From: Afipia felis
GTDB taxonomy: Bacteria > Pseudomonadota > Alphaproteobacteria > Caulobacterales > Caulobacteraceae
DNA length: 64,000 bases
Reading direction: 5' to 3'
Assembly (NCBI GenBank): GCA_943371835.1
Contig: CALRWJ020000007.1
Coordinates: 42,564-106,563 of the forward strand
Shown: piece by piece, positions 1 through 64,000 of the stretch
Numbering within the stretch: position 1 is the first letter of the stretch
How the letters are laid out: every line of letters starts with the position of its first letter
Notes under the pieces: model-generated
Told to the model about the DNA's origin: nothing
What the model saw: only the letters and a program-made list of their open reading frames with translations
Databases searched by the model: none
Translations under genes and position numbers: made by a program

Positions 1-4
1 CGCG

Positions 5-583
5 GTGCTGACCGACGTGGCCATCGAGGGCGCCCTGACCCACCAGGCCGACATGACCGGCGTCGTGCGAGAGCCGACCGCCGAGGCCCGCGCGAAGGCC
101 AAGGCGCACGTCGAGGCGGCGCTGGACGGCAACGCCTGGACCGAAAGCGGCGGCGTCTTCGGCAGCCCGCCGAAGTTCGACGGCGAGGACCTGCGGCCGG
201 TCGAGGACGGGTTCAAGGGGCTGAAGCTGGCGGCCATGTCGGCCAAGGGCGCCTGCATGGTCGGAATGGACCTGTCGGGCGTCGGCCTTCAGGGCGCCAA
301 TCTGGAGGGCGCGGACCTGCGCGGGGTGAACCTGCACGGCGCCGACCTGCGCGGGGCGCGGCTGGGCGGCGCCCTGCTGAACCAGGCCGACCTGCGCGGT
401 GCCCTGCTGTCGCCGCTGCCGCTGGGCGCGGGGCGGTCCCTGCCCGTGAACCTGACGAACGCCAGTCTGCGCTGGGCGCGGCTGAGCGGCGCCGACTTCG
501 ATCAGGCGGTGCTGGGCGGCGCGGACATGCGCGGAGTCGACGTGCTGCCGCCCGAGGCCCTGCTGAGCGACGCGGTCGCCTGA
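5..583 (+). CDS. pentapeptide-repeat protein (frame is open from nt 2, so possibly 5'-truncated by the window edge)
   Basis: Tandem pentapeptide repeats GANLEGADLRGVNLHGADLRGARLGGALLNQADLRGALL; high GC3. Confidence 0.7.
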   Translation: MLTDVAIEGALTHQADMTGVVREPTAEARAKAKAHVEAALDGNAWTESGGVFGSPPKFDGEDLRPVEDGFKGLKLAAMSAKGACMVGMDLSGVGLQGANLEGADLRGVNLHGADLRGARLGGALLNQADLRGALLSPLPLGAGRSLPVNLTNASLRWARLSGADFDQAVLGGADMRGVDVLPPEALLSDAVA

Positions 584-591
584 GGCGCACG

Positions 592-618
592 AAAAAGGGG
601 CGACGTCGCCGCCGCCCC
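592..618 (-). terminator. intrinsic terminator of hsp20
   Basis: GC hairpin GGGGCGACG-TCGC-CGCCGCCCC at 597-618. It is preceded on + by AAAAA, which is a U-run after the hairpin on the - strand. Confidence 0.6.
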
Positions 619-642
619 TCGTCGAGCCTGGGATGCGGGGCC

Positions 643-1107
643 TCAGGCCGCCGCGTCGTCCGCCTTGCCCTCGATCAGCTTGCCGGCGCCCGAGCCGATC
701 TCGATGCGGCGCGGCTTCAGCGCCTCGGGCAGCTCGCGCGCCAGATCGATGGTCAGCAGGCCGTTGGCCAGATCGGCGGTCTTGACCACCACATAATCGG
801 CCAGCTGGAAGCGGCGCTCGAAGTCGCGCTCGGCCAGGCCGCGGTGCAGATAGGTCCGCTCGCCGTCGTCGTTGGCGGTCTTGCGGCCCGTGACGGTCAG
901 CAGGTTCTCCTTGACCTCGACGTTCAGCTCTTCCGGGCTGAAGCCGGCCACGGCGACCTCGATGCGATAGGCGTTCTCGCCGGTCGATTGAATGTTGTAG
1001 GGCGGCCAACCCTGATCGCTGGTGCGCGCGGCGCTTTCCAGCATCTGGGCCAGGCGGTCGAAACCGACGGCGGAGCGATAGAGGGGGGTGAAGTCGTAGG
1101 TACGCAT
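643..1107 (-). CDS. small heat-shock protein, Hsp20/IbpA family
   Basis: Alpha-crystallin domain: YNIQSTGENAYRIEVAVAGFSPEELNVEVKENLLTVTGRK...YLHRGLAERDFERRFQLAD. AGGAGG SD 6 nt before the ATG. Confidence 0.9.
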   Translation of the reverse strand: MRTYDFTPLYRSAVGFDRLAQMLESAARTSDQGWPPYNIQSTGENAYRIEVAVAGFSPEELNVEVKENLLTVTGRKTANDDGERTYLHRGLAERDFERRFQLADYVVVKTADLANGLLTIDLARELPEALKPRRIEIGSGAGKLIEGKADDAAA

Positions 1108-1234
1108 GGTCAGCCTCCTGAAAGGTCAGCAAGGGTGAGCCGCCCGGCGATTTGCCCGGACGGCGGGGTGGCGTCCCGATCGGTCCCCGAGGGGCCCCGT
1201 CCGGTCCGGAGGGCCCGACGATCGGCGCCCTCGA
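1108..1234 (-). promoter_or_regulatory. ROSE-like RNA thermometer in the hsp20 5' leader (candidate)
   Basis: On the - strand, CCUU-G-CUG (1134-1127) pairs with the SD-containing CAGGAGG (1120-1114), leaving a single bulged G. The CUUGCU anti-SD is the ROSE hallmark. The ~125-nt GC-rich leader has further hairpins. Confidence 0.5.
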
Positions 1235-1240
1235 ACGCTG

Positions 1241-1268
1241 ATTTGGGATGCCGCCCTCGTGCGTCAAG
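1241..1268 (-). promoter_or_regulatory. sigma-32-like heat-shock promoter (candidate)
   Basis: - strand reads CTTGAC-N15-CCCAAAT, resembling the RpoH consensus CTTGAA-N13-15-CCCCAT. Confidence 0.4.
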
Positions 1269-1337
1269 AGGTGGGCTGTCGCCCCCGGGCGCGGACGGGC
1301 TACAACGGCCTCATCGCCTGTTTTCCGGAGACGATCC

Positions 1338-2078
1338 ATGCGCCCGACCGCCTTCGCCCCCCTGGCCGCCGCCGTCCTTCTGGCCGTGCCCGTCGTCGCC
1401 TGCGCCCAGCAGCCGGCCGAGGACGCCGCCCTGCGCGCGGCGATCGCCTCGCCGAACCGCTCGGCCACCGATCGCGACCGCGACCAGTTCCGCCACCCCT
1501 ATGAGAGCCTGACCTTCTGGGGTCTGCGGCCGGGCATCACGGTCGTGGAGATCCAGCCCGGCGCCGCGGGCTGGTGGACCCAGATCCTGCAGCCTTACGC
1601 CGAGGCGACCGGCGGCCGCTACGTGCCCGTGGGCCGGCTCCAGGACGGGCTGGGCGTGCCGGACGGGACGGCCGACATGGTCCTGGTCGCGCGCGCGTTT
1701 CACAACTGGCGCCGGCAGGGGGCGACCGACGGGCTGATGAGCCAGTTCTACGCGGCGCTGAAGCCCGGCGGCGTCCTGGCCGTGGAACAGCATCGCGCCG
1801 AGCCGGGAAGCGACCCGGACGTGACGTCGCCCTTCGGCTACGTGTCCGAGGCCTATGTGATCGAGGCGGCGCAGAAGGCGGGCTTCGTGCTGGACGACCG
1901 CAGCGAGCTGAACGCCAACCCGCGCGACGAGCGCTATCATCCCTGCGGCGTGTGGCGCCTGCCGCCGACCCGTCGCGGGCCTGAGCAGGGCTGCAACATC
2001 ACGCCCGAACAACGCGCGGAGTTCGACCGGATCGGCGAAAGCGACCGCATGACGCTGCGCTTCCGCAAGCCCGGTTGA
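1338..2078 (+). CDS. class I SAM-methyltransferase-fold protein with N-terminal signal peptide (COG4798-like)
   Basis: Signal-like N-terminus MRPTAFAPLAAAVLLAVPVVACAQQ. Motifs DRDRDQFRHPYESLTFWGL, VVEIQPGAAGWWT, LKPGGVLAVEQH. GGAGA SD before ATG 1338. Confidence 0.75.
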   Translation: MRPTAFAPLAAAVLLAVPVVACAQQPAEDAALRAAIASPNRSATDRDRDQFRHPYESLTFWGLRPGITVVEIQPGAAGWWTQILQPYAEATGGRYVPVGRLQDGLGVPDGTADMVLVARAFHNWRRQGATDGLMSQFYAALKPGGVLAVEQHRAEPGSDPDVTSPFGYVSEAYVIEAAQKAGFVLDDRSELNANPRDERYHPCGVWRLPPTRRGPEQGCNITPEQRAEFDRIGESDRMTLRFRKPG

Positions 2079-2175
2079 GGCCGCCTTCCCGCTTTGACCC
2101 GCGCCGCGAAGCCCTCTAATCCCATCGCTTCGGCGCGCGGTTCTGACCCGCGCCGCGCTGCTGGGGACGTGAGCC

Positions 2176-3111
2176 ATGGCTGACGGGGCGAGGACGGGAG
2201 GCACGATCCCGGGCGGTCGACGGACCGGCCCGGCGCGCCGCGCCCTGCTGACCGGCGCCGCCGCCTTCGTCCTGGCCGCTCCCGCCGCCTGCGGACGCCG
2301 CGAGAAGACCGAGGCCCCCGCGCCCGACGCGCCCGCCGGGCCGCCGCGCGGCACGCTGGAGTGGGCCGTCGAGGGCCCCTGGCGCGCCCAGGACCGCGCC
2401 CGGGACGAAGACCGTCATCCGATGGAGACCCTGCGCTTCTTCGGCCTGCAGCCCAGGATGACGGTGGCGGACTTCTGGCCCGGCACGGGCTGGTACACCG
2501 AGATCGTCGCGCCCTATCTGAAGGAAGGCGGCGGCAAGTATCTGGCCGTGGGGTTCCAGACGGGCGCGGGCGCCGACCCCGCGCAGCTGGCCCTGAACGA
2601 CGCCTATCAGCGCCGCTTCGGCGCGGACCAGCGCCTGTACGGCGACGTGGTCTTCTCCGAGTTCGGCCCGACCAGCGGCCCGGTCGCCGAGGCCGGCTCG
2701 GTCGATCTGGTCATGTTCATGCGCACGCTGCATTCGTGGATGGCGGCCGGGATCGCGGAAAAGGCCTTCGCCGACGCCTTCGCGGCGCTGCGGCCCGGCG
2801 GCACGCTGGGCGTCGAGCAGCACCGCCTGGGCCCCGAGAAGGACCAGGACCCCGTCGCGGCCAGCGGATACGTGCAGGAGGCCTTCGTGCGCCAGCTGGC
2901 GACCGAGGCGGGCTTCCAGTTCGTCGCCTCGTCCGAGATCAACGCCAACCCGGAGGACGACGGCGATCACCCGTTCGGCGTCGACACCCTTCCGCCGCGC
3001 CTGCTGACGGCGCCGGTGGGCGAGCCGCCCGACCCCGATTTCGACACCGCCCCCTTCGCCGCCATCGGCGAGAGCGACCGCATGACCTTGAAGTTCAGGA
3101 AGCCCGAGTGA
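2176..3111 (+). CDS. class I SAM-methyltransferase-fold protein, paralog of 1338..2078, with Tat/lipoprotein-like N-terminus
   Basis: RRALLTGAAAFVLAAPAACG N-terminus. Motifs collinear with the upstream gene: DRARDEDRHPMETLRFFGL, LRPGGTLGVEQH, IGESDRMTLKFRKP. Confidence 0.75.
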   Translation: MADGARTGGTIPGGRRTGPARRALLTGAAAFVLAAPAACGRREKTEAPAPDAPAGPPRGTLEWAVEGPWRAQDRARDEDRHPMETLRFFGLQPRMTVADFWPGTGWYTEIVAPYLKEGGGKYLAVGFQTGAGADPAQLALNDAYQRRFGADQRLYGDVVFSEFGPTSGPVAEAGSVDLVMFMRTLHSWMAAGIAEKAFADAFAALRPGGTLGVEQHRLGPEKDQDPVAASGYVQEAFVRQLATEAGFQFVASSEINANPEDDGDHPFGVDTLPPRLLTAPVGEPPDPDFDTAPFAAIGESDRMTLKFRKPE

Positions 3112-4145
3112 GCCGAGCCGCCGCCTATGCCGCCAACGCGCCCCTGATGGGCGTTCCGGGCGCCGCGTCGCCTCCGGGCGGAGAGGGGTCGTGGTATCGG
3201 GGCGCGGGCGGCCTGCGCCTGCGCGCGGCCTTCTGGCGGCCGACGGCGCTGATGGGCGAGCGTCCGCGCGGCACCGTGGTGCTGAGCCCCGGCCGCACCG
3301 AGCCGATCGAGAAGTATTTCGAGCTGATCGGCAATCTGACCCAGCGCGGCTGGTGCGTCCTAGCGCACGACTGGCGCGGACAGGGGCTGTCGGCGCGGCT
3401 CCTGCCGGACCGGTTGAAGGGCCACGCGCGCGCGGTCGAGGAGTATCTGGACGACTTCGCGCGCCTGCTGGAAGCGTTCGAGGCCTCGGCCCCGCGACCC
3501 TGGGTGATGGTCGGCCACTCCATGGGCGCGGCCCTGAACCTGGCGACGCTGGAGGCCGGCGAGACGCGGTTCTCAGGCGCCCTGCTCAGCGCGCCGATGC
3601 TGAAGATCAAGACGGGCAAGCGGTCGATGTGGTCGGTCAAGCTGGCCGTCCGCTGGAACCTGCGCCACGGCAAGGCCGGGGACTACGTTCTGGACGATCC
3701 CGACGATCCGTTCGAGCACACGTTCGAGAAGGACGCCCTGACGTCCGACGAGGCGCGCTATGAGCTGTGGCGCCAACAGCTGTACGCCTGCCCGCACCTG
3801 GCGGTGGGCGGACCGACGTGGGGGTGGCTGGCCTTCGCCATCGACCTGGGCGAGCGGGTCCTGAAGCCCAAGGCGCTGAAGGCGGTGAAGATCCCCGTCT
3901 GCGTCGTGCAGCCGGGCGACGACGACCGCGTCTGGAAGCAGACGACCAAGTGGGCCGTGAAGCGCATGGGTCGGGGCCGCTACGTCGAGGTCGCCGGGGC
4001 CAAGCACGAGGTCATCATGGAGACCGACGACCGGCGCGCGCAGTTCCTGGAGGAGTTCGACGCCCTGGCCGCCTACGTCTCGCCGGTCGAGGACCTGTCG
4101 CCGCTGCCGCAGCCGGCGTCCGAACCGTCCGAACAGGTCGCCTGA
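3108..4145 (+). CDS. alpha/beta hydrolase (lysophospholipase / monoglyceride-lipase-like)
   Basis: HDWRGQGLS and the nucleophile elbow GHSMGA. GTG 3108 overlaps the upstream stop (GTGA); the alternative ATG is 3147. The upstream 250 codons of track ORF 2361..4145 are not coding. Confidence 0.8.
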   Translation: MSRAAAYAANAPLMGVPGAASPPGGEGSWYRGAGGLRLRAAFWRPTALMGERPRGTVVLSPGRTEPIEKYFELIGNLTQRGWCVLAHDWRGQGLSARLLPDRLKGHARAVEEYLDDFARLLEAFEASAPRPWVMVGHSMGAALNLATLEAGETRFSGALLSAPMLKIKTGKRSMWSVKLAVRWNLRHGKAGDYVLDDPDDPFEHTFEKDALTSDEARYELWRQQLYACPHLAVGGPTWGWLAFAIDLGERVLKPKALKAVKIPVCVVQPGDDDRVWKQTTKWAVKRMGRGRYVEVAGAKHEVIMETDDRRAQFLEEFDALAAYVSPVEDLSPLPQPASEPSEQVA

Positions 4146-4146
4146 G

Positions 4147-4629
4147 TCAGCCGGCCGGGCGGCACTGGGCGCACAGGCCGTGCGCCTCGACCGTGGCGTG
4201 CCGGATGACGAAACCGCGCGCGTCCGCGGACGTCGAGACCTGCGGCCCCGCGCCGCCCGCCACCTCGGCCGTCGCGCCGCAGCAGTCGCAGATCAGGAAG
4301 GCGGCGGCGTGGTCCGGTCCGGCGTGGGCGCAGGCGACGTAGGCGCTGATCGAAGCGATGCGGTGCGCCAGGCCGCGCCGCTCCAGAAACTCCAGCGCGC
4401 GATAGACGGTGGGGGGCTTGGCCGGCGGCCCCTCGCCGCCGAACCCGGCGATGAGGTCGTAGGCCTTCACCGGCTCCGCGGCGGTCAGCAGCATCTCCAG
4501 GACCCGGCGCCGGGGCTCGGTCATGCGCTCGCCCGCGACCCGGCAAGCGGCCTCGGCCTCCGCCAGCGCCCGGGCGACGACCGTCGCCGTCGGTCGGGAA
4601 TGGTGATGCTCGTTGCCGCAGCCGTCCAT
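4147..4629 (-). CDS. zur: Zur (Fur-family zinc uptake regulator)
   Basis: KPPTVYRALEFLERRGLAHRI, FLICDCCG and EAHGLCAQC are collinear with E. coli Zur motifs. His-rich N-terminus MDGCGNEHHH. Confidence 0.85.
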   Translation of the reverse strand: MDGCGNEHHHSRPTATVVARALAEAEAACRVAGERMTEPRRRVLEMLLTAAEPVKAYDLIAGFGGEGPPAKPPTVYRALEFLERRGLAHRIASISAYVACAHAGPDHAAAFLICDCCGATAEVAGGAGPQVSTSADARGFVIRHATVEAHGLCAQCRPAG

Positions 4630-4771
4630 GGGATCCCAGCTAAGCGTTGCGCGGGTTCGGGGCAACCTTGGCCGCGGGCGGGCGACGGGGGGGCCCGCCT
4701 CCGTTTGCCGCCCGTGCGCCCATGCGATAGAAGGCGCGCCTTCCGCCACATTCCAGAGCGTTTTCGCCTCC

Positions 4772-5575
4772 ATGACCGACACCAACATCCAGACCGGCCA
4801 GATGACCGGCCAGCTCGCCGGCACCGTCCTGTTCTACGGCCGCCCCGAACCGCTGTCGGTCGAGAACCACGGGACCCTGGGCATCGAGGGGACCGAGAAG
4901 CCCTTCGCCTTCGTCGAGAAGTCGCACATCGTGCCGCTGACCGTGACCGAGTTCGCGCCGGCCGCCCTGTCGTATCCGATCATCTTCGTCGGCGACCAGC
5001 GCCAGCCGGTGGCCGTCATGGGCCTGCGCCCCGACCAGAACCTGTTCGTCGCCGACGGCCTGTTCAAGCCCGAGGCCTACATCCCGGCCTACGTGCGCCG
5101 CTATCCCTTCGTCTTCGCCAACGACGACGGCCAGCAGCGCCTGATCCTGTGCGTCGACCGCGACGCGCCGTACCTGAAGGAAGGCGGCGCCCAGCCGCTG
5201 TTCACCGACGGCCAGCCCAGCGCCTTCACCCAGCGCGCCATGGATTTCTGCAACAATTTCGAGCAGGAGCGCCTGCGCACCGACGCCTTCGTCGGTCTGC
5301 TGAAGGAACTGGACCTGCTGGAGATCCGCGAGGCCACCTTCACCCCGCGCGACGCCTCGGGCGCAGTCGCGGGCGAAACTCAGAAGATCGCCGAATACTA
5401 CGCCGTGTCGGAAGACAAGCTGCGCGCCCTGTCGGCCGACAAGCTGGCCGAGCTGCGCGACAACGGCGCCCTGGGCCAGATCTACGCTCACCTGACGTCG
5501 CTCTTGGGCTGGGACCGTCTGATCGCCCTGACCTTCTCGCAGGCCCAGGACGCGCCGGTCGTCGCCAACGCCTGA
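4772..5575 (+). CDS. SapC family protein
   Basis: YPIIFVGD...PVAVMGL...YIPAYVRRYPFVFA...LCVDRDAPYL, typical of the SapC family. Confidence 0.8.
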   Translation: MTDTNIQTGQMTGQLAGTVLFYGRPEPLSVENHGTLGIEGTEKPFAFVEKSHIVPLTVTEFAPAALSYPIIFVGDQRQPVAVMGLRPDQNLFVADGLFKPEAYIPAYVRRYPFVFANDDGQQRLILCVDRDAPYLKEGGAQPLFTDGQPSAFTQRAMDFCNNFEQERLRTDAFVGLLKELDLLEIREATFTPRDASGAVAGETQKIAEYYAVSEDKLRALSADKLAELRDNGALGQIYAHLTSLLGWDRLIALTFSQAQDAPVVANA

Positions 5576-5599
5576 CGTCGTCGCCTTCGCGCGCGCGGG

Positions 5600-5624
5600 A
5601 CGGCGGCCCTCGGGCCGCCGTTTT
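5600..5624 (+). terminator. intrinsic terminator after sapC-family gene
   Basis: CGGCGGCC-CTCG-GGCCGCCG followed by TTTT. Confidence 0.7.
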
Positions 5625-5634
5625 GCGTTCAGAC

Positions 5635-6042
5635 TCAGCGCCGGGCGAACACGGTCCGCGTCAAACACGAGAAGACCAGCCGACCGCCCTCGTCCAGCAG
5701 GTCGTGCTGGGCGATGACGATGCCCTTGTCGTCGCCCACCGGGTCCTTGCCCATCACCGTCATGCGGCCCCGCATCAGCTCGCCGGTCGGCGGATTGCGC
5801 AGGAACCGCAGCCCGTCGACGGCCAGCACCTTGGTCTGGGCCCATCCGCGCGCCTTGTCCCCGAACAGGCGGCTCCACAGCACATAGACCAAGGCGTCGG
5901 GCGCGCCTTCCTCCACGTCCCAGCCGGGCACGAAGCGCTCGGCGAAGCCGGTCACCATGTCCGCGTCGGCCGCACAGGCGCCCAGAGGGATCACCTCGCC
6001 GGTCGACAGATCCTCATAGTGGAGGTGAAGCGGCTCGGTCAT
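5635..6042 (-). CDS. MaoC-like (hot-dog fold) dehydratase family protein
   Basis: 135 aa of hot-dog size, with the pattern LRFLRNPPTGELMRGRMTV...IVIAQHDLLDEGGRLV. High GC3. Confidence 0.6.
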   Translation of the reverse strand: MTEPLHLHYEDLSTGEVIPLGACAADADMVTGFAERFVPGWDVEEGAPDALVYVLWSRLFGDKARGWAQTKVLAVDGLRFLRNPPTGELMRGRMTVMGKDPVGDDKGIVIAQHDLLDEGGRLVFSCLTRTVFARR

Positions 6043-6059
6043 GCGTCCTCGACGGCGGT

Positions 6060-7073
6060 TCAGGGCTCTTCGGACACCCGAACCAGCAGCTTGCCGTCGT
6101 GCGACCCGGTGAACAAGCGGTTCAGGCTGTCGACCGCGCTCTCCAGCCCGTCGTCGACGTGCACCTTCCACTTCACACGGCCGTCGGCCAGCATCGGTCC
6201 CAGGCCGGCCACCATCTCCTTGGCGCGCGGGGCGTAATCCATGACCAGGAAGCCCTGTACGCGCAGGCGGTGCGTGATCAGGCGGCTGAAGTCGGGCGAC
6301 GGCGGGCGGCGCGTGGCGTTGTAGGACGAGATTAGCCCGCACACGGCCATGCGACCGTGGATCTTGAGGCGGTTGAACACCGCCAGCATGATGTCGCCGC
6401 CGACGTTCTCGAAATTCATTTCGACGCCGTCGGGGGCCAGGCGGTCCAGCGCTTCGCCCACGTCCTCGTTCTTGTAGTCGATCGCCGCGTCGAACCCGAG
6501 GTCGTCGGTCAGCCAGCGGCATTTGTCCGGCCCGCCGGCGATGCCGACGACCCGCGCGCCGTGCGCCTTGGCGACCTGACCGGCGATCGAGCCGACCGCG
6601 CCCGCCGCGGCGGAGACGACGATCGTCTCGCCGGCCCTGGGCTGCAGCACGTCGGTGACGCCGAACCAGGCCGTCATGCCCGTCATGCCCATGACCGACA
6701 TGTTGGCCGTCAGCGGCAGGCCCGGCACACGGTGCACCCGCGAGGCGGCGCCGGCGTCGATCACCGCCCTGTCGGCCCAGCCCCCCGCCGCCGTGGTGAC
6801 CACGTCCCCGACGGCGAAGCGATCCGACCGGCTTTCCTCGACCACGCCCAGCGTGAGGCCGCGCATCACGTCGCCCAGGCCGACGGGCGGCAGATAGCCT
6901 TGGACGTCGTTCATCCAGGTGCGGTTGGTGGGGTCCAGCGACAAATAGACCGTGCGCACCTTGATCTGGCCCTCGCCGACGTCGGCCAGCGGGGCCTCGA
7001 CCAGTTCCAGATCGCCGTCCTGGATCAGGCCCTGCGGTCGGCGGCGAAGAACCCACTGGCGGCTGACGGACAT
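6060..7073 (-). CDS. NADP-dependent oxidoreductase, medium-chain dehydrogenase/reductase family (YncB/CurA/PTGR-like)
   Basis: MTAWFG...AAAGAVGSIAGQVAK nucleotide-binding motif; C-terminal LFTGSHDGKLLVRV. Confidence 0.85.
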   Translation of the reverse strand: MSVSRQWVLRRRPQGLIQDGDLELVEAPLADVGEGQIKVRTVYLSLDPTNRTWMNDVQGYLPPVGLGDVMRGLTLGVVEESRSDRFAVGDVVTTAAGGWADRAVIDAGAASRVHRVPGLPLTANMSVMGMTGMTAWFGVTDVLQPRAGETIVVSAAAGAVGSIAGQVAKAHGARVVGIAGGPDKCRWLTDDLGFDAAIDYKNEDVGEALDRLAPDGVEMNFENVGGDIMLAVFNRLKIHGRMAVCGLISSYNATRRPPSPDFSRLITHRLRVQGFLVMDYAPRAKEMVAGLGPMLADGRVKWKVHVDDGLESAVDSLNRLFTGSHDGKLLVRVSEEP

Positions 7074-7133
7074 GGCGCGCTCCCTGCGTTGCGTTTCGGA
7101 ACGGACCTTAGCTCTTGCGGGACGCGGCGCAAG

Positions 7134-7250
7134 AAAAAGGCGGGACCGTTTCCGGTCCCGCCAAGGGTCGCATCATCGAGAATGAGGTGCGGAGGCGACA
7201 GACCGGATCGCTCCGGTCTCGTGTCGGGGGGGCGTCGCCGCCTCCGCAAA
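7134..7250 (-). ncRNA. candidate small RNA (GsrN-like) between two terminators downstream of phyR
   Basis: - strand shows a long stem GCGGAGG(CGG)CGAC...GUCGCCUCCGC that encloses a C7 tract and a perfect 8-bp hairpin AGACCGGA-GCGA-UCCGGUCU. A 10-bp GC terminator hairpin (7139-7162) plus U5 follows. A near-consensus EcfG promoter lies upstream. Confidence 0.4.
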
Positions 7251-7255
7251 TCGAA

Positions 7256-7280
7256 AATGCCCGGGCGCGAAAGCCGTTCC
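7256..7280 (-). promoter_or_regulatory. near-consensus sigma-EcfG promoter (candidate) for the putative sRNA
   Basis: - strand reads GGAAC-N16-CATT, one mismatch to GGAAC-N16-CGTT. It is embedded in the loop and 3' side of the phyR terminator, so it may be coincidental. Confidence 0.3.
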
Positions 7281-7300
7281 CGCCCCGGGCGTTTTTTTTT
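7259..7300. terminator. bidirectional intrinsic terminator at phyR 3' end
   Basis: Hairpin GCCCGGGCG...CGCCCCGGGC flanked by AAAAT on the 5' side and T9 on the 3' side. On the - strand it directly follows the phyR TAA stop. Confidence 0.7.
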
Positions 7301-8087
7301 ACGCCGCCTCTTTCTGGCGCGTCGGGTGGAAGAACAGCGCCTGGCTGATCGCCGCCTTCACCGTCTCCGGCTGGAAGGGCTTGGTGATCAGGAAGGTCGG
7401 CTCCGGGCGCTCGCCGGTCAGCAGGCGCTCGGGGAAGGCGGTGATGAAGATCACCGGCACGTCGAAGCGCGTCAGGATGTCCTTGACCGCGTCGATGCCC
7501 GACGAACCGTCGGCCAGCTGGATGTCGGCCAGCACCAGACCCGGACGGTGACGCGCGACGGCGTCCACGGCCTCGTCATGCGTCGTCGCCGTGGCGGTGA
7601 CGCGGTGACCCAGCTCTTTCACCAGGCTTTCGATGTCGGCGGAAATGATGGCTTCGTCCTCGATGATCAGGACGTCGGTGGCCAGCTCGGCGTCGATGTC
7701 GGCCTGAGCCTCGGCGATCAGGCCCTCCACCGAGTGCGGATCGGCGCCCAGGATCTGCGCGGCCTCGGAGGGGGTGAAGCCCTCCAGCGCCGTCAGCAGG
7801 AAGGCCTGCCGCGACTTCGGCGAAATGCGCATCAGGCGGCGACCGGCGTCGTCGTGATCGGTCGGGGTCGGCTCCAGCTGCGCGCCGGTGGTCGACCAGA
7901 TGGCATGGAACACATGATACAGCGCCACGCGCGGCGTCATGTCGGGCGACAGCTGGCGCTCGCCGGCGGCCAAGGCCTCCAGCGCGACGCGGACGTAGTT
8001 GTCGCCCGTGGCTTGATCGCCCGTCAGGGCGCGGGCGTAGCGGCGGACGTAAGGCAGGTGCGGCGCGAGTCTGGCCAGAAGGCTCAT
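7299..8087 (-). CDS. phyR: PhyR, anti-anti-sigma response regulator of the general stress response
   Basis: N-terminal sigma-like domain (LPYVRRYARALTGDQ..., FLLTALEGFTPSEAAQILG) plus a C-terminal receiver (VLIIEDE..., LVLADIQLADGSSG, FITAFPE). Confidence 0.95.
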   Translation of the reverse strand: MSLLARLAPHLPYVRRYARALTGDQATGDNYVRVALEALAAGERQLSPDMTPRVALYHVFHAIWSTTGAQLEPTPTDHDDAGRRLMRISPKSRQAFLLTALEGFTPSEAAQILGADPHSVEGLIAEAQADIDAELATDVLIIEDEAIISADIESLVKELGHRVTATATTHDEAVDAVARHRPGLVLADIQLADGSSGIDAVKDILTRFDVPVIFITAFPERLLTGERPEPTFLITKPFQPETVKAAISQALFFHPTRQKEAA

Positions 8088-8148
8088 TTTCGTAGGGTCC
8101 CGACGATGGAGGCCCCGCCTCTTTCGACGGAGCGTTGCGATCCAACTC

Positions 8149-8173
8149 AACGTCGCGGAACGGCCACGGTTCC
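8149..8173 (-). promoter_or_regulatory. sigma-EcfG (SigT) promoter of phyR
   Basis: - strand shows a perfect GGAAC-N16-CGTT (GGAAC CGTGGCCGTTCCGCGA CGTT), 62 nt upstream of the phyR ATG. Confidence 0.8.
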
Positions 8174-8213
8174 GCCGGGAAGATTGAGAAATGGAGATTT
8201 CCCGACGCTCTCC

Positions 8214-8238
8214 GGAACCGCAGGGGGCACGCCACGTT
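8214..8238 (+). promoter_or_regulatory. sigma-EcfG (SigT) promoter of nepR-sigT-phyK
   Basis: Perfect GGAAC-N16-CGTT (GGAAC CGCAGGGGGCACGCCA CGTT), 26 nt upstream of the nepR ATG. Confidence 0.85.
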
Positions 8239-8264
8239 GAGGCGGTTCGGAATGGGGCGGCGCG

Positions 8265-8483
8265 ATGCCGAAAGACATGAGCGAAGAACAAGGCGCACCG
8301 CGAAAACGCGGGGACACGGCGCGGAAGGAACCCAAGTTGGAAGAGGCCCGACTGCGTCAGCAGGCCATCGGCGTGCGTCTGCGTCACATGTTCGAGGAAG
8401 TCGTGAACGAGCCCGTTCCCGACGACTTCCTGGACATCCTGCGTCGTGCCGATTCCAAGGGCTCCGAGGGCGGCAAATCGTGA
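8265..8483 (+). CDS. nepR: NepR anti-sigma factor
   Basis: 72 aa with the conserved core IGVRLRHMFEEVVNEPVPDDFLDILRR. It sits immediately upstream of, and overlaps, the ECF sigma gene. Confidence 0.9.
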   Translation: MPKDMSEEQGAPRKRGDTARKEPKLEEARLRQQAIGVRLRHMFEEVVNEPVPDDFLDILRRADSKGSEGGKS

Positions 8484-9085
8484 GGGGCTCCACCGCGCCC
8501 AAGCCCCCTTCCAGCGACGACGACGCGTTCAAGGCCCAGTTGGTAACCTTGATCCCGCATCTTCGGGCGTTCGCGCGCACGCTGACGGGCGACGCCACCG
8601 CCGCCGACGACCTGGCGCAGGACGCCCTGATGAAGGCGTGGGACGCCCGCGCCAGCTATCAGATGGGCACCAACATGAAGGCCTGGACCTTCATGATCCT
8701 GCGCAACCAGTTCTATTCGGAAAAACGCCGCTCGTGGCGCCAGTCCCAGCTTGACCAGGAGGCGGCCGAGCGCACCCTGGTGGCCGTGGACGATCCGGAG
8801 GCGCCCGTCGCCCTGGATGAACTGCGTCAGGCGCTGGATTCGCTTCCGGCCGAACAGCGCGAGGCGCTGATCCTGGTGGGCGCGGGCGGTTTCGCCTATG
8901 AAGAGGCCGCCGAGATCTGCCAGTGCGCCGTGGGCACTGTGAAGAGCCGCGTGTCGCGCGCCCGCCGGTCGCTGCTCGGCATTCTGGAAAGCGGCGGGTA
9001 CGCCCGCGACGGGCGCGCCGCCGGCGACGCCATGCGCTCCATCCTCGCCGACGCCGACCGCCTGAGCGGCCCGCTGCGGTCCTGA
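8480..9085 (+). CDS. sigT: EcfG-type ECF sigma factor (SigT)
   Basis: Region 2 DLAQDALMKAW...AWTFMILRNQFYS; region 4 REALILVGAGGFAYEEAAEICQCAVGTVKSRVSRAR. The GTG start overlaps the nepR stop (GTGA). Confidence 0.9.
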   Translation: MRGSTAPKPPSSDDDAFKAQLVTLIPHLRAFARTLTGDATAADDLAQDALMKAWDARASYQMGTNMKAWTFMILRNQFYSEKRRSWRQSQLDQEAAERTLVAVDDPEAPVALDELRQALDSLPAEQREALILVGAGGFAYEEAAEICQCAVGTVKSRVSRARRSLLGILESGGYARDGRAAGDAMRSILADADRLSGPLRS

Positions 9086-9089
9086 GCGC

Positions 9090-10757
9090 GTGAGGGCGCG
9101 CGGCAGACTGTTCCGACGCGGGCTGCGCCCGCGGTTTCAGGGCATCCGCTTCCGCCTGGGCGTGTCCATGGCGGTGGCCCTGCTGCCGTTTCTGATCCTG
9201 AGCGCCTTCCAGCTGCAGGCCGAATTCCGCGATCAGGCCGATCAACGCCGCGAGATGCTGCGTCTGGCGGCCGAGCGCAGCGTGGCGGACCAGCAGGGGC
9301 GCGTGCGGTCCACCGCCGCCCTGCTCGAACTGCTGGCGCTGGAAGGCACGGGTCCGGACTGCGGGGCGCGCCTGAACGCCGTGGACGACCGGCTGCGCAT
9401 CTATGACGGCCTGGCCCGCTATTCGGCCGACGGACGGCTGCTGTGCGGGTCGCGCGGCGCGGCGCCGGTCGGCGGCTGGATCGACGACCTGCGCGCGGGA
9501 CGCCGCGTGGTCGCCGCGCCGACCGGCGACGGCACGGCCGGCGTGCTGATCGCCCTGCGGCTCGAGCGGCCCCCGGGCGCCTTCGACGGCGCGACCGCCG
9601 TGATCGTGCCTCTGCGCGAGCTTCTGCCGCGCCGCGACATCCGCAGCCTGCCGGAAGGAGCCGAGGCGGCCCTGACCACAGCCGACGGACGCATTCTGGC
9701 CAGCACGGACGCCGGCGCCTTCGCCGACGCCCCGGCCCTCCAGCCGCCGCCCGCCGACACCGGTCAGGCCGCGCTGGTCGAGCGCGGGGGCCACGTCTTC
9801 GTCAAGGCGTCGCTGATCGACGGCGAGTTGCACGTCCTCTATTCCGCGCCGTCGCCGGGACTGTTGTCCTGGGCGCGGCTGAACCCGATCGGCGCCCTGC
9901 TTCTGCCTCTCGGCGTCTGGCTGGCGGCCTTCGTGGCGGTGATGCTGCTGTCGGAGCGGTTCGTCATCCGGTGGCTGGACTATCTTCAGAGGGTCGCCGC
10001 CATCCACGCGCGGGGCCGCCTGTCGGTGCGCCCGGTCCAGGCGGCCGCCGCGCCGACCGAAATCCGCACCCTGGCCCGCACGCTGGACGACCTGGCCGAG
10101 GGCGTCACCACCCGCGACCAGTCGCTGATCGAGGCGCTGGAGGAAAAGGACGCGCTGATGCGCGAGATCCACCACCGGGTGAAGAACAACCTGCAGATCA
10201 TCTCCTCGCTGCTGAGCATGCAGCAGCGCAGCGTCGAGGACGCCTCGGCCAAGGCGGCGCTGGGCGACACGCGCCAGCGGATTTCGGCGCTGGCCCTGAT
10301 CTATCGCACGCTCTACCAGGCCGAGGACCTGGGCCGGGCGGACATGAAGGACTTCCTGAACGCCCTGGTCGGCCAGATGGTCGCCGATCAGGCCGGGCGC
10401 GGGCAGGTGATCGAAAGCTCGGTCCAGGCCGATTCCCTGATCGTCGATCCCGACAAGCTGGCGCCCATGGCGCTGTGGCTGGTCGAGGCCGTGTCGAACG
10501 CCCAGAAGCACGCCTTCCCGTACGGGGGCCGCACCCTGGCCGTGCGGTTCAGCGTCGACGGCGACGCCAGCGTGCTGGAGGTCGAGGACGACGGCCCGGG
10601 CCTGACGCCCGACGCGTCCACCGGCGTGGGACGCACGCTGATGTCGGCCTTCGCCAAGCAGCTGCGCGGCGAGACGCAGATCACGTCCGGACCCATGGGC
10701 GGCGTGCTGATCCGCATGACCTTCCTGACGCCCGGCGAGACCCACGCGGCGCCCTAG
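9090..10757 (+). CDS. phyK: HWE/HisKA_2 sensor histidine kinase (PhyK-like)
   Basis: Two TM segments flank a periplasmic domain. H-box REIHHRVKNNLQIISSLLSMQ; HATPase with AVSNAQKHAF and DDGPGL. Position downstream of sigT matches Caulobacter phyK. Start uncertain (alternative ATG 9168). Confidence 0.8.
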   Translation: MRARGRLFRRGLRPRFQGIRFRLGVSMAVALLPFLILSAFQLQAEFRDQADQRREMLRLAAERSVADQQGRVRSTAALLELLALEGTGPDCGARLNAVDDRLRIYDGLARYSADGRLLCGSRGAAPVGGWIDDLRAGRRVVAAPTGDGTAGVLIALRLERPPGAFDGATAVIVPLRELLPRRDIRSLPEGAEAALTTADGRILASTDAGAFADAPALQPPPADTGQAALVERGGHVFVKASLIDGELHVLYSAPSPGLLSWARLNPIGALLLPLGVWLAAFVAVMLLSERFVIRWLDYLQRVAAIHARGRLSVRPVQAAAAPTEIRTLARTLDDLAEGVTTRDQSLIEALEEKDALMREIHHRVKNNLQIISSLLSMQQRSVEDASAKAALGDTRQRISALALIYRTLYQAEDLGRADMKDFLNALVGQMVADQAGRGQVIESSVQADSLIVDPDKLAPMALWLVEAVSNAQKHAFPYGGRTLAVRFSVDGDASVLEVEDDGPGLTPDASTGVGRTLMSAFAKQLRGETQITSGPMGGVLIRMTFLTPGETHAAP

Positions 10758-10782
10758 GGAACCGCCGGTCACTGACCACGTT
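10758..10782 (+). promoter_or_regulatory. sigma-EcfG promoter of the entericidin-like gene
   Basis: Perfect GGAAC-N16-CGTT (GGAAC CGCCGGTCACTGACCA CGTT), 33 nt upstream of ATG 10816. Confidence 0.8.
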
Positions 10783-10815
10783 TCATCCGGCGAACACCCC
10801 TTCCCGGAGCCCACC

Positions 10816-10953
10816 ATGCGCAAGATCTTCGTCATTCTGAGCGCCGCCGCCGCCCTGACGACGGCCGCGTGCAACACCGTCGCCGGCGTCGGCCGCGACG
10901 CCTCGGCCGCCGGCAACGCCGTCACCGGCGCGGCGGAAGACGCCAAGAACTGA
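10816..10953 (+). CDS. entericidin EcnA/B-family small lipoprotein (45 aa; not in the supplied ORF track)
   Basis: Translation MRKIFVILSAAAALTTAACNTVAGVGRDASAAGNAVTGAAEDAKN has a lipobox LTTAAC followed by NT.AG.G.D. High GC3. Confidence 0.75.
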   Translation: MRKIFVILSAAAALTTAACNTVAGVGRDASAAGNAVTGAAEDAKN

Positions 10954-11021
10954 TTTCCGGACGACCGCAGGGTCGATCCGACGACGCGTGAGCCGGTCCC
11001 CCACGGCTGAAACGCGACCGC

Positions 11022-11054
11022 AAGGCCCCGCCGGCCCCCAAACGGCGGGGCCTT
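11022..11054 (+). terminator. probable terminator hairpin
   Basis: AAGGCCCCGCC-N11-GGCGGGGCCTT; weak T tract. Confidence 0.45.
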
Positions 11055-11146
11055 GGCAATTCCGGCTTTTCCCCGGCCCGCCGCGCTTCTAACGTCGCGC
11101 CCGGTCGGACCCGCCAAGAGGTCCGCCGCAGGGAAACCGAGGGGCC

Positions 11147-12814
11147 ATGACCGACATCACCGCCGCGTCCGCCACGGACGATCAGAAGACGTTGCGCACG
11201 GTCGTGCTGGCGTCGTCCGCCGGCACGGCGTTCGAGTGGTACGACTTCTTCGTCTTCGCCTCGCTGACCACCGTCATGGCCCAGCATTTCTATGCGGAGG
11301 TCGGGGAATCGACGGCGTACATCCTGGCGCTGCTGACCTTCGGCGTCGGCTTCGTGGTCCGGCCCCTGGGGGCGGCGGTGTTCGGCTGGTTCGGCGACCG
11401 GACGGGGCGCAAGAAGACCTTTCTGGTGACGATCAGCGTCATGGGTCTGGCCACCGTGGCCATCGGCCTGTTGCCCGAGTATGACCAGATCGGGGTGGCG
11501 GCGCCCATCCTGCTGATCCTGATGCGCATGGCGCAGGGCTTCGCGCTTGGCGGCGAGTACGGCGGGGCGGCGATCTACGTCGCCGAACACGCGCCGAACC
11601 ACAGCCGGGGCCGGCTGACCGGCTGGATCCAGACCACCGCCGCCTTCGGCCTGATCGGCGCCCTGGCCGTCATCATTCTGGTGCGCGGCGTGATGGGGAC
11701 CGAGGCCTTCGCCGAGTGGGGCTGGCGCATCCCGTTTCTGCTGTCGGCCCTGCTGCTGATCGTCTCGCTGTGGATCCGGCTGAAGCTGAACGAGAGCCCG
11801 GCCTATGAGCGGATGAAGGCCGAGGCCGGCGACCAGCGCGCGCCCCTCCGCGAGAGCTTCCTGCAGTGGAAGAACCTGCGCTTCGTGCTGATCGCCCTGT
11901 TCGGCGTGATGATCGCCCAGGGCGCGGTCTGGTACTGCGGATATTTCTACATCCGCTTCTTCATGGAGCGGGTGCTGAAGGTCGACGTGAACACGGTCGA
12001 CCAGCTGATGCTGGCGGTGACCGCCGTCTCGGCCTTCCTGTACGTCTTCTTCGCCTGGCTGTCGGACCGGATCGGCCGCAAGCCCGTCATGCTGTTCGGC
12101 ATGATCCTGGCGCTGGTCGCCTATTTTCCCGGCTTCCACGCCCTGACCCGCGCGGCGAACCCGGACCTGGCCCAGGCGCAGGCGACGTCGCCCGTGACCG
12201 TGGTCGCCGACCCGGCCACCTGCGCGGTCCAGTTCGATCCCGTCGGCAAGGCGGCCTTCGCCTCCTCCTGCGACCTGGCCAAGAGCGTGCTGTCCAACGC
12301 CGGCGTGAACTACGCAAACGTCGCGGCGCCCGCCGGCGCCCCCGCCGTCGTGCGGATCGGCGGCGTCGAGGTCGCCTCGGCCGAGGGCCGCGGGCTGGAC
12401 GCCGCCGCACTGAAATCCACGCGCGCCGAGGTGGAGGGCCGGGTCAAGGCCGCGCTGACCGCCGCCGGCTATCCGGAAAAAGCCGATCGCGCCTCCATGA
12501 ACATGCCGGTCGTGTTCGGCATCCTGCTGTTGTTCATCGTCGCCGCCACGGCGCTGTACGGCCCGCAGGCCGCGGCGCTGGTCGAGCTGTTCCCCACGCG
12601 CGTGCGCTACACGGCCATGAGCGTGCCCTATCACGTCGGCGTCGGCTGGGTCGGCGGCCTGCTGCCCGCCGCCAGCTTCGCCTTGGTGGCGTGGTCGGGG
12701 AACATCTACTTCGGCCTGTGGTATTCGGCGGCCTTCACCCTGATCGCGGTGATCGTGACCCTGATCTGGCTGCCCGAGACCAAGGGTCGCGATCTGGACA
12801 CCATCGGCGCCTGA
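11147..12814 (+). CDS. MFS transporter, metabolite:H+ symporter (MHS, ProP/KgtP-like) with a large extra loop domain
   Basis: FEWYDFFVF, GDRTGRKK and ELFPTRVRYT motifs with 12 predicted TMs. A ~118-aa soluble insertion lies between TM9 and TM10. Confidence 0.85.
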   Translation: MTDITAASATDDQKTLRTVVLASSAGTAFEWYDFFVFASLTTVMAQHFYAEVGESTAYILALLTFGVGFVVRPLGAAVFGWFGDRTGRKKTFLVTISVMGLATVAIGLLPEYDQIGVAAPILLILMRMAQGFALGGEYGGAAIYVAEHAPNHSRGRLTGWIQTTAAFGLIGALAVIILVRGVMGTEAFAEWGWRIPFLLSALLLIVSLWIRLKLNESPAYERMKAEAGDQRAPLRESFLQWKNLRFVLIALFGVMIAQGAVWYCGYFYIRFFMERVLKVDVNTVDQLMLAVTAVSAFLYVFFAWLSDRIGRKPVMLFGMILALVAYFPGFHALTRAANPDLAQAQATSPVTVVADPATCAVQFDPVGKAAFASSCDLAKSVLSNAGVNYANVAAPAGAPAVVRIGGVEVASAEGRGLDAAALKSTRAEVEGRVKAALTAAGYPEKADRASMNMPVVFGILLLFIVAATALYGPQAAALVELFPTRVRYTAMSVPYHVGVGWVGGLLPAASFALVAWSGNIYFGLWYSAAFTLIAVIVTLIWLPETKGRDLDTIGA

Positions 12815-12829
12815 GGCGTTATGGCGTTT

Positions 12830-12947
12830 CTCCCTCCCCAGTTTGGGGAGGGAGTCGAGCGCAGCGAGACAGGGTGGGGTTCGTCCGTCCGGCCTGACTC
12901 GCCCCACCCCGATCGCTCCGCGATCGACCCTCCCCATGAGGGGAGGG
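12830..12947. repeat. composite intergenic palindromic element (REP/RIME-like)
   Basis: Hairpins CTCCCTCCCCA/TGGGGAGGGAG (12830-12854), GGGTGGGG/CCCCACCC (12872-12909) and CCCTCCCC-ATGA-GGGGAGGG (12928-12947). Related hairpins occur at 47568-47593 and 48728-48755. Confidence 0.6.
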
Positions 12948-12960
12948 AGAAAGGCCGAAC

Positions 12961-14409
12961 ATGACCTCGCCCCGCGACGCCGGATTGAAACTGCTGCGCC
13001 AGCACGCCCTGATCGCGGGCGAGCCGGTGACGTCCAGCGCGCGCATCGCCGTCGACGACCCGGCGACCGGCGAGGTCGTCGGCCACGTCCCCGATCTCGG
13101 CGCCGCCGAGACGGAGCGCGCGATCCGGGCGGCCGCCGACGCCTTTCCCGAATGGTCGCGCACCGACCCGCACGCGCGCGCGAAGATCCTGCGCGACTGG
13201 GCCGCGCTGGTCGACGAGAACGCCGACGGCCTGGCCGCCCTGATGTCGCTTGAGAACGGCAAGCCCTTCGCCGAGGCCAAGGGAGAGGTGAGCTACGCCA
13301 ACGGCTTCCTGAAATGGTTCGCCGGCGAGGCCGAACGCCTGATCGGCGACACCCAGGACACCCCGCTGGGCCACCTGATCGTGACCTTCCGTCAGGCGGT
13401 CGGACCCTGCGCCCTGATCACGCCGTGGAACTTCCCCGCCGCCATGCTGACGCGCAAGCTGGGCCCCGCCTTCGCCGCCGGTTGCACCGCCGTGGTGAAG
13501 CCCGCCAGCCAGACGCCCTTCACCGCCCTGGTCCTGGCCGAACTGGCCGACCGCGCGGGTTTGCCCAAGGGCGTGCTCAGCGTCGTCACCGGCGACGCGG
13601 CGACCGTCGGCGGCGTGCTGACCGCCTCGCCTCTGATCCGCAAGCTGTCGTTCACCGGCTCGACGCCCGTGGGCCGCAAGCTGGCGGAGCAGTGCGCGCC
13701 GACCCTGAAGCGGCTGTCGATGGAGCTGGGCGGCGCCGCCCCCCTGATCGTCTTCGCCGACGCCGATCTTGAACACGCGGCCGAGGAGACCATCAAGGGC
13801 AAGTTCCGCAACGCCGGCCAGACCTGCGTCTGCCCCAATCGCGTCTACGTCGAGGCCTCGGTGGCCGACGAATACGCCCGCATTCTTGCGGAAAAGGTCG
13901 CGGCGCTGAAGGTCGGCGGCGCCTTCGAGGAGGGGGTCAAGGTCGGCCCGCTGATCGAGGACAAGGCGCTGGACAAGGTCGACGCCCACCTGGCCGCGCT
14001 GAAGAAGGACGGCGCCCGGGTGCTGACCGGCGGCGGGCGCCACGAGCGGGGCGGCCGCTTCTTCCAGCCGACCGTGACCTTGGGCGGGAACGACGAACTT
14101 TTCCGCCGCGAGGAAACCTTCGGCCCGCTGGTGCCGATCTTCCCCTTCGAGACCGAGGACGAGGTGGTCGAAAAGGCCAACGACAGCGACTTCGGCCTGG
14201 CGTCGTATCTGTTCACCCGCGACCTGGACCGGGCGATGCGCGTCGGCCGGCGGATCGAGGCGGGCATGTGCGGCGTCAACACCGGCCTGATCTCCACCCC
14301 AGTCGCCCCCTTCGGCGGCGTGAAGCAGTCCGGCTACGGCCGCGAGGGCTCCGTCCACGGCATCGACGAATACGTGGAGATCAAGGCGCTGACGCTGGCG
14401 CTGAAGTGA
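12961..14409 (+). CDS. gabD: NAD(P)-dependent succinate-semialdehyde dehydrogenase
   Basis: Collinear with E. coli GabD: LLRQHALIAGE..., LENGKPFAEAKGEVSYANGFLKWFAGEAERLIGDT, ELGG, and the catalytic Cys in GQTCVCPNR. Confidence 0.85.
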   Translation: MTSPRDAGLKLLRQHALIAGEPVTSSARIAVDDPATGEVVGHVPDLGAAETERAIRAAADAFPEWSRTDPHARAKILRDWAALVDENADGLAALMSLENGKPFAEAKGEVSYANGFLKWFAGEAERLIGDTQDTPLGHLIVTFRQAVGPCALITPWNFPAAMLTRKLGPAFAAGCTAVVKPASQTPFTALVLAELADRAGLPKGVLSVVTGDAATVGGVLTASPLIRKLSFTGSTPVGRKLAEQCAPTLKRLSMELGGAAPLIVFADADLEHAAEETIKGKFRNAGQTCVCPNRVYVEASVADEYARILAEKVAALKVGGAFEEGVKVGPLIEDKALDKVDAHLAALKKDGARVLTGGGRHERGGRFFQPTVTLGGNDELFRREETFGPLVPIFPFETEDEVVEKANDSDFGLASYLFTRDLDRAMRVGRRIEAGMCGVNTGLISTPVAPFGGVKQSGYGREGSVHGIDEYVEIKALTLALK

Positions 14410-14412
14410 GCC

Positions 14413-14826
14413 TCAAATCCTCTGAAGGCCGCCGATGAAGGCCTGGACTTGGCGATTGGTGAGGTCATTGCCGCGCCACCAGAACTCCGTCAGCGCCTGC
14501 TGATTCAGCTCGACCCAGCGGATCACGAGGGGGGCCAAACGGCGGAGATCGCGCTCATCGAACTCAGTTGAACGGGCGACGATGTGGGGGTTTGCGCCGA
14601 TCGTCACCGAGAAACTCGGCTGCGACCTGCCGGGCTTGATGAAGCATTTCACGCGTGGACCGTGCTTTCCCATGATCGTGGAGATCATGATGATCGCCGG
14701 GACCCCCGTGTCTTCCTCATCAAGGTTGGCCATCTCGAGGACGTCCTCATCATCCATGGCGGCCAACTCCTCTTCGAGGGTCGGTTCGCGATCGATCCAG
14801 ACTGTGAGGGTCTCACGGACTTCCAT
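14413..14826 (-). CDS. hypothetical protein, paralog of 44023..44427 (possibly distantly DUF4160-like)
   Basis: MEVRETLTVWIDREPTLEEEL...GKHGPRVKCFIKPGRSQPS...WVELNQQALTEFWW. About 50% identity by eye to the second copy. High GC3. Confidence 0.7.
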   Translation of the reverse strand: MEVRETLTVWIDREPTLEEELAAMDDEDVLEMANLDEEDTGVPAIIMISTIMGKHGPRVKCFIKPGRSQPSFSVTIGANPHIVARSTEFDERDLRRLAPLVIRWVELNQQALTEFWWRGNDLTNRQVQAFIGGLQRI

Positions 14827-14852
14827 GGCGCAACGCGGTAGCACAGATCGCC

Positions 14853-15329
14853 TCAAACGGGGAGCGCGCCGCGCTTCACCACCGTCCGCATCGCCACGCT
14901 GGAGCTGACCCGCGTCACGCCGGGGATGCGCGTCAGTTCGCGGGCGTGGATGCGCTCCAGGTCGTCGACGTCGCGGCAGACCATGCGCAGCAGATAGTCC
15001 GAGCTGCCCGTCATCAAGTGGCACTCCACCACCTCCGGCACGTCGGCGATGGCGGTCTCGAAGGCCGTCAGGGCGCTCTCCGCCTGACTGGACAGGGTCA
15101 CCGTCACGAACACCGAGATCGGCAGGCCGACCGCGCGCTCGTTGATGATGGCGGCGTAGCGGCTGATGACGCCCTCGCTTTCCAGCGCGCGCAGGCGGCG
15201 CAGGCAGGCGCTCTCCGACAGGTTCACCGCGCGGGCCAGATCGGCGTTGGTCATACGGCCGTCGGACTGCAACGCGCGGATCATGCGGCGGTCGGTCTCG
15301 TCCAAAGTCACCGCAGAAACGGTTTTCAT
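14853..15329 (-). CDS. Lrp/AsnC family transcriptional regulator
   Basis: HTH LDETDRRMIRALQSDGRMTNADLARAVNLSESACLRRLRALE plus an RAM domain. Divergent from ald. Confidence 0.9.
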   Translation of the reverse strand: MKTVSAVTLDETDRRMIRALQSDGRMTNADLARAVNLSESACLRRLRALESEGVISRYAAIINERAVGLPISVFVTVTLSSQAESALTAFETAIADVPEVVECHLMTGSSDYLLRMVCRDVDDLERIHARELTRIPGVTRVSSSVAMRTVVKRGALPV

Positions 15330-15341
15330 TACGCGCCTCGT

Positions 15342-15356
15342 TCGCAGATTCTGCGA
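15342..15356. promoter_or_regulatory. candidate Lrp-type operator
   Basis: Perfect palindrome TCGCAGA-T-TCTGCGA 13 nt upstream of the lrp ATG, in the lrp/ald divergent region. The core cAGAtTCTg resembles Lrp half-sites. Confidence 0.35.
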
Positions 15357-15475
15357 CTTTACGCCGTTCAGTCAGCGAAAAGAACAGGAACCTGCCCGCG
15401 CCCCCTCGCTATTTTGCGCGCCGACGCGAGCCGCCCGGCGAAGGCGGCCGCCCCCTTCAGACGAGGAACTCCCAG

Positions 15476-16588
15476 ATGCGCGTCGGCGTCCCCAAGGAAA
15501 TCAAGAAGAACGAGCACCGCATCGGCCTGACGCCGACCGCCGTGCGCGAATACGTGGCCCACGGTCACGACGTGACGGTCGAGGCCGGCGCCGGTCTGGG
15601 CGCCGGCTTCACCGACGCCGACTACAAGCGCGCGGGCGCCAAGCTGGCCTCCTCGGCCGCCGAGATCTTCGCGAACTCCGACATGATCGTGAAGGTCAAG
15701 GAGCCGCAGAAGGTCGAGTGGGAGATGCTGAAGAAGGACCAGATCCTCTTCACCTACCTGCACCTGGCGCCCGATCCGGAGCAGACGAAGGGGCTGATGG
15801 CCTCGGGTTGCGCCGCCGTGGCCTATGAGACCGTGACGGACGCCAAGGGCGGCCTGCCGCTGCTGGCGCCGATGTCCGAGGTCGCCGGTCGCATCGCCGT
15901 GTTTTCGGCCGCCGAGACCCTGCTGAAGCACAACGGCGGCATGGGCCTGCTCTTCTGCGGCGTGCCGGGCGTGGCCCCGGCGCGCGTGCTGGTGCTGGGC
16001 GGCGGCGTCGTCGGCCTGAACGCGGCGCGCATGGCGCTGGGCCTGGGAGCCGAGGTCGTGGTGCTGGAGCGCTCGATCCCGCGCATGGCCTACATCGACG
16101 AAGTGACCCAGGGCCGCGTCATCACCCGCTATTCCTCGATCGGCGCGATCGAGGAGGAGCTGGTCAAGGCCGACGTCATCATCGGCGCCGTGCTGGTCCC
16201 GGGCGCCGAGGCGCCCAAGCTGATCAAGCGCGAACACCTGAAGCAGATGAAGCCCGGCAGCGTGCTGGTCGACGTCGCCATCGACCAGGGCGGCTGCTTC
16301 GAGACGTCGAAGCCGACCACGCACGAGGACCCGACCTACGTCGTCGACGGCGTGGTGCACTATTGCGTCGCCAACATGCCCGGCGCCGCCCCGCGCACCT
16401 CGTCCGAGGCCCTGAACAACGCCACCCTGCCCTTCGGCCTGGCGCTGGCGGACGGCGGACTGGACGCGCTGAAGACCAACCCGCACCTGGCGCGCGGCCT
16501 TAACGTCCTGAACGGCGAACTGACCTACCCCGCCGTCGGCGAGGCCCTGGGCCTGAAGTGGAGCGACCCCTACGGCGTGTGGGGGTGA
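15476..16588 (+). CDS. ald: alanine dehydrogenase
   Basis: MRVGVPKEIKKNEHRIGLTP, VLVLGGGVVGLNAA, VDVAIDQGGC. Confidence 0.95.
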   Translation: MRVGVPKEIKKNEHRIGLTPTAVREYVAHGHDVTVEAGAGLGAGFTDADYKRAGAKLASSAAEIFANSDMIVKVKEPQKVEWEMLKKDQILFTYLHLAPDPEQTKGLMASGCAAVAYETVTDAKGGLPLLAPMSEVAGRIAVFSAAETLLKHNGGMGLLFCGVPGVAPARVLVLGGGVVGLNAARMALGLGAEVVVLERSIPRMAYIDEVTQGRVITRYSSIGAIEEELVKADVIIGAVLVPGAEAPKLIKREHLKQMKPGSVLVDVAIDQGGCFETSKPTTHEDPTYVVDGVVHYCVANMPGAAPRTSSEALNNATLPFGLALADGGLDALKTNPHLARGLNVLNGELTYPAVGEALGLKWSDPYGVWG

Positions 16589-16652
16589 AAGAGTCCCGTG
16601 GGCGGCCGCCGCGGCTCTCCACCCCGGCCGCCGACGGGTGTAGGCTCGCGGG

Positions 16653-17045
16653 ATGCCGCATCCCTTCCGCACGCCATCCGCGCTGATCTGCGCCGCGCTT
16701 GTGGGGGCGATGTCGGCTGTGTTCGTGCGCCCTGCGGCACCCGGCCCGACATGGGAGCAGGTGGCGGACTGCCAGGCCGTGGTCTGGAACCTGCAGCGCG
16801 CGGGGTTCAGGCGCGACGAGAGCGGCTCAGTTATTCCGATCGACCTGCGTCCCGACCTGACCGCTCTCGGGACCGAGATCTCTGCCAAAATCGACGCCGC
16901 GATCCCTCTGGACGAGGGCGAGTCGAAGGCTTTCAGGCTAGCGGAAGAGAGCGGTGAGCTGGATGCGCGCCGTGCCGCCGTCGAAGCCCTCTCGGCGCCG
17001 GAGCTCGAACGCCGCGCGGACCGGTGCAAGTCGGAATTGGGCTGA
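16653..17045 (+). CDS. hypothetical exported protein
   Basis: Signal-like N-terminus SALICAALVGAMSAVFV; high GC3; no recognised domain. Confidence 0.5.
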   Translation: MPHPFRTPSALICAALVGAMSAVFVRPAAPGPTWEQVADCQAVVWNLQRAGFRRDESGSVIPIDLRPDLTALGTEISAKIDAAIPLDEGESKAFRLAEESGELDARRAAVEALSAPELERRADRCKSELG

Positions 17046-17075
17046 CCTGTGATTCATCGCCCTTCTGGGGCATAA

Positions 17076-18200
<1,125 letters not shown>

Positions 18201-18247
18201 CCGCGACCTGTTAGGGCAGGTTTGAGCATAAGCCGGACGCGTCCCCT

Positions 18248-18904
18248 TTGAGCTTCTTCCACGCCGGACCCGCGCCCCGCGCCTTCGGCCCCCGCCCCGG
18301 GGCGCTGCGCGACGGCCTGCATCTGTCGCCCGGCATGCGCGTCGGCCTGTTCGGCGGCAGCTTCAATCCGGCGCACGACGGCCACGCCCACGTCGCCGAG
18401 ACGGCGCTGACGCGTCTGGGTCTGGACCGGGTGATCTGGCTGGTCTCGCCGCAGAATCCTCTCAAGGACCCCCGGGAGTCCGCCTCTCTGGCCGACCGGA
18501 TGGCCTCGGCGCGGCGCTGGGCGCGGGGGCCGGCCATGATCGTGTCCGACGTCGAGACGCGCATGGGCACCCGCTGGACCATCGACACCCTGCGCGCGCT
18601 GAAGGCGCGGCGTCCGGGCGTCGCCTTCGTCTGGCTGATGGGGTCCGACAATCTGGAGGGGTTCGACGCCTGGCGCGGCTGGACCGACATCATGCGGCTC
18701 ATGCCCGTGGCGGTGGTCGCGCGGCCCGGCAGCCTTCTCGAAAGCCGCGCCGCCCCCGCCGCCCGCCGCTTCGCCGGCGCCCGCGTCCCGGCCGAGCAGG
18801 CGCGGCTCTTGCCCGACATGGAGGCGCCCGCCTGGACCTATCTGTCCGCCCCGCTGAACCCGCGCTCGTCCACGGCGATCCGGGCCGCCCAGCGCGAGTC
18901 GTGA
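18248..18904 (+). CDS. nadD: nicotinate-nucleotide adenylyltransferase
   Basis: GLFGGSFNPAHDGH, SPQNPLK. Start uncertain (TTG 18248 or ATG 18335). Confidence 0.85.
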   Translation: MSFFHAGPAPRAFGPRPGALRDGLHLSPGMRVGLFGGSFNPAHDGHAHVAETALTRLGLDRVIWLVSPQNPLKDPRESASLADRMASARRWARGPAMIVSDVETRMGTRWTIDTLRALKARRPGVAFVWLMGSDNLEGFDAWRGWTDIMRLMPVAVVARPGSLLESRAAPAARRFAGARVPAEQARLLPDMEAPAWTYLSAPLNPRSSTAIRAAQRES

Positions 18905-18919
18905 CCGCGCGGGCCGTTC

Positions 18920-19420
18920 GTGCTAGGACGAGCTTCAAGTTCACCTGACCGGAGCCCTCAGCTGTCCCCGTCTTCCGCGCCCCGCGCGCCCGCCGTCTCC
19001 AACACGGCGCACGAGTCCGACCCCATTCCGCCGCTGCGTCCCGAGGACGGGACCGACGCCCCGCTGCCGGTCGGCACGACGCCGCTGGAACAGGCGATCC
19101 TGACCAAGCTCGACGACGACAAGGCCCAGGAGATCGTGCTGATCGACCTGAAGGGCAAATCCTCCATGTCCGACGCCATGATCGTGGCGTCCGGTCGGTC
19201 GCACCGCCACGTCGGCGCCCTGGCCGACCACCTGCTGCGCGTGCTCAAGGACCACGGCCTGGGCAAGGCGCGGGTCGAGGGCCTGCCGCACTGCGACTGG
19301 GTGCTGATCGACGCCGGCGACGTGATCGTCCACCTGTTCCGCCCGGAAGTCCGGTCCTTCTACAACATCGAGAAGATCTGGGCGGTCGACAGCGGCCACC
19401 GCCACGACGCGCGCGGCTGA
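18920..19420 (+). CDS. rsfS: ribosome silencing factor RsfS
   Basis: DAMIVASGRSHRHVGALADHL...DWVLIDAGDVIVHLFRPEVRSFYNIEKIW. The long Pro/Ser-rich N-terminus makes the start uncertain. Confidence 0.8.
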   Translation: MLGRASSSPDRSPQLSPSSAPRAPAVSNTAHESDPIPPLRPEDGTDAPLPVGTTPLEQAILTKLDDDKAQEIVLIDLKGKSSMSDAMIVASGRSHRHVGALADHLLRVLKDHGLGKARVEGLPHCDWVLIDAGDVIVHLFRPEVRSFYNIEKIWAVDSGHRHDARG

Positions 19421-19429
19421 CCTGAGCCG

Positions 19430-19894
19430 ATGAAGCTGGCGGTCGTCGCCATCGGCAAGCCGGGTCGCGGGCCCGAGGCGACGCTGGCCGCCGACTACGC
19501 CGAGCGCGCCACCTTGGCCGGACGCGCGCTGGGCCTGGGGCCCGTCGAGCTGATCGATCTGGAAGCGCGCAAGCCCGGAAAGGCGCCGGAGGCCGAACTG
19601 ATCCTGAAAGCGGCAGAGGGCGCGCACCTGATCGCCTGCGACGAGCGGGGCAAGACCTATTCCAGCCGGGCCTTCGCCGACCATCTGGCCGTGCTGCGCG
19701 ATCGCGGAGAGCGGCGGCTGGTCTTCGCCATCGGCGGCGCCGACGGGCTGGACGAAAGCGTGCGCGCCGCCGCCGCCTCGACCCTGGCCTTCGGGCCGCA
19801 GACCTGGCCGCATGCCCTGGCGCGCGCCATGCTGGCGGAGCAGATCTATCGCGCCGTGACCATCCTGGCCGGATCGCCCTATCATCGCGACTGA
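19430..19894 (+). CDS. rlmH: 23S rRNA (pseudouridine1915-N3)-methyltransferase RlmH
   Basis: SPOUT family with FAIGGADG...LAFGPQTWPH...EQIYRA. Confidence 0.9.
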   Translation: MKLAVVAIGKPGRGPEATLAADYAERATLAGRALGLGPVELIDLEARKPGKAPEAELILKAAEGAHLIACDERGKTYSSRAFADHLAVLRDRGERRLVFAIGGADGLDESVRAAAASTLAFGPQTWPHALARAMLAEQIYRAVTILAGSPYHRD

Positions 19895-20940
19895 TGCGTC
19901 GCCTCGCCCTGCCCGTCCTGACGGCCGTCCTGCTGGCGGCGGCGCCCGCGGCGGGCCTTCAGCCCGACGGCGCGGAGACGGCGCGCCTCCAGGCCCAGTA
20001 TCGTGACGCGGTGATCCGCCTGCGCCGGCTCGACGAGGACGCCGAGGCCGCCCGTCGCGCCGCAGAGGCGGCGCCGTCCGCCCCGATCTCGGCGACCACC
20101 GCCGACCGCGCCTCGCTGGACGCGGTCGCCGCGCGCGACGCCCCCCTGCTGGCCGAGCTGACCCGCCTGCGCGCGCTCCAGGGACGCCTGCTCACCGGGC
20201 TTCAGCGCCTGACGCGCCGCCCCCCGCCGCCGCTGATCGTGCCGGCGGCGCGAACGGTGCAGGCGCGGCGCGCGGGCCTTTTGATGCGCGAAGCGGCGGT
20301 GGCGCTGGAAGCGCGCGCCGATGCGGTGGAGACGCGCCGCGAGGCCCTGGCGCGCGAACGGCGCGGCGTGCTGCTGGCCCAGGCGCCCGCGCTGGCCGCC
20401 GACAGCGCGGCAGGCGACCGCGCCGCCGCAGAGGCCGATCGCGGCGCCGCCCGCCGGTCCCGCGCCGTCGTCCTGACCGCAGAGGCGCGCGCCGCCCGAT
20501 CCGAGGTCGCGGCGCTGGAGGCGCGCCTGCGCCGCCTCGGCGCGCCCGTGCCCGAGGTGCCCGCCGGGGCGACGGCCCGCGTCTCGGCCCTGCCCGGCGG
20601 ACTGGACCGCCTGACGGCGCCCGTCGAGGGCGCGCCCGACGTGCGCTTCGGACGCGAGGCGGCGGGCTGGCGCTGGGCTGGACGGGGCCAGACGGTGCGC
20701 GCCCCCGCACCGGGTCGCGTCGTCTTCGTCGGCCCGCACGAGGCCTGGGGCAGGATCGTGATCCTGGATCTGGGCCGGGGCTGGCACGCGGTGCTGCTGG
20801 GCGTGGACGCGCCGGCGGTGTCCGAAGGGCAGCGGGTCGAGGCCGGCGGCTCCCTGGGCGTGGCGCGCACCGGCGCCGCGATCCAGTTCGAGTTGCGGCG
20901 CGAGGAGACGCCGGTCGACCCGGCGCGCTTCCTGCCCTGA
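19894..20940 (+). CDS. EnvC-like murein hydrolase activator with a degenerate LytM (M23) domain
   Basis: Signal peptide, a long Ala/Arg coiled-coil region and a C-terminal LytM fold. The zinc ligands are missing (AAIQFE replaces HLHFE; no HxxxD). Confidence 0.8.
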   Translation: MRRLALPVLTAVLLAAAPAAGLQPDGAETARLQAQYRDAVIRLRRLDEDAEAARRAAEAAPSAPISATTADRASLDAVAARDAPLLAELTRLRALQGRLLTGLQRLTRRPPPPLIVPAARTVQARRAGLLMREAAVALEARADAVETRREALARERRGVLLAQAPALAADSAAGDRAAAEADRGAARRSRAVVLTAEARAARSEVAALEARLRRLGAPVPEVPAGATARVSALPGGLDRLTAPVEGAPDVRFGREAAGWRWAGRGQTVRAPAPGRVVFVGPHEAWGRIVILDLGRGWHAVLLGVDAPAVSEGQRVEAGGSLGVARTGAAIQFELRREETPVDPARFLP

Positions 20941-21082
20941 GGCGCGCGCCTGGGGAGAAGCCGCTGGCGTCGCCCGGATTACGCTGATTTTATCTCACAC
21001 GGCCCGGCGCGCCTTGTTTCCGCCGCGACGGGACCGATCATTCGACCTTCCCCTCCCTCGCGCGCCCGCGCGAACAGACGAC

Positions 21083-22441
21083 ATGCGAGACCCAATGCGA
21101 AAAGTCCTCATCGCCGGTTGCGCCGCCCTGGCCCTCGGCGGCGCCGCGGCCGTGGCGGTCGCCCAGACCCCGCGCAACGAAACCTTCCGCATGCTGGAGC
21201 TGTTCGGCGACGTCCTGGGCGTGGTGGAGCAGGCCTACGTCGTCCCCGTCGACAACAAGAAGCTGATCGAGGCGGCGCTGGGCGGCATGATGACCGCGCT
21301 GGACCCGCACTCGGCCTATCTGGCGCCCGACGGCTTCAAGGACCTGCGCGAGCGCACCGAGGGGCAGTATTCGGGCGTCGGCCTGACCATCAGCTCCGAG
21401 GCCGGACTGGTGAAGGTCATTTCGCCCATGGACGGCGGCCCCGCCGCGCGCGCGGGCGTGCAGGCGGGCGACGTCATCTCGACCATCAACGGCGTCAGCG
21501 CCGCAGGCCTCAGCGTCTCGGACGTGTCCGAAAAGCTGCGCGGCGCGCCCGGCACGGACGTCAGCGTCACCTTCCTGCGCGACGGCGCCGACCCGCTGGA
21601 GGTCACGCTGACGCGCGAGGTCATCAAGATCGAGTCGGTGACGGGCCGGATGGAGGGCGACTTCGGCGTCATCCGCATCTCGACCTTCGACGACAACACG
21701 GTGCGCGACCTGAACCGCGTCATCGGCGAGCTGAAGACCGCCAATCCGAACGTGAAGGGGTACGTCGTCGATCTGCGCAACAACGGCGGCGGCCTGCTCA
21801 CGGCCGCCATCGGCGTGTCCGACGCCTTCCTCGAGCGCGGCGAGATCGTCAGCCAGCGCGGTCGGCGCCCGGATCAGATCGACCGCTGGTCGGCCAAGCC
21901 CGGCGACCTGACCGACGGCAAGCCGCTGGTCGTTCTCGTCAACTACGGCTCGGCCTCGGCGTCCGAGATCGTGGCGGGGGCGCTGAAGGATCACCAGCGT
22001 GCGACGATCGTGGGCCTGACCAGCTTCGGCAAGGGTTCGGTGCAGACGGTCATCCCCCTGCGCGGCGGTCAGGACGGCGCCCTGTCGATCACCACGGCGC
22101 GCTACTACACGCCGTCCGGCGGCTCGATCCAGAAGATCGGCATCGAGCCGGATCTGGAGGTGTCGCGTTCGGCCGCCGAGGCGCGGATCGTGTCCCGCTC
22201 GTCCTTCGTCTATTCGGAGGCCGCCTACGCCAACTCGCTTGACGCCTCGATCGGCGCCGAGCGTCGCGGCCCGCACACGCCGCAGGAGGCGCCGGGCGAA
22301 GCCTATCCGGAAGACAAGGACTATCAGCTGGAGCGGGCCTTCGACGTGCTGCGCGCAGGCGGCGACCTGGCGGCCCTGGCGCCGGCGCCCGAGGGCGTCG
22401 TGGTCACGCCGCGCGAGCAGCGGAACGCCGCCCTGAACTGA
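21083..22441 (+). CDS. ctpA: carboxy-terminal processing protease (S41)
   Basis: PDZ region (GVQAGDVISTINGV) and S41 core (VVDLRNNGGGLL, NYGSASASEI, FGKGSVQ). Confidence 0.9.
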   Translation: MRDPMRKVLIAGCAALALGGAAAVAVAQTPRNETFRMLELFGDVLGVVEQAYVVPVDNKKLIEAALGGMMTALDPHSAYLAPDGFKDLRERTEGQYSGVGLTISSEAGLVKVISPMDGGPAARAGVQAGDVISTINGVSAAGLSVSDVSEKLRGAPGTDVSVTFLRDGADPLEVTLTREVIKIESVTGRMEGDFGVIRISTFDDNTVRDLNRVIGELKTANPNVKGYVVDLRNNGGGLLTAAIGVSDAFLERGEIVSQRGRRPDQIDRWSAKPGDLTDGKPLVVLVNYGSASASEIVAGALKDHQRATIVGLTSFGKGSVQTVIPLRGGQDGALSITTARYYTPSGGSIQKIGIEPDLEVSRSAAEARIVSRSSFVYSEAAYANSLDASIGAERRGPHTPQEAPGEAYPEDKDYQLERAFDVLRAGGDLAALAPAPEGVVVTPREQRNAALN

Positions 22442-22529
22442 GGTCAGACGGCGCATCATGGATAACGCCGCGTTAGGCTTTCTTAACCGGCGCCGCGCCA
22501 TGATCGAACCCGCAAGGGTGTGATCCGTC

Positions 22530-23717
22530 GTGACCATGTTCGCCAAACGCCAGTCCGCGCTCGCCGCCGCCGCGGGGCGCCCTCCCGAGCGCCGCAGCCT
22601 GTCGGCGCGCGTTCAGCCTCTGCTGCGGCTGTTCCGGCGTCCGCCGGTGGCCGTCGGGGCCTCGGCCGTCCTGCTGTTTTCGGCGGTGACCCTGTTCGTC
22701 GCCGTGCTGGGCGACCCCTCCGCCGCCAACCCGTCGGCCCGCACCGGCCTGAAGCGCGAAGCCCGGGTCGCCGCCCCGCCGCCGACCGGCCTGGAGGCCT
22801 TCACCGCCGGACTGGGCGGCGCCTATCAGGATCTGGCCGCGGACGGCGCGGCGGCCGGCGAGGCGACGATCACCCTGCCCGACGGCGCCAGCGTGGCCGG
22901 CGACGGCCCCGCCTTCACCGCGCCGCGCCTGACGACCGCCTCGCCGCTGGTCCAGGCGCCGATCGCCGGCCTGACCGAACCCGGTCCGCACGGCGTCCAG
23001 CCGATCATCGCCGCCGACGGGCGCGTGCCGGCCCAGGCCTATGCCCGGCCCTTCCGCCCCAACGGCAAGCCGCGCGTGGCCATGATCGTCGGCGGCCTGG
23101 GCCTGAACGCCGCCACCACGCGCGCGGCCATCGAGCGACTGCCCGCCGAGATCACGCTGAGCTTCGTGCCCTATGCCGAGGGCCTGCAGGGCTGGATCGA
23201 CCTGGCGCGGACCCATGGGCACGAGGTGATGCTGGAAATCCCGATGGAGCCCACCGGCTATCCCGACAACGACCCGGGCCCCTACACCCTGTTGGCGTCC
23301 GGCGGGGCCGCCGACGTGGAGGCCAAGCTGCCGTGGCTGCTGGGCCGCGCCACGGGCTATTTCGGCGTGATGAACTATCTGGGCGACCGGTTCATGGCGT
23401 CGGACGCGGGCTTCTCCAGCTTCCTGGGCGAACTGCGGCGGCGCGGCGTGGCCTTCGTCGACGACGGTCTGGCGCGCCGCCGACCCGGCGCCTGGGCGCG
23501 CGCCACCGCCGATCAGGTGGTGGACGAGGTCCAGTCCCCCGCCGCCATCATGGGCCGGCTGAACGCGGTGGAGGCTCTGGCCAAGCAGCGCGGCGGCGCC
23601 TTGGGGACCGGCTTCGGCTATCCCGTCACGGTCGAGGCGGTGGCCCGCTGGGCCGCCGGTCTGGACGCGCGAGGCCTGCAGCTGGCGCCGGCCAGCGCCA
23701 TGACCCGCGCCGGGTGA
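22530..23717 (+). CDS. divergent polysaccharide deacetylase family protein (YibQ-like)
   Basis: N-terminal TM; PRVAMIVGGLGLN...TLSFVPY...HEVMLEIPMEP. Confidence 0.8.
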   Translation: MTMFAKRQSALAAAAGRPPERRSLSARVQPLLRLFRRPPVAVGASAVLLFSAVTLFVAVLGDPSAANPSARTGLKREARVAAPPPTGLEAFTAGLGGAYQDLAADGAAAGEATITLPDGASVAGDGPAFTAPRLTTASPLVQAPIAGLTEPGPHGVQPIIAADGRVPAQAYARPFRPNGKPRVAMIVGGLGLNAATTRAAIERLPAEITLSFVPYAEGLQGWIDLARTHGHEVMLEIPMEPTGYPDNDPGPYTLLASGGAADVEAKLPWLLGRATGYFGVMNYLGDRFMASDAGFSSFLGELRRRGVAFVDDGLARRRPGAWARATADQVVDEVQSPAAIMGRLNAVEALAKQRGGALGTGFGYPVTVEAVARWAAGLDARGLQLAPASAMTRAG

Positions 23718-23802
23718 CGACCCACCCCTAGGATCATGGGGGCCGAGCGCCTATGTAACAGCGTCTCTTACTGACCCTGCTCGCCCGATCGGCGCCCGCT
23801 TC

Positions 23803-24279
23803 ATGCCCGCAGACCTGTCGCTTTATCGCCCGAACGTCGGCGTCGTCCTGTTCGACAGGACGGGGCGCGTCTGGCTGGGCCATCGCGCCCACACGCCGGG
23901 GCCGTGGCGCTGGCAGTTTCCCCAAGGCGGCGTCGACGACGGCGAGGATCTGGAGGTCGCCGCCCGGCGCGAGCTGGCCGAGGAGACCGGCGTCACCTCG
24001 GTGGAGTTCCTGGACCGCACGCCCGACTGGATCGCCTACGACTTCCCGCCCGACCTGGGCGGCCCGCGCGCCAAGTGGGGTCACAAGGGTCAGAAGCAGA
24101 TCTGGTTCGCCTATCGTTTCACCGGCGACGACGCCGAAGTCGATCTGAACGCCCACGGCGAGCCGGAATTCGACGCCTGGCGCTGGGCCGCCCTGGCCGA
24201 GACGCCCGACCTGATCGTGCCTTTCAAGCGCCGGGTCTACGAGCAGGTGCTCGACGCCTTCGGCCGCTACGCCGCCTGA
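23803..24279 (+). CDS. rppH: RNA pyrophosphohydrolase (Nudix)
   Basis: YRPNVGVVLF...WQFPQGG and the Nudix box GEDLEVAARRELAEETGV. Confidence 0.9.
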   Translation: MPADLSLYRPNVGVVLFDRTGRVWLGHRAHTPGPWRWQFPQGGVDDGEDLEVAARRELAEETGVTSVEFLDRTPDWIAYDFPPDLGGPRAKWGHKGQKQIWFAYRFTGDDAEVDLNAHGEPEFDAWRWAALAETPDLIVPFKRRVYEQVLDAFGRYAA

Positions 24280-24283
24280 AACG

Positions 24284-24314
24284 AAAACGGCCGCCCCTTT
24301 CGGAGCGGCCGTTT
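24284..24314. terminator. bidirectional terminator between rppH and atpC
   Basis: AACGGCCGC-N10-GCGGCCGTT with A/T flanks. Confidence 0.7.
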
Positions 24315-24336
24315 CCAAGCCCAGAGCCGACGCCGA

Positions 24337-24606
24337 TCAGGCCTCGGTCAGTTCCTGCGCGCGTTCAGCCAGGATGGTCAGGCCGGCCGGCGTCACGTCG
24401 GCGAAGCCGCCGTGCACGTCGAACCGGCGGCGCGAGCCCCCGTCGATCACGGTGACGACGCCTTCCTTCAGCGCCGTCATGAACGGCGCGTGGTCGGCCA
24501 GGACGCCGAAGTCGCCCTCGACGCCCGGGGCGTCGACCTGGTCCACCAGGCCCGCGAAGACCTCGCGTTCCGGAGACACCAGCGAGAAGTTCAGCTTGCC
24601 CGCCAT
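24337..24606 (-). CDS. atpC: F1 ATP synthase epsilon subunit, short form (89 aa)
   Basis: Beta-sandwich domain [11 protein letters not shown]...[16 protein letters not shown] only. No C-terminal helical hairpin. Confidence 0.85.
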
Positions 24607-24609
24607 GGA

Positions 24610-27085
<2,476 letters not shown>

Positions 27086-27118
27086 CGGGCGCTACTCTTT
27101 CAGCTTCCGGGGGTCAGA

Positions 27119-29279
<2,161 letters not shown>

Positions 29280-29460
29280 TTGAATCCGTCCGGATGATGC
29301 GTTCGGGGCGTGGACGGCGGCGATCTCTCGCTCCGACCAAGGGCCTGAAATGCTTGAAGAAAGCACACAGGAAACGCGTCTAGGGACGACGTTTCCCGCT
29401 CAGCCGGGCGCCGGATAGCACCTTAACCCCCAAACCGCAACCGAGGCCGGGGGTCGCGGA

Positions 29461-30417
29461 TCAGTGCGCGGCGCCGTCCGCGCCCTTGCGCTTCGGGATC
29501 AGGTGCAGGACCGCAACCACCGCAGCGCCGGCGACCAGGCCGACCAGCGCCGAAGCCGCCGCCGTCGCCGCCCAGCCCGTGATCGCGCCGACGCCCGGCA
29601 CGCCGCCGGCCCAGTGACCCACGCGCTCCACCAGACCCGGGATCGGGCCGAAGTGATATTCATGCATCCCGTGCACCAGGATTCCGCCGCCGACCCACAG
29701 CATGGCCACGGTGCCGACGTCGGCCAGCACCTCCAGCACCGTCGGCATGGCCTTGACCAGACCACGGCCCAGCGCCTGCGAGGACTTCGCCTCGCGCTTG
29801 GCCAGATGCAGGCCGATGTCGTCCATCTTCACGATCAGGGCGACCACGCCATAGACGCCGACCGTGACCAGCAGCCCCGTGATCGCCAGCGCCGCCGCCT
29901 GCACGCCCAGCGGGCGGCCCGCGAGGTCGGCCAGGGCGATGGCCGTGATCTCGGCCGACAGGATCAGGTCGGTGCGGATCGCCGATCCCACCATCTCCTT
30001 CTCCCGCTCGGGCGAGCCTTGCGCCAGCTCGTCCTCGTCGACCGCGTCGCCGTGACCGTGCCCGCTGATCGCGCCCCAGATCTTCTCGGTCGCCTCGAAC
30101 GCCAGATAGGTCCCGCCCAGCATCAGGATCGGCGTCAGCGCCCATGGCGCGAAGGCGCTGATCACAAGCGCGCCGGGCAGCAGCAGCAGGAACTTGTTCC
30201 GCAACGACCCGATCGCGATCTTGCGGATGATCGGCAGCTCGCGCTCGGGTGAAAAGCCCATGGCGTAGCCGGGCGTCACGGCGGTGTCGTCGATCACCAC
30301 CCCGGCCGCCTTGGCGCTGGCGCGGCCCGCGGCGGCGGAGACGTCGTCGACCGAGGCGGCGGCCATCTTGGCGATGGCGGCGACGTCGTCGAGAAGGGCG
30401 GCCAGACCTGAGGGCAC
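29461..30417 (-). CDS. DUF808 (YedI-like) inner-membrane protein
   Basis: LLDDVAAIAKMAA...VIDDTAVTP...ELPIIRKIAIGSLRNKF. Confidence 0.8.
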   Translation of the reverse strand: MPSGLAALLDDVAAIAKMAAASVDDVSAAAGRASAKAAGVVIDDTAVTPGYAMGFSPERELPIIRKIAIGSLRNKFLLLLPGALVISAFAPWALTPILMLGGTYLAFEATEKIWGAISGHGHGDAVDEDELAQGSPEREKEMVGSAIRTDLILSAEITAIALADLAGRPLGVQAAALAITGLLVTVGVYGVVALIVKMDDIGLHLAKREAKSSQALGRGLVKAMPTVLEVLADVGTVAMLWVGGGILVHGMHEYHFGPIPGLVERVGHWAGGVPGVGAITGWAATAAASALVGLVAGAAVVAVLHLIPKRKGADGAAH

Positions 30418-30533
30418 ACGTCACCTGCGGGGTTGCGAAGACCGACAGCTAGGCGAGGCGGCGCGCGGGGTCCAGCGCGGGGTGCGACGACCTGTCACTT
30501 CGGCCCGTCGCCCGGCGTCGCTACGCAGGTCGG

Positions 30534-31334
30534 ATGCAAGACATCACCGTTCTTCTGTCCGATCCCGCCGCCTGGGCCGCCCTCGTGACCCTGGTGGTCA
30601 TGGAGGTCGTGCTGGGCATCGACAATCTGATCTTCATCTCGATTCTGTCGAACAAGCTGCCCGAGCATCAGCGCCAGCGCGTGCGCCGCATCGGCATCGG
30701 CCTGGCCCTGATCATGCGCCTGGCGCTGCTGTCGATCATCGCCTGGCTGGTCGGCCTGGTGAACCCGGTCTTCGACCTGGGCATCGTCGGCCCCATCGGC
30801 GAACATGGCGAGCCGGCGTTCGAAACCGCGTTCAGCTGGAAGGACCTGATCCTGATCGCCGGCGGCCTGTTCCTGGTGTGGAAGGCGACGAAGGAGATCC
30901 ACCACACCGTCGACCCCGCCCCGACGCACGACGTCATGGACGCCAAGCACGTGGCCATCACCAACGCCGGCGCCGCCATCTTCCAGATCATCCTGCTGGA
31001 CCTGGTGTTCTCGATCGACTCGATCCTGACCGCGGTCGGCATGACCGATCACCTGCCGATCATGGTCGTGGCGGTGCTGGTGGCCGTGGCCGTCATGCTG
31101 CTGGCCGCCGATCCGCTGGCGAACTTCATCAACGCCAATCCGACGGTCGTGATGCTGGCGCTCGGCTTCCTGCTGATGATCGGCATGGTGCTGATCGCCG
31201 ACGGCTTCGGGGTGCACGTGCCAAAGGGCTACATCTACGCCGCCATGGGCTTCTCCGCCGGGGTCGAGGCGCTGAACATGTGGGGTCGCCGCTCGGCCGC
31301 GAAGAAGGCGGCGGCGGGCGACGGCGGGCACTGA
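30534..31334 (+). CDS. TerC family integral membrane protein
   Basis: [15 protein letters not shown] and [15 protein letters not shown], the duplicated TerC motifs. Confidence 0.85.
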
Positions 31335-31356
31335 CGCCCGTCGCCACGTCGAACTG

Positions 31357-31390
31357 AAAAAGGCCCCCTCCGGCGACGGAGGGGGCCTTT
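31357..31390. terminator. bidirectional intrinsic terminator (TerC gene / amidohydrolase operon)
   Basis: AAAAA-GGCCCCCTCCG-GCGA-CGGAGGGGGCC-TTT. Confidence 0.8.
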
Positions 31391-31454
31391 CCATGTCGGC
31401 TTCGTTTTCCTGCACAAGTTCCAAGCTTGTGCAGCCGAAATGTCCAGACGTGTT

Positions 31455-32801
31455 CTACCGCCCGTAGGCGGGCGGATACGCGCCCTCGCCACCGTCGCGA
31501 TAGCGATCGCGCAGCAGCGTCGGGCGGCTGGTCATCGGCTGCTCCACGCCGCGCACGAACACGGCCTCGGCCGAGCTCAGCGGCTCCAGCGGGTCGCCGG
31601 ACCAGATCACCACGTCCGCGTCCGCGCCGGGCGCCAGCGTCCCGAACCGGTCGCCCATGCCGAAGATGCGCGCCGGGTTGATCGTGATCGCCGCCAGCGC
31701 CGCCTCGTGCGGCAGGCCGTGCGACACGGCGTTTCCGGCGTTGTATCGCGTCTCGCGCGCCCGGTGGATCGAGCCCTCGTTGCCCTTGATGGCGATGACC
31801 ACGCCCGCCGCGTTCAGGGCCGCGGCGTTCTCCATCCGCGCCCCGCGCCGCTCGAAATTGCCGGGCAGATTGCTGATCGGATTCAGCAGCACCGGCACCT
31901 TGGCCGCGGCGATCTGGTCGGCGACGATCCAGCCTTCCTCCGCGCCGTCCAGGATGATGCGGATGTTCTCTTCCTCGGCCAGGCGCAGCACCTGCAGGAT
32001 GTCGGCGGCGCGGTGAACCGTGACGATCAGCGGCATCCGCCCCTCGACCACCGGCACCAGCGCCTCCAGGTCCGCGCGCGACAGCGACAGGTCGCGCAGG
32101 GCGCCGCGCTCGTAGGCCGCGCGGTTGCGGGCGTACAGCCGCACCTCGGCCAGGCTCTCCTTGAACTGTATGAAGGTGGCCCCGCGCGCGCCGCCGGCGA
32201 TCGAGGCGCCCGCCTCGCCGAACGGCGCGACCATGGCGACGCGCGGCTTGACCAGGATGTCGGTCCCCGCGCCCAGATGGATCACCGCCGCCTGGCCCGC
32301 GAACAGGCTGGGCGCCTGATAGCCGCCCTCGCCCGCGCCGGCGAAGTCGCTGTCGTCCTGATGCAGGCCGCCCCCGCCCCCGGCGTGGCTGGGCACCACG
32401 ACCGCGCGGGTCACGCCGCCCAGGCGCGCCACCGGCAGGGTGATCGACCACGGATCCAGGCCATAGCTGACGTCGAAGGCCGCGCCGATGGTGTTCGCGT
32501 CGTTCGACAGATCGTCGGTGCCGCCGACCGACGACACTTCCGAGGCGCCCAGACCCGAATCGACGGCGACGATGCCGGGGGTCACGACCTTGCCGGTGGC
32601 GTCGATGATGCGCGCGGTCGCGGGCGGCGGCGTCGCGCCCACCGAGACGATGCGCCCGTCGCGCATGACCACGGTGCCGTTGGGGATGACCTGCGTCCCG
32701 GTGTGGACCTGACCGCCGACGATGGCGGTGATCTCTTGCGCCAGGGCGGGGCCGGCCAGCGCCGTCAGGGCGGCGGCGAGCAGAAGGCTGCGGCGGATCA
32801 T
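31455..32801 (-). CDS. periplasmic amidohydrolase-superfamily protein (second gene of pair)
   Basis: Signal peptide MIRRSLLLAAALTALAGPALAQ; GKVVTPGIVAVDSGLG; C-terminal ADADVVIWSGDPLE. The ATG overlaps the upstream stop (ATGA). Confidence 0.8.
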   Translation of the reverse strand: MIRRSLLLAAALTALAGPALAQEITAIVGGQVHTGTQVIPNGTVVMRDGRIVSVGATPPPATARIIDATGKVVTPGIVAVDSGLGASEVSSVGGTDDLSNDANTIGAAFDVSYGLDPWSITLPVARLGGVTRAVVVPSHAGGGGGLHQDDSDFAGAGEGGYQAPSLFAGQAAVIHLGAGTDILVKPRVAMVAPFGEAGASIAGGARGATFIQFKESLAEVRLYARNRAAYERGALRDLSLSRADLEALVPVVEGRMPLIVTVHRAADILQVLRLAEEENIRIILDGAEEGWIVADQIAAAKVPVLLNPISNLPGNFERRGARMENAAALNAAGVVIAIKGNEGSIHRARETRYNAGNAVSHGLPHEAALAAITINPARIFGMGDRFGTLAPGADADVVIWSGDPLEPLSSAEAVFVRGVEQPMTSRPTLLRDRYRDGGEGAYPPAYGR

Positions 32802-34279
32802 CAGCGGGCTCCCTGGCGGACGCCGGCGGTCGTCTGACCATAGCCGGGCTGGCCCAGTTCGAAGTCGGACACGGGCTGGAAGTTCGGGTCGTTTCGGTCG
32901 AAGGCCAGGCCGCCGTCGATGAAGACCTGATCCGCGCGGGCGTAGACGCTGAACGGATCGGCGCTCCAGATCACCACGTCGCCGCGCTTGCCGGCCTCCA
33001 GCGATCCCGTCTGGTCGGCGATGCCGAGCGCGCGGGCCGGGTTGGACGTGATCCAGCTGATGGCGTGCTCCTCGGTGATCGTCAGCCCGGCGCGACGGCC
33101 CGCGGCCAGCGCCGCGGCGGCTTCCTGGTTCAGGCGCTGCGTCAGCTCCGCGTCGTCGGAGTGGACCACCGCGCACGATCCCTCGGGCGCGTCGACCAGG
33201 GCGACGTTCTCCTCGATGCCGTCCAGGCTCTCCATCTTGAAGCCCCACCAGCCGGTCCACATGGCCGCGCAGATGCTCTCGCGCGCCAGCATCGGCGCGA
33301 CCTTGTAGGCCTCGACCGAGTGGTGGAACGCCGTGATGCGATAGCCGAACTCCTTCGACATATCGATCATCAGGGCCATCTCGTCGGCGCGATAGCAGTG
33401 GTTCTGGATCAGGATCGTGCCGTCCAGCACGCCCACCAGCGTGTCCATCTGAAGGTTGCGAGTCGGCGGCGTGCCCTCGCCCGTCTCGCGCCACTTGTCC
33501 CACTTCTCCTTGTATTCGCGGGCCGCGATGAAGGCGGCGCGATAGCCGGCCATGTTGCCCATGCCCGTCGCCGGGCTCTGGTTGCGGCCGCCGTAGACCC
33601 GGCTGGGGTTTTCGCCGCAGGCCATCTTCACCGTATAGGGCGCGCCCGGCAGCTTCATGCCCTGCACGCTCAGCGCCGGCACGTTGCGCAGGGTCACGCC
33701 GCGCCCGCCGAACAGGTTGGCCGATCCGGGCAGGATGTGCAGCGTCGTGATGCCGCCCGCCCGCGCCGTGTTGAAGCCGGGGTCCTGGGGCCACACCGAA
33801 TGCTCGGCCCAGACCTGGGCCGTGTTCGGGTTGGTCGCCTCGTTGCCGTCGCTCATGCCCGTCACGCCGGGCGAGGGGTAGACGCCCAGGTGGCTGTGCA
33901 CGTCGATGATGCCCGGCGTCACGAAGCGGCCGCGCGCGTCCACGACGCGGTGTCCGCCCGGCACCGGGGTCGAGGCGTCGCCGACGGCGGCGATCTTGCC
34001 GTCGGTCACGATGACGACGCCGTTCTCGATCCGGCGCCCGGCGCCGTCGAACACGGTGCCGCCGACGATGGCCATGTTCTCGCGCGGCAGGCCGCGATAG
34101 GTCGACGGATAGGGATCGGCCACCGTGGCCGGGTCCAGGCCCTGCGCCAACGCCTTGCGCTCGCGCGGCGCGGCGGGGGCTTCCCCCTCGCCCGACGATC
34201 CGTTGGTGGCGCAGGCGGACAGCGCCAGGGCGGCGGCCAGCGCCGACAGGCCGGCCCGCGCGGACAGATGCGATCTCAT
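32801..34279 (-). CDS. periplasmic amidohydrolase-superfamily lipoprotein (first gene of pair)
   Basis: Lipobox LALSAC, the metal motif TPGIIDVHSHLG, and KRGDVVIWSADPF. Confidence 0.85.
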   Translation of the reverse strand: MRSHLSARAGLSALAAALALSACATNGSSGEGEAPAAPRERKALAQGLDPATVADPYPSTYRGLPRENMAIVGGTVFDGAGRRIENGVVIVTDGKIAAVGDASTPVPGGHRVVDARGRFVTPGIIDVHSHLGVYPSPGVTGMSDGNEATNPNTAQVWAEHSVWPQDPGFNTARAGGITTLHILPGSANLFGGRGVTLRNVPALSVQGMKLPGAPYTVKMACGENPSRVYGGRNQSPATGMGNMAGYRAAFIAAREYKEKWDKWRETGEGTPPTRNLQMDTLVGVLDGTILIQNHCYRADEMALMIDMSKEFGYRITAFHHSVEAYKVAPMLARESICAAMWTGWWGFKMESLDGIEENVALVDAPEGSCAVVHSDDAELTQRLNQEAAAALAAGRRAGLTITEEHAISWITSNPARALGIADQTGSLEAGKRGDVVIWSADPFSVYARADQVFIDGGLAFDRNDPNFQPVSDFELGQPGYGQTTAGVRQGAR

Positions 34280-34328
34280 TCGGCATTCCCCCTTCGCCCG
34301 GCACGACGGCGCGGGCGAGGGGGATTAC

Positions 34329-34349
34329 AAAAGCGTCCGGTCCCGGACG
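34329..34349 (-). terminator. intrinsic terminator of etfBA
   Basis: - strand reads CGTCCGG-GA-CCGGACG followed by TTTT. Confidence 0.65.
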
Positions 34350-34385
34350 TCAAAGGCCGATTTCATTACAAGTCGGTAAGGCGCC

Positions 34386-35318
34386 TCAGCCCAGGGCCTT
34401 CATCAGCTCCGGCACCGCGGTCTTGTAGTCCGCGACCAGGCCGTAGTCGGCGACCTGGAAGATGGGCGCGTCGGCGTCCTTGTTGATGGCGACGATGACC
34501 TTGGAGTCCTTCATCCCCGCCAGGTGCTGGATGGCGCCCGAGATGCCGACCGCGATGTACAGCTGCGGCGCCACGACCTTGCCGGTCTGACCGACCTGGT
34601 AGTCGTTCGGCGCATAGCCGGCGTCGACGGCGGCGCGGCTGGCGCCCACGGCGGCGCCCAGCTTGTCGGCCAAGGGGTCCATGACCGCGTGGAACTCTTC
34701 GGCCGAACCCAGGGCGCGGCCGCCGGAGACCACGATCCTGGCGGCGCCCAGTTCGGGGCGGTCCGACTTGACCATCTCTTCCGACACGAAGTCGGTCTTG
34801 GGCGCGTCGGCGCCGGCGACGGCCTCGACCGGGGCCGAGCCGCCGTCGCCCGCCGCGGCGAAGGCGGTGGGACGCACGGTGATAACCTTCTTGGTGTCGG
34901 CCGACCTGATCGTCTCCAGCGCGTTGCCGGCATAGATCGGGCGCACAAAGGTGTCGGGCGCGACGACCTCGATGATGTCCGAGATCGGCGCCACGTCCAG
35001 CTTGGCGGCCAGACGCGGGGCGAAATTCTTGCCGTCGGTCGTGGCCGGGGCGAGGATAGCGTCATAGCCGCCGGCCAGCGGCAGGACGGTCGCCTCGACC
35101 GCCTCGGCCAGCGTCTTGCCCAGCTCGGCGCTCTCGGCCAGCAGGACCTTGGAGACGCCGTCGATCTTTGCGGCCTGATCGGCCACGCCCCGGGCGCCCT
35201 GACCCACGACCAGCACGTGGACGTCGCCGCCCAGCGCCTTCGCCGCCGTCACGGTCTTGTGGGTGGTGTCGCGGACGGTCGAGCCGTCGTGATCGGCGAT
35301 GACGAGAACGGCCATCAC
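34386..35318 (-). CDS. etfA: electron transfer flavoprotein alpha subunit
   Basis: [31 protein letters not shown]. Confidence 0.95.
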
Positions 35319-36079
35319 AGCACCCCCGCGGACTTGAGCTTGGAAACCAGTTCGGCGGCGTCGGCCACCTTGATCCCGGCCGACCGCTTGGGCGGCTCGG
35401 TGACCTTGACCACCGTCAGGCGCGGCGCGACGTCGACCGCGTAGTCGGAGACGGTCTTCATGGCGATCTCCTTCTTCTTGGCCTTCATGATGTTGGGCAG
35501 CGAGGCGTAGCGGGGCGTGTTCAGGCGCAGGTCAACGGTGACCACGGCGGGCAACTGCGCGGCCACGGTCTGCAGGCCGCCGTCGACCTCACGCGTCACG
35601 ACCGCCTTGCCGTCCTTGATCTCAAGCTTGCCGGCGAAGGTGGCCTGGGGCCAGTCCAGCAGGGCCGCCAGCATCTGGCCGACCGCATTGTTGTCGCCGT
35701 CGATCGACTGCTTGCCCATCAGGACCAGGTCGGGCTTCTCCTCCTCGACCACCGCCTTCAGCAGCTTGGCGACGCCCAGCGGTTCCACGTCGGCGTCGGA
35801 CTGGATCAGGATGCCGCGGTCCGCGCCGATGGCCAGCGCCGTGCGGATCGTCTCCTGCGCCTGCGCCGGGCCGATGGAGACGACGACGATCTCGGTCGCC
35901 GTGCCGGCGGCGTGACCGCCCTTGCCTTCCTGCATGCGCACGGCCTCTTCGACGGCGATTTCGTCGAAGGGGTTCATGCTCATCTTGACGTTGGCCAGAT
36001 CGACGCCGGTCTGGTCCGCCTTCACGCGGGCCTTGACGTTGTAGTCGATCACCCGTTTGACGGGGACGAGAACCTTCAT
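35315..36079 (-). CDS. etfB: electron transfer flavoprotein beta subunit
   Basis: [19 protein letters not shown]...[17 protein letters not shown] at 36079; the track ORF extends further upstream. Confidence 0.95.
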
Positions 36080-36177
36080 GGGATCATCCACGGAATTGCC
36101 GAAATCAGGCGCGAGGGATTGGACCGCGCGTCCCCGGCTGTCAACGTGACCAAAGGTCAAGCGTTCAAAGGACCCCG

Positions 36178-36525
36178 ATGCTTCGCCTCCTGACCTTCCG
36201 CCGTCTCAGCGTGCTGTTCCTCAGCGCCTTCGTCGTCAGCCTGGGCCTGATCCTGGCCTATGAGCATTTCGTGCGCGAGCCGGGGGAACGTTGCGAGGAG
36301 TCGGGCAAGTGGTGGGATCCGGAGGGCCGCGTCTGCGCCCAGCCCATCTCCGTCGCCGAGAAGATCGCGGAACTTGAGGCCCTGGGCCTGAACCGCGAGC
36401 AGGCCTCGGCCCAGCGCAACCGCGAACTGGTGGCCATCGAGGATCAGCTGGCGGCCAACGAAAAGGCCGTCGAGGCCGACGCCGAACGCCAGCGCGCCGC
36501 GCTGAAGGCCGAGCAGGGCCGCTGA
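36178..36525 (+). CDS. hypothetical membrane-anchored protein
   Basis: N-terminal [21 protein letters not shown], then a CxxxxxxxxxxxxC region and a coiled-coil tail. High GC3. Confidence 0.5.
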
Positions 36526-36526
36526 C

Positions 36527-37099
36527 CTAGCGCGTCGCGCCCGGGACCCACTTCACGTCGTCGGCGCCGTGGGCGTTGGCGCGGCGGCCCGCGACGAACA
36601 GCCAGTCGGACAGACGGTTCAGATAGCGCAGCGCCGCGGGCGTCAGGGCGTGCCCGGCCTCCTGCGCCGCCACCGCCTCGCGCTCGGCACGGCGGCACAC
36701 GGTGCGCGCCAGGTGCAGATGCGCCGACAGGGGCGAGCCGCCCGGCAGGATGAAGCTGTCCAGCGGCTTCTGCGTCTCGTTCATCACGTCGATCTCGGCC
36801 TCCAGCCGCTCGACCTGGGCGTCGACGATGCGCAGCGCCTCCCATGCCGGGGCCGGCTCCGACGGCGTGGCCAGGTCGGCGCCGAGGTCGAAAAGCTCGT
36901 TCTGGATCCGACCCAGCGCCGCGTCGATGCGGTCGTTCTGGCCCGAGTGCAGGCGCGCCAGGCCGATGACGGCGTTCAGCTCGTCCACCGTGCCGTAGGC
37001 GGCGACGCGGGGATGGGTCTTGGAGATCGGCTCGCCCGTCGCCAGCCGGGTCGTTCCGTCGTCGCCGGTGCGGGTGTAGATCCTGTTCAGCGTGACCAT
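36527..37099 (-). CDS. ATP:cob(I)alamin adenosyltransferase, PduO type
   Basis: IYTRTGDDGTT...AAYGTVDELN...FILPGG. Confidence 0.9.
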   Translation of the reverse strand: MVTLNRIYTRTGDDGTTRLATGEPISKTHPRVAAYGTVDELNAVIGLARLHSGQNDRIDAALGRIQNELFDLGADLATPSEPAPAWEALRIVDAQVERLEAEIDVMNETQKPLDSFILPGGSPLSAHLHLARTVCRRAEREAVAAQEAGHALTPAALRYLNRLSDWLFVAGRRANAHGADDVKWVPGATR

Positions 37100-37103
37100 C
37101 GGA

Positions 37104-37307
37104 TCAGCCGCCGTGCGTGGACTTCCACCACATTCCGGCGACAAGAAGAATCACCGCCACCGCCTGCAGGGCGACGCGCAGCCGCATCAGCTTGTTGGAC
37201 CGCGAGCGCGCGCCTTCGTCGGTCTGGTACAGGGACCAGATGCCGAAGCCGAGCGTGACGGCGACCGCCGCCACGGCGATCAGCACCAGGATGTCGAACA
37301 GGTCCAT
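37104..37307 (-). CDS. twin-transmembrane-helix small protein (HIG1-like)
   Basis: 67 aa with two TM helices separated by a basic loop SRSNKLMRLRV. Confidence 0.7.
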   Translation of the reverse strand: MDLFDILVLIAVAAVAVTLGFGIWSLYQTDEGARSRSNKLMRLRVALQAVAVILLVAGMWWKSTHGG

Positions 37308-37499
37308 CGTTCCGCTCCGCCCCACGCGCCATCTCGGCGCGAAGTTCCTGTATTTCTTACGTTAGGGAAGCGGGAACTGTGGCGCGCGCGCCGCAGCCGC
37401 CCCGAAAACTCGTCTGATCTAGTGGCTGTTCAGACGCCCGTCACCCACCATGCGACAGGATGTCGGAACGATGTCGATGCTCGCGGCTTGGAAAGGGCC

Positions 37500-38210
37500 A
37501 TGCTCATGCGACTGAAATCTCTGTTCGGCCGGGTCGCCGTGCCCGACGCCCTGGACATGGAAGAGCATTACCGCACGCCGGCCGAGAAGACGGCCGATCT
37601 GGTCGTGCACGTGGTCGGCCTGACGCTGGCGGCGGTCGGCGGCGTCGTTCTGGCGGTGCTGGCGGCGATCTATTCGGGCGTGGGCGCGGTGGTGTCGACG
37701 GCGGTCTATGCCCTGTGCCTGATCGGCATGCTGACGGCCTCGACGATCTACAACCAGACGCGACCCTGCGCCGCGCGCCCGGTGCTGCGCCGTTTGGACG
37801 AGGCGGCGATCTTCCTGATGATCGCCGGCAGCTACACGCCCTTCACGACGCAGCGGTTCGAGGGGGCCTGGGCGGTCGGCTTCACCCTGCTGGTCTGGGC
37901 GCTGGGCTTCGGCGGGGCCTTCGCCAAGCTGTGGGCGCCGCGTCTGTCCGACGCGATCTGGAGCGCGGTCTACGTCGCCTTCGGCTGGCTGGCCGTCTTC
38001 GCGCTGAAGCCCATGTTGGACACGGTCCACCCGGCGGCCCTGATCCTGCTGGTGATCGGCGGGCTGATCTACACCGCCGGGGTCTTCGTCTTCATCAGCC
38101 CGAAGGTGAAGTTCCGCCGCGCCATCTGGCACGGCTTCGTCGTCACGGGCGCGACGGTGCACTGGGCCGCCGTCCTGGTCGGCGTGGTGCTGGCGCCCGC
38201 GATGACGTGA
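37500..38210 (+). CDS. hemolysin III / PAQR family membrane protein
   Basis: 7 TMs; LRRLDEAAIFLMIAGSYTPF and HGFVVTGATVHW. Confidence 0.85.
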   Translation: MLMRLKSLFGRVAVPDALDMEEHYRTPAEKTADLVVHVVGLTLAAVGGVVLAVLAAIYSGVGAVVSTAVYALCLIGMLTASTIYNQTRPCAARPVLRRLDEAAIFLMIAGSYTPFTTQRFEGAWAVGFTLLVWALGFGGAFAKLWAPRLSDAIWSAVYVAFGWLAVFALKPMLDTVHPAALILLVIGGLIYTAGVFVFISPKVKFRRAIWHGFVVTGATVHWAAVLVGVVLAPAMT

Positions 38211-38283
38211 CGTCAGGTTCGCGCTGGCGTCGCGGCCCGGCCTGCGCGATGGTGCGCCGACCGACCATTTCGAGAGGCGCCGC

Positions 38284-38886
38284 GTGACCGAGGCAAAATC
38301 CGGGGAAGCCCGGCCGATCGTCATCAAGAAGTACGCCAACCGGCGCCTCTACAACACCGCCACCTCGGCCTACGTCACGCTGGAGGACCTGGCCAAGATG
38401 GTCCGCGCGGGCCAGGACTTCACCGTCCACGACGCCAAGTCGGGCGAGGACCTGACCCGGCAGATCCTGACCCAGATCATCTTCGAGGAGGAGAACCGCG
38501 GCGAGGCGCTGCTGCCGGTGCAGTTCCTGCGGCGGCTGATCGGCTTCTACGGCGGCCAGATGCAGCCCGTGCTGCCCAGCTATCTGGAGATGTCGCTGGA
38601 CGCCTTCGCCAAGCAGCAGGAGCAGCTGCGCGGCCAGTTCAAACAGACGTTCGGCGGCGCGCCCGGCGCGGGCCTGCTGGACGAGGCGGTGCGGCAGAAC
38701 ATGAAGATGTTCGAACAGGCCATGCGGATGTGGCCCGGCTTCGCGGCCGGCATGCCCGCCGCCGCCCCGCCCGCGGAAGCGCCGACGCCGCCCAGGGCGG
38801 ACGACGGACTGGCCGAGATGCGCCGCCAGATGGACGAGATGCGCGCCCAACTGGATCGTCTGGCCGGCGCGGCGCCCCGCAAGTGA
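38284..38886 (+). CDS. phaR: polyhydroxyalkanoate synthesis repressor PhaR
   Basis: IKKYANRRLYNT..SAYVTLEDLA, LTQIIFEEE. Confidence 0.9.
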   Translation: MTEAKSGEARPIVIKKYANRRLYNTATSAYVTLEDLAKMVRAGQDFTVHDAKSGEDLTRQILTQIIFEEENRGEALLPVQFLRRLIGFYGGQMQPVLPSYLEMSLDAFAKQQEQLRGQFKQTFGGAPGAGLLDEAVRQNMKMFEQAMRMWPGFAAGMPAAAPPAEAPTPPRADDGLAEMRRQMDEMRAQLDRLAGAAPRK

Positions 38887-39182
38887 GCGACGACGACCGC
38901 CGCGAGGCCGACCGGCGCGCGCGCGACCGCCGCGCCTCGGGGCGGGCGCTGGTCCCCGTGGCGCCGTCCGAAGACGTCGCCGCCTCGCCCGCACGTCCCG
39001 CCCCGCCCGGCACGGACCCGGCGTTTTCCGCCCAGTTGCTGGGTCAGGACGGCCAGAGACGCGGCTTGAAGGGCGGCCCGCCGGTCCTGGACGCGGCGCG
39101 CAGCGGCTACCTGAAGACCCAGCATTCCGGCCCGTCGGACCGGCGGCCCAGGCCCGGCGGCGTGGTCAAGTCGGAAACCTGA
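38883..39182 (+). CDS. hypothetical protein, translationally coupled to phaR
   Basis: The GTG overlaps the phaR stop (GTGA). High GC3 throughout. Conserved-looking core AFSAQLLGQDGQRRGLKGGPPVLDAARSGYL. Confidence 0.5.
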   Translation: MSDDDRREADRRARDRRASGRALVPVAPSEDVAASPARPAPPGTDPAFSAQLLGQDGQRRGLKGGPPVLDAARSGYLKTQHSGPSDRRPRPGGVVKSET

Positions 39183-39313
39183 CGACCCGGCACGGTCCTT
39201 GCTGAGACGGCGGCGAAAACCGCCATCCCGGGACCGCCGCCATGCTTTCGATACTCAGCCGCGTCGTCGACGTGACCGTCATCGCCCTGATCTTCGTGGC
39301 GTTCGGCTGACCG

Positions 39314-39395
39314 CTCTCAAGCAGTGGGCGACGGCGCGCAAGCGATAGGGCCCTCGCCCTCAAGCAGCGAGCGACCGCGTCGCGAGCGGTAGGGC
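39314..39395. repeat. tandem pair of the 30-nt dispersed repeat family (one diverged copy, one exact)
   Basis: The pair is CTCTCAAGCAGTGGGCGACGGCGCGCAAGCGATAGGGC followed by CCCTCAAGCAGCGAGCGACCGCGTCGCGAGCGGTAGGGC. The second contains the exact 30-mer of 17082-17111. Confidence 0.6.
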
Positions 39396-39409
39396 GAACG
39401 AGAGCCCCC

Positions 39410-39820
39410 TCAGGCGGCGCCGAAGTCCAGGTCCTTGCGGGCCGCGATGATGGTGACGATGAAGCCGGCCAGCACGTCCAGCATCACCATCGAGGTGATC
39501 AGGAAGAAGGTCGAGGTGGCGAAGGTCCGCATCAGCAGGAACTCCACCAGGCAGATCACGAACAGGATCATCGACAGGGCGTGGTTGATGATCGCCACCT
39601 TCTGGCTGGAGGTCGACTTCAGCAGCTCGAAGAACAGCAGGATCAGCGCCAGGAACAGGATCATGTCGCCCACGCCCACCTGCCACTGGGCGCCGGACGC
39701 CATGCCGATGTGGAACAGCGGCTCGCGCAGCCGCTCGTCGGCCGTCGCCGCCGCGCCGGTCAGCGCCACGATGTTGTAGAGGATCACGGGGATCACCAGC
39801 AGCGGCAGGGCGATCAGCAT
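39410..39820 (-). CDS. hypothetical integral membrane protein (4 TM)
   Basis: Hydrophobic segments LPLLVIPVILYNIVAL, ILFLALILLFFELL, LSMILFVICLVEFLL and FFLITSMVMLDVLAGFIV. Confidence 0.7.
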   Translation of the reverse strand: MLIALPLLVIPVILYNIVALTGAAATADERLREPLFHIGMASGAQWQVGVGDMILFLALILLFFELLKSTSSQKVAIINHALSMILFVICLVEFLLMRTFATSTFFLITSMVMLDVLAGFIVTIIAARKDLDFGAA

Positions 39821-39911
39821 GGGTCGATCCTTTATCGCGGTCCGGAACCGTTAACGCTGAATACCCGCGTTCGTGCCCCACGGCAAAGCTGAATCCCCGA
39901 CCGGGCGATCC

Positions 39912-40643
39912 TCAGACCTCGGCGACCGCGCCCGGGTTCCGCGCGCGGGTCTTCAGCCACATCACGCCCAGCAGGTCCGACAGCGACGCCATCAGCCGCC
40001 CCAGGTTGGTGTATTTCGACCGGCCCTGCTCGCGGTGGCGGTGGCCGACGTCGACGTACTGATTCTTCCAGCCCTCGCGGATCATCAGCGCGGGCAGGTA
40101 GCGGTGCAGGTGATCGAAATACGGCAGGCGCAGAAAGGCCTCGCGCCGGAACGCCTTCAGGCCGCAGCCCGTGTCGTCGGCGTCGTCGCCCAGAAGGTTC
40201 TTGCGGATGCGGTTGGCCCAGATCGACGCCTGGCGCTTGGCCTCGCTGTCCTGGCGGCTGGCGCGACGGCCGCCGACCAGGGCGACGTCGGCGGGCGCGG
40301 CCTCCAGCATCGCCACCAGCTTGGGCGCGTCGGCGGGCGGATTCTGGCCGTCGCCGTCCAGCGTCACCACGATCGGCGCCCGCGCCGCCAGCACGCCGGA
40401 CCGCACGGCCCGGCTCTGGCCCGCGTTGGACGGGTGCGTCAGCACGCGCAGCTGCGGGTGCAGCGCCTTCAGCGCCTTCAGCTCCTGCAGGGTCGTGTCG
40501 CGGCTGGCGTCGTCGACGAAGATCATCTCGAACGGCCGACCCGCGAAGGCGGCGGCGATTTCGGCCACCAGCGGGCCGACGGCCCCGGCCTCGTCGTGCA
40601 CGGGCACGACCACGGACACTTCGGGGGCGGGCGTCTGGCTCAT
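39912..40643 (-). CDS. GT2 polyprenyl-phosphate glycosyltransferase (ArnC/DPM1-like)
   Basis: VSVVVPVHDE, FVDDASRD, LDGDGQNPP, GCGLKAF. Confidence 0.85.
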   Translation of the reverse strand: MSQTPAPEVSVVVPVHDEAGAVGPLVAEIAAAFAGRPFEMIFVDDASRDTTLQELKALKALHPQLRVLTHPSNAGQSRAVRSGVLAARAPIVVTLDGDGQNPPADAPKLVAMLEAAPADVALVGGRRASRQDSEAKRQASIWANRIRKNLLGDDADDTGCGLKAFRREAFLRLPYFDHLHRYLPALMIREGWKNQYVDVGHRHREQGRSKYTNLGRLMASLSDLLGVMWLKTRARNPGAVAEV

Positions 40644-40722
40644 TCCGCGTCCATAGAACGGGACGCGCGCGGGCGAAAGCGGGCCGCTGACGCCGTCGCG
40701 CGAAGCGTGTAATCAGACCGTC

Positions 40723-42387
40723 ATGGGACGGCTGGACCTCGACCGACTGATCGCCGGCTGGCGCGGACCCGCGTTGGCGGCTCTTGTGGCGCTGCTGGCG
40801 GGCCTGCCCGGCCTGCTCATGCTGCCGCCGCTGGACCGCGACGAAAGCCGCTACGCCCAAGCCACGTCGCAGATGCTGGAAAGCGGCGACTACGTCGACA
40901 TCCGGTTCCAGGACGAACCGCGCTGGAAGAAGCCGGTCGGCATCTATTGGGCCCAGGCGGCGGCGGTGGGCCTGACCACGGGACCGGAGGCGCGGCTGAT
41001 CCAGCCCTATCGCATTCCGTCGCTGCTGGCCGCCATGATCGCCGCCTTCGCCTGCGCCTGGGTGGGCGTCCGGCTGTTCGGGACACGCGCGGGCTTTCTG
41101 GCCGGGGCGCTGCTGGGCGCGGGCTTCCTGCTGTCGACCGAGGCCGGCATCGCCAAGACCGACGCGGCCCTGTGCGCCGCCGTCACCGCCGCCATGGCGG
41201 GACTGGCGCGCATCTACATGGCGTCCCGCGCGGGCGAGACGCCGGACAGGCGGCACAAATTCCTGTTCTGGCTCAGCCTGGGTCTGTCGATCCTGATCAA
41301 GGGTCCCATCGGCCTGATGGTGATCGTGCCGGCGGTGCTGGCGCTGTGCGTCTGGGACCGCGAATGGCGCTGGATCAAGCGGCTGGGCTGGGGCTGGGGC
41401 CTTCCGCTGGTCGCCCTGATCGTCGGGCCATGGGCCATCGCCGTGACCATCGTCACCGACGGCGGCTTCTGGCGCGAGGCGATCGTCGGCGACCTGGCGC
41501 CGAAGGTGGCGGGCGGCCATGAAAGCCACGGGGCGCCGCCCGGGACCCACCTGCTGCTGCTGCCGCTTCTGATGTTCCCCGCCACCCTGCTGCTGCCCGC
41601 CGCCCTGTCGACCGCGTGGAGCCGACGCGCCGAGCCGGCCGTGCGCTTCCTGACGTGCTGGCTGGTCCCCGGCTGGCTGATCTTCGAACTGGCCCCGACC
41701 AAGCTGGTTCACTACACCCTGCCGGTCCACGCGGCCCTTTTCCTGCTGGTCTCGGCGGCCCTGACGCGGCCCGTCGGCACGCTGTCCGCGCGTCTGGGCG
41801 CGGCGCTGGGCCTGCTGGCGGCGGGGCTGCTGGCGGTGATCGCCGTGTACGGTCTGAACCAGTTCGGCACCTCGACGGCCCAGACCTGGGCCGCGCTGGT
41901 CGTGGTCTCGGCGGTGGCGGCCGGCGTGGTCGGCGGCTTCCTGCTGCTGAACCGTGCGGCCATGGCGGCCGTGGCGGTCGCGGGCGTCTTCGGCGTGTTC
42001 GCGCACGCCGCGTTGGTGGGCGAGATCCGCCAGCTGCGTCCGCTGTCGGTGGCGCCCCAGCTGACCCGCGCGCTTCAGGCCGCCGCCCTGCATCCCCGCC
42101 AAGGCGCGCCGGGCCCGGTCGCCATCACGGGCTTCCACGAACCCAGCTTCGTCTTCCTGACGGGCCGGGACACCGAGCTGACCGACGCCGCCGGCGCCGT
42201 CCGCGCGCTCGAGGAAGGCCGCGCCGCCATCGTCGAGGCGCGCGACGCCGACGCCTTCGCGGCCGCCGCGTCGGGCGGCCTGCCCGGTCGCGCGGTGGCT
42301 CAGGTGCGCGGCCACAACTATTCCACCGGCGACGACGTCGATCTGACCGTCTACGCGCCCACCGTCGGCTTCGGGGCCCGCCCGTGA
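40723..42387 (+). CDS. ArnT-like glycosyltransferase (GT39/GT83 family), polytopic membrane protein
   Basis: LPPLDRDESRYAQATSQMLESGDYV...KPVGIYW, followed by many TMs. Confidence 0.8.
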   Translation: MGRLDLDRLIAGWRGPALAALVALLAGLPGLLMLPPLDRDESRYAQATSQMLESGDYVDIRFQDEPRWKKPVGIYWAQAAAVGLTTGPEARLIQPYRIPSLLAAMIAAFACAWVGVRLFGTRAGFLAGALLGAGFLLSTEAGIAKTDAALCAAVTAAMAGLARIYMASRAGETPDRRHKFLFWLSLGLSILIKGPIGLMVIVPAVLALCVWDREWRWIKRLGWGWGLPLVALIVGPWAIAVTIVTDGGFWREAIVGDLAPKVAGGHESHGAPPGTHLLLLPLLMFPATLLLPAALSTAWSRRAEPAVRFLTCWLVPGWLIFELAPTKLVHYTLPVHAALFLLVSAALTRPVGTLSARLGAALGLLAAGLLAVIAVYGLNQFGTSTAQTWAALVVVSAVAAGVVGGFLLLNRAAMAAVAVAGVFGVFAHAALVGEIRQLRPLSVAPQLTRALQAAALHPRQGAPGPVAITGFHEPSFVFLTGRDTELTDAAGAVRALEEGRAAIVEARDADAFAAAASGGLPGRAVAQVRGHNYSTGDDVDLTVYAPTVGFGARP

Positions 42388-43298
42388 GCCGACCGATCAC
42401 GATCGTCGAGGTCGGTCCCCGCGACGGCCTGCAGAACGAGGCGGCGGTGCTGGAGCCCGCGATCCGCGCCGAGCTGACGCGGCGTCTGGAAGCCGCCGGC
42501 GCGCGCCGCATCGAGGCGGTCAGCTTCGTCCATCCCAAATACGTGCCGCAGATGGCCGGCGCGGAGGAGGTCATGGCCGCCCTGCCGCCCCAGCCGGGCC
42601 GCAGCCGCATCGGCCTGGTTCTCAACGCCCGCGGCTATGACCGCGCCCTGACCACCGCGGTTGACGAGGTCAACGTCTCCATCGCCGCGACCGACGGCTT
42701 CGGCTTGAAGAACCAGGGCCTGGATCGCGCCGGCCAGATGGCCATGGTCGAGGAGATCGTGAACCGCCGCCACAACGCGGCCCCCGGCGAGGCGGCCCCG
42801 TCCCTGTCGGTGACGATCAGCTGCGTCTGGGGCTGCCCCTTCGACGGCGAGGTCGGCGTGGATCAGGTCGCCGATCTGGTCGGCCGTCTGGGCTCGCTGG
42901 GGATCGAAGAGATCGCCCTGGCCGACACGATCGGCGTCGGCGATCCCTGGAGCGTGCGGGCGAAGGTGGAGGCGGCGAGGCGGGCCGCGCCCGACGCGAC
43001 CCTGCGCCTGCATTTCCACGACACGCGCAACACCGGCGTCGCCAACGCCTTCGCCGGGATCGAGGCGGGCGTCGACGTGCTGGACGCTTCGGTCGGAGGC
43101 ATCGGCGGCTGCCCCTTCGCGCCCGGCGCCACCGGCAACGTGGCGACCGAAGATCTGGTCTACATGCTGGAGCGCGCCGGTTTCGACACCGGCTACGACC
43201 TCGGTCGCCTCATCGAAGCCGCCCGCTGGATCGGCGAAAGGATCGGTCGCCCCGCCCCCAGCGCGCTCAGCCGGGCGGGCGGCTGGCCCCGCGCCTGA
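42384..43298 (+). CDS. hydroxymethylglutaryl-CoA lyase (HMGL-like)
   Basis: VEVGPRDGLQNE, FVHPKYVPQM, HFHDTRN, GGCPFAPGATGNV. The GTG overlaps the ArnT-like stop (GTGA). Confidence 0.85.
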   Translation: MSRPITIVEVGPRDGLQNEAAVLEPAIRAELTRRLEAAGARRIEAVSFVHPKYVPQMAGAEEVMAALPPQPGRSRIGLVLNARGYDRALTTAVDEVNVSIAATDGFGLKNQGLDRAGQMAMVEEIVNRRHNAAPGEAAPSLSVTISCVWGCPFDGEVGVDQVADLVGRLGSLGIEEIALADTIGVGDPWSVRAKVEAARRAAPDATLRLHFHDTRNTGVANAFAGIEAGVDVLDASVGGIGGCPFAPGATGNVATEDLVYMLERAGFDTGYDLGRLIEAARWIGERIGRPAPSALSRAGGWPRA

Positions 43299-43354
43299 AA
43301 CCCGGATTTCCCGTCGACGGGGAAACCAAACCGTCGCGCGGGACTTTTTCAGCG

Positions 43355-43579
43355 ATGACCCAGAGCCTCCACGACATCCTCGAAGGCGGTCCGGCCTATG
43401 GCGTGGTGGACGCCAAGGACGGCTGGCTGCTGTTCGGCCGCGAAGGCCACGAAGCCGAGTTCCGCGCCCTCGTCGCCGAGGTCCAGGCGGCGGCGCCGGA
43501 CGCGGAGATCATCCCGCTGGACACGCCCGACGACGTCCCGGATCGCATCTTCATCGCGCCGCCCGCCGCCGAGAACTGA
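43355..43579 (+). CDS. hypothetical protein (74 aa)
   Basis: High GC3 ORF; no recognised domain. Confidence 0.45.
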   Translation: MTQSLHDILEGGPAYGVVDAKDGWLLFGREGHEAEFRALVAEVQAAAPDAEIIPLDTPDDVPDRIFIAPPAAEN

Positions 43580-43676
43580 GGCGCGTCGGCTTTTTCAGCG
43601 ACCGCTCACATCTCCCTCATGCCGCGCGGGGCCGTGGCGGGTGAGGCTGGTCCTCGTCGCAACGAGGAGAGACGAC

Positions 43677-43973
43677 ATGGTCAAGACCGACGATCTGGAC
43701 CGCCTGTGGGGCACGCTGCGGGTGCTGGGCTGGGGCGCCGTCGCGCTGGTGATGCTTGCGCCCGCCCTGGCCATGGCGCTGGACGCGCCCGGCGTGAACT
43801 GGACCGCCAGCGATTTCCTGTTCGCGGGCGTGCTGCTGGTCGGGGGCGGCGCCGTCGTCGAACTGATGGCCTGGCGCGTGAAGAACCCCGCCGTCCGCAT
43901 CGGCGTGGCGACGTTGGTGGTCGCGGCGGTGGCGCTGGTGTGGATCGAGGCCGCGGTCGGCATCTTCCACTGA
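43677..43973 (+). CDS. hypothetical membrane protein (98 aa, 3 TM)
   Basis: AGGAGA SD before ATG 43677; three hydrophobic helices. Confidence 0.6.
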   Translation: MVKTDDLDRLWGTLRVLGWGAVALVMLAPALAMALDAPGVNWTASDFLFAGVLLVGGGAVVELMAWRVKNPAVRIGVATLVVAAVALVWIEAAVGIFH

Positions 43974-44022
43974 GCGCGCGCGGCGGTTTGACTCCTGTCG
44001 GGGTCATGCCGACATTCCCGCC

Positions 44023-44427
44023 ATGGGCGTTCACGAAACCATCGCCGTCTGGATCGATCGCGAGCCTACGCTCGACGAGGAACTGACCGCGCTCGGAGAG
44101 GAGCCGGTCGAAATGGCCAATCTGCCGCCCGACTGGACCGGGGTCCTCGCCACCATCTTCATCTCGACGGCGATGGGCCAGCACGGTCCGCGTGTGAAGA
44201 TCTATCTCAAGCCGGGCCGCGGTCAGCCCAGCGCGTCGATCTCCGTCGGTCCGAACCCGCGCGTTCTGGCGTCCAGTCTGGACGACAGGGATCTCGCGCG
44301 GGTGGCTCCGAAGGCGCTGGAGTGGGTGGCCTTGAACCACGAGGCCCTCACCACCTTCTGGTTCGAAGGCGAGGCATGGGCCATCGCCGACGTCGCCGAC
44401 TTCAGTCGTACGCTGAAGAAGGTGTGA
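44023..44427 (+). CDS. hypothetical protein, paralog of 14413..14826
   Basis: MGVHETIAVWIDREPTLDEEL...GQHGPRVKIYLKPGRGQPS...WVALNHEALTTFWF. Confidence 0.7.
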   Translation: MGVHETIAVWIDREPTLDEELTALGEEPVEMANLPPDWTGVLATIFISTAMGQHGPRVKIYLKPGRGQPSASISVGPNPRVLASSLDDRDLARVAPKALEWVALNHEALTTFWFEGEAWAIADVADFSRTLKKV

Positions 44428-47400
44428 TCACAGGTTCAGCAGCGCCGGGTCGCCGCCCTGGGCGGAGATGTTGTTGCTGATGGCCTTTTCGGCGGCGTAG
44501 CGGATCAGGCTGTTGGGGCCGCCGGCCTTGGGACCGGTTCCGGACAGGCCCTCGCCGCCGAACGGCTGCACGCCCACGACCGCGCCGGTCACGCCGCGGT
44601 TGATGTAGACGTTGCCTGCCGGGACCAGGCGGATGACTTCTTCCGCAAAGGCCTCGATCCGGCTGTGCACGCCCAGCGTCAGGCCATAGCCCCGCGCCGC
44701 CAGCTTTCCGGCGACGCCCTTCAGGTCCGCGGGGTCGTAGCGATAGACGTGCAGGATGGGACCGAAGACCTCGCGCTCCAGGAAGTCGGGCGTCGGGATT
44801 TCGGCGATGGTGGGCGCGAACAGGTCGCCCTTGTCCGCCCCCGCAGGCAGCTTGGCGCGGGCCACGATCTTGGCTTCCTGCTTCAGGCGCTCCACGTGCG
44901 CCTCCAGCGCCTTGCGGCTTTCGGCGTCGATGACGGGGCCGATGTCGGTGGCGGGATCGGTGGGATCCGACACGACCTGGGCCGCCAGCGCTCCCTTGAG
45001 CCCCTCGATCAGGGCGTCCGCGGAATCCTTGGGAACGTACAGGACGCGCAGGGCCGAGCAGCGCTGGCCCGCCGAGCCGAAGGCGGACAGGATCACGTCG
45101 TCGATCACCTGTTCCTTCAGCGCCGTGGTGTCCACGAACATGCCGTTCAGCCCGCCGGTCTCGGCGATGAAGGGAATGATCGGGCCGGGCCGGTTCGCCA
45201 GGCCGCGGTTGATGGCGGCGGCGGTGTCGGTGCCGCCGGTGAAGGCGACGCCGTCGACCAGCGGATGGGTGGTCAGCTTCGCGCCGACGGTCTCGCCGCG
45301 TCCGGGCAGCAGGGCCAGCAGGTCGGCCGGCAGCCCCGCCTTGTGGAACAGGCGCACGGCCTCGGCGGCGATCAGCGGCGTCTGCTCCGCCGGCTTGGCC
45401 AGCACGCCATTGCCGGCCGCCAGGGCCGCGGCGATCTGGCCGGTGAAGATGGCCAGCGGGAAGTTCCACGGCGAAATGCAGGCGAAAACGCCGCGGCCGT
45501 GCAGGACCAGCTGATTGATCTCGCCGACGGGTCCCTTGAGGTCCTGACGCCCGCCGAAGTCGCGCTCGGCCAGCATGGCGTAGTAGCGGCAGAAGTCCGC
45601 GGCCTCGCGCACCTCGGCCACGCCGTCGTTCAGCGTCTTGCCGGCTTCGCGGCTCAGCAGCGCCACCAGCCGGTCCATGTCGGCTTCCAGAGCATCGGCC
45701 ATGGCGCGCAGCACCGGGGCGCGGCCCGCTCCCTGACGACGGTCCCACGCGACCTGGGCGTTCGCGGCCAACTCCGCCGCCCGGTCCACGTCGGTTTCGG
45801 TGGCCTCCGACACGTGGCCCAGCACCTGGGTCCGGTCGAAGGGATTGGTCACCTCCTGCGACGCCGTGCCGGCCAAGAGCTTGCCGCCGACGATGGGGCC
45901 GGAGGTGAAGCGTTCGGCGTCCACCTTCTTCAGCGCCTGCAGGTGACGCTCGCGGTCGGCGGCCTGGCTGTAGTCGCGACCCAGCGAGTTCTGGCGGTCC
46001 ATGTACATGTCCTTGGGCACGGGAATCTTGGCGTGGCGGTCGGGGTGGGCCGCGACCTGCGAAATCGGATCGGCGGCGACGGCGGACGCCGGCACCCGCT
46101 CGTCCAAGAGGGCGTGGACGAAGCTGGAGTTGGCCCCGTTTTCCAGCAGGCGGCGCACCAGATAGGGCAGCAGGTCCTCATGCCCGCCGACGGGGGCATA
46201 GGCGCGCACGGTGACGGGGCCGAAGGCGGCGCGGGCGGCGTCGTACAGCGCCTCGCCCATGCCATGCAGGCGCTGGAACTCGATCTTCACGCCGCGCTCG
46301 GTGGCCATCCGATGCACCGCCGCCAGCGAGTGGGCGTTGTGCGTGGCGAACTGGGCATAGATGTGCGGCGACGCCTCGATCATGGCGCGGGCGCAGACCA
46401 GGTAGTTCAGATCGGTGGCGGCCTTGGTGGTGAAGACCGGATAGTCCTCGCGCCCCGCCACTTGGGCCCGCTTGATCTCGGTGTCCCAATAGGCGCCCTT
46501 GACCAGACGCACCATCAGCCGCCGACCGGACGTCCTCGCCAGCTCGGCGACGCGGGCGATCACCTCCGGACAGCGCTTTTGATAGGCCTGAACGGCGAGG
46601 CCCAGACCCTTCCATCGCCCGAGGGACGGCTCGTGCGCCAGCCGGTCCAGCAGCTTCAGCGACAGGGCCAGGCGGTCCGCCTCCTCGGCGTCCATGGTGA
46701 AGTTGATGTCCGCGTCCGCCGCGATCTTGGCCAGCCTCAGGACGCGCGGATACAGCTCGTCCCACACCCGCGCCTCGTGCGTCGCCTCGTAGCGGGGCGA
46801 CAGCGCCGACAGCTTGACCGAGACGCCGTGACCGGCCTCCGGCCCTTCCTTCGCCACCTTGCCGACGGCGGTGATGGCGTCGGCATAGATGCGCTCATAG
46901 CGTTCGGCGTCGGCGGCGGTTCGGGCGCCCTCGCCCAGCATGTCGAAGCTGCACAGCCAGCCCTCGCGGTTCGCGCGCTTCAGCGCCGCCTCGATGGTGC
47001 GGCCCACCACGAACTGCTCGCCCATGATGCGCACGGCGGCGGCCACCGCCTCGCGGATCACCGGCTCGCCCAGACGGCCGACGATGCGCTTCAGGAACCC
47101 CGGCAGGTCGGTCTTCGCCTGATCGTCGACGTCGACCAGCTTGCCGGTCAGCATCAGGCCCCAGGTGGAGGCGTTGACGAACAGGCTGTCGGACTGGCCC
47201 AGGTGCCCGGCCCAGTCGGCCGAACCGATCTTCTCGGCGATCAGCCGGTCGCGCGTGTCCTCGTCCGGCGTGCGCAGCAGGGCCTCGGCCAGACACATCA
47301 GGGCCAGACCCTCGCGCGTGCCCAGGCTGAACTCCTGCAGGAAGCTCTCGACCACGCCCTGCCGCTTGTTCGAGCGTCGCGCGCGTTCGACCAGGTCGAT

Positions 47401-47553
47401 CGCCTGCCCCAGAACCGCCGCGCACTCGCCCGCGTCCAGCGGCGTCCTCGCCAGCAGGCCCCGCACCACCGCCGTCTCGTCGGCGAATTTGCCGTGGTCG
47501 AGGGCGTCCCAGTCCTGGGTCAGGGAGGGGGTCGAAGCGGCGGTCGCGATCAT
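44428..47553 (-). CDS. putA: bifunctional proline dehydrogenase / L-glutamate-gamma-semialdehyde dehydrogenase PutA
   Basis: 1041 aa with an N-terminal PRODH barrel (SVKLSALSPRYE, DAEEADRL) and a C-terminal ALDH domain (FTGGTDTA, ETGGLN, SAFGSAGQRCSA). No obvious N-terminal RHH domain. Confidence 0.95.
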   Translation of the reverse strand: MIATAASTPSLTQDWDALDHGKFADETAVVRGLLARTPLDAGECAAVLGQAIDLVERARRSNKRQGVVESFLQEFSLGTREGLALMCLAEALLRTPDEDTRDRLIAEKIGSADWAGHLGQSDSLFVNASTWGLMLTGKLVDVDDQAKTDLPGFLKRIVGRLGEPVIREAVAAAVRIMGEQFVVGRTIEAALKRANREGWLCSFDMLGEGARTAADAERYERIYADAITAVGKVAKEGPEAGHGVSVKLSALSPRYEATHEARVWDELYPRVLRLAKIAADADINFTMDAEEADRLALSLKLLDRLAHEPSLGRWKGLGLAVQAYQKRCPEVIARVAELARTSGRRLMVRLVKGAYWDTEIKRAQVAGREDYPVFTTKAATDLNYLVCARAMIEASPHIYAQFATHNAHSLAAVHRMATERGVKIEFQRLHGMGEALYDAARAAFGPVTVRAYAPVGGHEDLLPYLVRRLLENGANSSFVHALLDERVPASAVAADPISQVAAHPDRHAKIPVPKDMYMDRQNSLGRDYSQAADRERHLQALKKVDAERFTSGPIVGGKLLAGTASQEVTNPFDRTQVLGHVSEATETDVDRAAELAANAQVAWDRRQGAGRAPVLRAMADALEADMDRLVALLSREAGKTLNDGVAEVREAADFCRYYAMLAERDFGGRQDLKGPVGEINQLVLHGRGVFACISPWNFPLAIFTGQIAAALAAGNGVLAKPAEQTPLIAAEAVRLFHKAGLPADLLALLPGRGETVGAKLTTHPLVDGVAFTGGTDTAAAINRGLANRPGPIIPFIAETGGLNGMFVDTTALKEQVIDDVILSAFGSAGQRCSALRVLYVPKDSADALIEGLKGALAAQVVSDPTDPATDIGPVIDAESRKALEAHVERLKQEAKIVARAKLPAGADKGDLFAPTIAEIPTPDFLEREVFGPILHVYRYDPADLKGVAGKLAARGYGLTLGVHSRIEAFAEEVIRLVPAGNVYINRGVTGAVVGVQPFGGEGLSGTGPKAGGPNSLIRYAAEKAISNNISAQGGDPALLNL

Positions 47554-47634
47554 GGGCGGCTCTCTACTCCCTTCCCCACGGATGGGGGAGGGGCTATTCG
47601 TTCGGACCGTTCAACGGCGGAGCCTCACGGCCCA

Positions 47635-48723
47635 ATGCGCATCGTTCTGGCCACCGACGCCTGGGAGCCCCAGGTCAACGGCGTCGTCCGCACCCTGTCC
47701 CGGATCACGGCCGAGTGCCGGGCGATGGGGCATGAGGTGGAGGTGATCCAGCCGGGTCAGTTCAAGACCATGCCCATGCCCACCTACCCGGAAATCCGGC
47801 TGGCGCTGGGCGCGGAGGAAGAGATCCGCGAGCGGCTGCGCGCCTTCGAGCCAGAGGCCGTGCACATCGCCACCGAAGGGCCGATCGGCATCGCCACGCG
47901 CCGCATCTGCGTGGAATGGAAGCTGCCCTTCACCACCAGCTATCACACCAAATTCCCGGAGTACGTCTCGGCCCGGTTCCCTGTGCCGGTGCAGCTGGGC
48001 TACGCCTACATGAAGTGGTTCCACCGGCCGTCAGGCCGGCTGATGGTCGCCACGCCGACGCTACGCGACGAGCTGACGGCGCACGGGTTCAAGAACGTGT
48101 CGCCGTGGACGCGGGGCGTGGACACCGAGCTGTTCAATCCGTCGCTCCAGCCGATCTACGACGAACTGGGCGGCAAGGACTGGCCGCGGCCGTTCTTCCT
48201 GAACGTCGGCCGCGTGGCGGTGGAGAAGAACATCGAGGCCTTCCTGGAGCTGGACCTGCCCGGCACCAAGATCGTGGTCGGCGACGGCCCGGCCCGCGCC
48301 GAGCTGGAGGCCAAGTATCCGGAGGCGAAATTCCTGGGCGCCCGCTTCGGCGAGGAGCTGGCGCGGTGCTTCCGCGACGCCGACGTCTTCGTCTTCCCCA
48401 GCTGGACCGACACCTTCGGCCTCGTGATTCTGGAGGCCATGGCCACCGGCACGCCGGTCGCGGCCTATCCCGCCCACGGACCCATCGACATCATTCCGGG
48501 ATCGGGCGCCGGCTTCATCGACGACGATCTGAAGACCGCCTGCCTGAAGTGCCTCGACCTCGACCGCAAGGACGTCCGCGCCTATGCGGAAAAGTTCAGC
48601 TGGCGCGCCTCGGCCGAGGAATTCATCGCCAATCTCGAGCCCTATCCCGAGCCCGAGCGCGGCCGCTTCTGGCGCCGCCTACGCCGCGTCACCCGCCTGA
48701 GGAAAAAAGCCCAGGCGGCCTAG
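47635..48723 (+). CDS. GT4 glycosyltransferase, SQD2/Agt-like
   Basis: Collinear with SQD2-type motifs: NGVVRT, TSYHTKFPEY, WTRGVDTELFNP, VGRVAVEKN, GDGPARAEL, DVFVFPSWTDTFGLVILEAMATGTPV. Confidence 0.8.
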   Translation: MRIVLATDAWEPQVNGVVRTLSRITAECRAMGHEVEVIQPGQFKTMPMPTYPEIRLALGAEEEIRERLRAFEPEAVHIATEGPIGIATRRICVEWKLPFTTSYHTKFPEYVSARFPVPVQLGYAYMKWFHRPSGRLMVATPTLRDELTAHGFKNVSPWTRGVDTELFNPSLQPIYDELGGKDWPRPFFLNVGRVAVEKNIEAFLELDLPGTKIVVGDGPARAELEAKYPEAKFLGARFGEELARCFRDADVFVFPSWTDTFGLVILEAMATGTPVAAYPAHGPIDIIPGSGAGFIDDDLKTACLKCLDLDRKDVRAYAEKFSWRASAEEFIANLEPYPEPERGRFWRRLRRVTRLRKKAQAA

Positions 48724-48790
48724 TCTCCTCCCCACGAGCGCGGCGACGTGGGGAGTGGCGCGGCCCGAATACGGGCCGTGACGGAGGGGC

Positions 48791-49849
48791 CTACTTCTCC
48801 GGTCGCGTCATCACGACGTGCTCGCGCGCGACGCGGCGCTGCTCGGCCAGTTCGCCCTCGGGCAGGGGCACCAGCCCCCGGTCCTGCAGATAGCCGCCGC
48901 GCCCCGACGCCGCGTCCGACATGTACTCCGTCAGGAACAGGTCCAGGCCCGGCGTGACGCCGATGTGCGCCTTCTTCACATAGACGTACATCGACCGCGA
49001 GATCGGGTATTCGCCGGAGGCGATGGTGTCGAAGTCCGGATAGACGCCGTTGACCGACGCCGCCTTCACGCTGTCGGAGTTCTGCTCCAGGAAGGAATAG
49101 CCGAACACGCCCAGGGCGCCCGGCGTGCGCGACAGGGTCTGGACGATGGCGTTGTCGTTCTCGCCCGCGTCGACCCACAGACCGTCCTCGCGCAGGGTGT
49201 GGGCGCGCGTCTCGAAGGCGTCCTTGTCGCTTTCCTTCAGCGCGGCCATGGCGGGCAGGGCTTCGGCGGCGTGGGTCATGCCCAGTTCCAGCCAGCTGTC
49301 GCGCGTCCCAGACGTCGGCGGCGGGCCGTAGACCAGGATGCGCACGTCCGGCAGGCCGGGCCGCACCTGCGCCCAGGTCCGGTTCGGATTGGCGACGAAG
49401 CCCGAGCCGCCCGGCACGTCCTTGGCCAGGCCCAGGAAGAAGTCGGACCCCTCGAAATGATAGTCCGCGCCGCTGCGCGCCACCGCGATCACCAGGCCGT
49501 CATAGCCGATCTTCAGCTCGATGATGTCGGTGACGCCGTTCTTGGCGCACTCGTCGAACTCCGACGCCTTCATACGGCGGGACGCATTGGCGACGTCGGG
49601 CGTCGACGGCCCGACCCCGGCGCAGAAGGCCTTGATCCCGCCCCCGGTGCCCAGGCTTTCCACGCGCGGCATGGCGAAGTCGTTGGCGCGCGAGAAATTC
49701 TCGGCCACGCGCGTGGTGAAGGGAAACACCGTCGACGAGCCCGCCGCCCAGATGCCCTCGCGCGCGCCGCCGCGACCGTCGCAGGCGGCCAGGGTCAGGG
49801 CGGCCAGGGTCAGCGACCCCAGCGCGGTCAGGCGGCGTTTCAGCGTCAC
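48791..49849 (-). CDS. PstS-family (PBP_like_2) phosphate-binding lipoprotein
   Basis: Lipobox LTLAAC; AAGSSTVFPFTTRVAE; SGTRDSW. GTG start with a GGAG SD. Confidence 0.75.
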   Translation of the reverse strand: MTLKRRLTALGSLTLAALTLAACDGRGGAREGIWAAGSSTVFPFTTRVAENFSRANDFAMPRVESLGTGGGIKAFCAGVGPSTPDVANASRRMKASEFDECAKNGVTDIIELKIGYDGLVIAVARSGADYHFEGSDFFLGLAKDVPGGSGFVANPNRTWAQVRPGLPDVRILVYGPPPTSGTRDSWLELGMTHAAEALPAMAALKESDKDAFETRAHTLREDGLWVDAGENDNAIVQTLSRTPGALGVFGYSFLEQNSDSVKAASVNGVYPDFDTIASGEYPISRSMYVYVKKAHIGVTPGLDLFLTEYMSDAASGRGGYLQDRGLVPLPEGELAEQRRVAREHVVMTRPEK

Positions 49850-49881
49850 GGCGGTCTCCAGGCGGCGGCGAATCCGCCCGC

Positions 49882-50694
49882 TTAGAGCAGACGTTTGCGC
49901 ATGGCTTGTGACAGCAGGTCGATCAACGTCACGGCGACCACCACGATGATGACGATGGCCGACACGGCGCGGAAGTCGAAGGCGTTGATGCTGTCGAACA
50001 GCACCTGGCCGATGCCGCCGGCGCCGATCAGGCCCAACACGGTGGCCGAGCGGCTGTTGGATTCGAAGCGGTACAGGGCGAAGCTGGTCCACAGCGGCGC
50101 GACCTGCGGAATCACGCCCCACATGATCTCGTGCAGCTTGGACCCGCCGGTGGCGCGCACGCCCTCGACCGGTCCCTTGTCGATCGACTCCACCGCCTCG
50201 GAGAACAGCTTGGCCAGAACGCCCGCGGTGTTCAGCGTGATCGCCAGCACGCCCGCCAGCGGGCCCAGGCCCACGGCGACGACGAACAGGATGCCGATCA
50301 CGAGATCCGGGATCGAGCGCAGGATGTTCATCAGCCAGCGCACCGGCTGCACCACCCACACCGGCGCGATGTTGCGCGCGGCGGCCAGACCCATCGGTAT
50401 CCCCAGGAAGATGGCCAGGAACGTGCCCCACAGGGCAATCTGGACCGTCTCCCACATCTTGCCGACGAACAGGCGCCAGTTGGAGAAGTCCGGCTTGACC
50501 AGCTCGCTGGCCAGATTGTTCACCACGTCCGAGCCGGCGAACAGCTTGGGCAGATTGACCAGGCGCACGGCGTCGAAGCTGTAGATCAGCACCGCGGCCA
50601 CGCCGCCCCAGATGATCAGGTCCAGCAGCCAGGCGGTGATCGACTTGCGCGGCGGGGCGGGGATGTCGCCCGCCGGGACGGCGGCGGTGGTCAA
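49882..50694 (-). CDS. phnE: phosphonate ABC transporter permease
   Basis: ETVQIALWGT...PEG-like loop...ATVLGLIGAGGIG. TTG start overlaps the phnD stop; start uncertain. Confidence 0.85.
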   Translation of the reverse strand: MTTAAVPAGDIPAPPRKSITAWLLDLIIWGGVAAVLIYSFDAVRLVNLPKLFAGSDVVNNLASELVKPDFSNWRLFVGKMWETVQIALWGTFLAIFLGIPMGLAAARNIAPVWVVQPVRWLMNILRSIPDLVIGILFVVAVGLGPLAGVLAITLNTAGVLAKLFSEAVESIDKGPVEGVRATGGSKLHEIMWGVIPQVAPLWTSFALYRFESNSRSATVLGLIGAGGIGQVLFDSINAFDFRAVSAIVIIVVVAVTLIDLLSQAMRKRLL

Positions 50695-51701
50695 GGCTGG
50701 ACCTCACGCTTGGCGCGCAGGGCGTTCAGCTCGGCCTGGGCCGAGGCCAGCTTGGCCTGGTCGCCGGCGGCGCGCGCCTCCTGCACCTTCTGGTCGGCGA
50801 CCATCTCGCGCACCGGGTCCAGATAGGAATCGTCGGCCGCGCGGAACTGCGAATAGTTCAGGCCCTTCAGAACGGCCTTCTGGCGCTCGGCCTCGGCGCC
50901 CTCGCCCTGGCCGTAGGTCAGGAAGAAGGTCCGCACCTTTTCCTTGATCGCGGGATCCAGGTCCTCGCGGACCAGGATGCCGGATTCCGGGATCGGCGGC
51001 GACGTCCAGATCTCCTCGATCTGGGCGGCGATGGCCGGGTTCTCGCGGGTCAGGAAGACGGTGTTGACGGTGTTCGACGTCGCCACCTGCAGCACGCCCG
51101 ACGCCACGCCGAAGGCATTGGCCTGGTGGTTGGCGGAGCGCACGGTCTTGAAGCACTGCTGCGGGTCAACCCCGCGCGCGTTGAACAGGAAGGCCATGGG
51201 CGCCAGCGTGCCCGAGGTCGACTGGGCGTCGCCGATGCCGAAGTCATAGCGCTTGCCGCACGCCAGCACGTCGTCCAGCGTGATGCCCGAGCCCTTCCGC
51301 ACGATCAGGGTCGAGCGATAGGAATCGCGGCCCTCGACGTCCACGGTGCGCGCGATGACCTCGGCGTCGGCGCGGTCGATGGCCTCGATGGCGGACTTGG
51401 CGGCGAACCAGGCGATCTGGGTCTGATTGCCCTCCATCGCCTTGACCAGCACGGTGTAGTTCGAGCCGAAGAACGGCTCGACCGGCACGCCGACGGCCTT
51501 CTCCAGGTCGTCCAGCAGCGGCTGCCACAGCGGCCCGGCCGAGGCCTGACCTTCCGCCGACAGGATGGAGAACGTCAGCTTCGACGGCGCGCCGCCGGAC
51601 TTGGCGTCGTCGCCGCCGCCGCACGCGGCCAGCGCGCCCGTCAGGGGCAGCAGGGCAGCGCCGGCCAGCAGGGCGCGACGCGAAGGGATGAAGGTGCTCA
51701 T
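50691..51701 (-). CDS. phnD: phosphate/phosphite/phosphonate ABC transporter substrate-binding protein
   Basis: Lipobox/Tat-like N-terminus [21 protein letters not shown]; [11 protein letters not shown]; YRSTLIV. Confidence 0.85.
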
Positions 51702-52495
51702 TGCTGGGTCTCCCAGAAGGCGTCCTCGAACTCGGGGCCGTAGATGTCGATGAGGGTCTTGGTGTCCAGCCCGGTCGAGGGGCCGTCGTAGACGATCTTG
51801 CCCGCCTTCAGCGCGACCACGCGCTCGCAATAGCGGATGGCGTAGTCGACCTGGTGCAGCGTCACGATCACGCCCAGGCCGTCGCGCTTGTTCAGTTCGA
51901 CCAACAGCTCCATCACCTTGCGGGCCGACACGGGGTCCAGCGAGGCGACCGGTTCGTCGGCCAGGATGGCCTGCGCGCCCTGCACGATGGCGCGGGCGAT
52001 GGCGCCGCGCTGCTGCTGTCCGCCCGACAGGGTGTTGGCGCGTTGGGCGGCATAGTCGGACACGCCGACGCGGTGCAGCGCCGCCATGGCCTTCTTCTTG
52101 TCCGCGCCCGGCCACAGGCCCAGGGCGCCCTGCCAGCCGGGAATGCGCCCCAGGGCGCCCAGCATGACGTTGGAGAACAGGCTCAGCCGCCCGACCAGAT
52201 TGAACTGCTGGAAGATCATGCCCAGGCGGGCGCGGGCGCGACGCACCGCGCCGGTGACCCGACCGTCCTTCTGCACCGTCTCGCCGAACACGGCGATCGT
52301 GCCGCCCGGGTCGATCGGCTGCAGGCCGGTGATGGAGCGCAGCAGGGTGGACTTGCCCGATCCGGACGGGCCGATCAGGGCGACCATCTCGCCGGAGGCC
52401 ACCTCCAGCGAAACGCCGTCCAGCGCCTTTCGGGCGCCGAAGGTCTTGGACACGCCGCGCACGGAGGCGACGGCGGGGGCGGCGGCTGTGGTCAT
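51698..52495 (-). CDS. phnC: phosphonate ABC transporter ATP-binding protein
   Basis: Walker [10 protein letters not shown], signature LSGGQQQR, Walker B ILADEP. Confidence 0.9.
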
Positions 52496-52587
52496 GTGCT
52501 GGGGAGGTTCGACGGTTGATCGGACGACGCCGCGGTCGATGCCCGGGGCAAGTCTTAATGGCACGACGCCCCCGACGCCGTCCAGCG

Positions 52588-53802
52588 TCACCGGCCCGCC
52601 TCGACCACGCGGCGCACGTCGGCGGCGATCGGCAGGCGCTTTCTGGCGCGTTCGTCCAGGTCGCGCGCCATGTCCCGGGCGGGACGGACGAAGCGCGCGT
52701 CGCTCGCCAGCGAGGCCAGCGCCTTCTTCAGCCGCACCATCACGGCCACGTCGCCCGCGCCGTAGCGCGCCACCGGCCCGAACACGTCGTCCATGAGGTC
52801 GGCTTCCTGGATCGCAGGCCAGAACACGCGGTCATAGCGTACGCCCTCCTCCGCCTCCCGCCGCGACCATTCGTCCAGCAGGCGCACCCCCGAGCCGATC
52901 ACCTGGATCGCCGTGCCCGGGTCGTTGATCCCCGGCGACAGCGCCTTGGCCGCGATCTCTCCCAGCACGATCAGGCCATAGCGCGGGTCCTGGTCGAACG
53001 AGCGGGAACCGCCGACCGAGAACGCCGCCCGCACCTCCTTCAGCCGATCCTCGTCGCAGGCGTGATCAACTCGGGCCAGCGCCTCGCCCCGCCTGACGAA
53101 GGCGCCGGGCGGGGCCAGCACCTGGATGCGGAACCCGCCGGCCTCGGCCTGATCCTGCAGACGATCGACGTCGACGTTCTGGACGCTGCCGGTGCGCGTC
53201 GCCGGCACCTCCTGTCCGCCGCGCACAGTGCCGGAGGCGCACCCCAGTCGCGGCCGCTCCGCGCGATCCAGCAGCGCGTGGCGCGCCTGGTCCTCGACAA
53301 GGTCGACCATGTGGCCCACGCGCGCCAGGCTGGACAGACGGTTGATCCACGCCAGCAGGCGGAACGCCACGATCGCGACCACGACCAGGCTGCAGAAGAA
53401 CAGGATCGCCCGTCCGCCTTCGCCGTAATAGCGGGCGTTGATCGCCGTGACCGCCACGATGGCGTAAAGGAAGGCCCCGACGAAGGTCGACAGCGACTTC
53501 TGCGTTTCGCCGTCCGACGTCACCAGCGCCGCCACGCGCGGCGTCGCCTGCGCCGACACCGCCGTATAGGCCGTCACCATCGCCCCGACCGAGAACGTCG
53601 CCACCGCCAGCAGGCTGGAGGCCAGGATGGTCAGAATCTCCTCGACCGACTCCCCGCCGAAGCGATCGGCGATCTCGGGCGGCGGCAGCGGCGCGGCGAC
53701 GGCGGCCAGCAGCGCCGCCCCCACGCCCAGCGCGGCATAGGCGCCGGCACGGACCCAGAGCTCCCGCACCAGTCGTCGCCACAGAAATCGCCAGCGGTTC
53801 AT
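52588..53802 (-). CDS. DUF2254 family membrane protein
   Basis: N-terminal 4-TM region plus a soluble C-terminal domain ([15 protein letters not shown] is typical of DUF2254). Confidence 0.7.
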
Positions 53803-53887
53803 GCGCCCCCCTTCATGGACCGAACACGGAACGCTTCAGGCCCCGCCGGGGTTCGGCGGGCGGTCGGCCCAGAAAAAACCGCTTTAC

Positions 53888-53905
53888 ATGACAGGTCGAT
53901 GACCC
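53888..53905 (-). promoter_or_regulatory. candidate Pho box upstream of DUF2254-phnCDE-pstS-like
   Basis: - strand reads GGGTCAT-CGAC-CTGTCAT, one perfect and one partial 7-mer at 11-bp phasing, ~85 nt upstream of ATG 53802. Confidence 0.4.
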
Positions 53906-53995
53906 CATATCGCGCGCTTCCGGCGGACCCCGTAGGTCCTGTCTGCGCCGCTAACGCCGGGTCTGGGTTCAACAACTAGCAGGGGGTTACGTGAA

Positions 53996-55261
53996 TTGCG
54001 CACGTACCAGTTTCCCCTGGACCTGGTCCGCGAGCGGTCTCCGGAGCGTCCCGTCGCCCTTGTGCGGCCGCGCTCCGTCTCCGTAGCGGCGCGCTGGTTC
54101 CAGGACAATCTGAAGGCCGACGTCTTCTATGCGGTGAAGGCGAACCCCTCGCGCTGGGTCATCGAGACCCTGGTCGAAGCGGGCGTCACCGGCTTCGACG
54201 CCGCCTCGATCGCCGAGATCGAGCTGGTCCGTTCGGTCATGCCGCAAGCGCGCATCGCCTTCATGCACCCGGTCAAGAGCCGCGGCGCCATCACCCGCGC
54301 CTATTTCGACCACGGCGTCCGCACCTTCTCGCTGGACAGCCATGACGAGCTGGCCAAGATCCTGGACGCCACGGGCAATGCGCCGGACCTGAACCTGATC
54401 GTCCGCATGGCCGTGTCGGCCGACGGCGCCCAGTATTCGCTGTCCGGCAAGTTCGGCGTCTCGCCGGACCAGGCCCCGGCCCTGCTGCTGGCCACGCGCC
54501 AGGCGGTCAAGGACGGGCTGATGGGCGTGTCGTTCCACGTCGGCAGCCAGTGCATGCGCCCGTCCGCGTACGAAGCGGCGATGGCCCAGGTCGGCCGCGC
54601 CATCACCCGCGCGGGCGTGTTCGTCGACATCGTCGACGTCGGCGGCGGCTTCCCCTCGGTCTATCCGGGCATGGTCCCGCCGGACATGAGCGAATACGCC
54701 GACGCCATCCACCGCGGCTTCAACGAGATGCCCGTGTCGGAAACCACCGAGCTGTGGTGCGAGCCCGGCCGCGCGCTGGTGGCCGAGTCGTCGTCGGTCC
54801 TGTGCCGCGTCGACCTGCGCAAGGGCGACGCGCTTTATCTGAACGACGGCTCCTACGGGTCGCTGTTCGACGCGACGCACTCGCGCTGGCCCTTCCCGAC
54901 CAAGCTGGTTCGTGACGGCGAGGCCTCGGCCGAGCTGAAGCCCTTCCGCTTCTACGGCCCGACCTGCGACTCGATCGACCATATGCCGGGACCGTTCTGG
55001 CTGCCGGCCGATGTGCAGGAAGGCGACTTCATCGAGATCGGCATGCTCGGCGCCTATGGCGTGGCCATGTCGACGGGCTTCAACGGCTATGGCGAGCATG
55101 AGGTCGCCGCGGTCGAGGACGCCCCCATGGCCTCGCTCTACGGCCTGGCCCCCCGCTCGATCCCGACCGTGCGCACCACGGCGGAAGAGCAGGCGCGCAA
55201 GGTCGTCCGCCTGTCGCGGCCCAAGGGCAAGGCGGGCCAGCGGAAGAAATCGCGGCGCTGA
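53996..55261 (+). CDS. type III PLP-dependent ornithine (Orn/Lys/Arg) decarboxylase
   Basis: PLP-Lys motif FYAVKANP, HVGSQ, GGGFP, CEPGRALV, GPTCDSID. TTG start 9 nt after AGGGGG. Basic C-terminal tail. Confidence 0.85.
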   Translation: MRTYQFPLDLVRERSPERPVALVRPRSVSVAARWFQDNLKADVFYAVKANPSRWVIETLVEAGVTGFDAASIAEIELVRSVMPQARIAFMHPVKSRGAITRAYFDHGVRTFSLDSHDELAKILDATGNAPDLNLIVRMAVSADGAQYSLSGKFGVSPDQAPALLLATRQAVKDGLMGVSFHVGSQCMRPSAYEAAMAQVGRAITRAGVFVDIVDVGGGFPSVYPGMVPPDMSEYADAIHRGFNEMPVSETTELWCEPGRALVAESSSVLCRVDLRKGDALYLNDGSYGSLFDATHSRWPFPTKLVRDGEASAELKPFRFYGPTCDSIDHMPGPFWLPADVQEGDFIEIGMLGAYGVAMSTGFNGYGEHEVAAVEDAPMASLYGLAPRSIPTVRTTAEEQARKVVRLSRPKGKAGQRKKSRR

Positions 55262-55360
55262 ATCGTCGCATTCGCGTTGTAATCAGCAGCGGCCCGTCGC
55301 TCCGTCCGGGCCGCTGTTTCCTTTGACGACGGGCGCTCACCAGTAAGGGAAACCAAACCG

Positions 55361-56416
55361 ATGAACGCTCCCGTTCAGACCAACCAAAAGGCCGAGCTGC
55401 TGCAGAACACGGTCGAGCACGTCGACATGACGTCCTTCGACGCGCGCCCGATCATCGATTCGATGCGCAAGATGTCCTTCAGCAGCCGCGACACCGCCCG
55501 CGCCGCCGACATCTTCAACATGGCGCTGGAAGACGAGGGCTGCTCGCCCTGGCTGATCCTGGCCGGATCGACTTCCGCCGGCGGCTGCATGCACGTGTAC
55601 CGCGACATGGTGAAGTTCGGCATGATCGACGCCGTGGTCGCCACCGGCGCCTCGATCGTCGACATGGATTTCTTCGAGGCTCTGGGCTTCAAGCACTATC
55701 AGGCCGCCGGTCAGATCGACGACAACGTGCTGCGCGACAACTACATCGACCGGATCTACGACACCTACATCGACGAGGAAGAGCTCCAGGCCTGCGACCA
55801 CACCATCCTGGAGATCGCCAACCGTCTGGAGCCGCGCGGCTATTCCAGCCGCGAGTTCATCTGGGAGATGGGCAAATGGCTGTCGGAGGGCAACGCCAAG
55901 AAGCCCGGCAGCCTGATCCAGACCGCCTATGAGCAGGGCGTGCCGATCTTCTGCCCGGCCTTCGTCGACTCCTCGGCGGGCTTCGGCCTGGTGAAGCATC
56001 AGAAGGAGCGGGCCGCCGCCGGCCAGCCCTACATGATGCTGGACGCCATCGCCGACTTCCGCGAACTGACCGACATCAAGATCGCGGCGGGCACCACCGG
56101 CCTGTTCATGGTCGGCGGCGGCGTGCCCAAGAACTTCGCCCAGGACACCGTCGTCTGCGCCGAAATCCTCGGCGTCGAGGCCGACATGCACAAGTACGCG
56201 GTCCAGATCACGGTGGCGGACGTGCGCGACGGCGCCTGCTCGTCGTCGACGCTCAAGGAAGCCGCGTCCTGGGGCAAGGTGTCGACCACCTACGAACAGA
56301 TGGTCTTCGCCGAGGCGACCACGGTCGTCCCGCTGATCGGCTCGGACGCCTATCACCGCGGCGCGTGGAAGAAGCGGGCGCCGCGCCGCTGGCAGAAGCT
56401 GTTCGAAAAGGCCTGA
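55361..56416 (+). CDS. deoxyhypusine synthase family protein (probable homospermidine-synthase-type aminobutyltransferase)
   Basis: LAGSTSAGG...DAVVATGASIVDMDFFEALG...MVGGGVPKNF...SWGK, collinear with the DHS fold. Confidence 0.8.
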   Translation: MNAPVQTNQKAELLQNTVEHVDMTSFDARPIIDSMRKMSFSSRDTARAADIFNMALEDEGCSPWLILAGSTSAGGCMHVYRDMVKFGMIDAVVATGASIVDMDFFEALGFKHYQAAGQIDDNVLRDNYIDRIYDTYIDEEELQACDHTILEIANRLEPRGYSSREFIWEMGKWLSEGNAKKPGSLIQTAYEQGVPIFCPAFVDSSAGFGLVKHQKERAAAGQPYMMLDAIADFRELTDIKIAAGTTGLFMVGGGVPKNFAQDTVVCAEILGVEADMHKYAVQITVADVRDGACSSSTLKEAASWGKVSTTYEQMVFAEATTVVPLIGSDAYHRGAWKKRAPRRWQKLFEKA

Positions 56417-56435
56417 CCTTTCGAAATGCCGACAG

Positions 56436-56462
56436 GGGCCGGAGAGCGATCTCCGGCCCTTT
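56436..56462 (+). terminator. intrinsic terminator after DHS-like gene
   Basis: GGGCCGGAGA-GCGA-TCTCCGGCCC followed by TTT. Confidence 0.75.
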
Positions 56463-56470
56463 CGCGTTTC

Positions 56471-56495
56471 GGAACCCTCTCCTCCGCCCGCCGCT
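56471..56495 (+). promoter_or_regulatory. near-consensus sigma-EcfG promoter (candidate)
   Basis: GGAAC-N16-CGCT (or N17-GCTT), one mismatch in the -10 element. It lies just after a terminator and 55 nt before ATG 56550. Confidence 0.3.
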
Positions 56496-56549
56496 TAACC
56501 GGCGACGCCCTCGACGCCGCGCGGTCGGGGCCCATAGAGGAGACCCGCC

Positions 56550-56873
56550 ATGTCCGACGATCAGAACCTCGAAGGCCGGGAAGCCGACGAAATGGGCGAA
56601 AAGCCCGACCTGGGGCGCGAACCCGATCATCTGAAGGAGGCGCTGACCGGGACCGACGTCGGCTCCGACACGCGCGCGGGCTCGCTCAGCGGCGGCGCGG
56701 CCACGGGCTCGGACATTGATCCCGACCAGGACGCGGTGAACCGGAGCCTCGCGTCGCAGGGCCGCGACCAAGCCCCGGCCCCGACGTCCGAGGCGAACCC
56801 CGTCAACAACGTCGGCGAGCGCGCCAAGGCCGAGACCGACGTGCCCCGCGGCGCCGACGCGGCCACCGGGTGA
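56550..56873 (+). CDS. hypothetical acidic, low-complexity (likely disordered) protein
   Basis: GAGGAG SD, high GC3, D/E/G/S/T-rich composition with no hydrophobic core. Confidence 0.6.
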   Translation: MSDDQNLEGREADEMGEKPDLGREPDHLKEALTGTDVGSDTRAGSLSGGAATGSDIDPDQDAVNRSLASQGRDQAPAPTSEANPVNNVGERAKAETDVPRGADAATG

Positions 56874-56922
56874 CGTCGCGGCGCCTTGCTGACGCCTTGA
56901 GTCTGGGCCAACGTCTCCGGAC

Positions 56923-57438
56923 ATGGCGAACCGGAAAGACAGCTTGCGAATGAAGGCCCTGGGCGTCTCGTTGGCCGTGGCGGCGGGTCTTGGTCTGGCC
57001 GCGTGTTCGGGCGAAAAGACCGGCGACGCCTCGGCCGAGCCCGCGCCGGAGGCCACGGCCAAGGCGCCGGCCGCGTCCACGCCCGCCATGGCGCCCGGCC
57101 TGCCCGCGGCGCCGCGCTCGCCCGCCTATGCGGTCATGCCTGAAGACGGCCGGCCCGAATCGCCCGCCACGGTCGCCGACGGCCCGCAGGGCGCCGGCGG
57201 CATGGTCACCTATCAGACCGCGATGTCGCCCGACGAGGTCGTCGAGTTTCACCGCCGGCACGCCGAGGCCGCCGGTCTGGCCACCGTCTCGACCATGACC
57301 TTGGGTGAGGCCCGGGCCTATGGCGCGGCGGCGCAGGACGGGTCGGGCGCCGGCGTGAACGTCGTGGCGTCGCCGGTCGCCGCGGAAGGCGACGGGGTGG
57401 AAACTTCGGTGTCCCTGACATGGACCGCCGGCGGCTGA
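56923..57438 (+). CDS. hypothetical lipoprotein
   Basis: Lipobox GLGLAAC after MKALGVSLAVAA (alternative start ATG 56950); Ala/Pro-rich linker. Confidence 0.6.
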   Translation: MANRKDSLRMKALGVSLAVAAGLGLAACSGEKTGDASAEPAPEATAKAPAASTPAMAPGLPAAPRSPAYAVMPEDGRPESPATVADGPQGAGGMVTYQTAMSPDEVVEFHRRHAEAAGLATVSTMTLGEARAYGAAAQDGSGAGVNVVASPVAAEGDGVETSVSLTWTAGG

Positions 57439-58067
57439 TCCTGGGCGGCGCGGCGGGCCTGGCCTCCGCCTGCGCCCCATCGCCGCAGGTCGACCTGGCG
57501 ACGCCTCTTCCCGACGACCGCCTGCTGTTCGCCCAGGCCCATCTGGAGCTTCGACCCCGCTTCGCCGCCCAGCATTTCGACTGCGCCGTCGGGGCGCGCC
57601 TGACCGCGCGCCCCCTGCCCGCCCTGACCGAGGTTTTCACGCGGCTGGCCTCCGAAGTCGCCGCGCGCGCGCCGCTCGAGGCAGGGGAGGCCGGCGACGC
57701 CGTCTGCGCCCGCCTGGCCCCGCTGGAGCGACGCGCGCGGGGAGCTTCACGACGCGCCGCCCTGGCCGCCGCCTATGGCGAGGCGTTGGCGCGAGCCGCG
57801 CCCGACCGCGCAGAGGCGATCCGCATTCGCGCCCGGGACGTCGCCCTGTCGGAACGGCTGTGCGGACTGTCCGACGCGGGCACGTCGGATCGCGGTTGGG
57901 CCGCCGGCCTCGACGGCTTCGCGCGCCTGGCCGCCTCCGACGCCGGCTTCCTTGCCCTGCTGGATCGCGCCGCAGTCGAAGTGGCCGAGGCCCGGCGCGA
58001 TGCGAGGGAAAGTCCCGCCTGCGCCGCCGAGCGGCGGAGCCTCAGCCCCCTGCCGGCCGCGGGCTGA
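57420..58067 (+). CDS. hypothetical exported protein (Tat/lipoprotein-like N-terminus)
   Basis: MDRRRLILGGAAGLASAC. Ala/Arg-rich; GC3 supportive but composition is low-complexity. Confidence 0.45.
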   Translation: MDRRRLILGGAAGLASACAPSPQVDLATPLPDDRLLFAQAHLELRPRFAAQHFDCAVGARLTARPLPALTEVFTRLASEVAARAPLEAGEAGDAVCARLAPLERRARGASRRAALAAAYGEALARAAPDRAEAIRIRARDVALSERLCGLSDAGTSDRGWAAGLDGFARLAASDAGFLALLDRAAVEVAEARRDARESPACAAERRSLSPLPAAG

Positions 58068-58917
58068 CCAACGGTCCGTACAGGTCCGTCCGCCGGTCGC
58101 GGAAAAAGCCCCAGGCCGCGCGGTGCCGATCCAGGAAATCGAGGTCGAACCGGTGCACCAGCACGCCCTCCTCGTCACGGCCCAGGCTTTCGACCAGATC
58201 GCCCCGATGGTCCGCGATGAAGCTGGAGCCGTAGAAGCGCTGGCCCACCTCGGTCGCGTGTTCCTGCCCCGTGCGATTGGCGCCGACCACCGGCACGACG
58301 TTGGACACGGCGTGCCCCTGCATGGCGCGTCGCCAGGGCTCGGCGGTGTCCAGCTCCTTGTCGTGCGGCTCAGAGCCGATGGCGGTCGGGTACATCAGCA
58401 CCTCGGCGCCCTGAAGCATCATCGCCCGCGCCGTCTCCGGGTACCACTGGTCCCAGCAGATGCCGACGCCGACGCGCCCGAACCGCGTGCTCCAGACCTT
58501 GAAGCCCGTGTCGCCGGGCCGGAAATAGTATTTTTCCTGATACCCCGGCCCGTCCGGGATGTGGCTCTTGCGATAGACGCCCAGCGCGCGGCCGTCGGCG
58601 TCCAGCATGACCAGGCTGTTGAAATAGTGCGGCCCCTCGCGCTCGAAGATCGACACGGGAATGGCCACGCCCAGTTCCGCCGCGACGGGCTGCAGCGCCG
58701 TCACGCAGGGATGCTCCGCCCAAGGATGGGCTTCGGCGAACCACTTCTCCTCCTGCGAGACGCAGAAGTACGGCCCCTGGAAAAGCTCCGACGGCAGGAT
58801 CACCTGCGCGCCCTTCGACGCCGCCTCGCGGACGAAGTCCACGGTCTTGGCGATGTTCGCCTTCAGATCCTCGCCATAGGAGGTCTGGATCGCGGCGACG
58901 CTGATCGTTCGGGCCAT
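58042..58917 (-). CDS. aguB: N-carbamoylputrescine amidase
   Basis: CN-hydrolase motifs ILPSELF, YRKSHIP and the catalytic Cys in VGICWDQWYPE. Confidence 0.9.
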   Translation of the reverse strand: MARTISVAAIQTSYGEDLKANIAKTVDFVREAASKGAQVILPSELFQGPYFCVSQEEKWFAEAHPWAEHPCVTALQPVAAELGVAIPVSIFEREGPHYFNSLVMLDADGRALGVYRKSHIPDGPGYQEKYYFRPGDTGFKVWSTRFGRVGVGICWDQWYPETARAMMLQGAEVLMYPTAIGSEPHDKELDTAEPWRRAMQGHAVSNVVPVVGANRTGQEHATEVGQRFYGSSFIADHRGDLVESLGRDEEGVLVHRFDLDFLDRHRAAWGFFRDRRTDLYGPLVSPRPAGG

Positions 58918-59924
58918 CACGCCGGCTCCTGCTGACTGATGCAATGGAAGGATCCGCCGCCCGACAGGATGGCGGTCGACGGCAGGGGAATGATCTCGCG
59001 GTCCGGGAACACGGTCTTCAATCCCTCGCACGCCAGCCGCGCCGCCGTCTCGTCGCCGTAGGTGGGCACGATCACCGCGCCGTTGGCGATCAGGAAATTC
59101 ATGTGGCTGGCCGGCACGGGCCGTTCGTCCTCGTCGCCGACGAAGCCGGGCGACGGCAGCGGCAGCAACGTCAGCGCGCGCCCCTCCGCGTCCGTCATCG
59201 CCGAAAGGGCGCGTGCAACCTCGGCATAGACGTCGTCGTTCGGATCGCCCCGGCCCCAGGCGACGGGGTGGGCGACGACGCCCGGCGCGACGAAGCGGGC
59301 CAGGTTGTCGACGTGGCCGTCGGTGTGGTCGTTCAGCAGGCCGTCGCCCAGCCACAGCACCTTGCGCGCGCCGAGCGACCCGGCCAGCGCGTCTTCGGCC
59401 TTCGCCTCCGTCCAGTCGGCATTGCGGTTCGGGTTCAGAAGGCACTGGCGCGTGGTCAGGATCGTCCCGGCCCCGTCGTGGTCCAGGGCGCCGCCCTCCA
59501 GAATGAAGTCGTGCCGGTCCAGCGGCGTGGCCGACGCCGCGCCGATCTGCGTCGCCACCGCGTCGTCATGCTCCAGCTCGTACTTGCCGCCCCAGCCGTT
59601 GAAGCGGAAAGCCGCCGCGCGTCCCGAGCCCGCGCCGAAGATCGGCCCGGTGTCCCGCAGCCAGATGTCGCCGAACCTGCCGTCGATCACCTCGACCCCG
59701 TCCACACCGGCGAAACGCGCCCGCGCGCCGTCCAGCGCCTCCGGCTTTCCGACCATCAGCTTGACCCGCTCGCGTCCCGGCCCGGCCAGCGCGCGCACCA
59801 GCGCCTCGACCTCGGCCTGGGCGGGCTCCAGATTCTCCTCCCACAGCTCGGCATGGCTGGGCCAGCCGACCCACATGGCGCGGTGCGGCGACCATTCTGC
59901 TGGGACGAAGGCGGTCTGGGTCAT
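58917..59924 (-). CDS. aguA: agmatine deiminase
   Basis: PAEWSPH...WVGWP, WLRDTGP, and C-terminal GGGSFHCISQQ with the catalytic Cys. Confidence 0.9.
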   Translation of the reverse strand: MTQTAFVPAEWSPHRAMWVGWPSHAELWEENLEPAQAEVEALVRALAGPGRERVKLMVGKPEALDGARARFAGVDGVEVIDGRFGDIWLRDTGPIFGAGSGRAAAFRFNGWGGKYELEHDDAVATQIGAASATPLDRHDFILEGGALDHDGAGTILTTRQCLLNPNRNADWTEAKAEDALAGSLGARKVLWLGDGLLNDHTDGHVDNLARFVAPGVVAHPVAWGRGDPNDDVYAEVARALSAMTDAEGRALTLLPLPSPGFVGDEDERPVPASHMNFLIANGAVIVPTYGDETAARLACEGLKTVFPDREIIPLPSTAILSGGGSFHCISQQEPA

Positions 59925-60023
59925 GGTCGGGCGAGGCTCCTTTCGGGCGAGGCCGCGCCATATGGCCACGGCGCGCCGGCTGTTCAACGCCGAAGCCGAC
60001 GGCTCGGCGCCCTCCGCACGCAG

Positions 60024-60052
60024 AAAGGGCGGCCCATTGCGGGGCCGCCCTT
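60024..60052 (-). terminator. probable terminator after the TonB-dependent receptor
   Basis: GGGCGGCCC-N6-GGGCCGCCC, followed by a short T tract on the - strand. Confidence 0.55.
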
Positions 60053-60081
60053 CCCTTAGTTTCGGACCGGAAGACCGCTTC

Positions 60082-62736
60082 TTAGAAGCGGGTGCCGATG
60101 CTGAACACCGCCGTGCGCGGGGCGCCCAGCGAACCCGTGCGGGCCTGACCCGTGCGGTTCACGACGCCCGGGCCCGGGTCCACGTCGATGGTGGTGGCGT
60201 TGTTGCCGGTCGAGATGTTGCCCAGGTACTTCTCGTCGAACAGGTTCGTCACGTTGAACTGCACGTAGGCGTTCTTGATGCCGATGATGTCCGTCAGGTC
60301 GTAGCGGGCGTCCATGTCGACCACGGTGTATTCCGGGAACACTTCGTCGTTGACGTCGGTCGAGAAGCGCTCCGACACGTACTTGGCCTGCAGGCCAAGA
60401 TCGAGGTTCTGGAAGGGGCTCCACTCGATGCGGCCGGCGTAGGTCCACTCCGGCGTCTCGACCAGGGTCTTGCCGGCCAGCGGCAGGGCGGTGGTCGACG
60501 ACAGGGCCAGATCCTGCTGGATCTCGCTGTCGTTGTACGAGGCCGAGGCATAGAGCGTCAGGCTGTCGAACACTTCCCAGCCGATCTGGGCGTCGACGCC
60601 CTTCTGCTTCACCGCGCCGACGTTGCGGTCCAGCGAGATGCCGAAGAAGGGGTTCGGCGTGACGCCGTCTTCCAGGAACAGGTTGTTGTCGAACGACTGC
60701 ACGATGCGGTTGTCGTAGTCGGTGTACCACAGCGCCACCGAGCCGATGACGTTCGAGCTGCGGAAGCGGTAGCCCAGGTCATACGACTTGGTCGTCTCGG
60801 GCTGGACGTTCGAGAAGTCCAGCGAGCCGTCGGCCGCGCGCACCGGCTGGTACAGGTTGTCGGTGCGGGGCACCGAGATGCCTTCGGCGTAGCTGGCGTA
60901 GACCGTGTGCTGGTCCGCGAAGCGCCACGTCGCGCCGACGTTCGGCAGCACGTCCTCGAACTCGACGGTTTCCGAATACGGCGCGATGTACTGGTTGGTG
61001 CCGGTCGAGGCGAAGTAGACGTTGCCGTTCGTCAGAGTCGGACGGCCGGCATACGAGGTGAAGGTCGGCTCGGTCGTGCAGCGGACGGTCGAGGTGCCGT
61101 TCTGCGAGTAGCAGTACTGGTTCAGCTCGCGCTTGAAGAACGGGGCGCGGACGCCGAGGTTGATCGTCAGCGCGTCGTTGAAGAACTGGCCGCGGTATTC
61201 GGCCGCGAACTGGTTCAGTTCGGCGATCGAGAGACGGTCACGGAAGCGGTACAGCGAGCCGTCGGTGCCGAGCACGGCGATGGCCGGCTCTCCGCCGCGC
61301 GGGCTGGAGCTCCAGATGTGCTGCGGCGCGGCGATCTGCTGCATGAAGCTGCCTTCGCCGGTCTGACGGTGACGGCCGTAGTCCAGCGTGTAGGCGACGC
61401 GGAAGCGGTTGTCGTCGTTCAGGTCCCAGATCAGCGAGCTGGTGACGCCGTAGCGGTTCGTGTTGGTGATCGACGGCGCATAGACGTGGACGTTGTCGCA
61501 GGTGTCGCCGTCGCCGTTCAGGTCGACGCCGGTGGTGCGGAACGGCGCGGTCAGGCACTGGGCGTTGGTGATCGCCGACAGGCCGGTGGTGCTGTTGTTG
61601 TTCGCCGCGTTGCGGTCCAGACGGTCGTCGCGCTCGTTCAGCAGGCTGAACGTCGTGCCGCCGGTGGCCAGGGTGTACTGGTAGGACGGGTCGAAGGTGA
61701 AGCGCAGGCTGTCGGTCAGGCCATAGCTGAACTGGCCGCGCAGGTTGCCCGTGTTCGACGGGTTGATGCGCAGGTCGGTCGCGTTGGTGCAGCTGCCCAG
61801 GGCGGTCGTGCCGTCATAGCGCATCTGAACCGACTGGGTGTTCTCGTCCTGAACCGTGCCGTTGCCGCCGGCGGGACGCACGCAGGCGATGTCGTTCTCG
61901 ACGAAGGTGTCGGTGGCGAACTGGGCCAGCGTCGTCAGGCTGTTGTACGAGGCGTTGCGGTTCTCGTTGTAGTGGCCGGCCAGGCTGGCGAAGTTGCCGT
62001 TGCCCAGGTCCTGATAGATGCGGCCGTTGAACTGCTGGCGCTGCAGGTCGCCGTAGCCCTTGAACTTGCTGTATTCCTGGTGCGAGGCCGAAACGAAGGC
62101 CGTGGTGCCCCAGGGGCCGAACTCACCCGTGTCGGCGCGCACGAAGACGCGCTGGAAGTCGAACTCGCCGAACGAGAGAGTGCTCTCGACGCCCGGCTCG
62201 GCGTAGGGACGCGCCGTGCGATAGTTGATGGTGCCGCCGACGGCCGAGGCGGTCGGGCTGTCGACGTCGGTCGTGCCCTGGTTGACCGAGGCGGTCTCGA
62301 TCAGTTCCGGGTCCACTTGCTGGTTCGTGAACACGGCGTAGTTGCCGGTGTCGTTCAGCGGGATGCCGTCGAAGGTCAGCGAGACGCGGTTGCCGTCGAA
62401 GCCGCGCAGACGGATGTTGCCGCCCGAGGCGCCGAACGGGTCGGTGTTGGTGAAGTTCAGGCCCGGGACCAGGTTCAGCGACTGGATCACGGTCTGGCCC
62501 GGGTTCTGGCGGGCGATGAATTCCTGGGTGATGGTCGAACGCGTCTTGGCGACGGTTTCGGCCACGATCACGCCGTCGACCGATTGCGGACCGCGACGGC
62601 CGGTGACGACGACGTCTTCGACCCGGGCGGCTTCGGTGGCCTCGGTGCCCGTGGACTGCGCCGAGGCGGCGCCGGCCGCCGCCAGCGTGGAGACGAGGGC
62701 GGTGGTCGCCCAGAACGCCTTCTTCAGGTTCGACAT
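60082..62736 (-). CDS. TonB-dependent outer-membrane receptor
   Basis: Signal peptide, TonB-box-like EDVVVTG, plug motifs (NIRLRGFDGNRVSLTFDGIPLND) and the C-terminal ...FSIGTRF. Confidence 0.9.
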   Translation of the reverse strand: MSNLKKAFWATTALVSTLAAAGAASAQSTGTEATEAARVEDVVVTGRRGPQSVDGVIVAETVAKTRSTITQEFIARQNPGQTVIQSLNLVPGLNFTNTDPFGASGGNIRLRGFDGNRVSLTFDGIPLNDTGNYAVFTNQQVDPELIETASVNQGTTDVDSPTASAVGGTINYRTARPYAEPGVESTLSFGEFDFQRVFVRADTGEFGPWGTTAFVSASHQEYSKFKGYGDLQRQQFNGRIYQDLGNGNFASLAGHYNENRNASYNSLTTLAQFATDTFVENDIACVRPAGGNGTVQDENTQSVQMRYDGTTALGSCTNATDLRINPSNTGNLRGQFSYGLTDSLRFTFDPSYQYTLATGGTTFSLLNERDDRLDRNAANNNSTTGLSAITNAQCLTAPFRTTGVDLNGDGDTCDNVHVYAPSITNTNRYGVTSSLIWDLNDDNRFRVAYTLDYGRHRQTGEGSFMQQIAAPQHIWSSSPRGGEPAIAVLGTDGSLYRFRDRLSIAELNQFAAEYRGQFFNDALTINLGVRAPFFKRELNQYCYSQNGTSTVRCTTEPTFTSYAGRPTLTNGNVYFASTGTNQYIAPYSETVEFEDVLPNVGATWRFADQHTVYASYAEGISVPRTDNLYQPVRAADGSLDFSNVQPETTKSYDLGYRFRSSNVIGSVALWYTDYDNRIVQSFDNNLFLEDGVTPNPFFGISLDRNVGAVKQKGVDAQIGWEVFDSLTLYASASYNDSEIQQDLALSSTTALPLAGKTLVETPEWTYAGRIEWSPFQNLDLGLQAKYVSERFSTDVNDEVFPEYTVVDMDARYDLTDIIGIKNAYVQFNVTNLFDEKYLGNISTGNNATTIDVDPGPGVVNRTGQARTGSLGAPRTAVFSIGTRF

Positions 62737-62827
62737 GGTTGGTTACATCCCAGCTGATGCGGCAGCCGCCCCAAGCGACCCGCGGATCGAAATCCGGCCC
62801 GCTGTAGGCGCGCATCCAAACGCATCG

Positions 62828-62856
62828 GCGACAGTTGCGTGACAGGGATGTGACAG
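62828..62856 (-). promoter_or_regulatory. Pho box (three PhoB half-sites) upstream of the TonB-dependent receptor
   Basis: - strand reads CTGTCAC-ATCC-CTGTCAC-GCAA-CTGTCGC with exact 11-bp periodicity (+ strand starts 62828, 62839, 62850). Compare the E. coli consensus CTGTCAT-N4-CTGTCAT. Confidence 0.6.
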
Positions 62857-62898
62857 GGATCGAGGGTGGCGCGAGCGCCACACCCGTCGCGCGAGATG

Positions 62899-63516
62899 TC
62901 AGGCCGCCGCCTGGTCGCCCCACAGGGCCTGCAGGCGCGCGTGGCGACCGCAGAATCGGCTGTAGCCCGCGTATCGCACTGGATTGCGGCGCGCGAAGTC
63001 CTGGTGCTCCGCGGCGGCGGGCCAGAACCGCGCGGCGTCCCTGACGGGGGTGACGAAGGTCCCGCGCACCTGCCGAACCGCGACCGCGCGCGAGGCCTCG
63101 GCCACGGGCCGTTGCGCCGCCGTGGCGAACACCGCCGTGCCGTAGTTGGCGCCGCGGTCGCAGAACTGGCCCCGGGCGTCGGTCGGATCGATGCTGCGCC
63201 AGAAGCGGTCGACCAGCTGGCGATAGGTGATGCGGCGGGGGTCGAAGGTGACCTGGATCGCCTCCAGGTGCCCCGTGCCGCCGCGCACGACCTGCTCGTA
63301 GCTGGGATTTTCCACCCGTCCGCCGGCGAAGCCCGACACCGCTGCCGTCACGCCCGGCGTCTCCTCGAAGATCTTCTCCATCGACCAGAAGCAGCCGCCG
63401 GCGAACACCGCCGTCTGGGTCGGACCCGACTGCGCGGGAACCTCGCCGGCGCTTTCGGTCGGCCCGCAGGCGGCGGCCAGCAGAACGGAGATGACGGCGG
63501 CGAGACGGCGGGACAT
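62899..63516 (-). CDS. msrA: peptide-methionine (S)-S-oxide reductase MsrA, exported/lipoprotein form
   Basis: N-terminus with lipobox LLAAAC; catalytic GGCFWS motif. Confidence 0.9.
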   Translation of the reverse strand: MSRRLAAVISVLLAAACGPTESAGEVPAQSGPTQTAVFAGGCFWSMEKIFEETPGVTAAVSGFAGGRVENPSYEQVVRGGTGHLEAIQVTFDPRRITYRQLVDRFWRSIDPTDARGQFCDRGANYGTAVFATAAQRPVAEASRAVAVRQVRGTFVTPVRDAARFWPAAAEHQDFARRNPVRYAGYSRFCGRHARLQALWGDQAAA

Positions 63517-63569
63517 GAGCGGCTCCTGAGGTCGACAGGTTCAGATACGCCGTCGCCCCGCTCGCGGCT

Positions 63570-64000
63570 TCACTCGGCCGTCAGGCGCTCGGCGACGCGC
63601 CGCGCGGTCCGCGCGCGCAGGCGCGGGCCTTCGAAACTGCCGTTGATCTGGGTGCGAGCGATCACCGCGGCGCGGAAGCGCAGGAACAGGTCGGGGTCCG
63701 GGGCCACGGGCGCGTGCCAGAACCGCGCCGTCGGGTTCTGGTCCGTCAGCCCCTCGAAGTCGAAGAAGGCGCGGCCCAGCACCTTGACCGGGGTGCCGAA
63801 CCCCAGCGCCGCCAGGGCCGAACTGGAGTTGTTGACCACCATCCCCCGCGCCGCGCGGCACAGCGGCGCCAGCGCGCCCCCGTCGATGAAGCGCACGCGG
63901 TCGCCGACGCCGTGCGCCCCGGCGATGCGGCGCACCGACCGCCGCTGGTCGATCACGCCCGGGTCCAGCGGATGGTTCTTCACCACCAGACGCACGTCCG
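63570..64000 (-). CDS. capsule polysaccharide biosynthesis protein (KpsS/KpsC, Capsule_synth family), 5' end outside the window
   Basis: VVKNHPLDPG...MVVNNSSSALAALGFGTPV. The ORF stays open to the window edge. Confidence 0.55.
   Translation of the reverse strand, partial: DVRLVVKNHPLDPGVIDQRRSVRRIAGAHGVGDRVRFIDGGALAPLCRAARGMVVNNSSSALAALGFGTPVKVLGRAFFDFEGLTDQNPTARFWHAPVAPDPDLFLRFRAAVIARTQINGSFEGPRLRARTARRVAERLTAE

Follow-up and report, generated by a model that had tools for sequence, protein, structure and literature searches.

In Caulobacter crescentus, gsrN is unlinked to phyR; it has a sigma-T promoter of its own, and primer extension has confirmed its annotated start of transcription. 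Expressed from an ectopic locus, the small RNA acts in trans, an activity for which its C-rich loop is required; six tandem cytosines pair with the leaders of katG and osrP. Its 5' half alone, lacking the terminator, suffices for function, the hairpin loop tolerated a PP7 insertion at nucleotide 37, and some predicted target interactions use the 3' exposed region. GsrN homologues usually adjoin ecfG, nepR and phyR, and Brevundimonas is explicitly named in this respect (Tien et al. 2018, PMC5869019). The Brevundimonas homologues were found by BLASTn near the locus of the general stress response (GSR), with the C-rich loop as their most conserved part, and predicted homologues of Brevundimonas and Phenylobacterium are presented in Fig. 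9 of the same study (Tien et al. 2018, PMC5869019). In the Rhizobiales (R. etli, S. meliloti, B. abortus), putative EcfG-dependent GsrN-like sRNAs have been identified from their position and their promoter (Tien et al. 2018, PMC5869019).

Here, we describe an element in a 64-kb stretch of DNA, referred to as the window, that is with high confidence the gsrN of a Brevundimonas species. It would constitute an independent non-coding sRNA gene with its own EcfG (sigma-T)-type promoter (GGAAC-N16-CATT), a start at about G7247 and a terminator at 7139..7162 that is followed by U5. Such a gene is already known in kind and genus because Brevundimonas homologues near the GSR locus have been reported (Tien et al. 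2018, PMC5869019). Specific to the sub-clade of the window are the compact layout, the A9 tract over the phyR stop codon, the hairpin that brackets the -35 element and ends at the -10 element, and the CATT variant of the -10 element.

Layout of the locus and of its homologues

In the window, phyR, nepR, the ECF sigma factor gene and the HisKA_2 kinase gene form a canonical alphaproteobacterial GSR locus. Adjacency to this locus is typical for gsrN of Caulobacteraceae except C. crescentus, and the four genes likewise adjoin the element described here. The features of the region are as follows.

8265..8483, divergent from phyR: nepR
8480..9085, divergent from phyR: ECF sigma factor gene (ecfG)
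9090..10757, divergent from phyR: HisKA_2 kinase gene
7299..8087, minus strand: phyR, encoding the anti-anti-sigma response regulator that acts in the general stress response (Pfam PhyR_sigma2, PhyR_sigma-like and Response_reg; PF22029, PF22233 and PF00072)
7292..7300, minus strand: A9 tract upstream of the -35 element, overlapping the phyR stop codon
7259..7291, minus strand: hairpin directly 3' of the phyR stop codon and putative terminator of phyR, with the -35 element between its arms and the -10 element at its end; AUUUUCGAUUU follows
7276..7280, minus strand: -35 element GGAAC of the predicted EcfG/sigma-T-type promoter, matching in register the GGAAC of the gsrN promoter in C. crescentus
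7256..7259, minus strand: putative -10 element CATT (CGTT in the consensus), separated from the -35 element by a 16-nt spacer and from the predicted start G7247 by 8 nt
7134..7247, minus strand: predicted GsrN orthologue with a primary transcript of about 112-114 nt (G7247 to U5), based on the Rfam match, the GsrN alignment, the fold and covariation
7237..7247, minus strand: 5' arm of the closing stem P1, 99.3 % paired and nearly invariant, with compensatory singletons in C. crescentus (A-U) and in one homologue (G-C)
7226..7232, minus strand: C7 tract, predicted target-recognition loop (six of the seven C are unpaired with probabilities of 0.88-0.97, the last with 0.48)
7200..7219, minus strand: internal perfect 8-bp hairpin with a GCGA loop, seen in the fold; six of six alignable pairs show compensatory changes
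7189..7199, minus strand: 3' arm of P1, pairing by fold and covariation, with a putative endonucleolytic processing site at about 7193-7194
7163..7188, minus strand: linker ACCUCAUUCUCGAUGAUGCGACCCUU, a second, partly single-stranded region
7134..7162, minus strand: intrinsic terminator with a 10-bp stem (nine G-C pairs; 7162..7139), a GAAA loop and U5 (7138..7134), pair probabilities about 1.0
6060..7073, minus strand: NADP-type oxidoreductase gene (Pfam ADH_N_2/ADH_zinc_N; PF16884 and PF00107), syntenic with the sRNA

The phyR stop codon TAA occupies 7301..7299 and the oxidoreductase gene starts at 7073. Gene calls and Pfam matches agree with the 225-nt gap between phyR and the next gene that had been given in the original prediction, and the proximity of GsrN genes to ecfG, nepR and phyR, which it had mentioned, is stated in the literature for Brevundimonas by name (PMC5869019). 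Its further claim that no ORF lies between two terminators has to be modified: mechanical ORFs overlap the sRNA region on both strands (7025..7249, minus; 7115..7348, plus), but judged by the length and C-tract statistics described below, nothing there is coding.

Homologues were collected by searching a species-representative genome collection with a degenerate 24-mer taken from the linker and the P1 3' arm, which matched at least 119 loci. Six chance matches from unrelated phyla were dropped, as was a divergent Brevundimonas copy that failed the C-tract filter. Among the matches listed, 108 homologues were kept, nearly all from Brevundimonas or unclassified Caulobacterales, and the window brings the set to 109 sequences. 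Because the search pattern overlaps the linker and the P1 3' arm, invariance in these parts is partly circular. Neither Caulobacter nor Phenylobacterium was present among the matches listed in this linker-pattern scan. The nearest relatives of the window among these matches are only about 84-85 % identical over 6 kb, and its own species is therefore absent from them.

In nearly all of the 108 homologous loci that are long enough, among the matches listed, phyR lies upstream of gsrN on the same strand. The distance between both genes, taken between the end of the phyR match and the search-pattern anchor, falls into three classes. The short-gap class (about 106 nt) comprises the window and its closest relatives among the matches listed. 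The medium-gap class (about 180-205 nt) has a separate phyR terminator, with the gsrN promoter located about 70 nt beyond it. In the long-gap class (about 520-780 nt), a conserved gene for a membrane protein of about 120 amino acids lies on the opposite strand between phyR and gsrN; this gene is present in 82 loci among the matches listed and absent from the window. Tandem gsrN copies were also considered as the cause of the long gaps and ruled out, as there is a single Rfam match per locus and the gap is filled by the small membrane-protein gene; RF01529 matched exactly once in each of the 18 Brevundimonas loci tested (18/18). On the downstream side, the oxidoreductase gene follows on the same strand in 98 of the 109 homologous loci among the matches listed, at a median distance of 75 nt after the terminator.

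Sequence identity and conserved structure of the RNA

An Rfam scan of the whole window returned a single match, RF01529 "CC3552", at 7245..7139 on the minus strand. It covers model positions 1-106 of 106 and scores 86.7 bits, compared with a gathering score of 50 (E = 1.6e-12); no riboswitch, leader or cis-regulatory Rfam family matched in the window. RF01529 is a Caulobacter sRNA family, and Landt et al. 2008 is reportedly a source on this sRNA. A full-text literature search for 'CC3552' found no indexed paper mentioning the name, and the link to GsrN was therefore made by sequence, using sequence identity and the use of the Landt 2008 probe.

The main text of either GsrN paper contains no GsrN sequence strings. 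Supplementary file 1 of Tien et al. 2018 (eLife 7:e33684, PMC5869019) lists gBlock G003, which is the wild-type CCNA_R0081 (gsrN) gene with its promoter, and probes numbered along GsrN, the 'Landt probe' included. The 106-nt GsrN of C. crescentus was reconstructed from these gBlock and probe sequences (PMC5869019). It shares 86 of 108 positions with the RF01529 consensus, the 5' 60 nt being nearly identical, and aligns end to end with the window RNA, with 78 of 110 columns identical (about 71 %). Judged by sequence, the window RNA is a true homologue of Caulobacter GsrN and more than an analogue, and every feature of GsrN and RF01529 membership that can be read at this level was found.

Within this alignment, the C7 tract of the window is the counterpart of the six tandem C in GsrN of C. 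crescentus, and the internal hairpin corresponds to the one that bore the PP7 insertion. The start mapped in C. crescentus by primer extension is the G homologous to G7247 of the window. Because the spacing between the -10 element and the GCG 5' end is equal in both sequences (8 nt), transcription is predicted to start at G7247 and to yield an RNA of about 112 nt; from the mapped C. crescentus 5' end, we infer the 5' end of the window RNA at this G. The surroundings of the C. crescentus cleavage site (GCC/UUCGC) are kept in the window as GCCUCCGC, and transfer of the C53/T54 mapping through the alignment would place a processing site at about 7193-7194.

The RNA from 7248 to 7134 (minus strand) folds at a minimum free energy (MFE) of -62.3 kcal/mol (z = -6.4), and none of 200 shuffled sequences was equally stable. 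The MFE, centroid and RNAalifold structures all display the GsrN architecture, in which a closing stem surrounds an unpaired C stretch and an internal hairpin and is followed by a partly single-stranded linker and an intrinsic terminator. In the fold of this segment, the closing stem comprises 11-12 bp (GCGGAGGCGGC/GUCGCCUCCGC).

With the C. crescentus sequence included, RNAalifold of 110 sequences recovered the same architecture, with compensatory double changes at 16 of 32 pairs. Pairing is possible in 98.4 % of the alignment cells, compared with 30-57 % when the partners are slid by 1-3 columns. Double-change cells number 246, whereas shuffles yield 44 +/- 7 and none of 500 reaches 246. In the terminator, eight of nine pairs are compensatory across the homologues among the matches listed. 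Variation in the closing stem is minimal and includes two compensatory singletons, and the small linker hairpin never varies; as both overlap the search pattern, their invariance is partly circular and neutral on the question of structure. Five C at the core of the C-tract are invariant throughout the homologue alignment, and the length of the tract ranges from 5 to 9 nt across the homologues among the matches listed. The lengths of the homologues are distributed over the three frame classes with 42, 39 and 29 sequences. This spread and the variable length of the C-tract indicate that the sRNA region is non-coding, and a small-protein gene, which had been considered as well, was ruled out by the frame statistics.

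These data bear out most of what the original prediction had proposed. Its reading as a GsrN-like, EcfG-dependent sRNA is supported by the RF01529 match, the alignment with the published GsrN and a promoter in register. Two of the checks it had suggested, a covariance model of the gsrN family and covariation across relatives, gave a full-length match well above the gathering score and strong covariation against both the slid-partner and the shuffle controls. The long stem, the unpaired C7 tract and the perfect 8-bp hairpin were all recovered, the C7 tract being largely unpaired, and so was the 10-bp GC terminator with U5, nine of its ten pairs being G-C. The length of about 110 nt that it had quoted for GsrN needs correction, as the published GsrN has 106 nt (about 100 nt on Northern blots).

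Promoter, phyR hairpin and origin of the transcript

When the window is aligned with the gsrN promoter of C. crescentus, GGGAAC lies in register, CGTT is replaced by CATT and the -10 element is separated from the GCG 5' end by 8 nt in both. CATT lacks the G found in the usual (C)GTT core, and the predicted EcfG-type promoter of the window consequently carries one mismatch in its putative -10 element. Among the matches listed, CATT is present in 12 homologous loci, including most short-gap relatives. The strict motif GGAAC-N16-C[G/A]TT was found in 93 of the 109 sequences, located 78-85 nt upstream of the anchor and always with a 16-nt spacer, and the remaining 16 deviate by a single base (TGTT, GGTT or GCAAC) with the register unchanged, again among the matches listed; the -35 variant GCAAC is found in two of these homologues. 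The register is unchanged whether phyR is 106 or 776 nt away (among the matches listed). In the 64-kb window, the EcfG motif has 4 matches compared with 0.59 expected, and all of them fall within 7256..10782, where they belong to the gsrN, phyR and nepR-ecfG promoters and to the promoter of an entericidin-like small ORF. The match upstream of phyR is a consensus EcfG motif.

The A9 tract is possibly UP-element-like. A run of at least four A is found at this position in 92 of the 109 homologues among the matches listed, and the C. crescentus gsrN promoter has A7. In the window, the -35 element follows the phyR stop codon at a distance of only 18 nt. The 58-nt region that contains the post-phyR hairpin folds at -24.1 kcal/mol, and in four short-gap relatives the arms of this hairpin differ in sequence yet still pair. 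Its U-tract is interrupted (AUUUUCGAUUU), and a consensus terminator scan made no call for it on the minus strand; the same hairpin was called as a terminator on the plus strand, where it is followed by T9. The -35 element is positioned between the arms of the phyR hairpin, and the CATT -10 element begins at the last stem base and runs into the U-tract. As no gene separates phyR from gsrN in this sub-clade, the promoter of gsrN is located within the terminator hairpin of phyR.

For the promoter, the original prediction of GGAAC-N16-CATT about 8 nt upstream of the 5' end agrees with the motif at 7280..7256, 8 nt before G7247. Its concern that this match might be coincidental is answered by the distance between motif and RNA, which is fixed in 109 of 109 homologues among the matches listed irrespective of the distance to phyR, and by the location of all four window motifs in the stress-response locus. 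The two terminators that it had called strong fared differently: this description holds for the sRNA terminator, whereas the post-phyR hairpin, with its interrupted U-tract and without a call on the minus strand, is only fair.

A different origin of the RNA would be the phyR 3' UTR, transcribed by read-through of a weak phyR terminator and excised by an RNase without any promoter of its own. The short distance of 18 nt between the phyR stop codon and the -35 element, the interrupted and uncalled post-phyR hairpin and the off-consensus -10 element are compatible with this explanation, and the consensus EcfG promoter of phyR would render such read-through stress-induced as well. We nevertheless consider it very improbable, because the promoter keeps its distance to the RNA in all 109 homologues, and does so in the 82 genomes in which an opposite-strand gene separates phyR from gsrN (both among the matches listed), because the medium-gap class has a separate phyR terminator about 70 nt upstream of the promoter, and because gsrN of C. 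crescentus is unlinked to phyR and starts at its own sigma-T promoter, as determined by primer extension. An sRNA derived from a 3' UTR would lack its own promoter and share the terminator of the mRNA, whereas the window displays a conserved predicted promoter, a terminator belonging to the sRNA and a separate phyR hairpin. Processing of the phyR 3' UTR, which had been named as an alternative in the original prediction, is therefore unsupported as the sole origin, but in the short-gap arrangement phyR read-through may contribute as an additional minor source of the RNA.

The conserved position of the oxidoreductase gene, co-oriented with gsrN in 98 of 109 loci among the matches listed and with a median of 75 nt after the terminator, raises the question of whether the element is mainly a cis-acting leader or attenuator of this gene rather than a trans-acting sRNA. 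The spacer between terminator and oxidoreductase gene contains no second EcfG-type promoter, and read-through could provide stress-dependent expression. An attenuator would also require mutually exclusive folds, but the terminator forms with a probability of about 1.0 and the ensemble contains no competing anti-terminator structure. The absence of any riboswitch or leader family among the Rfam matches, the complementation by the C. crescentus RNA from an ectopic locus and the sufficiency of its 5' half without the terminator likewise contradict a leader function, and the most conserved parts are single-stranded, seed-like regions and not a ligand pocket. A role mainly in cis is thus most improbable. 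GC-rich genomes fold readily, and the EcfG motif is short and here deviates by one mismatch from the CGTT consensus, so that two chance terminator-like hairpins next to a chance promoter match, without any functional RNA, would also have to be considered. The probability of such a coincidence is negligible: the Rfam match (E = 1.6e-12), the covariation, strong against both controls, and the enrichment of the motif, with all matches inside the GSR locus, refute it, and the fold z-score of -6.4 and the presence of the element in more than 100 genomes also speak against it. The reading as an independent gsrN gene with its own promoter is the one that we follow below.

Proposed function and comparison with known systems

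By homology with C. crescentus, activation of the general stress response would free sigma-EcfG via PhyR and NepR and so induce transcription of GsrN. Cleavage in the P1 3' arm would then probably generate a stable 5' half, while Hfq, as in the C. crescentus model, may stabilise the full-length form. The exposed C stretch is predicted to pair with G-rich 5' leaders, such as those of katG and osrP, and thereby to raise or lower protein output post-transcriptionally; sigma factor and GsrN together would form a coherent feed-forward loop that raises the output of katG and osrP. The data above show homology, a covarying structure, conservation of the promoter and synteny; sigma dependence, processing, stabilisation by Hfq and the target set are predictions transferred from C. 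crescentus. With the N-terminus encoded by gBlock G020 as query, katG was absent from the 64-kb window. When the window was scanned for duplexes with the C-loop region, nothing rose above background except the antisense self-match; the other top sites, with -30 to -34 kcal/mol, lie inside GC-rich coding sequence and provide no interpretable target.

The overlap of promoter and terminator could in addition couple phyR to gsrN, such that termination or read-through modulates initiation or adds processed GsrN, and leakage through the GsrN terminator could drive stress expression of the oxidoreductase gene. This coupling is conceivable but unlikely. If it existed, phyR, gsrN and the oxidoreductase gene would represent a compact, internally punctuated stress transcription unit instead of three independent genes.

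The main value of the present assignment lies in annotation, because pipelines that skip Rfam leave empty a gap that holds the post-transcriptional arm of the general stress response in Alphaproteobacteria. The gsrN of the window raises no new question by itself. The set of 109 homologues among the matches listed provides a much broader base for GsrN structure and promoter than the few sequences of the original paper; it distinguishes invariant parts, namely the C-tract core and the closing stem, from the internal hairpin and the terminator, which covary freely. The promoter-in-terminator layout and the oxidoreductase neighbour are modest leads on the architecture of the Brevundimonas GSR circuit.

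Type I 3'-UTR-derived sRNAs with internal promoters, such as DapZ and MicL in enterobacteria, resemble the window sRNA, since in both cases the sRNA promoter, predicted in the window, reaches into the 3' end region of a co-oriented upstream gene. Different from these sRNAs, the promoter in the window is located after the stop codon, the sRNA has its own terminator and not that of the mRNA, and in most relatives among the matches listed another gene separates the sRNA from phyR. The GsrN-like sRNAs of the Rhizobiales are defined by position and promoter only, whereas the RNA of the window is truly homologous in sequence to Caulobacter GsrN.

The closest counterpart is GsrN of C. crescentus (CCNA_R0081), with which the window RNA shares about 71 % identity, the architecture, the predicted promoter type, the 5'-end spacing and the length class (106 versus about 112 nt). 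It deviates by a C7 instead of a C6 tract, by CATT instead of CGTT as putative -10 element and by the linker, which reads CCUCAUUCUCGAUGAUG in the window and CCCCUUUGUUGAUG in C. crescentus. Moreover, gsrN of the window is located directly downstream of phyR, whereas gsrN of C. crescentus is distal to the GSR locus. The element in the window is one of the Brevundimonas gsrN genes predicted by Tien et al. 2018. Beyond what was described there, the present comparison adds the three spacing classes with the intervening small membrane-protein gene, the promoter-inside-terminator layout of the sub-clade and the conserved oxidoreductase gene downstream.

Gene neighbourhood of gsrN

The small RNA gene gsrN is followed on the same strand by an oxidoreductase gene in 98 of the 109 loci (108 homologues and the window) among the matches listed, with a median distance of 75 nt from the gsrN terminator. 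No EcfG motif was found between terminator and oxidoreductase gene in these loci. Expression of the oxidoreductase gene may depend on read-through of the gsrN terminator or on a promoter that escaped recognition. The flanking features in the window and one example from a relative are:

6060-7073 (-), NADP-type oxidoreductase gene (ADH_N_2/ADH_zinc_N)
7275-7305 (+), plus-strand terminator call at the hairpin after phyR, hairpin followed by T9
L012 (a homologous gsrN locus), 4943-5311 (-), gene for a single-pass membrane protein of ~120 amino acids

On the other side of gsrN, the hairpin after phyR looks like a bidirectional terminator, and no plus-strand gene converging on it is present in the window. 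In most Brevundimonas genomes among the matches listed, the phyR-gsrN interval contains a conserved gene on the opposite strand, divergent from gsrN, which encodes the ~120-amino acid membrane protein without a Pfam match. The same gene as in L012 occurs in 81 other loci among the matches listed, and it is missing in the window and in every relative among these matches with a short (~106 nt) or medium (~180-205 nt) phyR-to-gsrN distance.

The contig of L009 is labelled Rhizobium sp. Q54 MAG but seems to be mis-binned, given that it contains a Brevundimonas-type gsrN and oxidoreductase gene (79 % identity). In L109, from a Brevundimonas MAG, the 5' half of gsrN is divergent and the C-tract comprises only C4; this locus was left out of the homologue set by the C-tract filter.

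Candidate stress-response and GsrN-associated genes in the window

10758-10782 (+), EcfG-type promoter (consensus GGAAC-N16-CGTT), the fourth motif match in the window
10816-10953 (+), 45-amino acid ORF with a lipoprotein signal
53803-53811 (-), G6 run GAAGGGGGGCGCATG, upstream of the ORF at 52588-53802 (-)

The fourth consensus promoter is located immediately 3' of the HisKA_2 kinase gene and ahead of the 45-amino acid ORF, which matches Entericidin EcnA/B just below the threshold (22.7 versus 23.3 bits) and probably encodes a small lipoprotein of the general stress response regulon.

The G6 run occupies the Shine-Dalgarno position of a predicted membrane protein of 404 amino acids. The C-loop of GsrN, the predicted target-recognition loop, has 8 nt (CGCCCCCC) that are complementary to this run, which makes the site a candidate GsrN target. 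The window holds 12 runs of G6 or longer in total, this one included, so the complementarity may also reflect chance.

Sequence variation at the gsrN promoter

7256-7259 (-), -10 element CATT
7292-7300 (-), A9 run upstream of the -35 element, overlapping the phyR stop codon

CATT replaces CGTT in 12 homologous loci among the matches listed, i.e. the window and L009, L021, L027, L029, L036, L040, L056, L062, L091, L103 and L105. Most of the short-gap relatives are among them, L051 with its CGTT being an exception, as are two long-gap loci (~520-780 nt); as judged from sequence, the variant is evolutionarily tolerated. In otherwise very GC-rich DNA, an A-rich run is located ~12-20 nt upstream of the -35 element, and it could be an UP-element-like feature. 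At this position, at least A4 is present in 92 of the 109 homologues among the matches listed; the run is A9 in the window and A7 in C. crescentus.
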